From NCBI GenBank assembly GCA_963828255.1, contig CAWHDZ010000027.1, positions 96,001 through 160,000 on the forward strand: 64,000 nucleotides of DNA, read 5' to 3'. Origin of the DNA: an uncultured delta proteobacterium (lineage in GTDB: Bacteria > Myxococcota > Myxococcia > Myxococcales > Anaeromyxobacteraceae). Position numbers and translations under genes: made by a program. Below, piece by piece: positions 1 through 64,000 of this stretch (its first letter is position 1; every line of letters begins with the position of its first letter). The notes below the pieces were generated by a model. The model did no database searches, was not told the DNA's origin, and worked only from the letters and a program-made list of their open reading frames with translations.

Positions 1-15
1 TGTTTCGTCCGGTGG

Positions 16-92
16 TCCGTCGGGTGCCCTCCCCGACGGATCGTCAGCGGAGATGGGACCGGACCCCCTCCCCCAGGTCCCTCTCCGCTGAC
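16..92. other. Two adjacent strong inverted repeats (9-bp stem 16-40; 17-bp stem with one bulge 43-92) downstream of the cytochrome c3 gene
   Basis: tccgtcggg(16-24)/cccgacgga(32-40); gtcagcggaga-t-gggacc(43-60)/ggtccc-tctccgctgac(76-92). Confidence 0.5.
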
Positions 93-112
93 CTTCTTCC
101 CCACCCCCGCCA

Positions 113-601
113 TCAGCCGCCCGACGGCTTCGCGTCGTACCGGCCGTGGATGGCGTCGGGCTTGAGCCCGGCGGGATGGCAGACCTTGCAGGTCCCCAGG
201 TTCAGGGTCTCGGCCGGGATCTTGACGTGGCATCCGCGACACTGGTCGTGAAACAGGACGGTGCGGAGGTCGATGGCGCCGTCCGGCTTCAGTCCGGCCA
301 GCGACCGCGCCGGCTTCCCGCCGACCTCCTTCTCCGGCTGCCCGAGCGGCACGTGGCACAGGGTGCAACGCATGTCGGGAAGGGGCTCACCCGGCTCCTC
401 GGCGGCCAGGGTGTGGTGGCAGTCCTTGCAGCGGATCTGGCTGCCGTCCGGGCGCTTGTACTTGCTGGCGTGGTCGGCGTGGGTGAACCGCACCGGTCCG
501 AGCTTGCCGGGGATGTGGGAGAGGACCATCACCTCCTTGCCCGCCGGGACCTGCGCCGAGAGTGCAATCGCGACCAGGGGGGCGAGGGCGGTGATGGCCA
601 T
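113..601 (-). CDS. Tetraheme cytochrome c3-family periplasmic protein
   Basis: Signal peptide MAITALAPLVAIALSA; four CxxCH motifs (CKDCH, CTLCH, CRGCH, CKVCH); c3-type VxFxHxxH (VRFTHADH). Start re-called at ATG 601. Confidence 0.85.
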   Translation of the reverse strand: MAITALAPLVAIALSAQVPAGKEVMVLSHIPGKLGPVRFTHADHASKYKRPDGSQIRCKDCHHTLAAEEPGEPLPDMRCTLCHVPLGQPEKEVGGKPARSLAGLKPDGAIDLRTVLFHDQCRGCHVKIPAETLNLGTCKVCHPAGLKPDAIHGRYDAKPSGG

Positions 602-654
602 TTCATTGCTGTAGCGGGGCGGAGGCCCGCTGTCCCTGGTATCTTCGCGCCCGC

Positions 655-2448
<1,794 letters not shown>

Positions 2449-3687
2449 GTGACCGCCATGAACCACCCGAGCTACCGGGCCATCGCCCACGCCATCCGCC
2501 GGCGCTCCACCTGGAGCAACGGCGAGCCGATGCCCTTCCCCGACCAGGGGGCGGAGCTCTTCTTCCTGGCCGCGCGCTCCCGCCACGGCCATCACCTGCT
2601 CGGCCACGGCGGCTACCGCTGCGCGCTGCACGGCCTCGACTTTCCCGGCGAGCCCATCGGCGACGCTCCGGCCGACTGCGACATCGCCGAGAACCTGGAC
2701 TACCGCTACCCCCTGCTCCGCGCGCAGGGCGCCGGGCGCGGCGAGCGGTCCCGTCACCTGGTCGTCGTCCTGCACGGCCTGAACGAGCGGAGCTTCACCA
2801 AGTACATCCCCTGGGCCTACCAGCTCTGGCGCTCCACCGGCGCCGCGGTGGCCCTCTACCCCCTCTCCTTCCACGTGAACCGGGTGCTGCCCCGCTGGGG
2901 CGGGGAGATCGAGGGGCACCTGGCCCGACGCCGCGCCGTGCCCCGCAACGAGGACGTCCACCCCTTCAACTGCGTGATCAGCGAGCGGCTCGACGCCTAC
3001 CCGGAGCGGTTCTTCTGGGGTGGGCTCCAGTCCTACGGCGACGTCCTCGACCTGGTGCGGGAGGTGCGCGAGGGGCGCCACCCCCACGTCCACCCCGAGG
3101 CCCGGGTGGATCTGCTGGGGTACTCGATCGGCGGCTACCTGGCGCTGGGGCTCCTGCTCATCGACGAGGGAGGGCTCTTCCGGGACAGCCGCGCGGTGAT
3201 CTTCGAGAGCGGGGCGGCGCTGCGGGCCACCAACATGTCCTCCCGCTTCATCATCGACCACGCCTGCGAGGTGTCGCTGATGAAGCTCTACGTCCGCTTC
3301 ACCGGGCGTCTCGCCAACACGCGGCTCACCCACTGGTTGCGCGACCACGAGCTGGGGCGCTGGTTCCGCGCGCTCTGCGGGGACGAGACCGAGCGCCCGC
3401 GGCTGGAGGCGCGGCTCCGCGAGCTCTCGCCCCGGCTGCTCGCCATCGGGAACCGCGGCGACGAGGTCATCCCCGCCCCGGCCATGCTGAACACGCTGCA
3501 GGGGCTCCACCGCGACACCGGCGTGCGGGTGGAGCAGCTCGCGCTGGGCGTCCACGAGCACCCGTTCCTCTGCCCGGACTACACGCAGCGGGACCGGCGC
3601 TTCGTCACCGAGTTCCTCGATCTTCCCCGCTACGGCGAGGGGTTCGAGCGCTTCGTCGCGCTCGCGTCGGGACTTCTCGCACCGTGA
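2449..3687 (+). CDS. Alpha/beta-hydrolase fold protein (DUF6051-like)
   Basis: LHGLNE oxyanion region, FHVNR, GYSIG nucleophile elbow, C-terminal HEHPF; abuts the acyl-CoA dehydrogenase stop. Confidence 0.7.
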   Translation: MTAMNHPSYRAIAHAIRRRSTWSNGEPMPFPDQGAELFFLAARSRHGHHLLGHGGYRCALHGLDFPGEPIGDAPADCDIAENLDYRYPLLRAQGAGRGERSRHLVVVLHGLNERSFTKYIPWAYQLWRSTGAAVALYPLSFHVNRVLPRWGGEIEGHLARRRAVPRNEDVHPFNCVISERLDAYPERFFWGGLQSYGDVLDLVREVREGRHPHVHPEARVDLLGYSIGGYLALGLLLIDEGGLFRDSRAVIFESGAALRATNMSSRFIIDHACEVSLMKLYVRFTGRLANTRLTHWLRDHELGRWFRALCGDETERPRLEARLRELSPRLLAIGNRGDEVIPAPAMLNTLQGLHRDTGVRVEQLALGVHEHPFLCPDYTQRDRRFVTEFLDLPRYGEGFERFVALASGLLAP

Positions 3688-3750
3688 AACGCAAGGACGG
3701 GGAGCCGCCTGCGCGACCCCCCGCCCGGATGAAGGCGCCTTCGGCCAGGC

Positions 3751-4884
3751 CTACTTGCCGGCCGGGACCTTTCCGTCCACGCCCTGCACGTAGAAGCCCA
3801 TCTCGCCCTTCCACTTGTCGTCGCCGACCACCCCGGCGGCGAGCACTTCCTTGCCGGTGTTGTCCTTGATGGGGCCTCGGAAGACCGCGCCGGGGTTCGC
3901 GATCAGGAAGGCCCTGGCCTCCTCGACCTTGGCCCGGGCGGCCGCCGGCACCGAGTCGGGCACCTTGACGAGCTCGGTGAGCCCCTCCTTGGTTCCCCAC
4001 TTGGTGTTCTCGACCTTCCAGGTCTTCTCCAGCACGTCGTTCACGGCCTTGAGGTAGTAGGGGGCCCAGATGATGGCGCCGGAGCCCAGGTGGGCCTTGG
4101 GCGCGAAGGCGCTCATGTCCGAGTCCCAGCCGAAGGCGAACTTGCCGTTCTTCTCGGCGGTCTGCAGGACGGCGGTCGAGTCGGTGTTCTGCAGGAGAAC
4201 GTCGGCGCCCTGGTTGATGAGCGACTGCGCCGCCTCGGCCTCCTTGGGGGGGTCGACCCAGGTGCTGATCCAGACCACCTTGGTCTTGACCTTGGGATTC
4301 GTGCTCCGTGCACCGAGGGTGAAGGCGTTGATGTTGCGGAGCACCTCGGGGATGGGAAACGAGCCCACGAAGCCGATGACGTTGCTCTTGGTCACCATGC
4401 CGGCCAGCACGCCGGACAGGTAGGCGTTCTCGTAGAAGCGCCCCTCGTAGTTGCGCAGGTTGGGCGCGGTCTTGTAGCCGGTGGCGTGCTCGAAGAGGAC
4501 CTCGGGGTGGTCCTTGGCCACCTTCTCCATCGAGTCGCCGAAGCCGAACGAGGTGGCGAAGATGAGCTTGTTGCCCTCGGCCACCAGGTCGCGGATGACG
4601 CGCTCGGCGTCCGGCCCCTCCTTGACGCTCTCGATGAAGGTGGTCTTCACCCTGTCACCGAACTTCGCCTCCACGGCCTTGCGCCCCAGGTCGTGGGCGA
4701 AGGTCCAGCCGGCGTCGGCCACCGGGCCCACGTAGATGAAGCCGATCTTGAGGGGCTCGGGCTTCGCGGCCGGGGCCGGGGCGGGGGCGGCGGCCTTGGG
4801 GGGCTCGCTCTTGGCGCAGCCGGCGAGGCCCGCGGCCAGGACGACCGCGAGGGTGAGGCTCTGCATCCAGGTACGACCGTGCAT
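3751..4884 (-). CDS. BMP-family ABC transporter substrate-binding lipoprotein (purine nucleoside type)
   Basis: Lipobox LAGC; IGFIYVGPVADAGW, FATSFG and NINAF motifs. Confidence 0.92.
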   Translation of the reverse strand: MHGRTWMQSLTLAVVLAAGLAGCAKSEPPKAAAPAPAPAAKPEPLKIGFIYVGPVADAGWTFAHDLGRKAVEAKFGDRVKTTFIESVKEGPDAERVIRDLVAEGNKLIFATSFGFGDSMEKVAKDHPEVLFEHATGYKTAPNLRNYEGRFYENAYLSGVLAGMVTKSNVIGFVGSFPIPEVLRNINAFTLGARSTNPKVKTKVVWISTWVDPPKEAEAAQSLINQGADVLLQNTDSTAVLQTAEKNGKFAFGWDSDMSAFAPKAHLGSGAIIWAPYYLKAVNDVLEKTWKVENTKWGTKEGLTELVKVPDSVPAAARAKVEEARAFLIANPGAVFRGPIKDNTGKEVLAAGVVGDDKWKGEMGFYVQGVDGKVPAGK

Positions 4885-4915
4885 CGGTGATCTCCTTGCT
4901 GGTTGTGGTTCGGCT

Positions 4916-5836
4916 TCAGGAACCGGGGTGGAAGGTCTTGCCCAGGGAGGCGGGCATGTTGAGCCGGATCCAGAGCGGATCGCGGGAGATGACGACGAGG
5001 ACCACGACGGTGGAGAGGTAGGGGAGCATGCTCATGAACTGGAGCGGGACCTGGACCCCCATGCCCTGCAGGTGCAGCTGGAGCATGGTCACGCCGCCGA
5101 AGAGATAGGCGCCGAGGAGCACGCGCGCCGGGCGCCAGGTGGCGAAGACGGTGAGCGCCAGCGCGATCCAGCCCCGGCCGGCGATCATGCCCTCCACCCA
5201 CATGGGGGCGTAGACGATGGAGAGGTAGGCTCCCGAGACGCCGCAGAGCGCCCCGCCGGCCAGCACCGCGGCCATGCGGATCTGCCGCACCGGATAGCCG
5301 AGCGCGTGGGCCGAGTCGGGCGACTCCCCCACCGAGCGCAGCACCAGGCCTGCGCGGGTCCGGTAGAAGAACCAGGCCATGGCCGCCATGAGCGCGATGG
5401 CCAGGTAGACGAGCGGGTGCTGGCGGAAGAGGGCCGGACCGAGGAAGGGCAGGTCGCGAAGCCCGGGGATCCCGGCGACCGCCGATCGCTCCAGGTTCTT
5501 CCCCACGTAGCCCGAGCCCACGAAGGCGGAGAAGCCTGCGCCGAACAGGGAGAGGGCCAGCCCCGTGGCGTACTGGTTCGTGTAGAGCCAGAGGGAGAGC
5601 CACCCGAAGATCGAGGCCGCCGCAGCGCCTGCCGCCGCACCCGCCGCGAAGCCCACCCACTCGTTGCCGGAGAGGAAGGCCGCCGCGAATCCGGTGACCG
5701 CGGCGATGGCCATCATCCCCTCGGCCCCCAGGTTCACCACCCCGGCCCGCTCGTTCACGAGCAGTCCCAGCCCGGCCAGCGCGAGCGGCGTGCCGGCGGC
5801 CAGCGTGGCGGCCAGGAGGAGCGCGACCTCGTTCAC
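4916..5836 (-). CDS. Nucleoside ABC transporter permease
   Basis: ERAGVVNLGAEG and GRGWIALA motifs; GTG start overlaps the upstream TGA. Confidence 0.9.
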   Translation of the reverse strand: MNEVALLLAATLAAGTPLALAGLGLLVNERAGVVNLGAEGMMAIAAVTGFAAAFLSGNEWVGFAAGAAAGAAAASIFGWLSLWLYTNQYATGLALSLFGAGFSAFVGSGYVGKNLERSAVAGIPGLRDLPFLGPALFRQHPLVYLAIALMAAMAWFFYRTRAGLVLRSVGESPDSAHALGYPVRQIRMAAVLAGGALCGVSGAYLSIVYAPMWVEGMIAGRGWIALALTVFATWRPARVLLGAYLFGGVTMLQLHLQGMGVQVPLQFMSMLPYLSTVVVLVVISRDPLWIRLNMPASLGKTFHPGS

Positions 5837-6903
5837 CTTCGCCCCCATCGCGGCCGGTACTGGATGAGGGTGTCGCAGGCCAGCAGCGAGAGCAGGAGCA
5901 CGCCCTGGAAGACCCCGGTGATGGCCGAGGGCAGCCCGAGCCGCGACTGGGCCAGCTCCCCGCCGATGGAGAAGGTGGCGAGGACCAGCGCGGCCAGCAC
6001 GGCGCCCAGCGGGTCGAGACGCCCCACGAAGGCCACGATGATGGCGGCGAAGCCGTATCCCTGCGAGACGTGCGGGGTGAGCTGCCCCATGGGCCCCGCC
6101 ACCTCCAGCGCACCGGCCACGCCGGCCAGCGCGCCGGAGACGAGGAACGTGGTCCAGAGGGCCTGGCGGGAGGAGAAGCCGGCGTAGCGGGCCGCCGCCG
6201 GGGCCGGCCCGCCCACGAGCAGCTGCATCCCCCGGTAGGTGCGGTGGACGAAGATCCACATGCCCACCGCGGCGAGCAGGGCCAGCAGGAACCCCCAGTG
6301 AAGCCGCATGCCCGGGACCAGGCGGGGCACGGCGGTCTCCGCGGCGAAGCCCATGGTCTGCGGGAAGTTGAAGCCCTTCGGGTCCTTCCAGGGACCGAAC
6401 ACCAGCCAGGAGAGGAAGAGGTCGGCCACGTAGACCAGCATGAGGCTGACCAGGATCTCGTTGGCGTTGAATCGGTCCCGGAGGAAGGCGGCGATGCCCG
6501 CCCAGATCATCCCGCCCAGCGCGCCGGCCAGGACGAGCAGCGGGAAGAAGGCCCAGCGGTTCACCGGGATCTGGTTGGCGGTGACCACGAGGGCGAGCCC
6601 GCCCCCCAGGATGCCGCCCACCAGGAACTGCCCCTCGGCGCCGATGTTCCAGACGTTGGCCCGGAAGGCGAGCCCCAGCCCGACCGCGCAGAGGATGAGC
6701 GGCGTGGCCTTGAGCCCCAGCTCGGTCAGCGCGCGCGTGCCGCTCCAGGGCTTGACCAGGAAGACCTCGAGCCCGCGCACCGGGTCCTTCCCGAGGAGGG
6801 CGAAGAGGATCGCCGCCACGACCACGGTGATGGCGATGGCCACCACCGGCGAGAGGACGCTCCATGTCCGGGACGGGGCCGGCCGGGCCTCGAGCCGGAT
6901 CAC
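5833..6903 (-). CDS. Nucleoside ABC transporter permease
   Basis: WNIGAEGQ, NEILVSLM and GYGFAAIIVAFVG motifs; GTG start at 6903. Confidence 0.9.
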   Translation of the reverse strand: MIRLEARPAPSRTWSVLSPVVAIAITVVVAAILFALLGKDPVRGLEVFLVKPWSGTRALTELGLKATPLILCAVGLGLAFRANVWNIGAEGQFLVGGILGGGLALVVTANQIPVNRWAFFPLLVLAGALGGMIWAGIAAFLRDRFNANEILVSLMLVYVADLFLSWLVFGPWKDPKGFNFPQTMGFAAETAVPRLVPGMRLHWGFLLALLAAVGMWIFVHRTYRGMQLLVGGPAPAAARYAGFSSRQALWTTFLVSGALAGVAGALEVAGPMGQLTPHVSQGYGFAAIIVAFVGRLDPLGAVLAALVLATFSIGGELAQSRLGLPSAITGVFQGVLLLSLLACDTLIQYRPRWGRR

Positions 6904-8426
6904 GCGGCCCCCTCGGCCGCGCCCTGGTTGCCGGGCCACAGCCCGCTCATCCACTCGCCGACGAGCTCGACCGTGGCCTGGGGGGTGTCGATGGAGGGGG
7001 AGAGCCTTCCGCGCGCGATGACGTGGAGCCGGTCGGAGATCTCGAAGAGCTCCTCCAGCTCCTCCGAGACCACCAGCACGGCGCACCCGGCGTCGCGCAG
7101 CGCGATGAGCTCGGCCCGGATCTGCGCCGAGGCGCCGACGTCGACGCCCCAGGTGGGCTGCGCCACCACCAGCACCTTGGGGACGGCGTCGATCTCGCGA
7201 CCCACGATGTACTTCTGGAGGTTGCCGCCGGAGAGGCTCTTGGCCACCTGGCCGGGCCCCGACGCCTTGACGGCGAAGCGCCCGATGATCCCGCGGGTCT
7301 GCTGGCCCAGGAAGCGGCGGTCGATCCAGCCGGCCGCCCCGACCGCCTCCCTGCGGGTGAGGAGCATGTTGTTCGCCAGCGAGAATGCCGGCACGGCGCC
7401 GCGCCCGAGCCGCTCCTCGGGCACGAAGTGCAGCCCGAGCTTGCGCCGCGCCGCCGGCCCCTTGCGCCCGATGGACGTCCCGAAGAGCCGCACCATCCCG
7501 GCCTGGGCGCGGGGGTCCTCCCCGGAGAGGGTGGCGAGCAGCTCCTGCTGGCCGTTGCCGGAGATCCCGGCGACCCCCACGATCTCCCCCTCGCGCACCT
7601 CGAGCGAGACGCGGTCGAGGGGGACGCTGTAGCGGTCCCAGCGCTCGAGCGAGAGTTCGTTCACCGTGAGTGCAACAGCGCCGGGGCGGGGCGGGCGGTG
7701 CACCAGCACCGGCGGCTCGGCCCCGATCATCATCCGGGAGAGGCTGCCGGTGGTCTCGCGCGAGGGGTCGCAGGTCCCCACCACGCGCCCCCCGCGGAGC
7801 ACCGTGCAGGCGGTGCAGAGGGCGCGGATCTCGTCGAGCTTGTGGCTGATGTAGAGGATGGAGCATCCCGTGGCGGCGAGCCTGCGGAGGGTGACGAAGA
7901 GCTTTCCCACCGCCTGCGGGGTGAGCACCGAGGTGGGCTCGTCGAGGATGAGGAGCCGGGGCTCGGCGAGGAGCGCCCGCACGATCTCCACCCGCTGCCG
8001 CTCCCCCACCGAGAGCACGTGGACGGGCTTTCCCGGATCGAGGTCGAGCCCGTACTCGGCCGCCTTGGCCTGGATGCCGCGGGTCACCTCGTCGAGCGAG
8101 ACCTTGCCATCCATGCCCAGCCAGACGTTCTCGGCGACGGAGAGCGAGTCGAACAGGGAGAAGTGCTGGAACACCATGGCGATGCCCAGCGCACGGGCCT
8201 CGTGGGGGTTCCGGACGGAGACCGGCCGGCCGTCCCAGGTGATCTCCCCCTCGTCGGGGCGCAGGGCGCCGTAGACGATCTTCACCAGGGTGGACTTGCC
8301 GGCCCCGTTCTCCCCGAGGACCGCGTGGATCTCCCCCGGCTGCACGGAGAGCGCCACGTCGTCGTTGGCGACGAGCGCGCCGAAGCGCTTCGTCACGTGG
8401 GCGAGCTGCAGGCGGGGGGGTGTCAC
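6900..8426 (-). CDS. Nucleoside/sugar ABC transporter ATP-binding protein (tandem ABC domains)
   Basis: Walker A GENGAGKS, LSVGERQ, LSGGNLQK, degenerate second domain. Confidence 0.93.
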   Translation of the reverse strand: MTPPRLQLAHVTKRFGALVANDDVALSVQPGEIHAVLGENGAGKSTLVKIVYGALRPDEGEITWDGRPVSVRNPHEARALGIAMVFQHFSLFDSLSVAENVWLGMDGKVSLDEVTRGIQAKAAEYGLDLDPGKPVHVLSVGERQRVEIVRALLAEPRLLILDEPTSVLTPQAVGKLFVTLRRLAATGCSILYISHKLDEIRALCTACTVLRGGRVVGTCDPSRETTGSLSRMMIGAEPPVLVHRPPRPGAVALTVNELSLERWDRYSVPLDRVSLEVREGEIVGVAGISGNGQQELLATLSGEDPRAQAGMVRLFGTSIGRKGPAARRKLGLHFVPEERLGRGAVPAFSLANNMLLTRREAVGAAGWIDRRFLGQQTRGIIGRFAVKASGPGQVAKSLSGGNLQKYIVGREIDAVPKVLVVAQPTWGVDVGASAQIRAELIALRDAGCAVLVVSEELEELFEISDRLHVIARGRLSPSIDTPQATVELVGEWMSGLWPGNQGAAEGAA

Positions 8427-8442
8427 GAACGGTCCGGCCCGG

Positions 8443-8952
8443 TCACTTGCCGCTGCGCTGCGCCTTGATGGGGGAGACGAACCGGTAGTCGATGTCCCAG
8501 GGGAAGTAGATCCACTTCTCCTGCTTGAACTCCTTCACGAAGGTGTCCACCACCGGGCGCCCCATGGGCTTCGCGTAGAGGCAGGCGAAGTGGGCCCTGG
8601 GCAGCCGCTCCCGCACCGCCCGGGCCGTTCCGCCGGTGTCCACCAGGTCGTCGATGAGGAGCCAGCCCTCGCCGTCTCCCTCGACGGTCTTGAGCCACTT
8701 GAGCTTCCCCTGGGTCTTGGCCTCGACGCCGGGATCGGTGGTGCCGTAGCTGACCACGCAGACCGTGTCGACGAGCCGGATGTCGAGCTCGCGGGCCACC
8801 AGCGCCGCCGGCACGAGGCCGCCGCGCGCGATGGCGATGATGCCCTTCCACTCGCCCATGTCGTGCAGCACCTGCGAGAGGTAGCGCGCGTCGCGGTGCA
8901 GCTCGACCCACGAGATGATGATCTCGTCCTTGTACGGATTCGACTCGGGCAT
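8443..8952 (-). CDS. gpt: Xanthine-guanine phosphoribosyltransferase
   Basis: ARGGLVP, PRPP loop LIDDLVDTGGT, WIYFPWD; heads a purine ABC operon. Confidence 0.9.
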   Translation of the reverse strand: MPESNPYKDEIIISWVELHRDARYLSQVLHDMGEWKGIIAIARGGLVPAALVARELDIRLVDTVCVVSYGTTDPGVEAKTQGKLKWLKTVEGDGEGWLLIDDLVDTGGTARAVRERLPRAHFACLYAKPMGRPVVDTFVKEFKQEKWIYFPWDIDYRFVSPIKAQRSGK

Positions 8953-9010
8953 CCCGCCTTGTAGATCGCCGGGCTGACGCTTTCCAGGCCCGAGTGAACG
9001 GGGATGCGCC

Positions 9011-9607
9011 CTAGCCGACCATCGCCAGCGACGGCCCCATCTGGTCGCGCACCGTGGGGCGGCGCATCACGGCCCGCTCCCACCGCGCCAGCCGCGCCAG
9101 GCCGAGCGGGGTGGGGCGCCAGTCGAGCGGCAGCTTGGCCATGAAGGAGGCCAGCGCCAGGTCGGCGACGGAGAGCTCGCCGAGCAGGAACCCTTCCTCC
9201 GGGACCTCGGCGTCGAGCTCGGCCATGGCCTGCCGGGTGGCGGCCAGCGCCTGGACCCGCTCCTCGGGGGTGCCGCGGGCGATCTTCGCCAGGTGGGGCG
9301 CGAAGAGGGCATCCACGCGCTCGTAGGCCTTCACGACGGCCTCCCGGCCCGGCCGGGCCGGGAAGAGCGGCGGGTACGGCCATCGCCTGCAGAGGTGCTC
9401 GAGGATCGCGAGCGACCCGACCACCACGTCGTCGCCGTCCACCAGCACCGGGACGGCACCCTTTGGATTGAGCCCCAGCAGGTCGGGCGGCTTCGACCCG
9501 GGGTCGAGCTGGCGGGAACGGTAGGGCACTCCCTTCTCGGCAAGCGCTCCCCGCACGCGCATGCAATAGGGACACGCCCAGGCGTGCCAGAGTTCCATCA
9601 TCTTCAT
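9011..9607 (-). CDS. Glutathione S-transferase family protein
   Basis: N-terminal CPYC, LNPKGAVPVL, SLAILEHL, C-terminal SVADL. Confidence 0.85.
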   Translation of the reverse strand: MKMMELWHAWACPYCMRVRGALAEKGVPYRSRQLDPGSKPPDLLGLNPKGAVPVLVDGDDVVVGSLAILEHLCRRWPYPPLFPARPGREAVVKAYERVDALFAPHLAKIARGTPEERVQALAATRQAMAELDAEVPEEGFLLGELSVADLALASFMAKLPLDWRPTPLGLARLARWERAVMRRPTVRDQMGPSLAMVG

Positions 9608-9748
9608 CTCTCCCGGTGGCGCCGTACCCGTCTCCCACGGGTTAGCGGCCTGTTTCGATGGACCGGGGTCAAGCGTAATTGGGACATCGACCCTTGTCCA
9701 GGGGACAGGGCCCGCCCCAGTGGGGGCGTCCGGTGGTGCGTTTCGGAC

Positions 9749-12640
9749 CTATCCCAGGATGGCCTTCAGGTACTCGGTCGTCCGGGCGCGCCGCTCCCGC
9801 TCGATCTCCTTCGGATCGACGGCGACGAACTTCTCGTCGGGCGCGATCTTGAAGAGGGGCTGCCCCTTCTGGACGATGGTCCCGTCCGGGCCGGTGAGGA
9901 TGATCTTCTCCACCGTGCCGGAGAACGGCGCCCGGACGGTGTTGAACATCTTCATCACCTCGATGATGTAGAGCGCCTGCCCCTTCTCGAAGTGCATGCC
10001 CTCGTGGACGAAGGGCGGCTTCCCCGGGCCCTCCTGGCCGTAGTACATGCCGCCGCACATGGCCACGATCTCGTCGGCCTTGGTGGAGGGCGGCGGCACC
10101 AGGATCTTCTTCATCCGGGCCTGGAGATCGGGGTCGGCCAGGTAGCCGGGGATGGTGACGTCGAGGTTCTCCTCGACCCGGAAGTCGAAGAACTTCACCT
10201 GCTCGGCCAGCATGAAGAGGAGCCCGAGCAGCTCGTTGCCCGCCTCGTAGCCCAGGTGGGCCGAGCGGATGCGGCTCCAGACGTCGGCGCCGTAGCCGCC
10301 CTGCGGGGCCTCGTTCTCCAGGATCTCGGCCAGCTTCCAGAACTCCTGCTTGTCGAGGCCGAAGGTCTTGCGCAGCTCCTGGTAGAAGCGGATCGACTTC
10401 TGCAGCAGCTCGTGGTCGTGCTGCCAGATCACCTCGGCCGCCGGCGCCTTCGGGTCGAAGGCCATGTTCAGGTAGTCGTAGGTGTCGTTGAGCACGCCCA
10501 GCGGGTTGCGCAGCCAGAAGAGCTTGCCGTTGCGGATCTCGTAGTTCTTGCGGTTCAGCGCGAGCCAGCCCGAGAAGAGGTGCGGGTCTTCGAGCAGCCG
10601 CTCCATGGGACGGGTGAGGAGCGTGCCCTTCCGGTCGAGCACGTCGGCGACGGCCTTGAGCGCGGCCGGGTCGTCGGGAAACTCGGCGACGGCCTTCTTC
10701 GCGTAGCTCTTCTTCATCTCGGCGAAGGCGAAGGCCACGTCGAGCTTGTTGGACTCGTCCTTGAGCTGCCCCACCAGCGTCAGGTAGGGCACCACGAACC
10801 GGGTGGTGGGCTTCGCCATCACGTTCTGCCCGATGAACCAGTTCACCAGCCCGTAGTGGAACTCGAGGTTGGTGGCGAGGCCGACGCCGCGCAGGCTGGT
10901 GCGGGAGATGACCTGGGAGAGCCTCTGGTAGCTCTCCAGCCGGTCCTTCCCCTCGGTGAGGAGCAGCGCGATGTTGGAGTCGTATGCGCCGGCCACCCGG
11001 TAGCGCATGAACATGCCGGTGTCGGGGTTCACCAGGCTGATTCCCTGGTCGTCCCGGATCTCGCCCGGGATGGGCTTCGACCAGAAGCGGATGACACCGC
11101 CGGCGTGCGGCGAGAGCGAGGCGTCGGTGGCGTTCAGGCGGGCCTCGGCGGAGGCGCCGAATCGGGGGATGCGGGTGGGCCTGGGCAGCCGCGCCTTGTG
11201 CCGGGCCAGGAGCGCCATGGCCTCCACCAGCGACTCGACGACGAAGGAGTCCTTGGGGTCGTCGGGGTTGGTGAAGCGCAGGCTGTAGCAGAGCTCGGTG
11301 ACCCGGTGCTCCACCTGGATGCGGGTGTTCACCTCCATGAAGTAGTAGCGGTCCCGGTCCACGATGCACTCGAAGGTGGACGCGGAGTCGAGGCCCACCG
11401 CCTCGCCGAAGCGGGCCGCGTCGTCCTCCATGCGCTTCAGGATCTCCAGATCCGTGGCCAGCGCCTTGGCCTCGGCGGCGCGACCGGCCTTGCTCGCCGA
11501 CGCGATGGCCGCGGCGAGCCCCTCCTGGGTCACCGAGATCTCGAGCAGCTTCTGCTCGTGCATCTGCAGGGAGCAGTCGCGCCCGCCCATGGGAACGCAC
11601 CACTTGCCGTTGCCGAGCAGCTGGATCTCGTTGTGGCGGGTCTGCTCGATGTTGAGCTCGACGAGGACGTTCTTGTTGTCGCCGACGCCGTTGGCCTTCA
11701 CCTCGTTCAGGACCTCGCGCACCATGGCCGGCGCCTCGGCCGCGGCCTCGGCGATGGCCTTCGAGTCCGCGTCCTTCCGGATGAGCAGCGCCCCGCCCAG
11801 GATGCGCTGCCCCTTGCCGCCGCCGCCGCCGATGGCCTTGATGCGCACCCGGCTCTGCGGGTGCTTGGTGAACATGTCCACGACTTCCTTGCGGACCTGC
11901 TCGCCCAGCTCGTCGACGGTGTAGAGGTCGATGCCCTTGGCGTAGGAGGCCATGAGCACGGCGTCGGCCAGGGTCTCGAGGGGGAGCTTCTCGTTCCCGA
12001 GCACCTTGGGATCCACCGCCAGTTGCTCCGACTCGGCCAGCGCCAGCAGCTGCTTGCGGGTGGGGTGGCGGGAGAGCAGCGTGCGCGCAGCGACGTCGTT
12101 CACGCCCGGCGTCACCGAGACCTTCACCTCGAGCGCGGTCCGCTTGGCCTCGTCCTTCTTGCCGGCGCGGGCCTGGGTCACCGAGTTGGGGCCGATGAAC
12201 TTCAGGCCCGCCTTCTCGAGGGTGGCCACGAACTCCTCGTCCTCGGCCATGAAGCCGTAGCCGGCGAAGACCGAGTCGTAGCCGTTGTCCCGGGCGATCT
12301 GCACGATCTGCTGCATGCGCTCGACCCGCTCCTCCTTGGAGGCGCCGGAGTAGTCGGGCACCCGGTGGACGCGGCGGTTGTCGCTGAGCTGGCGCAGTTC
12401 GGGGGCGAGCGCGTTGGGGTAGACGATCGAGTCCTTCTCGGAGAGCAGGATCCCGTAGTGGGCGATCCCCATCTCCTCGAAGACGTCCATGGCCTCCTTG
12501 CGGATGGGGCCGCGGCAGACGATGAGCGGCTTCAGGTCCTCGCACGCGAAGGAGCGCACCCAGGGCGAGGGCGACAGCCCGAGCCGCCGGTCGCGGTGGA
12601 TGAGGGGGTTGTTGCGGTAGAGGTCGGCGGTGTCGGCCAT
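9749..12640 (-). CDS. Biotin carboxylase fused to biotin carrier domain (acyl-CoA carboxylase alpha subunit), 963 aa
   Basis: GYGFMAED, KAIGGGGGKG, RDCSLQ..QK, FMEVNTRIQVEH, C-terminal biotinylation motif EVMKM. Confidence 0.92.
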   Translation of the reverse strand: MADTADLYRNNPLIHRDRRLGLSPSPWVRSFACEDLKPLIVCRGPIRKEAMDVFEEMGIAHYGILLSEKDSIVYPNALAPELRQLSDNRRVHRVPDYSGASKEERVERMQQIVQIARDNGYDSVFAGYGFMAEDEEFVATLEKAGLKFIGPNSVTQARAGKKDEAKRTALEVKVSVTPGVNDVAARTLLSRHPTRKQLLALAESEQLAVDPKVLGNEKLPLETLADAVLMASYAKGIDLYTVDELGEQVRKEVVDMFTKHPQSRVRIKAIGGGGGKGQRILGGALLIRKDADSKAIAEAAAEAPAMVREVLNEVKANGVGDNKNVLVELNIEQTRHNEIQLLGNGKWCVPMGGRDCSLQMHEQKLLEISVTQEGLAAAIASASKAGRAAEAKALATDLEILKRMEDDAARFGEAVGLDSASTFECIVDRDRYYFMEVNTRIQVEHRVTELCYSLRFTNPDDPKDSFVVESLVEAMALLARHKARLPRPTRIPRFGASAEARLNATDASLSPHAGGVIRFWSKPIPGEIRDDQGISLVNPDTGMFMRYRVAGAYDSNIALLLTEGKDRLESYQRLSQVISRTSLRGVGLATNLEFHYGLVNWFIGQNVMAKPTTRFVVPYLTLVGQLKDESNKLDVAFAFAEMKKSYAKKAVAEFPDDPAALKAVADVLDRKGTLLTRPMERLLEDPHLFSGWLALNRKNYEIRNGKLFWLRNPLGVLNDTYDYLNMAFDPKAPAAEVIWQHDHELLQKSIRFYQELRKTFGLDKQEFWKLAEILENEAPQGGYGADVWSRIRSAHLGYEAGNELLGLLFMLAEQVKFFDFRVEENLDVTIPGYLADPDLQARMKKILVPPPSTKADEIVAMCGGMYYGQEGPGKPPFVHEGMHFEKGQALYIIEVMKMFNTVRAPFSGTVEKIILTGPDGTIVQKGQPLFKIAPDEKFVAVDPKEIERERRARTTEYLKAILG

Positions 12641-12683
12641 CGTGGAGGTCTCCGGAGTCGAGGTCGGGGGTGGTGGCCGGACG

Positions 12684-14408
12684 TCAGTGGAACTCGCGCT
12701 GCGGGCCGCCCATCGGCGACGGCTTGTAGTGGCGGAGCATGAAGTGGAGGTTCTTGCCCAGGGCCTCGCGGAGGTCGGTGGGCATGACCAGCGAGGAGAT
12801 GGAGCCGAGCGCCAGCCCCTCCTTCGGGTTCATGAGCTCCTTCTCGTAGCGCTTGTTGAGCGCCGCCTCCTGCTGCTTCAGCCACTCGGCGGCCTCCCTC
12901 TCGGCGTCCTTCTTGGCCGGAGGCCCCTCCATTCCGGCGGCGGTGCGGGCGGCCACGCCCTTCTTCACCATGTCGGCGGCGCCGGCGCGGATCTTCCGGA
13001 CCTCGTCCTTGTAGACGAACTCCTTCCCGGCCGGCCCCATGACCGCGAGGCGGGTGGTGGGGAGCGCCAGCACCAGGTCGGCGCCGGTGGGGTAGTTGTT
13101 GTAGGAGGCGTAGGCGCCGCCGAAGGCGTTGCGCAGGATGAGCAGGATGCGCGGGGTGCGCACGTCCACGATGGAGTCGAGCATGGAGCGGCCGGCCCCG
13201 ACGATGCCGCGGGCCTCCTGCTCGCGCCCCGGCAGGAAGCCGGTGGTGTCCTCCATGAAGATGATGGGGATGTTGTAGATGTTGCAGAAGCGCACGAACC
13301 TCGCGATCTTCAGCGCCGAGTCGCAGTCGATCTGGCCGGAGGAGACCGCGCTGTTGTTGGCCACGAACCCCACCACGTGGCCGCCCAGGCGGCCGAAGGC
13401 GGTGACCGCCTCCTTGGCCCGCTCCGGCTGCAGCTCGAAGTAGTCGCCGTAGTCGCAGACCTGCTGGATGATGATCGAGACGTCGAAGGGCGTGTTGAAG
13501 CCGGTCGGCGAGTTGAAGGCCTTCTTGAGGAGGGTGTTGATCTCCCAGGTCTTGCGGTCGAGCGGGTCGGTGGTCTCCTGGAAGGGCGCCAGCACGCCGT
13601 TGTTGTCGGGGATGTAGGCGAGGAGCCGCACCGCCTGGCGCAGCGCCGCCAGCTCGTCCTGCACCGTGAGGTCGGCCACGCCCGAGTTGCCGTGCACCTT
13701 GGGGCCGCCCAGGTCCTCTGGCGTGATGTCCTCGCCCAGCACCGACTTCACCACGCCCGGCCCGGTCAGGCCGAAGAAGGTGTCGTTGGGCTGGATGACG
13801 AAGCTGCCCTGGCGCGGCAGGTACGAGCCGCCGCCGGCGTTGAAGCCGAACATGCACATGATGGAGGGGACCACGCCGCTGATCTTGCGCAGCGCCGTGA
13901 AGGCCTCGGCGTATCCGTCGAGACCGCCCACCCCGGCGGGCACGAAGGCGCCGGCCGAGTCGTTCATGCCGATGAGCGGGATGCCGCGCTCGCCGGCCAG
14001 GCGGAAGAGCTTGGCCAGCTTGGTGCCGTTGGTGGCGTCCATCGACCCTGCACGGACCGTGAAATCGTGCCCGTAGACCGCCACGTCGCGCCCGCCGATG
14101 TCCACCACCGCGGTGACCAGCGAGGCGCCGTCGAGGTTCTTGCCCCAGTTCTGGAAGAGGACCAGGGGGTTCTTGTCGGAGAGCACCCGCATGCGCTCCC
14201 AGACGGTCATGCGCTTCTTGGCGTGCTGCTTCTCGATCTGGTCGATGGCGACCGACCGGATGGGGCGCTGGATGAGGTCCCAGCCCTCCTTCATGGCCTC
14301 CTCGTAGGGGCCTGTGGCCCGGGCGATCTCGCCGGGGATGTTGAAGTCCACCTTCTCGGGAGGGTCGAGAGGGTTCTGCAGGGTCGGCTTGACGGGGCGC
14401 TTGGACAT
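12684..14408 (-). CDS. Acyl-CoA carboxylase carboxyltransferase (beta) subunit
   Basis: [41 protein letters not shown]; start ATG 14408. Confidence 0.92.
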
Positions 14409-14599
14409 GGGCTCGGGACCTCCGACCGCGGGGAGCGCTGGGGCGCGAAAAAAAGGAAGCGGATTGTGGCAAGCCCGGGCCAGACCGGCAAGGTCTTCCG
14501 GCGCGATCCTGCGCGCGCCGATGACGCATCGCGCCGTGATCGGGGTTGATCGGATCACTAGGATGCCTGCTCCGCGGAGTCACCTGGGGCAGGGAGCGC

Positions 14600-15403
14600 A
14601 TGACGGGATCACCGGTCGTCGAGAGCGAGGGCCGGGACATCCTGTCGGTCGAGGGGCTTTCGCTCTCCTTCGGGGGACTGGCCGCCCTGGCCGACGTGGA
14701 CCTCTCGGTCCGGCAGGGCTCGATCACCGGGATCATCGGCCCCAACGGCGCGGGGAAGACGAGCCTCCTCAACTGCATCTCCGGCTTCTACCACCCGCAG
14801 CGGGGACGGGTGACCTTCGACGGCAAGGACGTCACCCGCGTGGCCCCGGACCGCCGCGCCGCGCTGGGCATCGGACGGACCTTCCAGAACGTGGCCCTCT
14901 TCGAGGGCATGAGCGTCCTCGACAACGTGAAGCTGGGGGCCCACGCGCGGCTCTCCTCGGGGATCCTCTCCACCATGGCATTCACTCCTGGTGCACGGCG
15001 CGAGGAGCTCCAGCTGCGCGAGCAGGTGGAGAACGAGGTCTTCGACTTCCTGGAGATCGAGCACCTGCGCAACCGCACGGTGGGCAGCCTGGCCTACGGC
15101 CTGCAGAAGCGGGTCGACCTGGCGCGCGCCCTGGCCATGCGGCCGCGGATCCTGCTCCTCGACGAGCCGGTGGCCGGCATGAACGAGGAGGAGACCGAGG
15201 ACATGGCCCGCTTCATCCTCGACGTCCAGGAGGAGCGGGGCGTGACCATCGTCCTCATCGAGCACGACATGGGCGTGGTCATGGACCTGTGCGACCGCAT
15301 CGCCGTGCTCTCCTTCGGCGAGCGCATCGCCGCCGGCACCCCCGACGAGATCCGGCGCGACCCCGAGGTGATCCGCGCCTACCTGGGCGAGGAAGCGGCG
15401 TGA
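14600..15403 (+). CDS. LIV-type ABC transporter ATP-binding protein (LivG-like)
   Basis: GPNGAGKT, RTFQN, LLLDEP, IEHDM, AYLG. Confidence 0.92.
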   Translation: MTGSPVVESEGRDILSVEGLSLSFGGLAALADVDLSVRQGSITGIIGPNGAGKTSLLNCISGFYHPQRGRVTFDGKDVTRVAPDRRAALGIGRTFQNVALFEGMSVLDNVKLGAHARLSSGILSTMAFTPGARREELQLREQVENEVFDFLEIEHLRNRTVGSLAYGLQKRVDLARALAMRPRILLLDEPVAGMNEEETEDMARFILDVQEERGVTIVLIEHDMGVVMDLCDRIAVLSFGERIAAGTPDEIRRDPEVIRAYLGEEAA

Positions 15404-15410
15404 CGGATCC

Positions 15411-16310
15411 ATGAGCGAGGGGCTCGTCCACCTGGTGCAGCTGCTGGTCTCCGGCGTGGTGACCGGGGGCATCTACGCGCTCGTCGCCATGGGCTTCGTC
15501 GTGGTCTACAAGGCCACCCGGGTCATCAACTTCGCCACCGGCGAGTTCATGATGCTGGGCGCCTTCTTCGCCTGGACCGCCATGGGCGCGCTGCAGGCCC
15601 CCTTCGTGGTGGCGCTGCTCGCGGCGGTGGCCGCCTCGGCGCTCCTCGGCATGGCCACCGAGCGGGTCGTGCTCCGCCCCCTGCTCGGCCAGCGCACCAT
15701 CTCGGTCATCATGGTGACCATCGGGCTGGCCGCCATCTTCAAGGGGCTGGCCCAGATCGCCTGGTCGGGGGACTACCGCACCTACCCGTCCATCTTCCCG
15801 CGGGCGCCCATCGAGCTCGGCCCCATCCTGATCCCCTCCCGCCAGTTCTACCCGTTCCTCATCGCCGTGGTGGCCATCGCCCTGGTGGGGCTGGGCTTCC
15901 GCTTCACCCGGACCGGCGTGGCCATGCGGGCCACCGCCGACGACCAGATGGCCGCCTTCGGAATGGGGATCGACATCCGGCGCGTCTTCTCCCTCTCCTG
16001 GAGCCTGGCCGCCATGACCGCGGCGGTGGCCGGGATCGTGGTGGGCATCATCGGCGGCATCAGCCCGCAGCTGGGCGCCATCGGCCTGCGTACCTTCCCG
16101 GTGGTCATCCTGGGCGGGCTCGACAGCATCGGCGGCGCCCTGGTGGGCGGGGTGATCATCGGGGTGCTCGAGAACCTGGCCGGCGGCTACGTGGACCCGC
16201 TCCTCGACGGCGCCTCCCTGAAGGAGGTCGTTCCCTTCGTGGTGCTGGTCTTCACGCTCATGGTGCGCCCCTACGGCCTCTTCGGCACGCGGGAGGTGGA
16301 GCGGCTCTGA
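15411..16310 (+). CDS. LIV-type ABC transporter permease (LivH-like)
   Basis: INFATGE, ILGGLDS, RPYGLFG. Confidence 0.92.
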   Translation: MSEGLVHLVQLLVSGVVTGGIYALVAMGFVVVYKATRVINFATGEFMMLGAFFAWTAMGALQAPFVVALLAAVAASALLGMATERVVLRPLLGQRTISVIMVTIGLAAIFKGLAQIAWSGDYRTYPSIFPRAPIELGPILIPSRQFYPFLIAVVAIALVGLGFRFTRTGVAMRATADDQMAAFGMGIDIRRVFSLSWSLAAMTAAVAGIVVGIIGGISPQLGAIGLRTFPVVILGGLDSIGGALVGGVIIGVLENLAGGYVDPLLDGASLKEVVPFVVLVFTLMVRPYGLFGTREVERL

Positions 16311-16327
16311 CCGCCCTCCTGGACCCC

Positions 16328-17371
16328 GTGATCATCGGAAACTACAAGGAGAGCTACGCCTCGGACGAGGCCATCTTCCGGACCCCGGCCACCCGCGCCT
16401 GGATGGGCGCCGCCGCGATCGCCGCGCTCGTCTTCCCCTTCCTGGCCGGCGACTACCTGCTCTACCTGGCGAATCTGATGCTGGTGCTGGCGCTCTCCGC
16501 GCTGGGGCTCAACATCCTCATCGGATTCACCGGGCAGATCTCGCTGGGCCACGCCGCCTTCATGGGGGTGGGCGCCTACGCCACGGCCATCCTGGCCTCC
16601 CGCTTCGGCCTCCCCTTCTGGATCTCCATCCCGGCCGGCGGAGCGCTGGCCACCGGCGCCGGCATGGTGGTGGGGGCGCCGTCGCTCCGCATCAAGGGGC
16701 TCTACCTGGCCATCGCCACCCTCTCGGCCCAGGTCATCTTCGAGTGGGTCTTCACCAACTGGACCTCGGTGACCGGCGGCATCCGGGGGCTCAACGTGGC
16801 GCCGGCCTCGATCGCCGGCTTCCGGCTCGACACCGACGAGCGGATCTACTTCCTCATCCTCGGGGTGACGGTGGTCCACTTCCTGCTCGCCTCGAACCTG
16901 CGCCGCTCGCGCTGGGGTCGGGCCTTCGTGGCGGTGCGCGACCGGGACGTGGCCGCCGAGATCGTGGGCGTGAACCTCTTCCGCACCAAGATCCTGTCCT
17001 TCATGGTGTCGTCCTACTACGCCGGGATCGCCGGCGGCCTGTGGGTCTACTTCACCAAGGTGATCACGCCGGAGTCCTTCCCGCTCTCCCTCTCCATCCA
17101 GTTCCTGGCCATCGTCATCGTGGGCGGGCTGGGCTCGATCAAGGGGACGGTCTACGGAACCGTCTTCATGACGCTGCTCCCGGAGGTGCTCAAGGCCGGG
17201 ACCGGCCTGGCCCGCGTCGTCTGGCCCAACGCGCAGTCGTACCTCTTCCCGCTGCGCGACGTGGTCTTCGGCCTGCTCATCGTCGTCTTCTTGATCTTCG
17301 AGCCCCACGGGCTCGCCGAGGTGTGGAACCGCGTGAAACGCTTCTTCTCGCTGTGGCCGTTCGAGAAGTGA
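16328..17371 (+). CDS. LIV-type ABC transporter permease (LivM-like)
   Basis: GQISLGHAAF, GLYLAIATL, VGGLGS, EPHGL. Confidence 0.92.
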   Translation: MIIGNYKESYASDEAIFRTPATRAWMGAAAIAALVFPFLAGDYLLYLANLMLVLALSALGLNILIGFTGQISLGHAAFMGVGAYATAILASRFGLPFWISIPAGGALATGAGMVVGAPSLRIKGLYLAIATLSAQVIFEWVFTNWTSVTGGIRGLNVAPASIAGFRLDTDERIYFLILGVTVVHFLLASNLRRSRWGRAFVAVRDRDVAAEIVGVNLFRTKILSFMVSSYYAGIAGGLWVYFTKVITPESFPLSLSIQFLAIVIVGGLGSIKGTVYGTVFMTLLPEVLKAGTGLARVVWPNAQSYLFPLRDVVFGLLIVVFLIFEPHGLAEVWNRVKRFFSLWPFEK

Positions 17372-17390
17372 AACGAAGGAGGAACCCCGC

Positions 17391-18569
17391 ATGAAGCCCC
17401 AGATCCGATTCGCCGCACTGCTCCTCGCCGTCTCCGTCGGGCTCGCGCCCGCCGCCCGCGCCGCCGACGACGTCGTCACCGTCGGCGCCTGCCAGCCCAT
17501 CACCGGACGATTCGCCTTCGCCGGCATCGCCATCAACGCCGGGCTCCAGGACTACCTGAACCTGGCCAACGAGAAGAAGCTGGTTCCGGGCAAGAAGTTC
17601 AACTACGTCTACGAGGACTCCGGGTACGACGTGGAGAAGGCGGTGGCCTGCTTCAAGCAGATCATGGCCAAGCACTCCCCGGTCATCATGTACGGCGAGT
17701 CCACCGGCCTGGGGAAGGCCATCGCGCCCGAGCTGAACTCCCGCTACAAGGTGCTCTACGCCTCGGCCTCCTTCTCCAGCGAGCTGGCGGATCCCAAGAA
17801 CCACCCCTTCTCCTTCATCTCCGGCCCCACCTACTCGGACATGTTCGGCGTGCTGCTCGAGTACATCGCCCGCAACAAGGGGGAGGCCAGGCCCAAGGTG
17901 GCCTTCTTCTACAGCGACACCGAGTTCGGCAAGGACCCCATCCCCTTCGCGAGGAAGCGCGCCGCCGAGCTGGGAATCGACGTGGTGAACGAGATCGTCA
18001 CCAAGGCCGGCGCCGTGGACGTGACGAGCGAGGTCCTCCAGCTCAAGAAGACCAGCCCCGACTACGTCATCTTCCAGGGCTACATCCTCTCCCCCATCAT
18101 CGAGGTCATCCGCGCCACCAAGGACTTCGGCATGAAGACCCGGTTCATGGGCACGTTCTGGTCCATGGACAAGGGCATCATCGAGAAGCTCGGGCAGGAC
18201 GCCGAGGGCTACATGGGCGTCATGCCCTACGCCTACTTCTACGAGGAGTCGGCCCCCGGGATCGCCGCCATGCGGGCCTACAACCAGAGGCTCCACCCCG
18301 AGGTGAAGTACCAGCCCAACTCCTACGTCCAGGGCTGGTTCACCGGCATGGTCTACGTGGAGGCGGTGCGGCGCGTGGTGGCCGCGGGCAAGCCGGTCAC
18401 CGGCGAGAACCTGGCCGCCGTCATCGACACCATCAAGGACTGGGACACCGGCGGGGTCACCGGCAAGGTGACCTTCGTGAACCACAAGGCCGGCGTGGGG
18501 CGCGTCTACAGGGCCAACGCCGCCAAGGGCATCTTCGAGCCGGCTTCCGACTGGATCTACTCGAAGTGA
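17391..18569 (+). CDS. LIV-type ABC transporter substrate-binding protein
   Basis: Signal peptide; type I periplasmic binding protein pattern (PITGRFA, EDSGY); operon context. Confidence 0.88.
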   Translation: MKPQIRFAALLLAVSVGLAPAARAADDVVTVGACQPITGRFAFAGIAINAGLQDYLNLANEKKLVPGKKFNYVYEDSGYDVEKAVACFKQIMAKHSPVIMYGESTGLGKAIAPELNSRYKVLYASASFSSELADPKNHPFSFISGPTYSDMFGVLLEYIARNKGEARPKVAFFYSDTEFGKDPIPFARKRAAELGIDVVNEIVTKAGAVDVTSEVLQLKKTSPDYVIFQGYILSPIIEVIRATKDFGMKTRFMGTFWSMDKGIIEKLGQDAEGYMGVMPYAYFYEESAPGIAAMRAYNQRLHPEVKYQPNSYVQGWFTGMVYVEAVRRVVAAGKPVTGENLAAVIDTIKDWDTGGVTGKVTFVNHKAGVGRVYRANAAKGIFEPASDWIYSK

Positions 18570-19369
18570 ATCCGCCGCTCCTCCACGTCAACAACCTGGA
18601 GGTGGTGTACCAACACACCATCCAGGTGCTGAAGGGGCTCTCCCTCTCCGTCCCCGAGGGCGCCATCGTGGCGCTCCTCGGGTCGAACGGGGCCGGGAAG
18701 ACCACCACCCTGAAGGCCATCTCCGGGCTCCTCCCCCTCGAGAACGGGGAGATCGTCGACGGGGAGATTGCCTTCCGTGGAGCCTCCATCGCCGGGAACC
18801 TGCCCCACCGCATCGCGCAGGACGGGCTCTTCCAGGTGATGGAGGGGCGGCGCATCTTCCAGCACCTCACGGTGGAGGACAACCTCGAGGCCGCCACCTA
18901 CGCCAGGAAGGGCGGCGTGGACCTGGGCGAGGCGCTCAAGAAGGTCTTCACCTACTTCCCGCGCCTGCGGGAGCGGCGCAAGCAGCTGGGCGGCTACCTC
19001 TCCGGCGGGGAGCAGCAGATGCTCGCCATCGGCCGGGCGCTGGTGGCCGGTCCCTCCCTGCTGCTCCTCGACGAGCCGTCGCTGGGGCTCTCGCCGCTCC
19101 TGGTCCAGGAGATCTTCCGCATCATCCAGGCCATCAACCGGGACGAGAAGGTCTCCATCCTGCTGGTCGAGCAGAACGCCCGCATGGCGCTGGCCATCTC
19201 CAGCCACGCCTACATCCTGGAGAGCGGGAAGGTGGTGCTCGACGGCCCGTCGGACAAGCTCCGCGAGGACCGCGACGTCCAGGAGTTCTACCTGGGCAGC
19301 GCCGGCTCCGGGCGGGTGAGCTACCGCCAGGTGAAGCACTACAAGCGGAGGAAGCGTTGGCTCTCCTGA
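18566..19369 (+). CDS. LIV-type ABC transporter ATP-binding protein (LivF-like)
   Basis: GSNGAGKT, LSGGEQQ, LVEQN, C-terminal YKRRKRWLS tail typical of ligase-linked LivF. Confidence 0.92.
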   Translation: MNPPLLHVNNLEVVYQHTIQVLKGLSLSVPEGAIVALLGSNGAGKTTTLKAISGLLPLENGEIVDGEIAFRGASIAGNLPHRIAQDGLFQVMEGRRIFQHLTVEDNLEAATYARKGGVDLGEALKKVFTYFPRLRERRKQLGGYLSGGEQQMLAIGRALVAGPSLLLLDEPSLGLSPLLVQEIFRIIQAINRDEKVSILLVEQNARMALAISSHAYILESGKVVLDGPSDKLREDRDVQEFYLGSAGSGRVSYRQVKHYKRRKRWLS

Positions 19370-21183
19370 GCGCCCCCGGCGGCGCCGCCGCCGACACCCT
19401 GCCCAAGCTCCTCGCGGCGCGGGCCGCCCTCCACCCGGAGGCGGTGGCCCTGCGCGAGAAGGAGTACGGCATCTGGCAGCGGGTGACCTGGCAGGGCTAC
19501 CTCGACCACGTGCGGCGGGCCTGCATGGGCTTCGTGGCGCTCGGCCTCACCCAGGGCGACAAGGTCGCCATCCTCTCCGAGAACCGGCGCGAGTGGCTCT
19601 TCGCCGAGCTGGGCGCCATGGCGGCCGGCGCGGTGGGCGTGGGGGTCTACCCGACCAGTCCGTCCAACGAGGTGCAGTACGTCCTGGCCCACTCGGGCGC
19701 CACCATCGTGGTGGCCGAGGACCAGGAGCAGGTCGACAAGATCCTCGAGGTGGGCGACCGGCTGCCGGACGTCCGCCACATCGTGGTCCCCGAGACCAAG
19801 GGGCTGCGCAGCTACGCGGACCCCCGCATCCTCTCCTGGGACGAGCTGGAGGAGCGGGGCGAGCGGCTCTCCGGGGAGCGGCCGGGACGGTTCGAGGAGC
19901 TGGTCCTGGCCACCCGCCCCGACGACGTGGCCTTCCTCATCTACACCTCGGGCACCACCGGCTTCCCCAAGGGGGCCATGATCTCCCACCGCAACGTGCT
20001 CGGGCAGGCCCGGGCCGCCGCGCTCGCCACCGGGATCGGCGGCGCCGACTCGGTGGTCTCCTACCTGCCCCTCTGCCACGTGGCCGAGCAGATCTTCTCG
20101 GCCTACCTGCCGCTCCAGCTGGGCATGACGGTGAGCTTCGCCGAGGGCATCCGCACCATCCAGGAGGACCTGCGCGAGATCGCACCCACGGTGTTCCTGG
20201 GCGTGCCGCGCATCTGGGAGAAGATGCAGGCCGGCATCCAGGTGAAGATCCAGGAGACCGGGCCGCTGCGCCGCGCCCTCTTCGAGGGGGCCATGGAGCG
20301 GGGACGGAAGCGCGCCCTGCGCCGCCTGGCCGGAAAGCCGGCCGGGGCGCTCGAGCGGCTCGCCGCGGCGCTCGACCACCTGCTCGTGCTCCGCGCGCTG
20401 CAGAACTACGTCGGCCTGCGGCGGACCCGGGCCACCTTCTCGGCCGCCGCCGCCATCTCCCCCGAGGTGCTGCTCTTCTTCCACGCCATGGGCATCCCGG
20501 TGCGCGAGGGGTACGGGATGACCGAGTGCACCGGCTTCTCCTTCGTGCAGCGCGAGGGGGAGGTCCGGCTGGGGACGGTGGGGCGCCCGCTCGACGGGCT
20601 CGCGTTCCGGCTGGCCGACGACGGGGAGCTCCTCAAGCGCGGCGAGACCATCTTCCTCGGCTACTACCGGGACGAGAAGGCCACCGCCGAGGTGCTCGAG
20701 GGAGGCTGGCTCCACACCGGCGACGTGGCCGTCCTCGACCCGGACGGCCACCTGCGCATCGTGGACCGCAAGAAGGCCATCTTCGTCACCTCGGGGGGCA
20801 AGAACGTCTCGCCCTCCCTGGTGGAGAACACCCTCAAGGTCTCGCCGTACATCAAGGAGGCGGTGGTCCTCGGCGAGGGGGAGAAGTTCGTGTCGGCGCT
20901 GGTCCAGATCGACTTCGAGAACGTCGGACAGTGGGCGACGGAGCGGAAGCTGGCCTATACGAACTTCCGCAGCCTGACCCTCCTCCCCGAGGTGCGCGAG
21001 CTCATGGACCGGGAGGTGGACCGGGCCAACCAGGGGCTCGCGCCCGTGGAGCAGGTCCGCAAGTTCCGGCTCCTCGAGAAGGAGCTGGACCACGACGACA
21101 ACGAGGTCACCGCGACCATGAAGGTCCGCCGCAAGACCATCTACGAGAAGTTCGCGCCCCTCATCCGGGAGATCTACCAGTGA
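19357..21183 (+). CDS. Long-chain fatty acid--CoA ligase (AMP-binding)
   Basis: YTSGTTGFPKG, YLPLCHVAE, EGYGMTE, WLHTGD, DRKK..GGKNV, TMKVRR. Confidence 0.93.
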   Translation: MALLSAPGGAAADTLPKLLAARAALHPEAVALREKEYGIWQRVTWQGYLDHVRRACMGFVALGLTQGDKVAILSENRREWLFAELGAMAAGAVGVGVYPTSPSNEVQYVLAHSGATIVVAEDQEQVDKILEVGDRLPDVRHIVVPETKGLRSYADPRILSWDELEERGERLSGERPGRFEELVLATRPDDVAFLIYTSGTTGFPKGAMISHRNVLGQARAAALATGIGGADSVVSYLPLCHVAEQIFSAYLPLQLGMTVSFAEGIRTIQEDLREIAPTVFLGVPRIWEKMQAGIQVKIQETGPLRRALFEGAMERGRKRALRRLAGKPAGALERLAAALDHLLVLRALQNYVGLRRTRATFSAAAAISPEVLLFFHAMGIPVREGYGMTECTGFSFVQREGEVRLGTVGRPLDGLAFRLADDGELLKRGETIFLGYYRDEKATAEVLEGGWLHTGDVAVLDPDGHLRIVDRKKAIFVTSGGKNVSPSLVENTLKVSPYIKEAVVLGEGEKFVSALVQIDFENVGQWATERKLAYTNFRSLTLLPEVRELMDREVDRANQGLAPVEQVRKFRLLEKELDHDDNEVTATMKVRRKTIYEKFAPLIREIYQ

Positions 21184-22328
21184 CGCGCAAGGAAGGGCTC
21201 CACGCGGCCATCGTGGGCTGGGGGAAGTGCCTGCCCCCCGCGGTGCTCACCAACGCCGACCTGGCCTCGTTCATCGAGACCGACGACGAGTGGATCGCCT
21301 CGCGCACCGGCATGCGGGAGCGGCGCATCTCCCACGTCCCGCTCTCCGAGGTCATCCACGTGGCCGCGTCCCGGGCGCTGGCCTGCGCCGGGATGGAGCC
21401 CTCGGAGCTCGACCTCATCGTGGTGGGCAGCACGCTGGGCGACGAGATCTGCCCCAACGTCTCCTCCGGCACCCAGAAGCGGCTCCAGGCCCGCAACGCC
21501 GCCGTCATGGACGTGAACACCGCCTGCACGAGCTTCCTCTACGGCCTGTCCTCGGCCACCGCCCTCATCCGCACCGGGGTCATCCGGACGGCGCTCGTGG
21601 TGGGGGCCGAGGCCCCGTCGCCCTTCATGGACTGGGACGACCGCAACACCGCCGTGCTCTTCGGCGACGGGTGCGGCGCGGTGGTGCTGCAGGCCTCGGG
21701 ACGCGAGGAGGGGCTGCTCGCCGAACGGCTGGGCTGCTACGGCGACGCACGCTCCATCCTCGACATCCGGGGGGTCGGCGCCCGCTACGCCAATCAGGGC
21801 ATCCCCGGCGGGTACTCGTCCTGGAGCTTCGACGGCCAGGAGATCTTCAAGAAGGCCGTCATCGGCATGACCCTGGCCAGCCAGGAGGCGCTGGCGAAGC
21901 GCGGGCTCGCCATCGGCGACGTGGACCTCATGATCCCCCACCAGGCCAACCGCCGCATCATCGACGCGGTGGGGAAGCGGGTGGGCATCGACCCGGCCAA
22001 GGTCTTCGTGAACGTGCACCGGTACGGGAACATGTCGGCAGCCACCGTGCCGGTGGCGCTCGTCGAGGCCCTGGAGGAGGGGCGCGTGAAGCCCGGGGCG
22101 ACGCTGCTGCTCCCCGCCTTCGGGGCAGGGCTCACCTGGTGCGCCCACGTCGTCCGCTGGGGCCAGCGCACCACGCCGCTCGGGACGAGCGACCTTGAAC
22201 TCTCCCCCTGCGACCGCACCGGGCTGGAACTCGTGAACGACCTGCGGGCCCGCCGGGCCCTCTACCATCAGGCCGCCGCGCCCTTCATCGAGGCCGCTCG
22301 ACATCTCCTCGACGAGCCCGCCGCGTAG
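21180..22328 (+). CDS. fabH: Beta-ketoacyl-ACP synthase III (FabH family)
   Basis: Triad ACTSF / PHQAN / GNMS; LFGDG; FGAGLTW; GTG start overlapping the ligase stop. Confidence 0.88.
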   Translation: MTRKEGLHAAIVGWGKCLPPAVLTNADLASFIETDDEWIASRTGMRERRISHVPLSEVIHVAASRALACAGMEPSELDLIVVGSTLGDEICPNVSSGTQKRLQARNAAVMDVNTACTSFLYGLSSATALIRTGVIRTALVVGAEAPSPFMDWDDRNTAVLFGDGCGAVVLQASGREEGLLAERLGCYGDARSILDIRGVGARYANQGIPGGYSSWSFDGQEIFKKAVIGMTLASQEALAKRGLAIGDVDLMIPHQANRRIIDAVGKRVGIDPAKVFVNVHRYGNMSAATVPVALVEALEEGRVKPGATLLLPAFGAGLTWCAHVVRWGQRTTPLGTSDLELSPCDRTGLELVNDLRARRALYHQAAAPFIEAARHLLDEPAA

Positions 22329-22346
22329 CCAGTATCATCCCGGGCC

Positions 22347-23543
22347 ATGCCCATCCCCGCCCCCACCGTCGGAGAGCTCGCCCCCGCCGTCCGCCTGCTG
22401 CTCGGCCCCGGCCCGAGCCCGGTCCACCCGCGCGTCTACCGGGCCATGACCACGCCGCAGCTCGGCCACCTCGACCCCCAGTTCCTGGTCATCATGAACG
22501 AGGTGCAGGCCCAGCTGCGCTTCGCCTTCCAGACCGCCAACCCCTTCACCATCGCCGTCTCCGGGACGGGCTCGGCCGGGATGGAGGCCGCGCTCGTCAA
22601 CGTGATCGAGCCGGGCGACACGGTGATCATCTGCGCCGCCGGCGTCTTCGGCAACCGCATGGCCGACATCGTCGGCCGCTGCGGCGGGAAGCTGGTGAAG
22701 CTCGAGGTTCCCTGGGGGCAGGTCTTCCCCCACGCCGCCATCGAGGAGGCCCTGAAGCAGCACGCCCCGGTGAAGGCGGTGGGCATCGTCCACGCCGAGA
22801 CCTCCACCGGCGCGCAGCAGCCCATGGAAGGGCTCGGCAAGCTCTGCCACGCCCACGGCGCGCTGCTCGTGGTGGACACGGTCACCTCGCTGGGCGGCGT
22901 GCCCGTCGAGGTGGACGGCTGGGAGGCCGACGCCGTCTACTCGGGAACGCAGAAGTGCCTCTCCTGCCCGCCCGGGCTGGCCCCCTTCACCCTCTCGCCC
23001 CGCGCGCTCGACGCGGTGCGGGCCCGCAAGACCAAGGTGCAGTCCTGGTACCTCGACGCCGGGATGGTCGCGGACTACTGGGCGGAGGGGAAGCGCGTCT
23101 ACCACCACACCGCCCCCATCACCATGGTCTACGCGCTGCGCGAGGCCCTGCGGCTGGTCTGCGAGGAGGGGCTCGAGCCCCGCTTCGCACGCCACCGCCG
23201 CAACGCCGCGGCCCTCATCGCCGGCTTCGCCGCGCTGGGGGCGAAGCCGCTCTCCGCCGACGGGCAGCGGCTCCCCTCGCTCAACGCCGTGACCCCTCCG
23301 GAGGGCGTGGACGAGGCCGCCGTGCGCAAGTACGTCCTCGCCGAGCACGACATCGAGATCGGCGGCGGGCTCGGGCCGCTGGCCGGCAAGCTCTGGCGCA
23401 TCGGCCTCATGGGCTACGGCTCCAGCCAGACCAACGTGCTGGCCGTCCTCTCGGCCATCGAGCAGGGCATGCGCAAGCAGGGCAAGGCGGTCGCCCCCGG
23501 GACCGCCGCCTCGGCCGCGCTGCGCGCCTACGACGCCGGGTGA
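22347..23543 (+). CDS. Alanine--glyoxylate / serine--pyruvate aminotransferase (class V PLP)
   Basis: LLLGPGPS, HAETSTG, VDTVTSLGG, SGTQKCL, YHHT, WRIGLMG. Confidence 0.92.
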   Translation: MPIPAPTVGELAPAVRLLLGPGPSPVHPRVYRAMTTPQLGHLDPQFLVIMNEVQAQLRFAFQTANPFTIAVSGTGSAGMEAALVNVIEPGDTVIICAAGVFGNRMADIVGRCGGKLVKLEVPWGQVFPHAAIEEALKQHAPVKAVGIVHAETSTGAQQPMEGLGKLCHAHGALLVVDTVTSLGGVPVEVDGWEADAVYSGTQKCLSCPPGLAPFTLSPRALDAVRARKTKVQSWYLDAGMVADYWAEGKRVYHHTAPITMVYALREALRLVCEEGLEPRFARHRRNAAALIAGFAALGAKPLSADGQRLPSLNAVTPPEGVDEAAVRKYVLAEHDIEIGGGLGPLAGKLWRIGLMGYGSSQTNVLAVLSAIEQGMRKQGKAVAPGTAASAALRAYDAG

Positions 23544-23553
23544 ACCTCCCCCC

Positions 23554-25020
23554 ATGAGCGGACCCGCCTCCCTCCCCGAGCTGGCCAGCCGCATGGCGGC
23601 GGTGGTGGGCGCGCGCAACTGCTTCTCGGCCGGACCCGACCTCCTCACCTACGAGTGCGACGGGTTGACCCATGGTCGAACCCGTCCCGACCTGGTGGTG
23701 CTGCCCGGCTCCACCGCCGAGGTGGTCGAGGTGATGCGCCTGGCCCGGGCCTCGGGCCGGCCCATCGTGCCGCGCGGCTCGGGCACCGGCCTCTCCGGTG
23801 GCGCCCGCCCGGTCCCCGGCTGCGTGGTGGTGGCCCTCTCCCGCATGCGCCGCATCCTCGAGGTGAACCTGGAGGACGGCTGGATCCGGGTCGAGCCGGG
23901 GGTGCTCAACCTCGACGTCACGAAGCACGTCTCGGCCGCGGGCCACTACTACGCGCCCGACCCCTCCTCGCAGAGCATCTGCTCCATCGGCGGGAACGTC
24001 GCCGAGAACTCGGGCGGGGCCCACTGCCTCAAGTACGGCTTCACGGTGAACCACGTGCTGGGCGCCCGCCTGGTGCTCCACGACGGCAAGGTGGTGGACA
24101 TCGGCGGACCGGCCCTCGACGCCCCCGGCCACGACCTGCTGGCCGCGCTGGTGGGGAGCGAGGGCATGCTGGGCATCGTCACCGAGGTGACCCTGCGGCT
24201 CCTGCGCAAGCCCGAGGCCACCCGGACCTTCTTCGCCACCTTCCCCTCGACCGACGAGGGGGGCGAGGCGGTCTCGCGCATCATCGCCGCCGGGATCCTG
24301 CCGGCCGCCATCGAGATGATGGACCGGCTGGCCATCGAGGCGGCCAAGGCCGCCACCGGGCTCGACTGGCCCGACGTGGGCGCGGCGCTGCTCATGGACG
24401 CCGACGGCCCGGCCGCCGAGGTGGAGGACCTCTCCGCACGCGCGGTGAAGATCGCCCGCGAGGTGGGCGCGCTCGAGCTGCGGCTCCCCAGGAGCGAGGC
24501 CGAGCGGCAGCTCATGTGGAAGGGGCGCAAGAGCGCCTTCGCCGCGGTGGGGCGCATCTCCCCCAACTACCTGGTGGAGGACGGCACCATCCCCCGCTCC
24601 GAGATCGCGCCGGTGCTGCGCGAGATCGAGTCCATGGCCAAGGACAACGGCCTGCGGGTCGCCAACGTCTTCCACGCCGGCGACGGCAACCTCCACCCGC
24701 TCGTGCTCTACGACGCCCGCAACGGCGGCGAGGAGGAGCGGGCCGAGACCCTGGGCGGCGACATCCTGCGGATGTGCGTGCGGCGCGGCGGCTCCATCAC
24801 CGGGGAGCACGGGGTGGGAGCCGAGAAGGCCGCCTACATGGCCGACATGTACGGCGAGTCCGACCTCGAGACCATGCAGTGGATCCGCTCCGCCTTCGAC
24901 CCGGAGGAGGCCATGAACCCGGGCAAGGTCTTCCCGAAGCTGCGGCTCTGCGGCGAGAAGCCCGGGCCAGGCGGCCTGGAGCACCCCGCCGTGAAGTCGG
25001 GCGAGGTGCAGCGATGGTGA
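23554..25020 (+). CDS. glcD: Glycolate oxidase FAD-linked subunit
   Basis: PRGSGTGLSGG, YAPDPSS, GGNVAENSGG, FHAGDGNLHP, GEHGVG. Confidence 0.88.
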   Translation: MSGPASLPELASRMAAVVGARNCFSAGPDLLTYECDGLTHGRTRPDLVVLPGSTAEVVEVMRLARASGRPIVPRGSGTGLSGGARPVPGCVVVALSRMRRILEVNLEDGWIRVEPGVLNLDVTKHVSAAGHYYAPDPSSQSICSIGGNVAENSGGAHCLKYGFTVNHVLGARLVLHDGKVVDIGGPALDAPGHDLLAALVGSEGMLGIVTEVTLRLLRKPEATRTFFATFPSTDEGGEAVSRIIAAGILPAAIEMMDRLAIEAAKAATGLDWPDVGAALLMDADGPAAEVEDLSARAVKIAREVGALELRLPRSEAERQLMWKGRKSAFAAVGRISPNYLVEDGTIPRSEIAPVLREIESMAKDNGLRVANVFHAGDGNLHPLVLYDARNGGEEERAETLGGDILRMCVRRGGSITGEHGVGAEKAAYMADMYGESDLETMQWIRSAFDPEEAMNPGKVFPKLRLCGEKPGPGGLEHPAVKSGEVQRW

Positions 25021-26246
25021 CGCGCGAGCGCCCCGGGACCGCCGACGACGCCGTGCAGGGCGCGGTGCCGCGGCTCGTCCTCGAGCCCTCCACGGTCGAG
25101 GAGGCGGCCGAGGCCATGGCCCGCGCCGCCGCCGAGAAGCTCGCGGTGGCCTTCGTGGGCGGCGGCACCGACCTGGGACTGGGCGCCCGCCCGGCCCGGC
25201 TCGACGCCGTCCTCCGGACCGGCGGGCTCGCGCGCCTGGTGGACCACGCCCCGGCCGACCAGGTGGTCACCGCCGAGGCCGGCATGACGCTGGCGGCGCT
25301 CTCCGGGGTGCTGGCCGGGCACCGGCAGCGGCTCGCCCTCGACGCCCCGTTCCCGGGGAGGGCCACGGTGGGCGGCGTGGTGGCCGCCAACGCCTTCGGC
25401 CCGCGGCGGGCCCGCTTCGGGGCCGCGCGCGATCTCGTGCTGGGCGTCTCGGTGGTGCGCGCCGACGGGGTGGCGGCGCGGGGCGGCGCCAAGGTGGTGA
25501 AGAACGTGGCCGGCTTCGACCTGCCGCGCCTCATGGTGGGCTCGCTGGGGACGCTGGCGCTCCTCACCCGCGTCACCTTCCGGGTGCACCCGCTCCCCGA
25601 GACCGAGGGCACCGTCCTCTTCCCCGGGCTCGACGTCGACCAGGTCCGGTCGCTCTCCGCCGCCTGGCGCGCGGCGCAGCTCGAGCCGGTGTCGGCGGTG
25701 GCCCTCTTCGCCTCCGACCGGCTCGACCTGGGGGTCCGCTTCGAGGGGTTCGAGGCCGGCGTGGCAGACCAGGTGGGGCGGCTCCTCGCGCTCGCCGCCA
25801 AGGCCGGGCTCCCCGGCGAGCGGCTCCCGGCTCCCGGCGCGGCCGGCTTCTGGGCCCGGCACGACGCGGTCCGCGAGCGGGGTTCGCTCCGCGTGAAGCT
25901 CTCCGCGCCGCCCTCCCGCCTCGGCGAGATGGCCCGGTCCTGGCTGCCGCCGCTCCTCGGCGAGCTCTCCCCGGGCGCGGCCGCCCTCTACCCCACGCTG
26001 GGTCTGGCCTTCGCCTCGGGCGAGCCGGCCTCGGCGGCGGGGCTGGTGGCGGGGATCCGGGACGCCCGCGCCGCCATCGTCGCCGCGGGGGGCTCGCTCA
26101 CCATCGGGGAGGCCCCCCCGGCCATCCGGCCCGCCGTCGATCCGTGGGGGCCGCCGCCGCCGTCCATCGATCTCATGCGCGCGCTCAAGGAACGCTTCGA
26201 CCCCGACCGGCGGCTCGCGCCCGGACGCTTCGTGGGGGGCATCTGA
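25014..26246 (+). CDS. glcE: Glycolate oxidase FAD-binding subunit
   Basis: ATVGGVVA, GAKVVKNVAGFDL, FDPDRRLAPGRF; between glcD and glcF. Confidence 0.85.
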   Translation: MVTRERPGTADDAVQGAVPRLVLEPSTVEEAAEAMARAAAEKLAVAFVGGGTDLGLGARPARLDAVLRTGGLARLVDHAPADQVVTAEAGMTLAALSGVLAGHRQRLALDAPFPGRATVGGVVAANAFGPRRARFGAARDLVLGVSVVRADGVAARGGAKVVKNVAGFDLPRLMVGSLGTLALLTRVTFRVHPLPETEGTVLFPGLDVDQVRSLSAAWRAAQLEPVSAVALFASDRLDLGVRFEGFEAGVADQVGRLLALAAKAGLPGERLPAPGAAGFWARHDAVRERGSLRVKLSAPPSRLGEMARSWLPPLLGELSPGAAALYPTLGLAFASGEPASAAGLVAGIRDARAAIVAAGGSLTIGEAPPAIRPAVDPWGPPPPSIDLMRALKERFDPDRRLAPGRFVGGI

Positions 26247-27529
26247 TGTCCGGGGCCGGTCGCCACCCCGCGCTCGACTGCGTCCACTGCGGCTTCTGCC
26301 TGCCGGTCTGCCCCACCTGGACCGTCTGGGGGCGCGAGCCCGACTCGCCGCGCGGCCGCATCGAGATCGCCCGGGCCATGCTCGACGGCGCGACGCCCAC
26401 CGCCGAGATGGTCTCCCACCTCGACTCCTGCCTGGGCTGCATGGCCTGCCTGGCCGCCTGCCCATCCGGCGTGCGCTACGACGCGGTCATCGAGGAGGCC
26501 CGCTCCCGGGTCGAGGCCTCGGGAGTGCGGACCCCGGCCGACGCCGGCCGCCGCTCGGCCATCTTCTCCCTCTTCCCCCACCCGGGCCGGTTGCGGGTGG
26601 CGGCGGTCTTCCTCTGGCTCTGGCGGGTCACCGGCCTGCGCTGGCTCACCAGGGCCCTGGGCCTCACCCGGCTCCTGCCCTTCATCGGCCGCCTCGACGC
26701 GCTGGCGCCCGACCTGGGGTTCGGAGAGGTGACGTCGAGCCTCCCGGCCGGCGCCCGGGCGGCGGGGACGAGCCGCGGGCGGGTGGCGCTGGTGGGAGGC
26801 TGCGTGCAGCGGGTCTTCTTCCCCGGGGTGAACGAGGCCACGCTGCGGGTGCTCTCGGCCGAGGGCTACGACGTCGTGGTCCCCCTGGGGCAGGGCTGCT
26901 GCGGCGCGCTCTCCGTCCACGCCGGGCGGGACGAGGAGGCCCGCGCCATGACCCGCGCCCTGGTGGAGCGGCTCGAGGCCTCGGGCGCCGGCACCTTCCT
27001 GGTCAACGCCGCCGGCTGCGGATCGCACCTGAAGGACCTGGGGCATCTCTTCCGGAGCGACCCGGCCTGGCGGGACCGGGCCGTGCAGTTTTCACGGAAG
27101 GTGAAGGACGTCACCGAGTTCCTGGCCGCGGTGGCCCCCCGGGCGGCGCGCCACCCCATCCCGGGGAAGGTCGCCTACCACTCCCCCTGCCACCTGGGGC
27201 ACGCCCAGGGCATCCAGGACCCGCCGCGGGCGCTGCTCCGCGCCATCCCCGGGCTCGAGCTCGTCGAGGTCGCCGAGGGAGACCAGTGCTGCGGCAGCGC
27301 CGGCATCTACAACCTGGTGCAGGTCGAGGCCTCCGACGAGCTGGGGGCGCGCAAGGCGGCCAACGTGCTGGCCACGGGCGCGCCGTATCTCGCCAGCGCC
27401 AACCCGGGGTGCACGTTGCAGGTCCAGAGGGTGCTGCGCGAGAAGGGGGCGTCGGTCCAGGCCGCGCACCCCATCGAGATCCTCGACGCGTCGATCCAGG
27501 GGAAGCCGTTCCCGGGACGGCCGCGGTAG
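26246..27529 (+). CDS. glcF: Glycolate oxidase iron-sulfur subunit
   Basis: CVHCGFC..CPT, CLGCMAC...CPSG, two CCG motifs, ANPGC. Confidence 0.88.
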   Translation: MSGAGRHPALDCVHCGFCLPVCPTWTVWGREPDSPRGRIEIARAMLDGATPTAEMVSHLDSCLGCMACLAACPSGVRYDAVIEEARSRVEASGVRTPADAGRRSAIFSLFPHPGRLRVAAVFLWLWRVTGLRWLTRALGLTRLLPFIGRLDALAPDLGFGEVTSSLPAGARAAGTSRGRVALVGGCVQRVFFPGVNEATLRVLSAEGYDVVVPLGQGCCGALSVHAGRDEEARAMTRALVERLEASGAGTFLVNAAGCGSHLKDLGHLFRSDPAWRDRAVQFSRKVKDVTEFLAAVAPRAARHPIPGKVAYHSPCHLGHAQGIQDPPRALLRAIPGLELVEVAEGDQCCGSAGIYNLVQVEASDELGARKAANVLATGAPYLASANPGCTLQVQRVLREKGASVQAAHPIEILDASIQGKPFPGRPR

Positions 27530-27636
27530 CGCAGCCCGGGCGAATCCTTTGGCGACGGCGGGGCTCCTACCCGTGCCAGGCCGGGAGGTTCCCGCTAGAT
27601 CGAGGGTTCCCGCGTCGCGCGAAAGGACCGTTCCCC

Positions 27637-28029
27637 ATGAAGATCACGTTCGCCGCCCTCCTCCTCGCCATGGCCTTCCCGGCTCTCGCCGAGTCCGCCC
27701 TGGCCCCGTCCGGGGCCGTCGCTTCCGTCAAGCCCGGGGTGGTGGACGGGGCAACCGCGAAGCTGCTCGCCGCCTCCGGCGCGAAGGTGGTGGACGTCCG
27801 GACGCCCGGGGAGTTCGCCTCGGGCCACGTCCCGGGGGCCGTCAACATCCCCTTCGACGAGCTGCCCCGCCGCGCCGCCGAGATCGGGCCGACCTCCACC
27901 CCGGTGGTGCTCTACTGCCGCACCGGTCGCCGCAGCGGCATCGCCTCGGACGCCCTCCAGAAGGCCGGCTTCTCGAAGCTCTACGATTTCAAGTCGGTCA
28001 CCGCCTGGCCCGGAGAGCTGGCGAAGTGA
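27637..28029 (+). CDS. Exported rhodanese-like sulfurtransferase
   Basis: Signal peptide; VDVRTPGEF..GHVPGA; active loop CRTGRR. Confidence 0.88.
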   Translation: MKITFAALLLAMAFPALAESALAPSGAVASVKPGVVDGATAKLLAASGAKVVDVRTPGEFASGHVPGAVNIPFDELPRRAAEIGPTSTPVVLYCRTGRRSGIASDALQKAGFSKLYDFKSVTAWPGELAK

Positions 28030-28051
28030 TCCGCGGTGGCGCCGGGCGGCG

Positions 28052-28528
28052 CTACCCCTCGGCCTTCACCTGCTGGGCCAGGTAGTTCTGGATCCCCACC
28101 TGCTCGACCAGGGTCAGCTGCGCCTCAAGCCAGTCGGCGTGCTCCTCCTCGTCGACGAGGATCTCCTCGAGGAGCTCGGCGGTGCCGTTGTCGCCCTTTC
28201 CGCGGCAGAACTCGACCCCGGCGTTGAGCACCGGGATGGCCCGCTTCTCGAGGGCGAGGTCGCTCTGCAGCTGCTCGAGCACGGTCTCGCCGATCTCGAG
28301 CTTGCCCAGCTTCTGGAGGTTGGGCATGCCGTCCAGGTAGAGGATGCGCTGGATCACCTGATCGGCGTGCTGCATCTCCTCGATCGACTCGGCGCGGACC
28401 TTCTTCCAGAGCCGCTCGTAGCCCCAGTTCTCGCAGAGCCGGGCGTGCAGGAAGTACTGGTTGATGGCGGTGAGCTCGTTGACGAGCACCTCGTTGAGCA
28501 GCGCGATGACCTTGGCGTCACCCTTCAT
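28052..28528 (-). CDS. bfr: Bacterioferritin
   Basis: MKG start, [11 protein letters not shown], heme Met in [17 protein letters not shown]. Confidence 0.96.
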
Positions 28529-28546
28529 GTCGTCTCTCCTCGGCGG

Positions 28547-28756
28547 CTAGGCGGCCAGGCCGTTGCTGGGGCAGCCCGTGCAGGGAGTGGGACGGCACGG
28601 GCGGGCGGCGGCCACGATACGCTCGACCGACTCCGCGCAGCAACCACAGTCGGTGCCCGCGCCGGTGGACCGGACGATCTCCTTGAGCGAGCGCCCGGCC
28701 TCGGCGGCCATGCGCAGCTCGCGATCGGACACGACACGGCAGGAGCAGACGATCAT
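28547..28756 (-). CDS. bfd: Bacterioferritin-associated ferredoxin (2Fe-2S)
   Basis: MIVCSC ... GTDCGCC; directly upstream of bfr. Confidence 0.9.
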   Translation of the reverse strand: MIVCSCRVVSDRELRMAAEAGRSLKEIVRSTGAGTDCGCCAESVERIVAAARPCRPTPCTGCPSNGLAA

Positions 28757-28796
28757 TGCGCCCTCCGGCCGGGAGCCCCGGCCGCTGATTCAATCT

Positions 28797-28811
28797 TGAG
28801 AATCATTATCA
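28797..28811. promoter_or_regulatory. Fur box upstream of bfd-bfr
   Basis: TGAGAATCATTATCA matches the 7-1-7 consensus TGATAATnATTATCA with one mismatch; AT-rich island 41 bp before the bfd start. Confidence 0.85.
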
Positions 28812-28868
28812 GCATGCTCCGTCCGGGTCAAGTCCTTCCCGGCCGCCCTCCCGGACGTAGAATCCGGC

Positions 28869-30230
28869 ATGTCCCGCTTCCCGCAAGCCCGCCCCGTGAC
28901 GCCGGACGACCGTTCCCGCTCCCGCGTCGGGCTCGCGCTCGCGTCGGCGCTCGCCGCCTGGCTCCTGTGGGCCCAGATCTGGCCCCCGGCCGTGCCGCGC
29001 TTCGCCGGGGTGGACTTCGTGCAGTTCTGGGCGGTGGGGCAGGCCGCCCGGGGCGACGGGACCGTGGACGTCTACTCACCCCGGGGGCGGGAGCGTCTCG
29101 CCGCCTGGACCGGCGCGCGGGCCGCTGAATCCCGCTCGCCCAGGCTCCGGGCGGCGGCTGCGTACCGGCAGCGCTTCGAGACCTTCTCGACGCCCTTCCT
29201 GTACCAGTCGCTCGGCTGGATCGCGGGGGGCGACTACGACCGGGACCTGGCCGTCTTCCAGCGGGTCGGGACCGTGGCGGCGGCGGCGGCGGTGCTCCTC
29301 CTCGCCCACATGATGGGCTACGGGTGGACCGGCGGCCTGCTCGCCTTCCTCCTGCTCGGGCTGGCGAGCGAGCCGATGGCGAGCGACGTCCGGGTCGCCA
29401 ACGTGAACCGGCTCCAGCTGCTCGCCATGGCCGGCTGGATGTGGGCGCAGCGCTCCCCGTCCCCGGCGCGGCAGGTCTCGGCCGGGCTCCTGCTGGGGTT
29501 GCTCCTCGCCTTCAAGCCCACGCTCGGACCGGCGCTCGCCGTGCTGGTGCTCGTGGGGTGGGCCACCCGCCGGTGGCGGTCGATGGCACTCCAGGCGGCC
29601 GGCGTGGCGCTCTCGGGAGCGGCCGTGGTCGTGGCGACCTCGATGGCCTGGGGCTCCGCGCGGACCTGGTGGGACTGGGCGATGGCGCTGCGCTCGCTCG
29701 AGCGGGACGCCGACGTCACGCTGGCCAGCTACAACCTGGCCGCGGCGCAGGTGCTGTCGGGATGGGGGGTGCCGTCCCCCTCGACGATCCTGGCCGCGGT
29801 CCTGCTCGCCGTCACGGCGGCCGTCCTCTGGTCGGCCCGCCGCGGCGCCACCGGACCCGCCGACGCGGGGAGGCTGGGAATGGCGGCCGGATCGCTCGCC
29901 TTCGCCATCTCCCTGTGGCCCCTGCAGCTCGTGTGGCTCCACTACTACCTGCTCTTCACGCCGCTGGCCCTCTGGCTGCTGCGCCCCTCCGGCCCGGGAG
30001 AGGACGGCGGAGGCCGCTCCCTCGCCGAGCGCATGCTGGCCGCGGTGGCTGCGGTGGGCGCGCTGGGGAGCCCTCACCTGCTCCCGGCCGCGCGGGACAG
30101 CTTCCCGCTCCAGGCCGCCGCCTACATCCTGGGGGCCCTGTGCCTCATCTGCCTGGGCTGGGTGGAGCTCCACCGGGCGGCGCGAGGAGCAGCCGTCGCC
30201 CCGTCGCCGACAGCCGCGCCGGGTGGGTGA
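28869..30230 (+). CDS. Membrane-embedded GT-C glycosyltransferase (GT87/DUF2029-like)
   Basis: Multiple TM segments, DF..FW after TM1, NVN, FKP and WLHY motifs. Confidence 0.7.
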
Positions 30231-30942
30231 ACCCCATCCTGGCGGCCCGGTACTCGAGCGCCGTGGCCAGCACGCCGAACCCGTAGGTCACGCTGCGGCG
30301 GAAGCCGATCGACGACGCCTCGGCGAAGTAGCGCGTCGGGCAGGAGATCTCCCCCACGTCGAAGCCGAACCAGAGCACCTGCGCGAGCATCTGGTTGTCG
30401 AAGACGAAGTCGTCCGAGTTCTCCTCGAGCGGCAGGGTCTCCAGGAGCCGCCGGGAGAAGGCGCGGTAGCCGGTGTGGTACTCGGAGAGCTTGTAGCCGA
30501 GCAGCAGGTTCTCGACCAAGGTGAGCCCCCGGTTGGCGACGTACTTCCAGAGCGGCATGCCGCCCTTGCGGGCCCCCACTCCCAGGATGCGCGAGCCCAG
30601 CACGCAGTCGAAGTGGCCGCTCGCCACCATGCCCGCCATGGCCGGGAGGAGCCGCGGCGAGTACTGGTAGTCCGGGTGGATCATCACCACGATGTCGGCG
30701 CCGCGGGCCAGCGCCTCGCGGTAGCAGGTCTTCTGGTTGCCCCCGTACCCCAGGTTCCGCTGGTGGATCACCACCTGCAGCCCGAGTTCCCGTGCCACCC
30801 GGACGGTCTCGTCGGGGCTGGCGTCGTCCACCAGCAGCACGTCGTCGGCGACGGAGCGGTCGATCTCGGCGCACGTGCGGGCCAGGGTCCTCTCGGCCTT
30901 GTAGGCCGGCATGACCACGCACACCCGCTTCCCGTCGATCAT
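30145..30942 (-). CDS. GT2 glycosyltransferase (polyprenol-phosphate sugar synthase-like)
   Basis: [37 protein letters not shown] overlaps the msrQ stop. Confidence 0.9.
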
Positions 30943-31538
30943 GCCTCCCTCCGCCCGCGACGTGCCGCACGCACCCACCCCGGGATCCGCAGCGCGAGCA
31001 GCACCGCGAAGATCCCCGCGAAGAGGAGCGGCCTCTTCATGTCGGCCTTCACCCGCCAGGCGAAGTGGACCACCGAAAGCGCCGCGGCCAGGTAGACGAG
31101 CCGGTGCAGGAGCTTCCAGCGCCGGTACCCGAGCCGCCGCAGCCACCCGTCGGTGGAGGTGACGGCGAGCGGGGCCAGGCAGAGGAGGGCCGCGAATCCC
31201 ACCATGAGGAACGGGCGCCGGGTGAGGTCCAGGGAGATGGTCTGCCAGTCGAAGAACTTGTCCACGCCGACGTAGAAGAGGAAGTGGAGGAGCGCGTAGG
31301 CGAAGGCCGTGACCCCGAGCACGCGCCGGAGCCGCTGCGGCCAGGCCAGGCCGAGGTATTCCCCGGCCGGGGTTGGGACGAGCGAGAGGGCCAGGATGGT
31401 GATGGTCCAGAAGCCCAGCCGGTTCTGCACCGCCTCGACGGGGTTGGCGGAGAGACCGCCGGTGGCGGCGTCCCAGCCGATCTTGCCGATGGGCAGGAGG
31501 AGCACCGCCACCGCGGCGGGCTTGAGCCACCGCTTCAC
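30939..31538 (-). CDS. msrQ: Methionine sulfoxide reductase heme-binding subunit
   Basis: [29 protein letters not shown]; follows msrP. Confidence 0.9.
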
Positions 31539-31540
31539 TT

Positions 31541-32497
31541 TTAGTAAAGCTTCCTCGGGTCGAGGCCGGCGTAGAGCCCCGCCACCTCGGCCCCGTATCC
31601 GTTGAACGGCAGCGTGTCGCGCCGGAAGAACTCGCCCAGGCGCCGCTCCTTCCCCTGGCTCCAGCGCGGGTGGTCCACCGCCGGGTTCACGTTGCCGTAG
31701 AAGCCGTACTCGGTGGGGGCCATGACCGCCCAGGTGGTGCGCGGCTGCTCCTCGACGAAGCGCATGCGCACGATCGACTTGGCCCCCTTGAAGCCGTACT
31801 TCCAGGGGGTGATGACCCGCAGCGGGGCGCCGTTCTGGGCGGGCAGCACCCGCCCGTAGAGCCCCACGGCGAGCAGCGTGAGCGGGTTCACCGCCTCGTC
31901 GATGCGAAGCGCCTCGGTGTAGGGCCAATCGAGGATGCGGCTCTTCTGGCCCGGCATCTGCGCCGGATCGAGCAGCGTCTGGAAGACCACGAACTTCGCC
32001 CGCGAGGTGGGCTCGGCCCGCTTCACCAGCGCGTCGAGCGGGAACCCCACCCAGGGCACCACCATCGACCAGGCCTCGACGCAGCGGAAGCGGTAGATCC
32101 GCTCCTCCAGCGGGGAGAGCTTGAGGATCTCCTCGATGCCCAGGGTGAGCGGCCTCTTCACCTCGCCGTCCACGGCGAGCGTCCAGGGGCGGGTGCGCAG
32201 GCCGCCGGCACGCTGGGCCGGATCGGCCTTGTCGGTGCCGAACTCGTAGAAGTTGTTGTACGTCGTGACCGACTTCCAGGGCGTGGGCTTCTCGCCGCCG
32301 GCCATGTCGGCCTTCCTCGCCACGGGGAGGACCTCGCCGGACGGGTCTTCGGGGCCCGCCAGCGCCGGGATCGGAAAGGCAGAAGTGGCCGCGCCGATGG
32401 CCCCGGCCGCCCCCAGCCTCAGGAAGTCCCTGCGGCGCAGGTAGATCCTCTCGGGGGTGGCTTCGCTCTCTCGAAGGTCGGGCTTGAAGCGGGGCAT
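31541..32497 (-). CDS. msrP: Protein-methionine-sulfoxide reductase catalytic molybdoprotein
   Basis: Tat motif [34 protein letters not shown]. Confidence 0.95.
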
Positions 32498-32559
32498 GGT
32501 GGTTCTCCGTCCGGCAACGTCTGCTTAACCCCGCCGGGGCCTGGCGCCATTCCCGCGTC

Positions 32560-33921
32560 CTAGAACCGGTAGGCGATGGCGTAGAGCAGCGACACCGTCA
32601 GGATGGAGAGGCGCGTGGTGACGGCCCCCGTTCCCGGGGTGCCGAGCAGGAAGTCGTCCGAGTTCCCCCAGGAGGCGCCCAGCCCCAGCGAGCCCGAGAG
32701 GTTCTCGCCCTTCAGCTTGGCGCCGGCGGTGAGCCCGTAGAGATTCACGCTCCGGAAGACTCCGGAGGTGCCGGGGGCGCTCGGCGCGGCGTCGGTGTAG
32801 AACCCGCCGTGGAGGCTCCACGACTCGTCGAGCGTGTAGCGCCCCCCGACGGCGAAGTTCCACACCGTGGTCGCCCCGTAGGTCAGCCCCGCGAAGGGCG
32901 CCTGGGTCCGCGACTGCGTGCCGTCCGGGTAGGTGGCGATCTTCTCCACCATCTGGCTCGAGGCGAGCAGCAGGTACTCGGAGATGGACGAGTGGTACCG
33001 CACGTCGATCTCCACGTCGAAGCGCGGCTCCCGCCAGGCCAGGCCGAAGTTCACGGTGAGCGGAAGGTGGTAGCTGAAGGTGGCGTTCGGGTCGGCGAAG
33101 TAGGACTGGTAGGTCGCCGGGCCGGAGGCCGAGTTGACCGTCTCCATGTCCTGGAAGGAGAGGGACCCGGTGCGGAGGATGGTGAAGGTCGGCGTGCGCA
33201 GGCAGGCCCCGGCCACGAGGCGATCGGTCACGTCCCACTGGACGCCGAACGTGCCTTGCCCGCCCCACGTCGTGCCCTTCCCGTCGGCCGTGCGCAGGAT
33301 GGCGGAGTCCACGATCTGTGGATCGGAGCGCATCGAGAGGATCTGGGTCTGGGAGATGCTCGTGATGGCCACCCCGAAGCCGGCCCCGAGCCGGAGCGAC
33401 GGCAGCACCGCCCAGGCGGCGGAGACGGCCGGGACGAGCGTGGAGATGCTCACGCTCGACGAGTAGTTGACCTTGTTGCCGTCGAGGGTGGCCCCGTTCA
33501 GCGCCGCCGACCAGGAGGTGGGCTTGGTGGCCGAGAAGCCGATGCGCCAGCGATCGGAGGAGATGACGTCCCCGCCCAGCACGGCGCCGAAGTAGCCGGG
33601 GAGCTGGGCCAGCGAGACCTTTCCGCTGCCGGCCTGGACCTGGCCGAGGTCGATCATCTCGAGCTCGTAGCCGGTGGCGCTGGCGCCGATGACGCTGCGC
33701 CGGACCAGCGCCAGGCCGGCCGGGTTGTACCAGCCCGCCGTGGAGTCGGCCACGCGGGCCACGAAGGCGCCCCCCTCGAGCGCCTCCTCCTGCCCGATGA
33801 GGACCCGGTCGTAGTTGGTGAGGACGGCGCTGGGGGGCAGGAAGAAGGTGGACTGGGCCCGGGCCGGGGGTGCGACGAGGACCACGGCGAGGGCGATGAG
33901 GAGGCGGCGTGCGCGAGGCAT
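32560..33921 (-). CDS. Outer-membrane beta-barrel, FadL/OmpP1-like
   Basis: Signal peptide; [13 protein letters not shown] hatch-like motif; amphipathic strands; C-terminal YRF. Confidence 0.65.
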
Positions 33922-34011
33922 GGCGGGAGGACGCTAGCACGTCCGGGACCGCTCGCCCCCCGCTCCGAGTCCCGCTATGCTCCCCCGCGGGACCGGCCCG
34001 GGGAGGACGCG

Positions 34012-34470
34012 ATGATCACACTGCTTGTGAACGGAACGGCGCGATCGGTGGAGGTCTCGCCGGACACCCCGCTGCTCTGGGCGCTCCGCGACACGCTTGC
34101 GCTCACCGGGACCAAGTTCGGCTGCGGGATCGGCTCGTGCGGATCCTGCACGGTCCTTCTCGACGGGGCCCCGGTCCGGAGCTGCCAGGTCACCGTCGCC
34201 GAGGTGAAGAATCGCAAGGTGACCACCATCGAGGGGCTCTCCCCGGACGGAAACCACCCGGTCCAGCGCGCCTGGATCGCCGACGAGGTCCCCCAGTGCG
34301 GCTACTGCCAGTCCGGCCAGATCGTGGCCGCGGCGGCCCTGCTGGCCCGGAAGCCCCGCCCCACCGACGCCGACATCGACGACGCCATGGACGGCATCCT
34401 CTGCCGCTGCGGGACCTACGAGCGGATCCGCCGCGCCATCCACCGGGCGGCGAAGGAGGGCGCGCGATGA
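34012..34470 (+). CDS. (2Fe-2S)-binding small subunit, IorA/CoxS family
   Basis: [24 protein letters not shown]. Confidence 0.92.
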
Positions 34471-36563
34471 CCGGCTCGGAGATGGGACGCCGCACCTTCC
34501 TCGAGATCGCCGCCGGCACAGGCCTGTGGCTGGCGGCGAGCCCCCTGCGCGTCGCCGCCGCGGGGCCGGAAGCCGTGCCGGCCGCGGGCTTCCAGCCCAG
34601 CGTCTGGCTCAACGTGAGTCCGAAGGGGCTGGTCACGGTCTGGCTGGGGCGCTCCGAGATGGGGCAGGGCACCTACACCGGGATGGCCGTGCTCGTGGCC
34701 GAGGAGCTCGACGCCGACTGGAAGAGCGTGCGCGTCGTGCAGGCCGACGCCGACCCGAAGTACGGCCGGATGAGCACGGGCGGGTCGTCCTCCGTCCGCC
34801 AGTCCTGGGAACCGCTCCGCAAGGCCGGCGCCGCGGCGAGGGAGATGCTGGTCTCCGCGGCGGCCGCCGGATGGAGCCTCGACCCGGCCTCCTGCCGCAC
34901 CGAGAGCGGAACCGTGATCCATGCCGCCTCCGGGCGCCGCATCGGATACGGAGAGGTCGCCGCCGCCGCGGCCAGGCTCCCGGTCCCGGAGAAGCCCCGC
35001 CTGAAGGACCCGAAGGACTTCACACTCATCGGCAAGCCGGTCCCGCGCCTCGACACCCCGCAGAAGACCCGCGGCGCTGCGGTGTTCGGCATCGACGTGC
35101 GGGTGCCCGGGATGCTCCACGCCGTGGTGGCCCGGCCACCGGCGCTGGGCGGGAAGGTGATCCGCTTCGACGCCGCCAGGGCGATGGCCATGCCCGGCGT
35201 CCGCAAGGTGGTCGAGGTCCCGTCCGGAGTCGCCGTCCTCGCCGACACCACCTGGGCTGCGTTCCGGGGGCGCGACGCGCTCTCCGCCACCTTCGACGGA
35301 GGCCCCAACGGCGCGCTCGACTCGGCGGCCATCGCCCGCCTGGTCGACTCGGCGCAGCCCGAGCCGACCCCGGCGCGCAGCGAGGGAGACCTCGAGAAGG
35401 CGCTCGCCGGAGCGGCGAAGAAGCTCCAGGCGACCTACACCCTCCCCTTCCTGGCCCACGCCCCCATGGAGCCCATGAACTGCGCCGCTCGCGTGGACGG
35501 GAACGGCGCGGAGCTCTGGGTGCCCACCCAGGCTCCCCTCTGGGCCCGCGGCGACGTGGCCAAGGCGCTGGGACTCCCCGACGACAAGGTCACCGTCCAC
35601 ACCACCTTCCTGGGCGGCGGGTTCGGACGTCGCTCCTTCCCCGACTTCCCGGTCGAGGCGGCGCTGGTCGCGAAGGCGGCGGGTGTCCCGGTCCAGGTCA
35701 CCTGGAGCCGCGAGGACGACTTCCTGGGCGACTACTTCCGCCCCTGTGGCAAGAACGAGCTCCGCGCCGGGCTCGACGCGAAGGGCAACCTGGTCGGATG
35801 GCACCACCTGGTGCGCAGCCCGTCCATCTCGCGCCAGAACTTCGGCGGGAGGCCGGGCAGCCCCGACATCCTGGAGGGGGCCATCGCCTTCCCGTACCGG
35901 TCCGGCTCCGTCCGGATCGAGGCGGCCATCCCCACGGTGGGCGTGCGCCTCGGCTGGTGGCGCTCGGTCTACGCGTCGCAGAACGCCTTCCCGGAGGAGT
36001 GCTTCGTCGACGAGCTGGCCCACGCGGCGGGCAAGGACCCGCTGGCCTTCCGGCAGGGGCTCCTGCCCCCCGCGCACCCGCTCCAGGTGGTGCTGGCGCT
36101 GGCCGGCGAGAAGTCGGGCTGGGGAAAGAAGCTCCCCAAGGGCGTCGCCCGGGGGATCGCCTGCCACTCCTCCTTCGGAAGCCACGTTGCCCAGGTGGCC
36201 GAGGTGTCGGTGACGAAGGGGGCCATCCGCGTCCATCGCGTCGTGGTGGCGGTCTCCTGCGGAACGGCACTCAATCCGGACAGCGTGGCCCACCAGATGG
36301 AGGGGTCGGTGGTCTACGGCCTCTCGGCCGCGCTCCGCGGCGCCATCACCTTCGCGAAGGGGGCCGCCCAGCAGACCAACTTCCCCGACCAGGATCCCCT
36401 CCACATCTCCGAGATGCCGCGGGTGGAGACCCACATCGTGCCGAGCACCGCTGCGCCCGGCGGCATCGGGGAGCCGGGCCTTCCCCCCATCGCCCCGGCG
36501 GTGGCGAACGCCCTCTTCGCCCTGACCGGGAAGCGGCAGCGCAGCCTGCCCCTCGAGGCCTGA
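34467..36563 (+). CDS. Molybdopterin-binding large subunit, IorB / aldehyde oxidoreductase family
   Basis: Tat-like RRTFL, EMGQG, TGGSSS, HAPMEP, GGGFGRR, GGIGEP. Confidence 0.92.
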
Positions 36564-36569
36564 GCGTCC

Positions 36570-36971
36570 CTACGGCGGCGGCAGCGGGTCGTCCTTCCGG
36601 AAGGCCGTCCCGGTGAAGAGGGCGACGAGCGTCCCCGCCTCGTCGGTGACCCGCACGGTGCAGGTGGAGAGGCGGCGCGAGCCTCCCTCCTCCCGCGCCT
36701 CGGCGGTGAGGACGCCGGTCCGGACGGGGCGCAGGAAGGTGACGTGGGCCTCGATGGCGAGCGCCACGTTTCCCCGGGAGTTGGAGGCCACCGCGAAGGC
36801 GAAGTCGGCCAGCGTGAAGACGGCCCCGCCCTGCACCACGCCGGCCGCGTTCATGTGCTGGGGGCCCACCGCCATCCGGGCCACGGCGCGCCCCTCGGCC
36901 ACCTCCAGAAGCTCGACCCCGATGCCAGTGGCGAAGCGGTCCCTGTCGAAGATCCTGGCGAGTTCGGACAT
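36570..36971 (-). CDS. PaaI-family hotdog thioesterase
   Basis: [21 protein letters not shown]. Confidence 0.88.
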
Positions 36972-37073
36972 GGGTCCATCGTAGCCGTTCCGGTCGATCG
37001 CCGGTTGCGACGCGCGCGCGGCAGGCTATGGAAACGCCGCACGGCCCGCGGGGGCCGGAAAGCGAGGGATCCC

Positions 37074-37616
37074 ATGGCCAAGAAGAAGGTCGCGAAGAAG
37101 AAGCCCGCTCGGAAGGCGGTCCGCAAGCCCACCCGGAAGAAGGTGGAGGCGGTCCCGAAGGCGTACGGGTCGGTCACACCCGCCCTCGCCATCCGCGGCG
37201 CCACCGACGCCATCGCCTTCTACGTGAAGGCGTTCGGCGCGAAGGAGCTGTCGCGCATGCCCGGGCCGGACGGGAAGCTCATGCACGCCGAGATCCGGAT
37301 CGGGGACAGCATCGTCATGCTGGGCGAGGAGGCCCCGGAGATGGGAGCCCCCTCCCCGCAGACCCTGAACGGTTCACCGGTCGGGCTCATGTTCTACACG
37401 AAGGACGTGGACGCGATGTTCGCGCGGGCGGTGGCCGCGGGCGCGAAGCCGGTCATGCCTCCCGCCGACATGTTCTGGGGGGACCGGTACGGGTCGGTCA
37501 CCGACCCGTTCGGCCACCGCTGGTCCATCGCCACCCACAAGGCCGACCTCACGCCGAAGCAGATGAAGAAGGGCATGGAGGAGTGGATGGCATCGATGGG
37601 CGGCCAACCGGGATGA
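37074..37616 (+). CDS. VOC/glyoxalase (PhnB-like) protein with Lys-rich N-terminal tail
   Basis: AIAFYVKAFGA, MHAEIRIGDS, DMFWGDRYG...DPFGHRW. Confidence 0.88.
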   Translation: MAKKKVAKKKPARKAVRKPTRKKVEAVPKAYGSVTPALAIRGATDAIAFYVKAFGAKELSRMPGPDGKLMHAEIRIGDSIVMLGEEAPEMGAPSPQTLNGSPVGLMFYTKDVDAMFARAVAAGAKPVMPPADMFWGDRYGSVTDPFGHRWSIATHKADLTPKQMKKGMEEWMASMGGQPG

Positions 37617-37629
37617 CGGGCCGGGCGAA

Positions 37630-38409
37630 GTGAATCGCACCGACGCCGAGGCCCTCGCGCGCGCGCGGGCGGTCCTCGAGAAGCCGGGCATCGCCATCCG
37701 CCTCACCGACCTCCTGGGCAGGCCGGTGGAGATGGCGGTGGCGGCCCTGCCCGCCTCGGCCTCGCGCCTCATCCACCGCGCCACCGGCGCCGCACTCGAT
37801 CGGGCGCTCTCGGTGGCGCTGCGCACCATGGACGCCGACCCCGATCCTCCCTCCGACTGGGTCCACCGGCTGGCGGCGGGGGCCGCCGGCGCGGGGGGCG
37901 GCGCCTTCGGCCTGGCAGGGCTTGCGGTGGAACTCCCCGTCTCCACCACCCTCATGCTGCGGGCCATCGCCGACCACGCCCGGGCCCAGGGGGAGGACCT
38001 CTCCCGCCCCGAGCCGCGCCTGCAGTGCCTGGCGGTCTTCGCCTACGGGTCGCCGCGCGCCGCCGACGACGCCGCCGACGCCGGCTACTTCGCCGTCCGC
38101 GCGGCCCTGGCCCGCTCCATCTCCGAGGCCGCCGAGTGGCTGGCCACCAAGGGTGCCTCCCGCGCCGCCGCCGACCGGAGCGCGCCGGCGCTGGCCCGGC
38201 TGCTCGCCGCGGTGGCCCGCCGCTTCGGGATGGCGGTCTCGGAGAAGGCCGCCGCCCAGCTCGTGCCGCTGCTCGGGGCTGCCGGGGGCGTGGCGATCAA
38301 CCTGACCTTCATGAACCACTACCAGCGAACCGCCTGGGCCCACTTCACGGTGAGGCGACTGGAGCGGGCCCACGGCGAGGCCGCCGTCCGGGCCGCCTGG
38401 GGCCCGTAG
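37630..38409 (+). CDS. EcsC-family protein
   Basis: GAGGGAFG..ELPVSTTLMLRAI, Q..P..GAAGG..IN..F...HF.VRRLER. Confidence 0.8.
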   Translation: MNRTDAEALARARAVLEKPGIAIRLTDLLGRPVEMAVAALPASASRLIHRATGAALDRALSVALRTMDADPDPPSDWVHRLAAGAAGAGGGAFGLAGLAVELPVSTTLMLRAIADHARAQGEDLSRPEPRLQCLAVFAYGSPRAADDAADAGYFAVRAALARSISEAAEWLATKGASRAAADRSAPALARLLAAVARRFGMAVSEKAAAQLVPLLGAAGGVAINLTFMNHYQRTAWAHFTVRRLERAHGEAAVRAAWGP

Positions 38410-38467
38410 AGGGGGGCCTCCTTTCCGGGCCTTGCGCGCCGGGGCCCGATCTCCCTACCGTGGCGGG

Positions 38468-39367
38468 ATGAAGGAGACGACCTCTCGCAAGATCTCGCGC
38501 TTCCTCGACCCATACCGGATCACCAGCGGGAAGGACTTCCGGCTGAAGGACCACGACCCCGGCGACACCGGCGGCCTCGACTCCGAGGACAAGCCGGAGG
38601 CGAAGAGGATGCTGGCCAGCGGCGTGGAGCGGATGGCCGAGCTTCAAGAGAGGCTCTACGCCAGCGACCAGTGGGGGATGCTTCTGGTCTTCCAGGCCAT
38701 GGACGCGGCCGGCAAGGACGGCACCATCAAGCACGTCCTCTCCGGCGTGAACCCGCAAGGCTGCCAGGTCCACTCCTTCAAGCAGCCCTCCACCGAGGAG
38801 CTCGACCACGACTTCCTCTGGCGCACCCAGCGGGCCGCCCCCGAGCGCGGACGCATCGGAATCTTCAACCGCTCCTACTACGAGGAGGTCCTGGTGGTGC
38901 GGGTCCACCCGCAGATCCTGGCCGGCCAGCGCCTCCCGGCGCGGTTCGTGGGGAAGAAGGTCTGGGACGAGCGGCTCGAGGACATCGCCGGCTACGAGCG
39001 GTACCTGGCCCGCAACGGCTTCGCCATCCTCAAGTTCTTCCTGAACGTCTCGAAGAAGGAGCAGAAGCGCCGCTTCCTGGAGCGGCTCGACGAGCCGGAG
39101 AAGCACTGGAAGTTCTCCCCCTCCGACGTGCGGGAACGGGCCCACTGGAAGGGCTACATGGAGGCCTACGAGGAGGCCATCCGCGGCACCGCCACCGAGC
39201 ACGCCCCCTGGTTCGTGGTCCCGGCGGACGAGAAGTGGTTCACCCGGCTCGTGGTCGCGGCGGCCATCGTGGAGACGCTGGAGGGGCTCGACCTGGCCTT
39301 CCCCAAGGTGCCCGACTCCAAGCGGGAGGAGCTCGCGCTGGCGCGGGCGCAGCTCGAGAAGGAGTAG
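38468..39367 (+). CDS. ppk2: Polyphosphate kinase 2 (PPK2, probably class III)
   Basis: AMDAAGKDG, FKQPS, FNRSYYEEVL, WKFSPSD, PWFVVPADEK. Confidence 0.93.
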   Translation: MKETTSRKISRFLDPYRITSGKDFRLKDHDPGDTGGLDSEDKPEAKRMLASGVERMAELQERLYASDQWGMLLVFQAMDAAGKDGTIKHVLSGVNPQGCQVHSFKQPSTEELDHDFLWRTQRAAPERGRIGIFNRSYYEEVLVVRVHPQILAGQRLPARFVGKKVWDERLEDIAGYERYLARNGFAILKFFLNVSKKEQKRRFLERLDEPEKHWKFSPSDVRERAHWKGYMEAYEEAIRGTATEHAPWFVVPADEKWFTRLVVAAAIVETLEGLDLAFPKVPDSKREELALARAQLEKE

Positions 39368-39435
39368 CACCGGGGTCGGCGCCCGGCCGCCCGTCTGGTA
39401 ACATCCGCCCCTTCCTTCACCCGAAAGGCCCCCAC

Positions 39436-40809
39436 ATGTCCCTCACGCTCGATGACGTCAGCCACGCGGTCCGGGAGACCCAGTACGCGGTCCGCGGCGC
39501 CATCGTGGCTCGCGCCGCCGAGCTGGAGCGCCAGGGCCAGCCGATCATCTACTGCAACATCGGCAACCCCCAGTCGCTCGGGCAGAGGCCGCTCACCTTC
39601 GTGCGCCAGGTGCTGGCGCTGGCCGAGTACCCCGAACTGCTCGACGGGCCCGCGGCGGCGGCCTTCCCGGAGGACGCGCGGGCGGCGGCGCTCCTCGCCC
39701 TGAAGAAGAGCCCGCACGGCCTGGGCGCCTACACCGAGAGCAAGGGCTACCTCTTCGTCCGGCAGGCGGTGGCCGACTTCATCCACCAGCGGGACGGCAT
39801 CTCCACCGACCCGGAGCACGTCTTCCTCACCGACGGCGCCAGCAAGGGGGTCCAGTCGGTGCTGCGCCTCCTCGTGGACGGACCGAAGGACGGGGTGATG
39901 ATCCCCATCCCGCAGTACCCGCTCTACTCGGCCTCCATCACGCTGCTCGGCGGCACCCAGGTCTCCTACTTCCTCGACGAGAAGAGGGACTGGAGCCTAT
40001 CGCTGGCGGCGCTCGAGACCGCCCACGCCGAGGCCACGGCCCGGGGCATCCGGGTGCGCGCCATCGCCGTCATCAACCCGGGCAATCCCACCGGCGCGGT
40101 GCTCGACCCGTCCAACGTCGAGATGGTTCTCGCCTTCGCCCGGCGCCATTCCCTCTCGGTGCTCGCCGACGAGGTCTACCAGGAGAACGTCTACCGGCCG
40201 GAGGACCGCTTCGTCTCCTTCGCCTCGGTGCTCGTGCGCCTCGGGCTCACCGACGTCCCGCTCTGGAGCTTCCACTCCGTGTCAAAGGGCTACCTGGGCG
40301 AGTGCGGCCACCGGGGCGGCTACCTGGAATGCCGGAACGTGCCGGCCGACGTCATGGCCGAGGTGGAGAAGATCCAGTCGGTGGCGCTCTGCGCCAACTC
40401 GGCGGGGCAGTTCGTCACCTGGATCATGGTCCGGCCTCCCCGGGCCGGCGACCCGTCGTTTCCCCTCTTCGACCGGGAGCGGCGCGAGGTGCTCGACTCG
40501 CTCCGGCGTCGCGCGGCGCTTCTGGAGAAGGGGTTGAACGGGATCCCGGGGATCCAGTGCAACGCGCTCACCGGCGCCATGTACGCCTTCCCGCGCATCA
40601 CGCTGCCGCCGGGGACCACCGACGCGCAGTACTGCCTGGCGCTCCTCGAGGAGACGGGAATCTGCGTCGTGCCGGGGTCGGGCTTCGGACAGATTCCGGG
40701 GACCTGGCACTTCCGCACCACCATCCTGCCCCCCGAGGACCAGATCGCCACCGTGGTGCAGAGGCTGGGCGAGTTCCACGCCGCCTTCACGAAGGCGCGG
40801 GGCGGCTGA
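39436..40809 (+). CDS. Alanine aminotransferase, eukaryote-like ALT/GGAT subfamily (class I PLP)
   Basis: YAVRG, NIGNPQ, TDGAS, PIPQYPLYSA, INPGNPTG, DEVYQEN, FHSVSKG..GECGHRGG, HFRTTILP. Confidence 0.88.
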   Translation: MSLTLDDVSHAVRETQYAVRGAIVARAAELERQGQPIIYCNIGNPQSLGQRPLTFVRQVLALAEYPELLDGPAAAAFPEDARAAALLALKKSPHGLGAYTESKGYLFVRQAVADFIHQRDGISTDPEHVFLTDGASKGVQSVLRLLVDGPKDGVMIPIPQYPLYSASITLLGGTQVSYFLDEKRDWSLSLAALETAHAEATARGIRVRAIAVINPGNPTGAVLDPSNVEMVLAFARRHSLSVLADEVYQENVYRPEDRFVSFASVLVRLGLTDVPLWSFHSVSKGYLGECGHRGGYLECRNVPADVMAEVEKIQSVALCANSAGQFVTWIMVRPPRAGDPSFPLFDRERREVLDSLRRRAALLEKGLNGIPGIQCNALTGAMYAFPRITLPPGTTDAQYCLALLEETGICVVPGSGFGQIPGTWHFRTTILPPEDQIATVVQRLGEFHAAFTKARGG

Positions 40810-40822
40810 ACGCGCCGCCCGC

Positions 40823-41863
40823 ATGATCGCCCTCTACCTCTCCGGCCACGGCTTCGGCCACATGACCCGCGCCTGCGAGGTGCTGGCCGAGGTGCGGCGG
40901 CGGGCGCCGGGCGTCCCGCTCGCGGTGGCGGGCTCCGTCCCGGAGGCGCTGGTCCGGCGCGCCATCCCGGGGGACCTGCTCTTCCGGCGGACCGCCTGCG
41001 ACGTCGGGCTCGTGCAGCGGGATGCACTGCACATCGACGAGGGGGCGACCGCCACGGCCTGCGCCGCCTTCGAGGCCACCTGGGACGGGCGGGCCGACGC
41101 GGAGGCCGACTTCCTCCGGGAGTCCGGGGTCCGGCTCGTCCTGGCCGACATCCCGCCGCTGGCCTTCGAGGCCGCCCACCGGGCCGGAATCCCCTCGGTC
41201 GGGCTGGGCAACTTCTCCTGGGACTGGATCTACCGGCACCTCGCTGCACGACAGCCCTCCCTGGCCGCCTCGGCCGGGCGGGCCGCCGCGGCCCACGCCC
41301 GCGCCGCGCTGCTCCTCGAGCTCCCCTTCGCCGGCGACCTCTCCTCATTCACCCATCGTGAACAGATCGGCCTGGTGGCCCGGCGACCCCGCCTGGCCCG
41401 GGAGGAGGCACGCCGGAGGCTGGGCCTCGACGGGCGCCCGGCGGTGCTGCTCTCCTTCGGAGGCGCGGGGACCCCGGATCTCTCGGCCCCCGCCTCGGCG
41501 GAGTTCCGCTGGCTCCTTCCCTCCGACGTGGACGGCCGCCTCGTCGAGCTCGGGCTCACCTACCCGGACGTCGTCCATGCCGTGGACGTGGTGGTCTCGA
41601 AGCCCGGGTACGGCATCGTCACCGACGCCATCGCCGCCGGGACGCGGCTCGTCTACACCGAGCGCGGCGACTTCCCGGAGTACCCGATCCTGGTCCGGGA
41701 GATGGCGCCATTGCTCGCCAGCGAGCACGTGCCGAACGCCGATCTGCTGGCGGGCCGCATCGAGGGACCGGTTCGAAGGGTCCTGGCCCGGCCGGTGCCT
41801 CCCCCTCCCGACCTGGAGGGCGCGTCGCGGGGTGCGGCACGGATCCTCCAGTTCCTCGCCTGA
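40823..41863 (+). CDS. GT-B fold glycosyltransferase-like protein
   Basis: SGHGFGH..R, NFSWDWIY, SKPGYG, F.EYP.L. Confidence 0.7.
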   Translation: MIALYLSGHGFGHMTRACEVLAEVRRRAPGVPLAVAGSVPEALVRRAIPGDLLFRRTACDVGLVQRDALHIDEGATATACAAFEATWDGRADAEADFLRESGVRLVLADIPPLAFEAAHRAGIPSVGLGNFSWDWIYRHLAARQPSLAASAGRAAAAHARAALLLELPFAGDLSSFTHREQIGLVARRPRLAREEARRRLGLDGRPAVLLSFGGAGTPDLSAPASAEFRWLLPSDVDGRLVELGLTYPDVVHAVDVVVSKPGYGIVTDAIAAGTRLVYTERGDFPEYPILVREMAPLLASEHVPNADLLAGRIEGPVRRVLARPVPPPPDLEGASRGAARILQFLA

Positions 41864-41911
41864 AGCGAACCCCGGCGTGGCGCCGAGCCCCTGGCGCGGC
41901 TAGACCCGGGC

Positions 41912-42247
41912 ATGCCCGTCATCCTGGCCGTCCGCGACCTCGTCTTCCGCTCCAAGATCCTGGCCGCCGCCGAGCGGCTCGGCACGCCCGTGAAGATCGC
42001 GGCGCGCTTCACCCCGCTCGACCAGGCCGCCCGCGACCACGGTCCCGGGACGCTCATCGTGGACCTCGGCGAGCCGGGTGTCGTGGATCAGATCCCCGCG
42101 GCCAAGGGGGCTGGCGCCACCCGGGTGGTGGGCTTCCTGGGGCACCTCCAGGAGGACCTCATGGACGCGGCGCGGCGGGCCGGCGTGGACGAGGTGCTGA
42201 CCCGCGGCCAGTTCGTGCAGCGGCTCGACGACCTCCTGCGCGGATAG
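41912..42247 (+). CDS. Stand-alone atypical receiver (CheY-like) domain protein
   Basis: (beta/alpha)5 pattern LIVDL ... ARRAGVDEVLTR; acidic pocket reduced and conserved Lys replaced by Arg. Confidence 0.6.
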   Translation: MPVILAVRDLVFRSKILAAAERLGTPVKIAARFTPLDQAARDHGPGTLIVDLGEPGVVDQIPAAKGAGATRVVGFLGHLQEDLMDAARRAGVDEVLTRGQFVQRLDDLLRG

Positions 42248-42265
42248 CCGCGGCGGACGGCGCCA

Positions 42266-42883
42266 TCAGGGCGGATTCACCTCGATCGCCTCGACCCAGA
42301 GCTGCTCGCAGGCCCCCGAGCCGACGTCGCTGCGGGAGAGGCTGGTGCGGGAGCGGAACCTGCTCGCGCCGCTGCGGTCGAGGATCTCGACGTCCACGAG
42401 CTTTCCACGCAGGGTGACCAGGTCCCCCTGGCGGACCCGCTTCATCTCCTTCGCCACGTCGTCGCCGGCCGGGACGAGGTGGTGGTTCGCCACGTGGGCC
42501 TGGATGACCTGGGGCGAGAGGGAGCCGTCCTCGAACCACCAGCTCACGTAGCGGCCGGAGAGGTGGAACTTCATCTTCTTCAGGACCGCCGGGTCGGCGA
42601 CCGGCCCCCAGACGAGCGCCAGGTCCATGGGCACGGCGAAGTCCCACTCGTCGAGGAGCGTGCGGCTGGTGTCCACGGCGTAGGCGGTGATCCGGTAGCT
42701 GGCGCGGGGCGTGAGCCTGACCTCGTGCCCCTTGGCCTCGAAGGAGATGACCGGCTCGTCCACCAGGGCGACCTGCTCGGGCTCGGCGGTGGCGCGGGCG
42801 GGATCGACCCGGGAGCGCCAGTCATTACAGGAGCAGGTTGCGAGAAGCGCAGCGACCGCAACCTGCGACAGGAACCTCCTCAC
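42266..42883 (-). CDS. Hypothetical exported/lipoprotein
   Basis: Signal peptide with Cys (ALLATCSC), DLALVWG, ANHHLVP, GACE motifs; SD GGAGG upstream. Confidence 0.7.
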   Translation of the reverse strand: MRRFLSQVAVAALLATCSCNDWRSRVDPARATAEPEQVALVDEPVISFEAKGHEVRLTPRASYRITAYAVDTSRTLLDEWDFAVPMDLALVWGPVADPAVLKKMKFHLSGRYVSWWFEDGSLSPQVIQAHVANHHLVPAGDDVAKEMKRVRQGDLVTLRGKLVDVEILDRSGASRFRSRTSLSRSDVGSGACEQLWVEAIEVNPP

Positions 42884-42893
42884 GAATCCCTCC

Positions 42894-42938
42894 CCTTCAC
42901 CGAACCCTCACCAAACCTTCACCGAACCCTCATCCTCA
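42894..42938. repeat. 11-bp-period tandem repeat (17-bp exact direct repeat at 22-bp spacing)
   Basis: CTTCACCGAAC-CCTCACCAAAC-CTTCACCGAAC-CCTCATCC; CCTTCACCGAACCCTCA at 42894 and 42916. Confidence 0.8.
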
Positions 42939-43368
42939 TGCACGCCGCGCTGGCCGGGCACTGCCCCTTGAACTGGCTCCCCTCGCGAATGGCCGCAGGG
43001 ACGCTCCCCCGCTCCACGTCCTCGAAGCCGTCGCGCAGCGCCCGCTCCCTCACGGTCGTGGTCAGGATGTACAGGTCCCGGATCCCGAGCCCCCGGGCCA
43101 GCGCCACGGCCGCGTCGTGCAGCGTGGCCCCGACGCCTCGTCGCCGGAACGCGGGGGCCACCGCGAACGACCGGAGCAACCCTGCCTCCCCGTGCACCTC
43201 GAGCCCGATGCATCCCGCAAGGTCCCCGCCCTCGCGGGCGACCAGGAGCCGCTGGGATCCCGTTCCGTCCACGTCGTCGGGGGAGAGGGCGCAGCCCCGG
43301 AGGAGATCGCGAATCGCCGGAAGGTCGCCGGCCGCCGCCGGTCCGATGTCCATGCCCGACCATACCAT
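42919..43368 (-). CDS. GNAT N-acetyltransferase, ArsN2-like
   Basis: LLRSFAV....RRRGVG, LYILTTT, C-terminal SQF...CPASAACM; start could be 43353. Confidence 0.75.
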   Translation of the reverse strand: MVWSGMDIGPAAAGDLPAIRDLLRGCALSPDDVDGTGSQRLLVAREGGDLAGCIGLEVHGEAGLLRSFAVAPAFRRRGVGATLHDAAVALARGLGIRDLYILTTTVRERALRDGFEDVERGSVPAAIREGSQFKGQCPASAACMRMRVR

Positions 43369-43376
43369 CGTCCCTT

Positions 43377-44608
43377 CCGATGACCGTCCGTTCCGCGGAC
43401 CTTCGGGAAGTTGGGGCGTGCATGAACGCCCCTATTGACAGTGATTCCGTGAGATTCGCCCCCCGTGAAGCGGTGGCCGAAGGAAGGCTCCTGTCGCTGC
43501 GCAGGAGCCTCGTCCGCGGGACTTCGCCGCGCCTGGCGGGGTTCGAGATCTCCCGGTGATTGGACGTGGGGGCGACGATCCTCGTGCGTCTCAGGAGGGC
43601 CGAAAATCGCGTGAGACACTGCCTTTCATGAACGACGACACACTTCTCGAGGCACGCTCCTTCCACTCCCGACTCATCGATCTTCTCCGGTCCGAGTTCG
43701 TCTCCCTGGGGGCTTTCCTCGAGGCCCTGGCGGAGTTCGACCGTCGAAAGCTCTTCCGCACCCTCGGCCACGCGGACCTCTTCGCGTATCTCCACAAGGG
43801 GCTGAAGCTCTCCCGCGCGGCGGCTCATCACCGACGCGCCGCCGCCTGGCTGGTCCAGCGATTCCCCGAGGTGCTGGAACCGATCCGCGAGGGGAAGCTG
43901 TGCTTCACAACCGCGGCGGTCCTTGCCTCGGTGGCGACGGAGGAGAACCTGGCCGAGGTGCTTCCGCGATTCCACGGCCTGTCCAAGCAGGAGGCGCTGG
44001 AACTGGCGGCGGAGTTGAAGCCCCGGACGGTGGTGCCGACGCGGACGGTGGTGACCCGGGTGGAACGGACGGTTCCGGAAATTCGCCCAGGCGAACTTTG
44101 GGCGCCCCGGTCGGAGGTGGAGCGGCCCGTCGTGGAGCGGACGGTCGTGGAGCCGATGACCGCGACGTCGAGCCGCATGCACATCTCGGTTTCCCGGGAG
44201 TTCCTGGCGCTCCTGAAGAAGGCAAGGGCGGGGCAGTCGCACGTGCAGCCAGGAGCAACCGACGAGCAGGTCCTCACCGCTGCGCTCGAGTTGCTCATCG
44301 AGAAGCAGGCGAAGCGGAAGGCCTGCGTGCCGGCCAGGGTGAAGCGCGAGGTCGTGAAGCGAGACGAGGGGAAGTGCCAGTGGAAACTCGCCGACGGTGG
44401 GGTCTGCGGAGCGACCGCGAGGCTGGAGATCGACCACGTTCAGCCACGGGGGAAGGGGGGACCATCAACGGTCGAGAACTGCCGCGTCCTTTGCCGGTCC
44501 CATAACCTCGAAGCCGCCCGCCAGACCTACGGCGACGCGCACATGGACCTGTTCACCCGCTCATCCCCGGGCGACGCCCCGCTGGCGCGGGAGGAAGTGG
44601 CGCCATAC
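43377..44608 (+). mobile_element. Putative HNH-encoding repetitive element, copy 1 (structured leader plus HNH gene)
   Basis: Shares a non-coding 5' block and coding homology with copy 2 at 51663-52632; homology ends at AREEVAPY. Confidence 0.5.
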
Positions 44609-45040
44609 GGGGAGCGCGGCGAGACGGGCCGGACCGTCCCACCGACCCGGGGACGGTGTTACCCTGCCCCCCCGTGCGCCTCGACTCATACGGCTGGCTC
44701 GTCGTCCTGCAGATCGCCCTCGCGATCCCCACCCTCCTCTCGCTCATCTTCGTCGCGGCCCCCTACGGGCGGCATGCGCGGGACGGATGGGGGCCCACCA
44801 TCCCGGCACGCATCGGCTGGATCGTCATGGAGTCGCCGTCGGTCTGGTTCTTCGCCTGGGTCTACTTCCTCGGCCCGAATGCGATGCAGCCGGTGCCGCT
44901 CTGCTTCCTGGCGATGTGGCAGCTCCACTACCTCTACCGCTCCCTCATCTTCCCGTTCCTCATCCGGGCCGAGGGGCGCCGCATGCCGATCACCATCCCG
45001 GCCATGGCAATCGCCTTCAACCTGCTCAACGACTGGGTGA
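43628..45040 (+). CDS. HNH endonuclease domain protein (conserved part ends about 44608; ORF reads on into the next gene)
   Basis: RD..KCQW......CG, EIDHVQPRGKGG, NCRVLCRSHN; ATG at 43628. Confidence 0.85.
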   Translation: MNDDTLLEARSFHSRLIDLLRSEFVSLGAFLEALAEFDRRKLFRTLGHADLFAYLHKGLKLSRAAAHHRRAAAWLVQRFPEVLEPIREGKLCFTTAAVLASVATEENLAEVLPRFHGLSKQEALELAAELKPRTVVPTRTVVTRVERTVPEIRPGELWAPRSEVERPVVERTVVEPMTATSSRMHISVSREFLALLKKARAGQSHVQPGATDEQVLTAALELLIEKQAKRKACVPARVKREVVKRDEGKCQWKLADGGVCGATARLEIDHVQPRGKGGPSTVENCRVLCRSHNLEAARQTYGDAHMDLFTRSSPGDAPLAREEVAPYGERGETGRTVPPTRGRCYPAPPCASTHTAGSSSCRSPSRSPPSSRSSSSRPPTGGMRGTDGGPPSRHASAGSSWSRRRSGSSPGSTSSARMRCSRCRSASWRCGSSTTSTAPSSSRSSSGPRGAACRSPSRPWQSPSTCSTTG

Positions 45041-45429
45041 ACGCGCGCTGGATCTCGTCCGTGGGAACCTACCCGGCGGACTGGTTCCTCTCCTGGCAGT
45101 TCCTCCTCGGCTCGGCCCTCTTCCTGGGAGGCTTCGCACTCAACGTCACCTCCGACCGGACGCTGCGCAACCTGCGCGCCCCCGGCGAGACCGGCTACAA
45201 GATCCCGCGCGGCGGCGCCTTCGAGTACGTCACCGCCCCCAACTACCTGGGGGAGATCGTGGAGTGGACCGGCTGGGCCATCGCCACCTGGTCGCCGGCC
45301 GGCCTGGCCTTCGCCCTCTACACCTTCGCCAACCTCGCCCCCCGCGCCATCACCCACCACCGCTGGTACCGGGAGCGCTTCCCCGACTACCCGCGGGACC
45401 GCAAGGCGCTCCTCCCCTTCCTGCTCTAG
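44674..45429 (+). CDS. 3-oxo-5-alpha-steroid 4-dehydrogenase (SRD5A/DET2 family steroid 5-alpha-reductase)
   Basis: APYGRH, WIVMESPS, HYLYR, GYKIPRGGAFEYVTAPNYLGEIVEW, NLAPRA..HH.WY...FPDYP..RKA. Confidence 0.9.
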   Translation: MRLDSYGWLVVLQIALAIPTLLSLIFVAAPYGRHARDGWGPTIPARIGWIVMESPSVWFFAWVYFLGPNAMQPVPLCFLAMWQLHYLYRSLIFPFLIRAEGRRMPITIPAMAIAFNLLNDWVNARWISSVGTYPADWFLSWQFLLGSALFLGGFALNVTSDRTLRNLRAPGETGYKIPRGGAFEYVTAPNYLGEIVEWTGWAIATWSPAGLAFALYTFANLAPRAITHHRWYRERFPDYPRDRKALLPFLL

Positions 45430-45440
45430 GTGCACGAACA

Positions 45441-46394
45441 GTGAAACTCTTGCTCACCGGCCCGTTCGGAAACATCGGCTCCCACGCCATCCCCGAGCTG
45501 CTCCGCGAGGGGCACCAGGTCCGCGCCTTCGACCTCGACAACCCGGCCACCCGGAAGGTGGCGAGGGACCTCGGCAAGAAGGTCGAGCCGGTCTGGGGCG
45601 ACGTCCGCGACGTCCGCGCCGTGGCCCGCGCCGTGGAGGGGATGGACGCCGTCCTGCACCTCGCCGCGATCATCCCCCCGGGCTCGGACGAGGATCCGGC
45701 CGCCACGCGCGCGGTGAACGTCGAGGGCACCCGCAACGTGGTGAAGGCCTGCCAGGAGCGCTCGCGCAAGCCCAGGCTGCTGCTCGCCTCCACCTTCGAC
45801 GTGCACGGCCACACCCAGTCGAAGCCCCCGCCGCGCCGGGTCGAGGACCCGGTGGTGGGGACCGATCCGTACACCGAGAGCAAGATCGACGCCGAGGCCC
45901 TGGTCCGCGACTCCGGCCTGGAGTGGTGCATCTTCCGCTTCGTCGACGTGCCCATCATCGGCCTGCGCGACCCGCACCCCATCATGTTCGAGATCGGGCT
46001 GCAGAACCGCATCGAGTCGATCCACGCGGACGACGCCGCCACCGCGCTGGCCCGGGCGCTTCGCACGGCGGAGGTCTGGGGACGGACACTCTTCGTGGGC
46101 GGGGGCCCGTCCTGCCAGCTCACCTACCGCGAGTTCCTGACGCGGATGCTCGGCGCCATGGGCATGGAGATGCTGCCCGACGAGGCCTTCAGCGACGCGG
46201 AGTACGCCACCGACTGGGTGGACAGCGCGGAGTCGCAGCGGCTGCTCCGCTACCAGCGGCGCAGCTTCGACGACATCACCGGCGACGTCGCGAAGTGCCT
46301 GGGCTGGAAGAAGGCCTTCGTGCCCATGGCCACGCCCATCGTGCGCCGGAAGATGCTCGAGATGTCGCCCTACTGGAAGCAGCGGCAGAAGTAA
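45441..46394 (+). CDS. Extended SDR, NAD-dependent epimerase / 3-beta-HSD-like
   Basis: TGPFGNIG, HLAA, VNVEGT, YTESK; 11 bp after the reductase stop. Confidence 0.82.
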   Translation: MKLLLTGPFGNIGSHAIPELLREGHQVRAFDLDNPATRKVARDLGKKVEPVWGDVRDVRAVARAVEGMDAVLHLAAIIPPGSDEDPAATRAVNVEGTRNVVKACQERSRKPRLLLASTFDVHGHTQSKPPPRRVEDPVVGTDPYTESKIDAEALVRDSGLEWCIFRFVDVPIIGLRDPHPIMFEIGLQNRIESIHADDAATALARALRTAEVWGRTLFVGGGPSCQLTYREFLTRMLGAMGMEMLPDEAFSDAEYATDWVDSAESQRLLRYQRRSFDDITGDVAKCLGWKKAFVPMATPIVRRKMLEMSPYWKQRQK

Positions 46395-46421
46395 GGCGCG
46401 GCCACCAGGGCCTCGCCTCGC

Positions 46422-47189
46422 CTACTCGCCGCCGGCGCTGCGACGGCCGGCCGCGGGGGCGATGTGGGGCCGTCCGTGGCGCCCGGGGAGCACCTTGGCC
46501 GGACGCGCGGAGGGGCCGGCCGGGATGGCGTCGTCGGGCGGGTTGGTCGCGAAGACCCGGTTCACCAGCGGCGCCATGAGCCCGAGGCTGGTGGCCGCCA
46601 GCTTGCGCAGGGGGTTGCGGGAGATCTCGCCGTTGGGGAGCGGCTGGCTCCAGGCCTTGCCCAGGAGGTCCATGTACATCCCCACGGTCTGCCCCGCGGT
46701 GGCGAAGTCGAGCGTGGAGAGGATCTCGTCGGCGAGGCCGAACGGCATGGAGGTCATGATGGGGCCGCGCATGTACTCGGTGGCCCAGACACCGTCGGTG
46801 AAGTTCATGGCGCGGGCCTGCCCCGGGCCCACCCAGACGCGGTCGCCCGGCTTGTAGATCCGCTTCTCGAACTGCCCCTCGCCGAAGTAGTGCATCTCGC
46901 CGTCGATGACGGTGTCCCAGAAGCCGACGGCGTGGCGCCCCGAGTGCCCCTCCGATCCGATGGGGGTGCCCCAGATCATGAGGTATTCCATGGACGACGC
47001 GAAGTAGAGCTTCATCTGGATCATCGCGCCGCCGGCGATGCTGTACATCCACGGCTGCGAGCGGTCGATCCGGCCCGGGTAGGCATCCTCCCAGGCGTCC
47101 GCGATGGCGTCGAACATCTCCGGCTTGGGCTTGCCGATGCCCTGCATCGAGCACTCGTGGATGACGTCCGGGTCGAAGATGTAGTCCAT
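46422..47189 (-). CDS. ERG2 / sigma-1 receptor family protein (C-8 sterol isomerase-like)
   Basis: YIFDP, AGGAM, ASSMEYLMIWGTPIGSEGHSGRH, WATEYMRGPI, PFGLAD...STLD match the ERG2/SIGMAR1 signature. Confidence 0.88.
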   Translation of the reverse strand: MDYIFDPDVIHECSMQGIGKPKPEMFDAIADAWEDAYPGRIDRSQPWMYSIAGGAMIQMKLYFASSMEYLMIWGTPIGSEGHSGRHAVGFWDTVIDGEMHYFGEGQFEKRIYKPGDRVWVGPGQARAMNFTDGVWATEYMRGPIMTSMPFGLADEILSTLDFATAGQTVGMYMDLLGKAWSQPLPNGEISRNPLRKLAATSLGLMAPLVNRVFATNPPDDAIPAGPSARPAKVLPGRHGRPHIAPAAGRRSAGGE

Positions 47190-47236
47190 GTCCTTGGGGC
47201 TCCGGTGGGGTGGGAGGGTGGGAGACGATCCCGACT

Positions 47237-48289
47237 TTACAACGTCTCGACGCGCTGCGCCCGCCCGGGGCGGCTGGGCGGGATGGTTCGGTTCCTCGGG
47301 CTGTCCGGGTCGTTCATCATCCAGGCCCATGCGTCCCGCAGCGACTGCTCCACGGGGCGCGGGGCGTGGCCGAGCTCGTCGCGCGCCTTCCGGTCCCGGA
47401 TCTCGAAGTCGACACCGAGCGTGTGCACCGCGTAGGGGGTGAGGAGGGAGCGTCGCCCGGTGACCTTCTCGAAGATCGGCGCGAAGGCGGCCAGCCCGGC
47501 GGCGATCCCGAGCGGGATGAAGACCCGGGGCGGCCTCCGACCGGCCAGCCTGGCCAGGATGCGCATCATCTCCCGGACGGTCATGCGCTCCCCGGAGAGG
47601 AGGTAGCTCTCGCCCTTGCGCCCTTTCTCGGCGGCCATCACGTGGCCGGTGGCGATGTCGCGGACGTCGATGAAGTCGTAGCACCCGTCCATCCCGGCCG
47701 GCACCGGGAAGCGGGAGAACAGGACGATGACCTCCCCGATCTCCGAGAGCCGGTAGTCGTACGGGCCGAGCACGTAGACCGGGTTCACGATCACCGCGTC
47801 CAGCCCCTCCCGCACCGCTTCGAGGACGATCCGGGACGCCGCCGCCTTGGCCTTCCCGTAGTCGCCGGGGGCGCGCTCCGGGTCGTAACCGGCCTCCTCG
47901 GTGAGCACCCCGCCCGGAGCCGGCTCGGTGAGGGCGTGGACGGAGCTTGTGTAGACCAGCCGCCGCACACCGGCCCGGCGCGCAGCCTCCACCACGTTGC
48001 GCGTCCCGTCCACGTTCACGGTCCGTACGATCTCGATGTCGAGCGAGCTGATGCTCACCACGCCGGCGAGGTGGAAGACCACGTCCACCCCCTCGAGGGC
48101 GGAGGGAAGCGTCTCGGGCCGGAGCACGTTGCCGCGGACCACCTCGACGTCGAGGCCGCGCAGCGCCCGGGCCTCGTCGCCCGGCTCCAGCAGCGCCCGC
48201 ACCTTCTTCCCGCGCCGCAGGAGTTCGCGCACCAGCACGTTGCCGAGGTGGCCGGTGGCGCCGGTGACGGTGGCGGTCTGGAAGTCCAT
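47237..48289 (-). CDS. Extended SDR (HpnA/DFR/3-beta-HSD-like)
   Basis: TGATGHLG, FHLAG, VYTSS, YGKAK, GPYD, DVRDIA. Confidence 0.85.
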   Translation of the reverse strand: MDFQTATVTGATGHLGNVLVRELLRRGKKVRALLEPGDEARALRGLDVEVVRGNVLRPETLPSALEGVDVVFHLAGVVSISSLDIEIVRTVNVDGTRNVVEAARRAGVRRLVYTSSVHALTEPAPGGVLTEEAGYDPERAPGDYGKAKAAASRIVLEAVREGLDAVIVNPVYVLGPYDYRLSEIGEVIVLFSRFPVPAGMDGCYDFIDVRDIATGHVMAAEKGRKGESYLLSGERMTVREMMRILARLAGRRPPRVFIPLGIAAGLAAFAPIFEKVTGRRSLLTPYAVHTLGVDFEIRDRKARDELGHAPRPVEQSLRDAWAWMMNDPDSPRNRTIPPSRPGRAQRVETL

Positions 48290-48305
48290 GTTCCCGGGGT
48301 TCCTT

Positions 48306-48812
48306 TCAGGAGGAGGCGAGGAGCGCCTCGAGGGTCGCCTGCCGGTGGGCGAAGGTACGTGCCATCCGGGGGCCGACGAACGATCGCTCCGCCAGCTCCC
48401 CGAGCACGCCCATCCCCACATCGTATTCGAGAACGTCCCGGACCAACGTGCCGTCCCGCCCACCCCCCTCGCGGGCCTCGAACTCGTGGCGGTGCTCCCA
48501 GCCCCGGAACGGCCCCCGATCCTGGACGTCGGCGAAGTGCCGGAGCCGCTCGAACTCCACGATCCGCGCCACCCACGGGGTGCGGAACGGCAGGGGCGGG
48601 AAGAGCTTCACCGAGACCTCGATGACGGTGCCCACCCCCGCCTCGGGGCTGCCGGGAGCCGCGCCGGGCGGGGAGACCCGATCCACCCGGACGAGCTCCG
48701 CGCCCAGTTCCCGCGGCATGATCCGGGGCAGGTTGAGCGGGTCGGAGAAGAAGGCGAAGACCCGCGGGAGCGGAACGGGGACCCACTGCTCGAAGCGGAG
48801 TCGCTGGCTCAT
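48306..48812 (-). CDS. SRPBCC (START/Bet v 1-like) family protein
   Basis: VFAFFSDPLNLPRI.P, F.D.Q..GPF..WEHRHEF, F.HR. Confidence 0.85.
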   Translation of the reverse strand: MSQRLRFEQWVPVPLPRVFAFFSDPLNLPRIMPRELGAELVRVDRVSPPGAAPGSPEAGVGTVIEVSVKLFPPLPFRTPWVARIVEFERLRHFADVQDRGPFRGWEHRHEFEAREGGGRDGTLVRDVLEYDVGMGVLGELAERSFVGPRMARTFAHRQATLEALLASS

Positions 48813-48829
48813 CGGGCGTGGTCCCTCAC

Positions 48830-50515
48830 CTACCGCATGAGCGCCACGACCACCGGCCCCCAGGCCGTGAGCAGGATGTTGCCCACCGCGTAGGGCACCG
48901 TGTACCCGAGGACCGGGAGCTTGCTTCCGGCCGCGTCCTGCACGGCCCGGAGCGCGGCCGTGGTGGTGCCCGAGCCGGCCTCGGCGCCCAGCAGGATGAC
49001 CGGGTTCAGCTTGAGCACGAACCGGCCGAAGAGGAGCCCGATGGTGTGGGGGACGATGGACACGACCAGCGCCGCCCCGACCAGCCCCACCCCGGTCTCG
49101 CGCACGCCGGAGATGAACTGCGGCCCGGCGTCCAGCCCCACGATGCCGATGAAGGCCGCCAGCCCCACCGTGTCGAAGATCCAGAGGGCCGGCTCCGGGA
49201 TGCGCCCGAAGGTGGGCCGGGTGGAGCGGAGCCAGCCGAAGACCAGGCCGCTGATGAGGGCTCCTCCACTGGAGGTGAGGGTGATGGAGACCCCGCCGAC
49301 GGTGACGGCGAGGAGGCCGAAGAGCCCTCCCAGGAAGATCCCCATCCCCACGAAGACCATGTCGGTGGCGGGCGAGGGGCGGTCGGCGTAGCCGATGTCC
49401 CGGGCCACCCGCTCCACGTCGGGAAGATCTCCCTCCAGGGAGAGCAGGTCGCCGCGCTCGACGCGCGTGTTCCCGTCGAAGGGGACGTCCTGCCCGGCCC
49501 GGACCAGCCGCTGGAGCACGATCCCGTGCCCCTTCTCCTGGGCCAGCTGGCCCAGCGTCTGGCCGGCCACCTCCTTGCGGGTCACCACCACGTCGAGGTG
49601 GGCGTAGGGGAAGTCGAGGAGCCCGCGGTCGTCCACCTCCTGGCCCAGCCGGGCGAGATGCTCCACCAGCACGGTGCGGCGCGCGGTGACGGCGAGAACG
49701 TCCCCGGCCTGCACGCGGGTCTCCGGGTCGGGGTCGCTCACGATGCCCTCCCGCCGCATCCGCTCGACGAAGATGCGCCGCTCGGGAACCGAGCCCTCGA
49801 TCTCGCGGAGGGTCTTCCCGGCTGCGGCCGCAGAGACGACGATGGCCCGGGTGTCCCACTCCCCGTAAGCGGACGAGACGCCGGGCTCTGCGGCCTCCTT
49901 TCCGGCCAGCTTCAGCTCGAGGTCGCGGGCCTCCTTGCGGAGGTCGATCCCCATGAGGCGGGGCGCGAGCGAGGAGAGGTACCAGACCAGCGTGGTGGTG
50001 CCGACGAGGTAGGTCACCGCGTAGGCGACCGGGACCTGGTTCACCATGCGGAGCCGCTCCGCCTCGGGGAGCGGCAGGGCGCGGATGGCCTCGCTGGCCG
50101 TCCCGATGATGGTGGACTCGGTGAAGGCGCCCGCCAGCAGGCCGGCGGCCGTCCCGGCGTCGTAGCCGAGGAACTTCGAGACCACCACCGCCACGAGGAG
50201 GCAGCTGACCGCGACCACCACGGCGAGGAGGAGGTGCGGGAGCGCGTCCCGGCGCAGCCCGCGGAAGAACTGCGGCCCGACCTTGTAGCCGGTGCCGAAG
50301 AGGAAGAGGTCGAAGAAGACCACCTTCACGGTGGGATCCACCACCACGCCGAGCTGCCCGACCGCCACGCCGGCCAGCAGGCACCCCAGCACGTTTCCGA
50401 CGGTGAAGTTTCCTACGCGCAGCTTGCCGAGCTGGAAGCCGACGGCGAGCGTCAGGAAGATCGCGAGTTCGGGATGGGCGCGGAGGACGTGGGCGAGACC
50501 CTGGAGTGGGGCCAT
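48830..50515 (-). CDS. aspT: Aspartate:alanine antiporter family transporter (AAEx, with TrkA-C domains)
   Basis: GYKVGPQFF, AGAFTESTIIG, YAVTYLVG, LGYTVPYAVGN. Confidence 0.82.
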   Translation of the reverse strand: MAPLQGLAHVLRAHPELAIFLTLAVGFQLGKLRVGNFTVGNVLGCLLAGVAVGQLGVVVDPTVKVVFFDLFLFGTGYKVGPQFFRGLRRDALPHLLLAVVVAVSCLLVAVVVSKFLGYDAGTAAGLLAGAFTESTIIGTASEAIRALPLPEAERLRMVNQVPVAYAVTYLVGTTTLVWYLSSLAPRLMGIDLRKEARDLELKLAGKEAAEPGVSSAYGEWDTRAIVVSAAAAGKTLREIEGSVPERRIFVERMRREGIVSDPDPETRVQAGDVLAVTARRTVLVEHLARLGQEVDDRGLLDFPYAHLDVVVTRKEVAGQTLGQLAQEKGHGIVLQRLVRAGQDVPFDGNTRVERGDLLSLEGDLPDVERVARDIGYADRPSPATDMVFVGMGIFLGGLFGLLAVTVGGVSITLTSSGGALISGLVFGWLRSTRPTFGRIPEPALWIFDTVGLAAFIGIVGLDAGPQFISGVRETGVGLVGAALVVSIVPHTIGLLFGRFVLKLNPVILLGAEAGSGTTTAALRAVQDAAGSKLPVLGYTVPYAVGNILLTAWGPVVVALMR

Positions 50516-50524
50516 CCCCGCATG

Positions 50525-51580
50525 CTACCCGCCCTTGCGCAGGCTGGCGATGTCGATGACGAAGCGGTAGCGGACGTCGGACTTGACGGTTCGCTCGTAG
50601 GCCTCGTTCACCTTCTCGACCGGAATGACCTCGACGTCGGAGGTGATGCCGTGCTTGCCGCAGAAGTCGAGCATCTCCTGGGTCTCGGCGATGCCGCCGA
50701 TGAGCGACCCGGCCAGGGTCTTGCGCCCGAAGATGAAGGACATGGCGTGGACCTTGGCCGGCTCGGGAGGGACGCCCACCAGGACCAGCGCACCGTCCAG
50801 CGCGAGCAGCCCCATGTAGGCCTCCACGTCGTGGTTCGCGGAGATGGTGTCGAGGATGAAGTCGAACCTTCCCGCCAGCTTCTTGAACGTGGCCTTGTCG
50901 GTGGTGAGGGCGAAGCCGGTGGCCCCCAGGCGGCGTGCGTCGGCCTCCTTGGCCTTCGAGGTGGAGAGCATGGTCACCTCTGCTCCCATGGCCACGGCGA
51001 GCTTCACCCCCATGTGGCCGAGCCCGCCCAGGCCGACCACCGCCACCTTGTCCCCCTTCTTCACCTTCCAGTGGCGCAGCGGGGAGTAGGTGGTGATCCC
51101 GGCGCAGAGCAGCGGGGCCGCACCGGCCGGGTCGAGGCCGGCGGGGATGGAGAGGACGAACTTCTCGTCCACCACCACGTCGGTGGAGTATCCGCCGTAG
51201 GTGGGGGTCTTCCGGTCCATCTCGGTGCCGTTGTAGGTGAAGGCCGAGCCCTTCTGGCAGAACTGCTCCAGGTCCTTCTGGCAGGACGGGCAGGTGCGGC
51301 AGGAGTCCACCATGCAGCCCACGCCGACGCGGTCGCCGGCCTTGAACCTCTTCACCTCGGCCCCGACGCGGGTGACCTTTCCGACGATCTCGTGGCCGGG
51401 GACCATGGGGAAGATGGAGTTGCCCCACTCGTCGCGGGCCTGGTGGATGTCGGAGTGGCAGATGCCGCAGAACTCGATGTCGATGGCCACGTCGCGGGGG
51501 CCGACGGCGCGGCGGTCGATCTCGAACGGGGCGAGCGGGCTCTTCGGGGTCTGGGCGGCGTAGGCGCGGGTGCGGGGCAT
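50525..51580 (-). CDS. Zn-dependent NADP(H) alcohol dehydrogenase (cinnamyl-ADH/YahK type)
   Basis: CGICHSD, GHEIVG, four-Cys structural Zn site, GLGGLG, YRFVID. Confidence 0.94.
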   Translation of the reverse strand: MPRTRAYAAQTPKSPLAPFEIDRRAVGPRDVAIDIEFCGICHSDIHQARDEWGNSIFPMVPGHEIVGKVTRVGAEVKRFKAGDRVGVGCMVDSCRTCPSCQKDLEQFCQKGSAFTYNGTEMDRKTPTYGGYSTDVVVDEKFVLSIPAGLDPAGAAPLLCAGITTYSPLRHWKVKKGDKVAVVGLGGLGHMGVKLAVAMGAEVTMLSTSKAKEADARRLGATGFALTTDKATFKKLAGRFDFILDTISANHDVEAYMGLLALDGALVLVGVPPEPAKVHAMSFIFGRKTLAGSLIGGIAETQEMLDFCGKHGITSDVEVIPVEKVNEAYERTVKSDVRYRFVIDIASLRKGG

Positions 51581-51662
51581 CGTGTCCTCCTGGGGTTCGG
51601 GGGGTAGACCTATGGAGGAGGTCGCGGTCGCGCAAGGTATTGGGGAGCGGAAGGGGTGGCGA

Positions 51663-52632
51663 TCGAAGGTCCGCGGCGCGGACCATCGGCCAGATGGGGC
51701 GTTCACTGTCAGTCGCTTGACGCGTTTTCGACGGAATCGCGCTGAGCGGGCGGGACGTCGCGAGAACATGGCTGGGCATCTACCGGCAGCTCGGGTTCCC
51801 GAACCTCTTCGCGTACCTGCTCCGGGAGGTCGGGCTGTCCCGGGGTTCGGCCTTCTACCGACAGGTCGCGACCCGGCTCCTGCAGGACTTTCCGGAAATC
51901 GCGGAGCCACTGCGAGACGGACGGCTTTGCATCTCGAACGTCCCGCAGCTCGCCAAGGTGATGACCGAGCAGAACCGGGCCACGGTGATGCAGAAATTCT
52001 TCCACTGCTCGAAGCAGGAGGCGAAGCAGGTGGTGGCGGAGATGCTTCCAGCGGAGGTGGTGCCTCGGAGGACGGTCGTCACGGAGGTCCCGTTCGTGGC
52101 GACAGCCCGCGTTCAACCGGTTGAACGCGATCTGACCCACCCCGAAGGCGTGAGGCCCGTCACCGAGGTGCGGAGGACCGTGGTCGAGCCGCTCACCCGG
52201 GACGAGACCCGGATGCACGTGACGGTGTCGCCGGCATTCATGGCCTTGCTGAAGAAGGCCAGGGCGGGGCAGTCGCACGTGCAGCCGCGCGCGACCGACG
52301 AGCAGGTGCTCCCGGCGGCGCTGGAACTGCTCATCGAGAAGCAGGGGAAGCGGAAGGCTTCCGTGCCGGCGAAGGTGAAGCGAGAGGTCCGCAAGCGGGA
52401 TGAGGGCAAGTGCCAGTGGAAGCTCGATTCGGGCGGCGTGTGCGGTTCGGAGGTGAGGACGGAGATCGACCACGTGGTGCCGCGCGGGAAGGGCGGGCCA
52501 TCGACGGTTGAGAACTGCAGGGTCCTCTGCAAGGTCCACAACATCGAGGCCGCGCGCCAGGCTTACGGCGACGCGCACATGGATCTGTTCACTCCACGTG
52601 CACCGAGCGCGCGCGAGGAGGTCGCACCCTAC
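51663..52632 (+). mobile_element. Putative HNH-encoding repetitive element, copy 2 (internally deleted)
   Basis: 5' block 51677-51705 is 24/29 identical to 43394-43422; coding homology runs to AREEVAPY. Confidence 0.5.
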
Positions 52633-53019
52633 CTGACCGCATCCGCCATCCCGCCGTTGTCCGGCCTGGCCCAGCTCGTCGGCAGCCGCCCGTCGAACTG
52701 CTCGGGCACGAGCACGTCCGCGCCCAGCGCCGGGGCGCCGGCGGCCCGGGCGGCGAACCCACCGGCGGCGATGCAGGAGTGGGGCGCCGCGTGGCGCACC
52801 ATCTCGATGGCCTCGCGCGCCGGCGGCAGGTGGTCGATGGTGGAGACGGCGATCCCCACCAGCGCAGGCTTCCGCTCCACGCAGGCCACGGCGAGCTGGA
52901 CCGCCGGCGTGTCGGCGCCCAGCACCTCCACCGCGTACCCCTCCAGCTCGAGCAGGTTCGCGGCGATGAGCAGTCCCACGGTGTGGTACTCGCCGGGGGC
53001 CGAGGCGAGCACGGCCTGA
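51778..53019 (+). pseudogene. 5'-truncated HNH endonuclease paralogue
   Basis: Homology to copy 1 begins at IYRQLG (51778) with no in-frame start after the TGA at 51718; about 40 N-terminal residues are missing; HNH motifs intact. Confidence 0.75.
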
Positions 53020-53666
53020 CCGCGGTGGCGCGGATCGGGGGATCCCCAGGTCTCGGGAGCGAGCATGGCCAGCCCGAGCGAGGCCAGCGCCGTGGCCCGG
53101 TGCTCCTCCACGACGGTGGCCTGGTGACGCATCCAGGCCTCGCCGACCTGGCGCTGCACCTCGGCGATCCCGAGCAGCGCCACCCGGACGCCCCGCTCCG
53201 AACGCCAGGCTTCCACGGCCGCAAGGTAGGCGGTCCGGTTCCCACGGAGCGCCGCCGAGGTCGCGTCCCACCGTTCGATGGGCGCGTCGTCCGCCTGCTC
53301 CGTCGCGGCCGCGATCCCCGCCGCGAGGGACTCCGCGAGGCAACGCCGCCACTCCTCCGGCAACTGCATTCGCTCCACCCGGACGGCGAGAGCCCGCAGG
53401 CTCCCGCAGACGGTCTCGTGCGGCAGGCCGGCGGCGTCGTGGACCCGTGCCGCCCAGGCCGCGTGCGCCCGGAAGACCGCAGGGCACCGGAGGTCAACGG
53501 CGGCGGCGAGGGCGAGGGCGTGCGCCGTGAACTCGGCCTCGCAGGCGTGCCGCTCCCCTTCCTTTCGCGCGCGCAGGGATGCCGTGCCGGCGAGGACCTC
53601 CTCCGCGACGGGTCCGGCCTCCGCGAGGATCACCGAGGCCACGTGGGCATCGACACGCGGGCGCAT
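52629..53666 (-). CDS. Cobalamin (B12)-binding domain protein, CarH-type sensor without HTH
   Basis: W-x9-EH (WMRHQATVVEEH), ExH (GEYHTVG), LGADTP, GG in the last Rossmann strand. Confidence 0.8.
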   Translation of the reverse strand: MRPRVDAHVASVILAEAGPVAEEVLAGTASLRARKEGERHACEAEFTAHALALAAAVDLRCPAVFRAHAAWAARVHDAAGLPHETVCGSLRALAVRVERMQLPEEWRRCLAESLAAGIAAATEQADDAPIERWDATSAALRGNRTAYLAAVEAWRSERGVRVALLGIAEVQRQVGEAWMRHQATVVEEHRATALASLGLAMLAPETWGSPDPRHRGQAVLASAPGEYHTVGLLIAANLLELEGYAVEVLGADTPAVQLAVACVERKPALVGIAVSTIDHLPPAREAIEMVRHAAPHSCIAAGGFAARAAGAPALGADVLVPEQFDGRLPTSWARPDNGGMADAVR

Positions 53667-53684
53667 GGGGCACCTTCCTCGACC

Positions 53685-54806
53685 CTAGACCCCTGCGATG
53701 AAGATCGCCACCCGCCTCCAGGCCTGCTCGAACCCGGCCTGGTCGAAGCCCGTTCCGGAGGACATCCAGTCGAAGTGGGGCGGCACGTGGGTGGGCTGGT
53801 CGTAGTGCCCCAGGATGTCGTGGTGGTCGGCCCAGGCCGCCGCCAGCAATTCCCCGTGGATCTGCGAGAGGGTGGGCACGATCCCGTCGTTCGCGCCGGC
53901 GTCGGGGATCCGCCCGTAGGCGCGCCGGAGGACCCCGGCGTGCTCCCGGTTGATGGGCGGCATGACCCCATTCGGGGTGGTGGCCGACATCCGGTAGAGC
54001 GCCACGAAGAGGGCGTGGGTGACCTGGTGTGACGGGTCGAGGCCGGCACCCCAGAGGGACCGGAGGCCCGGCGCACGCGCCCGGGTGACCACCGAGCCGT
54101 AGCGCAGCCCGGGCCGGTCCTGCGTGGAGGCGTTGAAGACCTCCATGCCCGCCGGCGAGATCTGCGAGACGAGTCCCTGGTCGCTTCGGACGCCCTCCAG
54201 GAACTGCTCGACGGCACGCCGCCGCTCCCCCTCGAAGTCGCCGAGCAGCTCGAGGAAGATCTGGTCCACCGCCCCGATGGGGCGGGAGCGCGGGTTGCGC
54301 AGCAGGCGGGCCAGCTTGAGGCCCACGGTGATGGGGAGCCTGCCCGTACGCAGCGTGTAGATCGACACCAGCGAGAGGAGCCGCAGGAACTGCTGGCCGA
54401 TCATCCCGCCGAAGAACTGGGCCAGCGGCGTGCCCCGGTGCGGCGTCGAGACGGTGACCACGGAGCGGATGGCGCGGGTGCAGCGCACCACGTCGGCGGG
54501 CGTGGGGAGGACGGCGCCGGGCGTCACGAGCAGGCGGGCGTCCAGGCCACCGCTGGAATGGCCCACCAGGCTCACGTGGCCGGGGGACTCGTCGAGGAGC
54601 GTGGAGAGGGCCTCGCAGATGAGCGCGGCGCGCCGGGTGAGCGAGGCGGTGGGCTCGGTGCGGGCCACCCGGACCTCGCCGTCGATCCCCAGCGACGGCC
54701 CCTCCTCGGCGAGGAAGTTCCGGACGTGGCCGAAGTAGGTGAAGTCGCCGAGGTTGGCGAATCCAAAAAATCCGGGAACGAGGAGGATGTGGTGCGGCTG
54801 GCCCAA
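53685..54806 (-). CDS. Triacylglycerol lipase/esterase (alpha/beta hydrolase)
   Basis: LVPGFFG, GHSSGG, TPHRGT, NDGIVP, ADH. Confidence 0.85.
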   Translation of the reverse strand: MGQPHHILLVPGFFGFANLGDFTYFGHVRNFLAEEGPSLGIDGEVRVARTEPTASLTRRAALICEALSTLLDESPGHVSLVGHSSGGLDARLLVTPGAVLPTPADVVRCTRAIRSVVTVSTPHRGTPLAQFFGGMIGQQFLRLLSLVSIYTLRTGRLPITVGLKLARLLRNPRSRPIGAVDQIFLELLGDFEGERRRAVEQFLEGVRSDQGLVSQISPAGMEVFNASTQDRPGLRYGSVVTRARAPGLRSLWGAGLDPSHQVTHALFVALYRMSATTPNGVMPPINREHAGVLRRAYGRIPDAGANDGIVPTLSQIHGELLAAAWADHHDILGHYDQPTHVPPHFDWMSSGTGFDQAGFEQAWRRVAIFIAGV

Positions 54807-54950
54807 GGGGCCAATCTATCCCGTCGGGGGCCGGTCCGATCGGGTTGCATCCAACGGACGAGGCCCGGACGAGACGACAGGACTTGCTCCCGGTCACGGC
54901 GGGGAAGAACGGCTTGGCTATGGTCGCCGGATACCCTTGGAGGGGTGCGG

Positions 54951-56255
54951 ATGGGATCTTGGTCGAGGAAGGGCTGGGTGGTCACGCTGGCCGGAATCGG
55001 GCTGAACCTCGCCCTCGGCATCCTCTATGCCTGGTCGATCTTCTCGAAGCAGCTCACCGAGCCCCTGGCGCGCGGGGGGTTCGGCTGGACGCGGACCCAG
55101 GCCACGATGCCGTACACCATCGCCATCGCCTGCTTCGCCTTCATGATGGTCCCGGCCGGCCGGCTGCAGGACCGGCTCGGGCCGCGGGTCATCGCCACCA
55201 CCGGGGCCGTGCTCACCGGCATCGGGCTCCTGGTCGCGAGCTTCGCCTCCCCTTCGGCATCCTGGCCGGCGGTGATCGGGTTCGGGCTCCTGGCCGGGAC
55301 CGGTTTCGGCCTGGGCTACGCGGCGGCGACGCCGGCCGCCGTGAAGTGGTTCCCGCCGCAGCGGAAGGGGCTCGTCACCGGCCTCGTGGTGGCCGGGTTC
55401 GGGCTCGCCCCGGTCTACATCGCGCCGCTCTCGAAGTGGCTGCTCGCCACACATGGCGTGGCCTTCTCCTTCCGCGTCCTGGGCATCGCGTTCCTGGCCG
55501 TGACGCTGATCCTCTCCCAGTTCATCGTTAACCCCGAGAAACCGCTCAACGTGGCCGCCCCGGGCTCGGCGGCCGCGAAGGCGGCGGGGGCCGACGTCAC
55601 CTGGCGGGAGATGATCCGCACCGCCGACTTCTGGCTGCTCTGGCTCCAGTACGCCTTCGGCGCCACCGCCGGCCTCATGATCATCGGCCACCTGGCCAAG
55701 ATCGTGGCCGCCCAGTCGAACAACGCCATCCAGAGCGGGTTCGTCTTCGTGGCGCTGCTCGCCGTCTTCAACGCGGCCGGGCGCATCGTGGCCGGAGTGG
55801 TCTCCGACCGGATCGGACGCACCGTGACGCTGGTCTCGGTGTTCCTGCTCCAGGCCTCGAACATGGTCTTCTTCTCGGGCTTCTCGACCTTCACCGGCTT
55901 CGTGACCGGCTCGGCGGTGGTGGGCTTCAGCTACGGCGCCTGCCTCTCGCTCTTCCCGGCCACCGCTGCGGACCGCTGGGGAACGAAGAACCTGGGGCTC
56001 AACTACGGCATCCTCTTCACCGCCTGGGGAGTGGGCGGGGTCTTCGGCCCGATCCTGGCCGGGCGCATCGCCGACGCGACCGGGTCCTACCAGCTCGCCT
56101 ACCAGATCGCGGCCGGGCTGCTCATGCTGGCCACGCTGCTCGCCATGCTCTCCTACGTGGGCGTGTCGGTGAACCTCCCGGAGCGGGAGGTCACCATCCG
56201 GGTGGGCAAGAGGAAGGCGCCGGTCCGCACCGGCTCGAAGGCGGAGCCGGCCTGA
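54951..56255 (+). CDS. OFA-family MFS transporter (oxalate/formate antiporter-like)
   Basis: [42 protein letters not shown]. Confidence 0.88.
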
Positions 56256-56268
56256 CCGGCCGGCCGCC

Positions 56269-57876
56269 TCATCGGGCCGAGAGGTCCGCCGTGGGCCGGT
56301 AGGCAGGGGGGCGTCGCGCCCGGGTGGCCTGCTCGAAGGCGTGGGCGAGTTCGAGCAGCCTCCCCTCGCTCCAGGGCCTTCCGATGAAGCTCACCCCGAC
56401 CGGCAGGCCGAAGGCCAGGCCGGCCGGGACCGTGACGGAGGGGTAGCCGGCCACCGCCGCGGGCGTCGAGCTGCTCTGCACGAAGTGGTCGCCGGTCACG
56501 AGGTCGATGGTCCAGGCCGGACCCCCGGTGGGAGCCACGAGCGCGTCGAGCCGGTGCTTCGCGAACACGGGGTCGAGCCCCTTCTCGCGGGCGAGGCGGC
56601 GGCACCGCGCCAGCGCCTTCCGGTAGGCGGCATCGGTGAGCGGCCCCTTCGCCTGCGCCTTCAGGAAGAGCTCCTGCCCGAAGTAGGGCATCTCCTCGGC
56701 GGCGTGGGCCTCGTTGAAGGCGATGACGTCGGCCAGGCTCCGGACCTTCGCGCCGGGCGCCCATTCGGGCAGGAAGGCGTCGAGCCCGGCCTTGAGCTCG
56801 TAGAGCAGCACCTCGAGCTCGGCGTCGTCGTACGCGCCGAGGTGCGGGATGTCGGCCGGGTCCACGATCACGGCGCCGCGGCGGCGCATCTCGGCGACCG
56901 CCTCGTCGAAGATCCGGTCGGCCGGCGGCGAGGCCCCGTAGACGCCCTTGCGGACGACGCCGATCCGGGCTCCGCGGAGCCCCTCCGGGTCGAGGAAGCG
57001 CCCGTAGTCCGGCGCCGCCTTTCCGGCCGACCTTGGCGACGCAGGGTCGGCCGGGTCCACGCCGACGAGCGCTCCGAGCAGCGCGGCCGCGTCGGCGACG
57101 GTCCGGGCCATGGGACCGGCGGTGTCCTGGGTCGCGGAGATGGGAACGATCCCGCTGCGGCTCACCAGGCCCACCGTGGGCTTCAGCCCGACGAGCCCCG
57201 TGGCTGCGGACGGGCACACGATCGACCCGTCGGTCTCGGTGCCCACGCCCACCGTGGCGAGGCTCGCCGCCACGGCCGCCGCGGTGCCGGACGAGGAACC
57301 GCACGGGCTCCTGTCCAGCGCGTACGGGTTGCGGGTCTGCCCGCCCCGCGCGCTCCAGCCCGAGGAGGAGTGGGTGCTGCGGATGTTGGCCCACTCCGAG
57401 AGGTTCGTCTTCCCGAGGATCACCGCGCCGGCGGCGCGGAGGCGCTCGACCAGGAAGGCGTCGCGGGGCGCCTGGCTTCCGGCGAGCGCCAGCGAGCCCG
57501 CGGTCGTCTCCATCCGGTCGCCGGTGGAGACGTTGTCCTTGAGGAGGATCGGGATCCCGTGGAGCGGACCGCGCACTCTTCCCTGGGCGCGCTCCCGGTC
57601 CAGCCCCTCGGCGATCGAGAGCGCGTCCGGGTTCAGCGCCAGGATCGAGCGCAGCGGCGGGTCGATCCGGGCGATCCGGTCGAGGTAGGCCTGCACGATG
57701 GCGCGCGAGGTGGTCCGTCCCGCGACCATCGCCTCCCGGAGGTCCGCCACGGTGGTTTCCTCGACCTCGACGGGCGGAGCACCCTCCCCGCGCGCGGGCG
57801 AGGGGGGCGAGAGGACCAGCAGTGCGAGCGCGACGGGAATCATCCGGGACAGGGGCACGGGGATCCTCCAGGGCAT
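56269..57876 (-). CDS. Exported amidase (amidase signature family)
   Basis: [32 protein letters not shown]; start uncertain (57876 or 57843). Confidence 0.9.
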
Positions 57877-57915
57877 GACCCTAGCCGCAGGCCGGCTCGC
57901 CTTCATTGTTTTTGC

Positions 57916-57944
57916 TCGACAATTGCCTGGCGGAGGGCTAGAAA
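57916..57944 (+). promoter_or_regulatory. Candidate sigma70 promoter for the cold-shock gene
   Basis: TCGACA-17 bp-TAGAAA in an AT-rich patch about 80 bp upstream of the ATG. Confidence 0.4.
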
Positions 57945-58026
57945 ACTCGTTCCGATCCCTCTCTGGGGTGGAGCCGCCCGGCACTTTCTGTCGGACGGAT
58001 TTCGGAGAAGAAACGAGCAAGAAGCG

Positions 58027-58230
58027 ATGGGTACCGGCACCGTGAAGTGGTTCAACGACGCGAAGGGCTTCGGGTTCATCACGCAGGACGGCGGCGGCGA
58101 GGACGTTTTCGTCCACCACACCGCGATCCAGGCCGATGGGTTCCGCACCCTCGCCGAGGGCCAGAAGGTGGAGTTCGACGTGAACAAGGGGCCGAAGGGG
58201 CTCCAGGCTGCAAACGTCCGCCCCGTCTAG
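58027..58230 (+). CDS. Cold-shock protein (CspA family)
   Basis: [31 protein letters not shown]. Confidence 0.96.
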
Positions 58231-58257
58231 ATCCACTTCACGACACCTGAAGTGGCG

Positions 58258-58290
58258 AGAGCCCAGCCCGGCGGCTGGGCTCTTTCGCGT
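58258..58290. terminator. Intrinsic terminator-like hairpin between the convergent csp and Omp85 genes
   Basis: 11-bp stem AGAGCCCAGCC/GGCTGGGCTCT, 4-nt loop, short T tract. Confidence 0.75.
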
Positions 58291-59640
58291 TCAGAAGTTC
58301 TCGTTGATGTTGAGGTAGATGCCGTAGGAGCCGTCGAGCCCCACGCCCACCTCGACGAGCCCGTTGGTGCGGGTGGGCTTGTTCACGAGCACGCGGATTC
58401 CCGCGGTGGCCGCCGGGTACCAGTACTGGTAGAGGGGCGCGTTCTGCGGCTCTCCCGCCACGCGCTGCTGGCTGGCCGAGTGGACGTTCAGTCCCACCAC
58501 CCCCCCCACGAAGTCCCAGATCCGGAAGCGGTACTCGGCCTCGGCGTAGAGCAGCGACTTGCCGATGTGGCGCCCCTCGATGTAGCCGCGCCCGGACCGG
58601 GCGTCGGGGTCGGAGCCGATGGAGGGCAGGTCGAGGTAGGGCGTGTTCCCGAACGAGAACCAGCCGTAGGCCCAGAGGGCGAGCACGCTGTGGCGCGACA
58701 CCGGGAAGTAGGCGCGCCCGGTCACGTAGAGTGACTGCCAGTCGAAGTCGCTGCCCATGAAGCGCGGGAAGGCCCGGTAGGTCGCGGTGGCGTAGTAGCC
58801 GTGCGTGGCGTTGACGGGATTGTCCCGGCTCTCCCAGAGCAGGTCGGCGGAGATCCCCACGTTGTTGTACGGCCCGCTCGTGCCGTAGGCATAGGCCGTG
58901 AACGGGTTCACCACGCCCGGCTCCGCGCCGCGGTCGCTCACCGAGTAGTAGCGGTCGAAGTAGAGGCCGGCGCCGACGTAGAGATCGGAGAAGACCCTGC
59001 GGTAGGCCGTCTCCCACAGGCGCAGGAGGCTCTTGTCGACGATGACCTCGTTTCCGGGGGGCGTGTTTCCCCCCAGGCCCCAGGTGGGCGCCGGGAAGAT
59101 CTGCCAGTTGGCGTAGCCGACGAGGCTCCAGTTGCCGCTGCCGAAGAAGATGCTGGTCCGGAGCGGGATGGAGACCTGGTTCTTCACCGTGTAGAGGACG
59201 TTGGTGGCGAACTTGGAGAGCTTGGCCACGTCGTCGTCGAAGCGGAAGACGCCGGCCCCGGCCACTCCGAAGCCGAATCCGATGAGGGGGCTGGTGAGGA
59301 TGAAGGGGACGGCGTTCCAGTGGAACTGCTTCTTCCGCTCCTCGGCCAGCTGCTCGGGGGTCTTCTCCTCGTGAAGCCCGAGGCCGCGCATGATGGCCTC
59401 GGGGAGGTCCATCGAGGCCTCGGCGGGGTCGATGTCGGGGGGCTCCTCCACCGGACCGGGGCGGGCCGCCGGCGGGAAGGCGGTCTCGAGGTCGGGCGCC
59501 TTCTCGTGACCGGGGGGAGGCGGGGTGTCCGGGGCCGCCGCGACGCCGGGTTCGGGCGCGGATGCAAACGCCGGCGCCGCTCCGAGGAGGGCGCCGGCGA
59601 GGAGTGCGGCAACGAGTGAGGAAGGGAGCCGGCGCGCCAC
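58291..59640 (-). CDS. Omp85/BamA-TamA-family outer-membrane barrel without POTRA domains
   Basis: Signal peptide, Pro-rich linker, ESRDNPVNATHG, GRGY (VRGY-like), AEYRF, terminal ENF. Confidence 0.75.
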   Translation of the reverse strand: MARRLPSSLVAALLAGALLGAAPAFASAPEPGVAAAPDTPPPPGHEKAPDLETAFPPAARPGPVEEPPDIDPAEASMDLPEAIMRGLGLHEEKTPEQLAEERKKQFHWNAVPFILTSPLIGFGFGVAGAGVFRFDDDVAKLSKFATNVLYTVKNQVSIPLRTSIFFGSGNWSLVGYANWQIFPAPTWGLGGNTPPGNEVIVDKSLLRLWETAYRRVFSDLYVGAGLYFDRYYSVSDRGAEPGVVNPFTAYAYGTSGPYNNVGISADLLWESRDNPVNATHGYYATATYRAFPRFMGSDFDWQSLYVTGRAYFPVSRHSVLALWAYGWFSFGNTPYLDLPSIGSDPDARSGRGYIEGRHIGKSLLYAEAEYRFRIWDFVGGVVGLNVHSASQQRVAGEPQNAPLYQYWYPAATAGIRVLVNKPTRTNGLVEVGVGLDGSYGIYLNINENF

Positions 59641-59675
59641 GCGCGCAAGATACAGCGAAGGGGCTACTTCGCGCT

Positions 59676-60293
59676 CTACTTCTTGGCCTTCTTGGCGGGA
59701 GCCGGCTCGACGGCGATGCCGACGGACTCGGTGTACTCGGCCATGACCTTGTCTCCGACCTTCAGCTTGTCGATCTGGACGTCCTTGGCGGCCTTCACCT
59801 TGAAGGCGCGCCCCTCGGGGCCGGTCATCGTGACCATGCGGGTCTTCATGTCGATCTTGGTGACCGTGACCGTGCCCTTGATGCCGACCTTGACGTCGCC
59901 GGCCGGCCTGGCGCCGATGGGGGCGGCTTGGCCGGAGGCGGTGACGGTGGGCTCGACGGGCTTGGCGCCGGGCGCCTGGAGCGAGAGGACCACGCCCTGG
60001 CTGACGGTGACCCTGACGACGTCGCCGACCTTGATCTGGTCGAAGTTCTTCACCTCGGGACCCATCTTGATGGTGTCGGTCTCCTTCTTGCCCTTCAGCG
60101 TCACGAGCCGGTTGGCGGCGTCGACGGCCGTGACGGTGGCGGTGACCTGCTCGACGCGGCCGCCGGAGACCATGCCCTTCTGGGTGGACTTTTCGACGGT
60201 GAGGGGCTTCGCGGCCTCGTCGGCGGCGAGGATGACGGCGGGGGACAGCGCCAAGCCGAGGGCGGCCAGGGAGAGGAAGAGCTTGCGGTTCAT
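59676..60293 (-). CDS. Periplasmic protein with two repeated OB-fold-like domains
   Basis: Signal peptide; repeated TVT.(V/I)D...R.VT..G ... KVGD.V. Confidence 0.75.
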   Translation of the reverse strand: MNRKLFLSLAALGLALSPAVILAADEAAKPLTVEKSTQKGMVSGGRVEQVTATVTAVDAANRLVTLKGKKETDTIKMGPEVKNFDQIKVGDVVRVTVSQGVVLSLQAPGAKPVEPTVTASGQAAPIGARPAGDVKVGIKGTVTVTKIDMKTRMVTMTGPEGRAFKVKAAKDVQIDKLKVGDKVMAEYTESVGIAVEPAPAKKAKK

Positions 60294-60370
60294 CGTGCCT
60301 CCAGGGGCGGTTGAGTGGGGGGAGAGCATAGCCGGACGGGCCGGGCCGGGCTGTTACTTTTCGGGTTGCG

Positions 60371-61456
60371 TCAGCTGGGGGGGTAGCGGGCCCAGGATCC
60401 GCACTGCCCGCCGTCGCAGGGGAGGCTGCCCGCGCCGTAGTGGCGGTGCAGGTCGTCGGCCACCTGCTCGATCACGTCGCGCAGCTCGAGCCGCTCCAGC
60501 CAGCGGCGCGGGATGGAGAGCTCGCCCAGCGCCACGCCGAGAAGGCTCCCGGCGATGGAGCCGGTGGAGTCGCTGTCGCCGCCGTGGTTCACCGCGAGGA
60601 GAACCCCGTGCTCGAAGCTCTCGGCGGCCAGCGCCGCGTAGAGTCCGATGGCCAGCGCCTCCTCGGCCACCCAGCCCTCCCCCAGCGACTCGACGTCGGC
60701 GGCCGAGCCGCGCGGCGCCCGCGAGAGCCAGAGCGCCCTCTCCACCGCGCTGGCCGTCTCCTCGTGGCCGGGGTGGCGGCGCAGCACGTCGAGGGCGCGC
60801 ACCGCCCCCTCGTCGAGGCTGGCGCCGTCGGCCACGTCGTGGACGAGCTGCGCCAGGTAGCCGGCCGAGAGCCACCCGGTCGGGTGACCGTGGGTGATGG
60901 CGGCGAGCTCGCAGCCGACCCGGAAGGGCTGGCCGGGGGCGAAGCCCACCGGGGCGATGCGCATCACGCCGCCGCAGCCCTTGCTGTCGTTGATGGCGAC
61001 CTCGGGCGTTCCCATGCGCCCCTTGCGCAGCGCCGAGAGGCAGGTCTCGCCAGGCCCCCTCACGGCGTGCAGGTCGCGCATGCGGACCAGCCAGCCCTCC
61101 TCGTCGGGGATGCCGCGGCGCTGGACCACGTCGCCCTGGGTCTCCAGCCAGCGCAGGTAGGCGTGCCAGGCCACCTCCCCGACCTTGGCCTCCGGGATGC
61201 GGTGGCGGAGGTGCTCGGCCCGCAGGAGGGCCTCGGCGGTGAAGAGGGTCATCTGGGTGTCGTCGGTGACCGCGCCCAGGCGCCTGTAGGCCATGCCGTA
61301 GTCGCGCAGCCCGGCCGGCCCGAACTCGGCCCGGATCTCGGCGAGGGTCTTGAACTCGATGGAGGCGCCCAGCGCGTCGCCGACCGCGCCGCCGAGCAGG
61401 CAACCGCGGAAGCTGGCCCGCGTCCTTGCGCCCCGGATCTTCCTCGCGTCGCTCAC
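60371..61456 (-). CDS. ADP-ribosylglycohydrolase family protein
   Basis: GGAVGDALG, TDDTQMT, SKGCGGVMR, THGH, GGDSDSTG; start uncertain. Confidence 0.92.
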   Translation of the reverse strand: MSDARKIRGARTRASFRGCLLGGAVGDALGASIEFKTLAEIRAEFGPAGLRDYGMAYRRLGAVTDDTQMTLFTAEALLRAEHLRHRIPEAKVGEVAWHAYLRWLETQGDVVQRRGIPDEEGWLVRMRDLHAVRGPGETCLSALRKGRMGTPEVAINDSKGCGGVMRIAPVGFAPGQPFRVGCELAAITHGHPTGWLSAGYLAQLVHDVADGASLDEGAVRALDVLRRHPGHEETASAVERALWLSRAPRGSAADVESLGEGWVAEEALAIGLYAALAAESFEHGVLLAVNHGGDSDSTGSIAGSLLGVALGELSIPRRWLERLELRDVIEQVADDLHRHYGAGSLPCDGGQCGSWARYPPS

Positions 61457-61627
61457 GTCGCCCGTGACCTCCCCTTCCGGCGCGCCCGGCCGCGTGGATT
61501 CTGGCACAGAAAGCGTCCGATCCGGTGGAGGGACCTGCTGGCGGCGCGGGTGCACCTGGCGATCGCTTTCACGCCCCAGGATGGGAGCAGGGATGCTAGG
61601 ATTCCCACCCCAGTCGAGATTCGAGAC

Positions 61628-63502
61628 ATGACGAGCGGCAAGGCCATCCAGATCCTGGCGGCAGCGGTGCTGGCGCTATCCTTCCTCCCCTCCTGCAAGC
61701 GGACGGAGCCGGAGAAGGCGTCCGTCCCCCGGCCTCCGGCGTCCGTTCCCGGTCCGGAGGCGACCAGTCCACAGGAGCCCGATCGACTCCCTGCGCCACC
61801 CTCGCTCCCGGCCCCGCCCTCCGCCGATCCCGGGCGTCCGGAAGTCCGCACCGCGCGCCCCGTCACCCCGAGGGGCATCGTCGCCAGGTCCGGCCCCGGC
61901 CCCACCGAGGTCGAGCTGTCCTGGAAGCCCGCCCCCGAGAACGACGGCGTGACCCGATATGAGGTGACCGCGGACGGCGCCGTGGTCGCCCTCGGGCCTG
62001 CTGCCAGCGCCCGCGTCGGAGGGCTCCCCTCGGGGCGCGAGCACTGCTTCACCGTCAGTGCACTGGACGCTGCCGGCAACCGCTCCCTTCCGTCGGCACC
62101 GGCCTGCGCGGCCGTGCCGGACGTCACGCCGCCCACGGCGCCGACCGAGCTGGTGGCCGAGGCGAACGCAGCTCGGGTCGATCTCCACTGGTCCGCCGCC
62201 ACCGACGACGTCGGCGTGGCCGGATACGAGGTGCTCCGTGGAGGTGCCCTGGTCACCGCCACCCAGGCGACCGCTGCGACCGAGTCCGATCTGAAGGCCG
62301 CCGTGGCCCATTGCTACGTCGTCGTCGCCCTCGACGCGGCGGGAAACCGCTCGGCGCCGTCGGCCCCTGCCTGTGCCACGCTCCCCGACTTGACGCCGCC
62401 ATCCGCGCCGGGCGCCCTCCGGGCCACGTCGCCGTCCGAGACCGACGTGGTGCTGTCGTGGGGAGCGGCCACGGACGACGTGGGCGTGACCGGATACGAA
62501 GTGGCCCGGGGCGACGCGGTCGCGATCCGGGCGCCCGGCACGAGCGCCGGCGACACCGGCCTCGCGGCAGGGACCACCCACTGCTATCGCGTGCGGGCGC
62601 TCGACGCCGCCGGCAACCGGGGCCCCTTTTCCCCCGAGGCCTGCGTCACCACGCTCGACCTCGCCCCTCCCTCGATGCCCGGGTCGGTCGTCGCGGCGGA
62701 GGGGGCCCGCTCGGAGGTGCGCGTCCGCTGGGGGGCATCCACCGACAACGTCGGCGTGGCGCGCTACGAGGTGCGGCGCGAGGGCAAGCTGGTTGAAACC
62801 ACGGACGGGCTGACGATCGCCGAAGCTGGTCTCCCCGAGGGAACCTTCCTCTGCTACACGGTCAAGGCCTTCGACAGGGCCGGCAACGCCTCCGCCGTGA
62901 CCCTTCCCGCTTGCACCACGCTTCCGGACCGGACCCCACCCAGCGTGCCCACCGGCGTCCGGTCCGTGGCCGTCTCCGGAAACCAAGTCTTCGTCACCTG
63001 GATCCCGTCCAGGGACAACGTGGCGGTGGAGGGCTACGAGGTCCTGCGGGACGGGGCGGTGGTGGCACGGGACGGCAGGCCTCGGGTCACGGTGGCGCCC
63101 CTCTCCCCCGAGACGCGGCACTGCTTCACCGTCCGCGCAGTAGACGTGGCCGGAAACCGTTCCGGCGAGAGCCCCGAGGCCTGCTCCAGGACCGCCGAGG
63201 CCGGCGCGATCGTCGCGCCGACCAACCTCCAGGCGAGAGCGGAGGGGGACGACGAGATCGTGTTCACGTGGGACCCGTCGCCGGAGAAGGGGGTCGTCTA
63301 CGTGGTGTTCTGGGAGGGGGACGAGAAGGGGGGCGGTGCCTCGCCGAAGGGACCGATCGGACGAAGGATCGCGACCACGCCGCACGCCACCATCCGGCTT
63401 TCCAAGAACTTCACCAAGGCCGACCGCTGCTTCCGCGTGGCTGCGCAGGGCATGGACCTGAGGTTCTCCCCTCAGACGTTGCCCGCCTGCGCGGGGAAGT
63501 GA
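61628..63502 (+). CDS. Lipoprotein with six tandem fibronectin type III domains
   Basis: Lipobox LPSC, Pro-rich linker, repeats of W..(A/S)TD.VGV..YEV ... ALDAAGN.S. Confidence 0.88.
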   Translation: MTSGKAIQILAAAVLALSFLPSCKRTEPEKASVPRPPASVPGPEATSPQEPDRLPAPPSLPAPPSADPGRPEVRTARPVTPRGIVARSGPGPTEVELSWKPAPENDGVTRYEVTADGAVVALGPAASARVGGLPSGREHCFTVSALDAAGNRSLPSAPACAAVPDVTPPTAPTELVAEANAARVDLHWSAATDDVGVAGYEVLRGGALVTATQATAATESDLKAAVAHCYVVVALDAAGNRSAPSAPACATLPDLTPPSAPGALRATSPSETDVVLSWGAATDDVGVTGYEVARGDAVAIRAPGTSAGDTGLAAGTTHCYRVRALDAAGNRGPFSPEACVTTLDLAPPSMPGSVVAAEGARSEVRVRWGASTDNVGVARYEVRREGKLVETTDGLTIAEAGLPEGTFLCYTVKAFDRAGNASAVTLPACTTLPDRTPPSVPTGVRSVAVSGNQVFVTWIPSRDNVAVEGYEVLRDGAVVARDGRPRVTVAPLSPETRHCFTVRAVDVAGNRSGESPEACSRTAEAGAIVAPTNLQARAEGDDEIVFTWDPSPEKGVVYVVFWEGDEKGGGASPKGPIGRRIATTPHATIRLSKNFTKADRCFRVAAQGMDLRFSPQTLPACAGK

Positions 63503-63590
63503 AAACGGGAGAGAGCCCCGGCCGTCCACCGGAACTCCCTCCCACTGCGACCGGCGCGCCCTGGGGGGACGAAACCGGCACTGCGAGATT

Positions 63591-63719
63591 TCAGGCCCTT
63601 CGTAGCAGCTGGCGCACGGGGCGCCGCACCGGCACCGGGGACGCCGCCCGGATCGCCTGCGCAGCCCGGAGGGTCGCCGCCAGGGCGATGATGCCGATGA
63701 CCATGATCAGGGTCGTCAC
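63591..63719 (-). CDS. Small (42 aa) single-TM protein
   Basis: SD GGAGGA a few nt before GTG 63719; hydrophobic LIMVIGIIALAA followed by a basic tail. Confidence 0.5.
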   Translation of the reverse strand: MTTLIMVIGIIALAATLRAAQAIRAASPVPVRRPVRQLLRRA

Positions 63720-63760
63720 GGCTCGTTCCTCCTGCTCCAGCGTGTTGCGTGGGCCTCGTC

Positions 63761-64000
63761 CTACTGGTTCGGGTAGATGTCGGGGTGGCAGACCTCGCAC
63801 CCGTTCCAGACGGCGTGCTTCCTGTCGGAGAAGATCACGTTCGACGCCCGCCCCATCGACTTGATGGTGACGTCCATGTCCATGGCGAGGGGCTTGCGCG
63901 GGATGGACATGCCGGGCAGTTCGTCCACCGGACGGACGAGCCTCGCTGCCTCGGCCGCATCCCAGTCGATCTCGCCGGTCTGCTCGCCCCGGGGCATCTT
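63761..64000 (-). CDS. C-terminal fragment of a c7-type multiheme cytochrome (gene starts beyond the window)
   Basis: IDW..A....LVRP linker and VIFSDRKHAVWNGCEVCHPDIY. Confidence 0.75.
   Translation of the reverse strand, partial: KMPRGEQTGEIDWDAAEAARLVRPVDELPGMSIPRKPLAMDMDVTIKSMGRASNVIFSDRKHAVWNGCEVCHPDIYPNQ

Follow-up and report, generated by a model that had tools for sequence, protein, structure and literature searches.

Five adjacent intact genes lay in two convergent runs between positions 44674 and 48812 of the window, the 64,000-nucleotide stretch of DNA analysed here, in agreement with a preliminary description made from the sequence. The forward run consisted of a homologue of steroid 5-alpha-reductase of the SRD5A/DET2 family (SRD5A; 44674..45429, 251 amino acids) and an extended SDR of an uncharacterised family (SDR1; 45441..46394, 317 amino acids), which started 11 bp downstream of SRD5A, as described before. 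The genes on the reverse strand encoded an anchor-less ERG2/sigma-1 family protein, assigned below to a clade B (46422..47189, 255 amino acids), an extended SDR of the HpnA/SdmB group (SDR2; 47237..48289, 350 amino acids), and an SRPBCC-fold protein (48306..48812, 168 amino acids). The five genes had been proposed to form one cassette, but this unit did not hold in a neighbourhood survey of 79 ERG2-anchored loci, in which partners were counted within 4 kb: the conserved unit was SRD5A, SDR1, and ERG2, usually with a classical SDR, and SDR2 was an accessory. An ORF for an HNH endonuclease (PF01844; 43556..45040, forward strand) overlapped the first 367 nt of SRD5A in a different frame. This ORF was present at only 1 of the 79 loci (L004) and was multicopy, with 32 tblastn pieces across the genome, and the contig of a close strain joined position 43364 to 44651, that is, without the HNH insertion; we therefore placed it upstream of and outside the module. 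In RNA-library data from four runs, the genes were covered by pieces from relatives; as all of these data were assembled contigs, they cannot show transcription or co-transcription and are not evidence for these or for habitat.

The SRD5A protein matched PF02544 above the cut-off (E 9.6e-55) and aligned over its full length with PbSRD5A (PDB 7C83; E 3.1e-84). It matched human SRD5A2 with an E value of 6.2e-46 and the enoyl-CoA reductase art-1 with only 6.4e-14. All 13 NADPH H-bonding residues of PbSRD5A were retained, and M98 and V100 of PbSRD5A were replaced with I97 and A99, respectively. The ME.PS and HYLYR motifs noted earlier were found at M52-E53 and H85-Y86. The QEY motif of known SRD5As corresponded to M52-E53-Y86, with the catalytic Glu and Tyr present and Met in place of Gln. 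Human SRD5A2 is inactivated by Q56A/L; the M-E..Y pattern was common to 94 of 98 bacterial matches, including the protein of the Phocaeicola 5-alpha-reductase cluster. The closeness to PbSRD5A and the retained NADPH and Glu/Tyr residues agreed with the original assignment as a steroid-type 5-alpha-reductase, a function that is predicted here from sequence.

The ERG2 protein matched PF04622 (E 3e-44), and its model (pLDDT 85) had a predicted cupin-like fold with an rmsd of 1.4–1.6 Å to sigma-1 receptor structures. The family match began at residue 3, the N-terminal transmembrane helix of the eukaryotic proteins was not present, and hydropathy analysis gave no transmembrane segment (maximum 19-residue hydropathy, 1.23). 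Tyr69, Asp92, and Glu138, equivalent to sigma-1 Tyr103, Asp126, and Glu172, were invariant in all 22 clade-B rows. Clade B was separated from the clade of Enhygromyxa salina ERG2 (clade A) with an SH-aLRT of 100 in an unrooted quick tree of 40 rows that did not include characterised fungal ERG2. The protein shared 38% identity with the E. salina ERG2, the clade-B pocket differed from that of clade A at many positions, and most clade-A proteins were without the equivalent of sigma-1 Asp126. The identification as an ERG2/sigma-1 protein was thus supported by family, fold, and Tyr/Asp/Glu pocket, but the protein stood apart from the ERG2 of sterol-making Enhygromyxa; because of this separation and the 38% identity, delta8-delta7 activity cannot be assumed, and we regard the protein as a predicted ring double-bond isomerase. 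In keeping with the route proposed below, other ERG2 proteins included a clade-A protein encoded between genes for a SnoaL-fold protein and an FAD oxidoreductase (PRK07121) and adjoining SRD5A (genome G106), and an ERG2 domain fused to an F420H2-dependent reductase domain (P0374). No bacterial ERG2 had been characterised as of 2021 (PMC8237579 supplement).

The absence of squalene epoxidase and oxidosqualene cyclase, first described for the window, extended to the whole genome (99.21% complete, 6.61% contaminated). Genes for sterol synthesis or steroid-ring degradation were not found in it, including those for cyclase, epoxidase, squalene synthase, P450, and KstD; the searches for SQS, SQE, OSC, CYP51, and hopene cyclase likewise gave none. 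The ERG24 search was weak, as no control genome gave a match. Since synthesis genes were not found in the genome, any steroid substrate must be foreign. A literature search, with most subscription journals outside its scope, found no paper on this cluster.

Both SDR1 and SDR2 had the extended-SDR TGxxGxxG motif and the Ser/Tyr/Lys catalytic residues and matched PF01370/PF01073. SDR1 scored slightly higher with Epimerase (80.8 bits) than with 3Beta_HSD (73.2 bits) and reached no NCBIfam cut-off, and its TGxxGxxG, N93, S117, Y144, and K148 did not vary in any of 50 aligned relatives. The nearest solved folds were nucleotide-sugar enzymes (17–24% identity), the fold matched only generic extended SDRs, and the top Atlas cluster bore an automatic 3-beta-HSD name. 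On these scores and folds, the name 3-beta-HSD for SDR1 comes from context only, and a role at C3 is suggested by its gene neighbours. A match to SDR1 with E<=1e-40 was present in 17 of 261 Myxococcota genomes, all 17 of which also had ERG2 and SRD5A. Bacteroidota clusters in the Atlas and Bacteroidales homologues had prompted an identification of SDR1 as a Bacteroidetes 3-beta-HSDH; this was rejected, as the Phocaeicola cluster SDR gave no match to SDR1, the SDR1 profile, SDR2, or the classical SDR. This result also bears on the reading that the module serves to inactivate steroids that are small or polar (hormones, bile-acid-like compounds, or fungal and plant steroidal toxins) by reducing ring A and epimerising hydroxyl groups, rather than acting on membrane sterols. 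Bile acids are substrates of the 5-alpha-reductase cluster of gut Bacteroidetes (bioRxiv 2021.01.08.425963), progesterone and DHEA-sulfate are bound in sigma-1 structures, and ERG2, SDR1, and SDR2 had no clear membrane anchors; progesterone is, moreover, the substrate preferred by PbSRD5A, which reduces it (PMC7815742). However, the SDR of the Phocaeicola cluster was unrelated to those considered here and no flavin 5-beta-reductase gene was present in the locus, and we consider the inactivation of such steroids unlikely.

SDR2 scored 260.6 bits against HpnA (TIGR03466; cut-off 367.65) and 225.4 bits against SdmB (NF052578; cut-off 600). In a quick tree, its clade contained all 14 SRD5A-adjacent rows and was sister to SdmB-like rows located near OSC, with HpnA outside. 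An identity as HpnA was rejected from the score, this placement, and the lack of a hopene cyclase in the genome, and one as SdmB from the score and the lack of SdmA and cyclase context. SDR2 adjoined ERG2 in 9 of the 79 loci, all of this genus, and its six nearest relatives outside the genus lay on contigs other than those of SRD5A; an early reading of SDR2 as a pure bystander was weakened by its grouping with the SRD5A-adjacent and SdmB-like rows. Of the two 3-beta-HSD-like SDRs in the preliminary description, SDR2 was therefore related to SdmB-like sterol C3 reductases, whereas the 3-beta-HSD name of SDR1 came from context only. The SRPBCC protein (PF03364, E 2.9e-7), described before as a cassette member, adjoined ERG2 in only 3 of the 79 loci, all from close relatives, which indicated that it is a bystander and probably outside the module; a paralogue with 38% identity was found on another contig (C21).

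The commonest ERG2 partner was the classical SDR (37 of 79 loci), which was not at this locus. Its best NCBIfam model was mycolate reductase (133–144 bits, against 105–115 for 7-beta-HSDH in the rows listing both), both below their cut-offs, and its best PDB match was 5FYD/5GT9, of which we take 5FYD to be the Collinsella 7-beta-HSDH. The genus has lost the ERG2-adjacent classical SDR and keeps only a paralogue that is also found in ERG2-negative genomes; the C40 SDR of this genome grouped with this non-adjacent paralogue and was rejected as a relocated ERG2 partner. Two other readings of the module involve this protein. First, the module could act on a non-steroid lipid: the classical SDR would reduce keto-acyl groups, ERG2 would be a dehydratase or isomerase, and SRD5A would reduce enoyl or prenyl groups. 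The mycolate reductase score, the enoyl-CoA reductases within the SRD5A family, the lack of steroid-making genes in the genome, and the differing clade-A and clade-B pockets are consistent with this; however, SRD5A matched steroid reductases (E 3e-84 and 6e-46) far better than an enoyl reductase (6e-14), SDR2 was placed beside SdmB-like sterol enzymes, and no condensing enzyme or ACP recurred in the loci, which make a lipid substrate of this kind quite improbable. Second, oxygen could be removed or inverted at C7: the classical SDR would act on 7-oxo-sterols, ERG2 would dehydrate or isomerise at C7, and SDR1 and SRD5A would give a saturated product. ERG2 acts at C7-C8, and both the frequency of the classical SDR beside ERG2 and its resemblance to 7-beta-HSDH (the second-best model and the best PDB match) would fit such a route. 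We find it very unlikely, because the scores of the classical SDR fell far short of the cut-off of 300 for 7-beta-HSDH, and the genus has no ERG2-adjacent copy, its remaining paralogue occurring also in ERG2-negative genomes.

Among the 79 ERG2 loci, SDR1 was present in 32 and SRD5A in 26 within 4 kb, and 23 had no partner in this range. SDR1, SDR2, and the classical SDR were all missing from 29 of 40 SRD5A loci, and no partner was seen in a 1.5-kb flank at 6 of 13 Micromonosporaceae SDR1 loci. SRD5A was found in 23 of 26 ERG2-positive Myxococcota genomes and in 63 of 235 others; 27 ERG2-positive spirochaete genomes included 22 with SRD5A and 24 with the classical SDR, compared with 16 and 4, respectively, of 110 sampled spirochaetes; because of their relatedness, the genomes in these counts cannot be treated as independent. 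The same 10 of 34 Anaeromyxobacteraceae genomes carried SRD5A, SDR1, and ERG2, and one more had ERG2 only. The grouping of these three genes is beyond chance. The core recurred in Anaeromyxobacteraceae, Myxococcaceae, and Micromonosporaceae, so the neighbourhood was conserved across families and phyla. The link to the stanols of anoxic sediments suggested in the preliminary description is speculative; carriers included soil actinomycetes (Micromonosporaceae) and an OSC-bearing Myxococcaceae genus. Micromonosporaceae SRD5As nested with those of Anaeromyxobacteraceae in a quick tree; all four trees were of this quick kind, rooted at the midpoint and with SH-aLRT as the only branch support. A plasmid search gave two SRD5A matches and none for ERG2. 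Shared descent alone as the reason why five unrelated genes are adjacent held for SRPBCC and, in part, for SDR2, and AspT, ADH, and GNAT flanked the locus within the genus as steadily as the module genes. However, the core was also found in further families and in a second phylum, with two gene orders and different flanks; this linkage already refutes descent alone for the core, leaves it a negligible chance for the five genes, and points to horizontal transfer as the likely means of spread across phyla.

Taken together, these results suggest, with about an even chance, that the module provides an oxygen-independent route from a sterol through a 3-ketone to a 5-alpha-stanol, acting on scavenged steroids. 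An SDR would oxidise the 3-beta-hydroxyl group to a ketone; the ERG2-like protein, via its Asp92/Glu138 pair, would move a double bond of the ring system (from delta5 to delta4, or inside ring B); the membrane-bound reductase would add an NADPH hydride at C5 to yield the 5-alpha-3-ketone; and an SDR would reduce the ketone back to the alcohol. We infer the sterol substrate, the assignment of the SDR steps, the bond moved by ERG2, and the purpose, which may be membrane use or detoxification. A broader proposal, possible but rather doubtful, is that clade-B ERG2 is a new soluble steroid isomerase feeding 5-alpha-reductase in a horizontally spread module, with which organisms that make no sterols themselves would convert eukaryotic sterols to 5-alpha-stanols in soil and peat, in sediment, and in insect guts. 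No uptake gene was linked to the cluster. Cultured actinomycetes, among them Rugosimonospora africana, carry the four-gene module, so that the 5-alpha route is directly testable, and the ERG2/sigma-1 protein of the module is small and soluble and retains the sigma-1 Asp/Glu pair. If the broader proposal were true, the environmental conversion of stenols to stanols would gain named genes, and an enzyme activity would be known for the first time for a bacterial ERG2/sigma-1 protein; if the substrate were non-steroidal, the clade would still be a family of unassigned enzymes with links to 5-alpha-reductases across several phyla.

Compared with known systems, SRD5A resembles PbSRD5A in full-length similarity, NADPH-binding residues, and catalytic Glu and Tyr; PbSRD5A and human SRD5A2 (7BW1) are both NADPH steroid 5-alpha-reductases (PMC7815742). 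The ERG2 protein shares PF04622, the fold, and the Tyr103/Asp126/Glu172 equivalents with fungal ERG2, the sigma-1 receptor, and myxobacterial ERG2; it differs in having no N-terminal membrane helix and an extra C-terminal helix, and unlike sterol-making myxobacteria, its host is without sterol synthesis genes. SdmB and SdmC are sterol C4-decarboxylase/C3-reductases, and the SdmB of Calothrix needs no partner to oxidise lanosterol to lanosterone (PMC10202945); the SDR2 clade is sister to the OSC-near SdmB-like proteins, but the 225 bits of SDR2 are below the SdmB cut-off (600), with SdmA and cyclase not nearby. The gut 5-alpha-reductase and SDR cluster for isoalloLCA likewise proceeds from an enone through a 5-alpha-ketone to an alcohol independently of O2 (bioRxiv 2021.01.08.425963). 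It differs in its flavin 5-beta-reductase, in place of which an ERG2-like gene is present here, and in its SDR, which was unrelated to ours in a comparison with one Phocaeicola massiliensis locus rather than with the assayed B. dorei proteins. Sediments and fossils are interpreted by their stanol/stenol and 5-beta/5-alpha ratios, and in PMC12362056 a gene, ismA, is named for the 5-beta route only. The IsmA coprostanol pathway yields a 5-beta stanol and shares with the proposed module the logic of C3 oxidation by an SDR, ring reduction, and re-reduction (PMC12362056).

All five open reading frames of the cluster were intact, with SRD5A (44674–45429) and SDR1 (45441–46394) on the forward strand and ERG2 (46422–47189), SDR2 (47237–48289), and SRPBCC (48306–48812) on the reverse strand. 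SDR1 started 11 bp past the SRD5A stop codon, and the five adjacent genes of the preliminary description were thus confirmed. Pfam assigned SRD5A to Steroid_dh, both SDRs to Epimerase/3Beta_HSD, ERG2 to ERG2_Sigma1R, and SRPBCC to Polyketide_cyc. GC and GC3 of the cluster genes matched those of the adjoining host genes, and the nearest ERG2 matches of the window ERG2 were Anaeromyxobacteraceae records; the host genome (4.3 Mb) was 99.21% complete and 6.61% contaminated. Within 44655–44676, a TAC(C/G)CT hexamer lay approximately 7–10 nt upstream of the SRD5A GTG codon, and it recurred at this spacing in five relatives. A clear Shine-Dalgarno sequence was not seen in this region; the SRD5A mRNA is possibly leaderless. 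Ahead of the ERG2 run, upstream of SDR2 or ERG2, 10 loci of the same genus (L004–L014) encoded a protein of approximately 280 residues with no Pfam match; it was missing from the corresponding site in the window, and two 30% relatives lay elsewhere in the genome. A multicopy HNH gene family occurred at 43556–45040 and 51958–53019 and at approximately 20 further sites in the genome (32 tblastn pieces). Most copies ceased to share sequence at an A-R-E-E/D-V-A-x-Y-like motif without a common stop codon, their reading frames continuing through 14–200 codons of unrelated adjoining sequence. In the window, each of the two copies overlapped a neighboring gene, an empty allele of the insertion was found, and the family looks like a mobile element bringing no stop codon of its own.

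SRD5A matched PbSRD5A, a characterized bacterial steroid 5-alpha-reductase (PDB ID: 7C83; E = 3.1e-84), with E values of 6.2e-46 against human SRD5A2 and 6.4e-14 against enoyl-CoA reductase. When the NADPH hydrogen-bonding residues listed in PMC7815742 were mapped through the 7C83 alignment, 13 of 13 were retained, and the catalytic pair in the same mapping was E53 and Y86, in agreement with the SRD5A-type reductase predicted earlier from sequence. Methionine replaced the glutamine of the QEY motif; in human SRD5A2, Q56A/L abolished activity (PMC7815742). Of the bacterial hits, 98 were distinct and 94 of these had M-E..Y, among them a protein from Phocaeicola encoded in an isoalloLCA-type layout.

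The ERG2 product matched sigma-1 with an E value of 2.9e-28, the match beginning at residue 3, and no transmembrane segment was found in it. Its predicted model (pLDDT 85) superposed on sigma-1 structures with an rmsd of 1.4–1.6 Å, differing by one additional C-terminal helix. In a 40-row tree without any characterized fungal ERG2, bacterial members fell into two clades (support 100): clade A held Enhygromyxa salina, Paraliomyxa, and two EukProt sequences, and clade B the window ERG2 together with proteins of spirochaete, actinobacterial, and further myxococcal origin. Equivalents of sigma-1 Y103, D126, and E172, residues named in PMC10094450, were kept in 22 of 22 clade-B rows, and Phe stood at the D126-equivalent position in 17 of 18 clade-A rows. 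The claimed ERG2/sigma-1 membership stood by E value, fold, and residues, with the protein placed apart from the E. salina clade (38% identity to E. salina ERG2). According to the supplement of PMC8237579, bacterial ERG2 proteins were without a characterized member as of 2021. In P0374, a protein of 360 residues, an ERG2 domain was fused with an F420H2-dependent reductase domain (PF04075); this single sequence would fit an isomerase feeding a reductase. In three spirochaete loci (L052, L074, and L078), ERG2 adjoined a strong 3Beta_HSD-type SDR, the L074 copy scoring 227.6 bits.

The 3-beta-HSD-like label gained no support for SDR1. Its cofactor and catalytic residues were invariant in 50 of 50 relatives; it reached no NCBIfam cut-off, and the folds matched by its model (pLDDT 95) were all of generic extended SDRs, for the most part enzymes of nucleotide sugars, with identities of 17–24%. 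Such fold matches would neither prove a sugar epimerase nor back a 3-beta-HSD. SDR2 scored under the cut-offs of both HpnA and SdmB, a sterol C4-decarboxylase/C3-reductase type SDR. In a quick tree of 63 rows, its clade (support 86) took in all 14 SRD5A-adjacent rows and was sister (95) to five OSC-near rows, three of which were scored, each with SdmB as best model, below cut-off. Three scored HpnA rows passed their own cut-off and lay outside the SDR2 clade, and SDR2 was rejected as an HpnA. Calothrix SdmB alone converts lanosterol to lanosterone (PMC10202945). SDR2 is related to SdmB-like sterol C3 reductases. As a counterpoint, its six nearest relatives outside the genus lay on other contigs than SRD5A. 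The partners at 40 further Myxococcota SRD5A loci were an SDR2-like gene directly upstream (7), a 3Beta_HSD-type SDR (3), a classical SDR (1), or none of these (29); SDR2-like genes also flanked SRD5A in Dehalococcoidia and spirochaetes.

The classical SDR, a third type absent from the window locus, had mycolate reductase and then 7-beta-HSDH as best NCBIfam models, both far under cut-off, and 5FYD as best PDB match. The family member in the host genome (contig C40, 136116–136901) was rejected as an ERG2 partner: it grouped with a non-adjacent paralogue that ERG2-negative genomes carry as well. The adjacent classical SDR was therefore lost in the window genus. SDR2 occupied the place beside ERG2 there, and our guess is that it functionally replaces the classical SDR.

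Within 4 kb of ERG2 in 79 anchored loci, some cut by contig ends, the partners were classical SDR (37), SDR1 (32), SRD5A (26), SDR2 (9), and SRPBCC (3); a true 3Beta_HSD-type SDR occurred in 3, one or more of the enzymes in 56, and none in 23. The neighborhood was conserved in part: SRD5A, SDR1, and ERG2 recurred across families and phyla, SDR2 was infrequent beside ERG2, and SRPBCC was rejected as a module member. Two layouts were seen. In Anaeromyxobacteraceae and Micromonosporaceae, SRD5A-SDR1-(classical SDR) and ERG2 were convergent; a Myxococcaceae genus had a single run, SRD5A-classical SDR-ERG2-SDR1. Sampling of 261 Myxococcota genomes showed ERG2 in 26, SRD5A in 86, and SDR1 in 17, and each of the 17 SDR1-positive genomes also had the other two. 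All three occurred in the same 10 of 34 Anaeromyxobacteraceae genomes, with a cyclase match in 0 of these 10. All five genomes of the Myxococcaceae genus carried a cyclase (two scored, both over the OSC cut-off), so the module there could act on home-made sterols. SDR1 was present in 13 of 121 Micromonosporaceae genomes; SRD5A adjoined it in 7, whereas the other 6 showed no partner within a 1.5 kb flank. The SRD5As of this family nested among those of Anaeromyxobacteraceae (support 87), a tree position suggesting that the module was transferred as a unit. Forty-six ERG2-positive genomes not labelled Myxococcota had SRD5A in 36 and classical SDR in 42. The counts were 22 and 24 in the 27 spirochaetes among them, and 16 and 4 in 110 sampled spirochaetes, all without ERG2. 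In this background fewer candidates were scored for each genome by the SDR search, and related genomes are not independent samples.

Hopene cyclase, oxidosqualene cyclase, squalene epoxidase, squalene synthase, P450, and KstD were not found in the host genome, extending the epoxidase and cyclase absence described for the window. As far as the searched pathways go, the host seems neither to synthesize steroids nor to break them down, so any steroid substrate would be foreign and only remodelled. The most economical reading, to which we give an even chance, is a predicted oxygen-independent route in which C3 oxidation would be followed by the shift of a double bond, reduction at the 5-alpha position, and a final re-reduction, with NAD(P) as cofactor throughout. 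Three rival readings are each held to be unlikely: detoxification of small steroids, then, slightly less probable, action on a non-steroid lipid, and last C7 deoxygenation.

Other genomes held further candidate steroid genes. Genome G106 (L083:7957–11729 and L204:1–8335) had a large candidate cluster with a SnoaL-fold gene, a clade-A ERG2, a PRK07121 FAD protein, and SRD5A, and within approximately 15 kb a 3-beta-HSD-like SDR, an SDR2-like gene, a P450, and GMC-like and aldehyde-dehydrogenase-like genes called from N-terminal sequence only. A GDSL/SGNH hydrolase gene, Pfam-confirmed for one copy and identified by sequence for the others, adjoined SRD5A in many spirochaete genomes (L206, L222, L224, L226–L228, and L230–L232) and could free sterols from esters. 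In a small-genome Myxococcaceae genus (G067), L087:6588–15648 carried OSC, squalene synthase, an HpnI-like glycosyltransferase, and an MMPL transporter, a possible sterol glycoside cluster.

No description of the window gene combination was found in a literature search that covered mainly open-access journals and the main texts of bioRxiv preprints. The module is real, cross-phylum, and uncharacterized, and a putative link to 5-alpha-stanol formation is plausible. The nearest characterized system, as presented in bioRxiv 10.1101/2021.01.08.425963 and summarized in PMC13525351, is the isoalloLCA cluster of Bacteroidetes, which, by comparison with one Phocaeicola locus, has the 5-alpha-reductase as its sole element in common with the window module.
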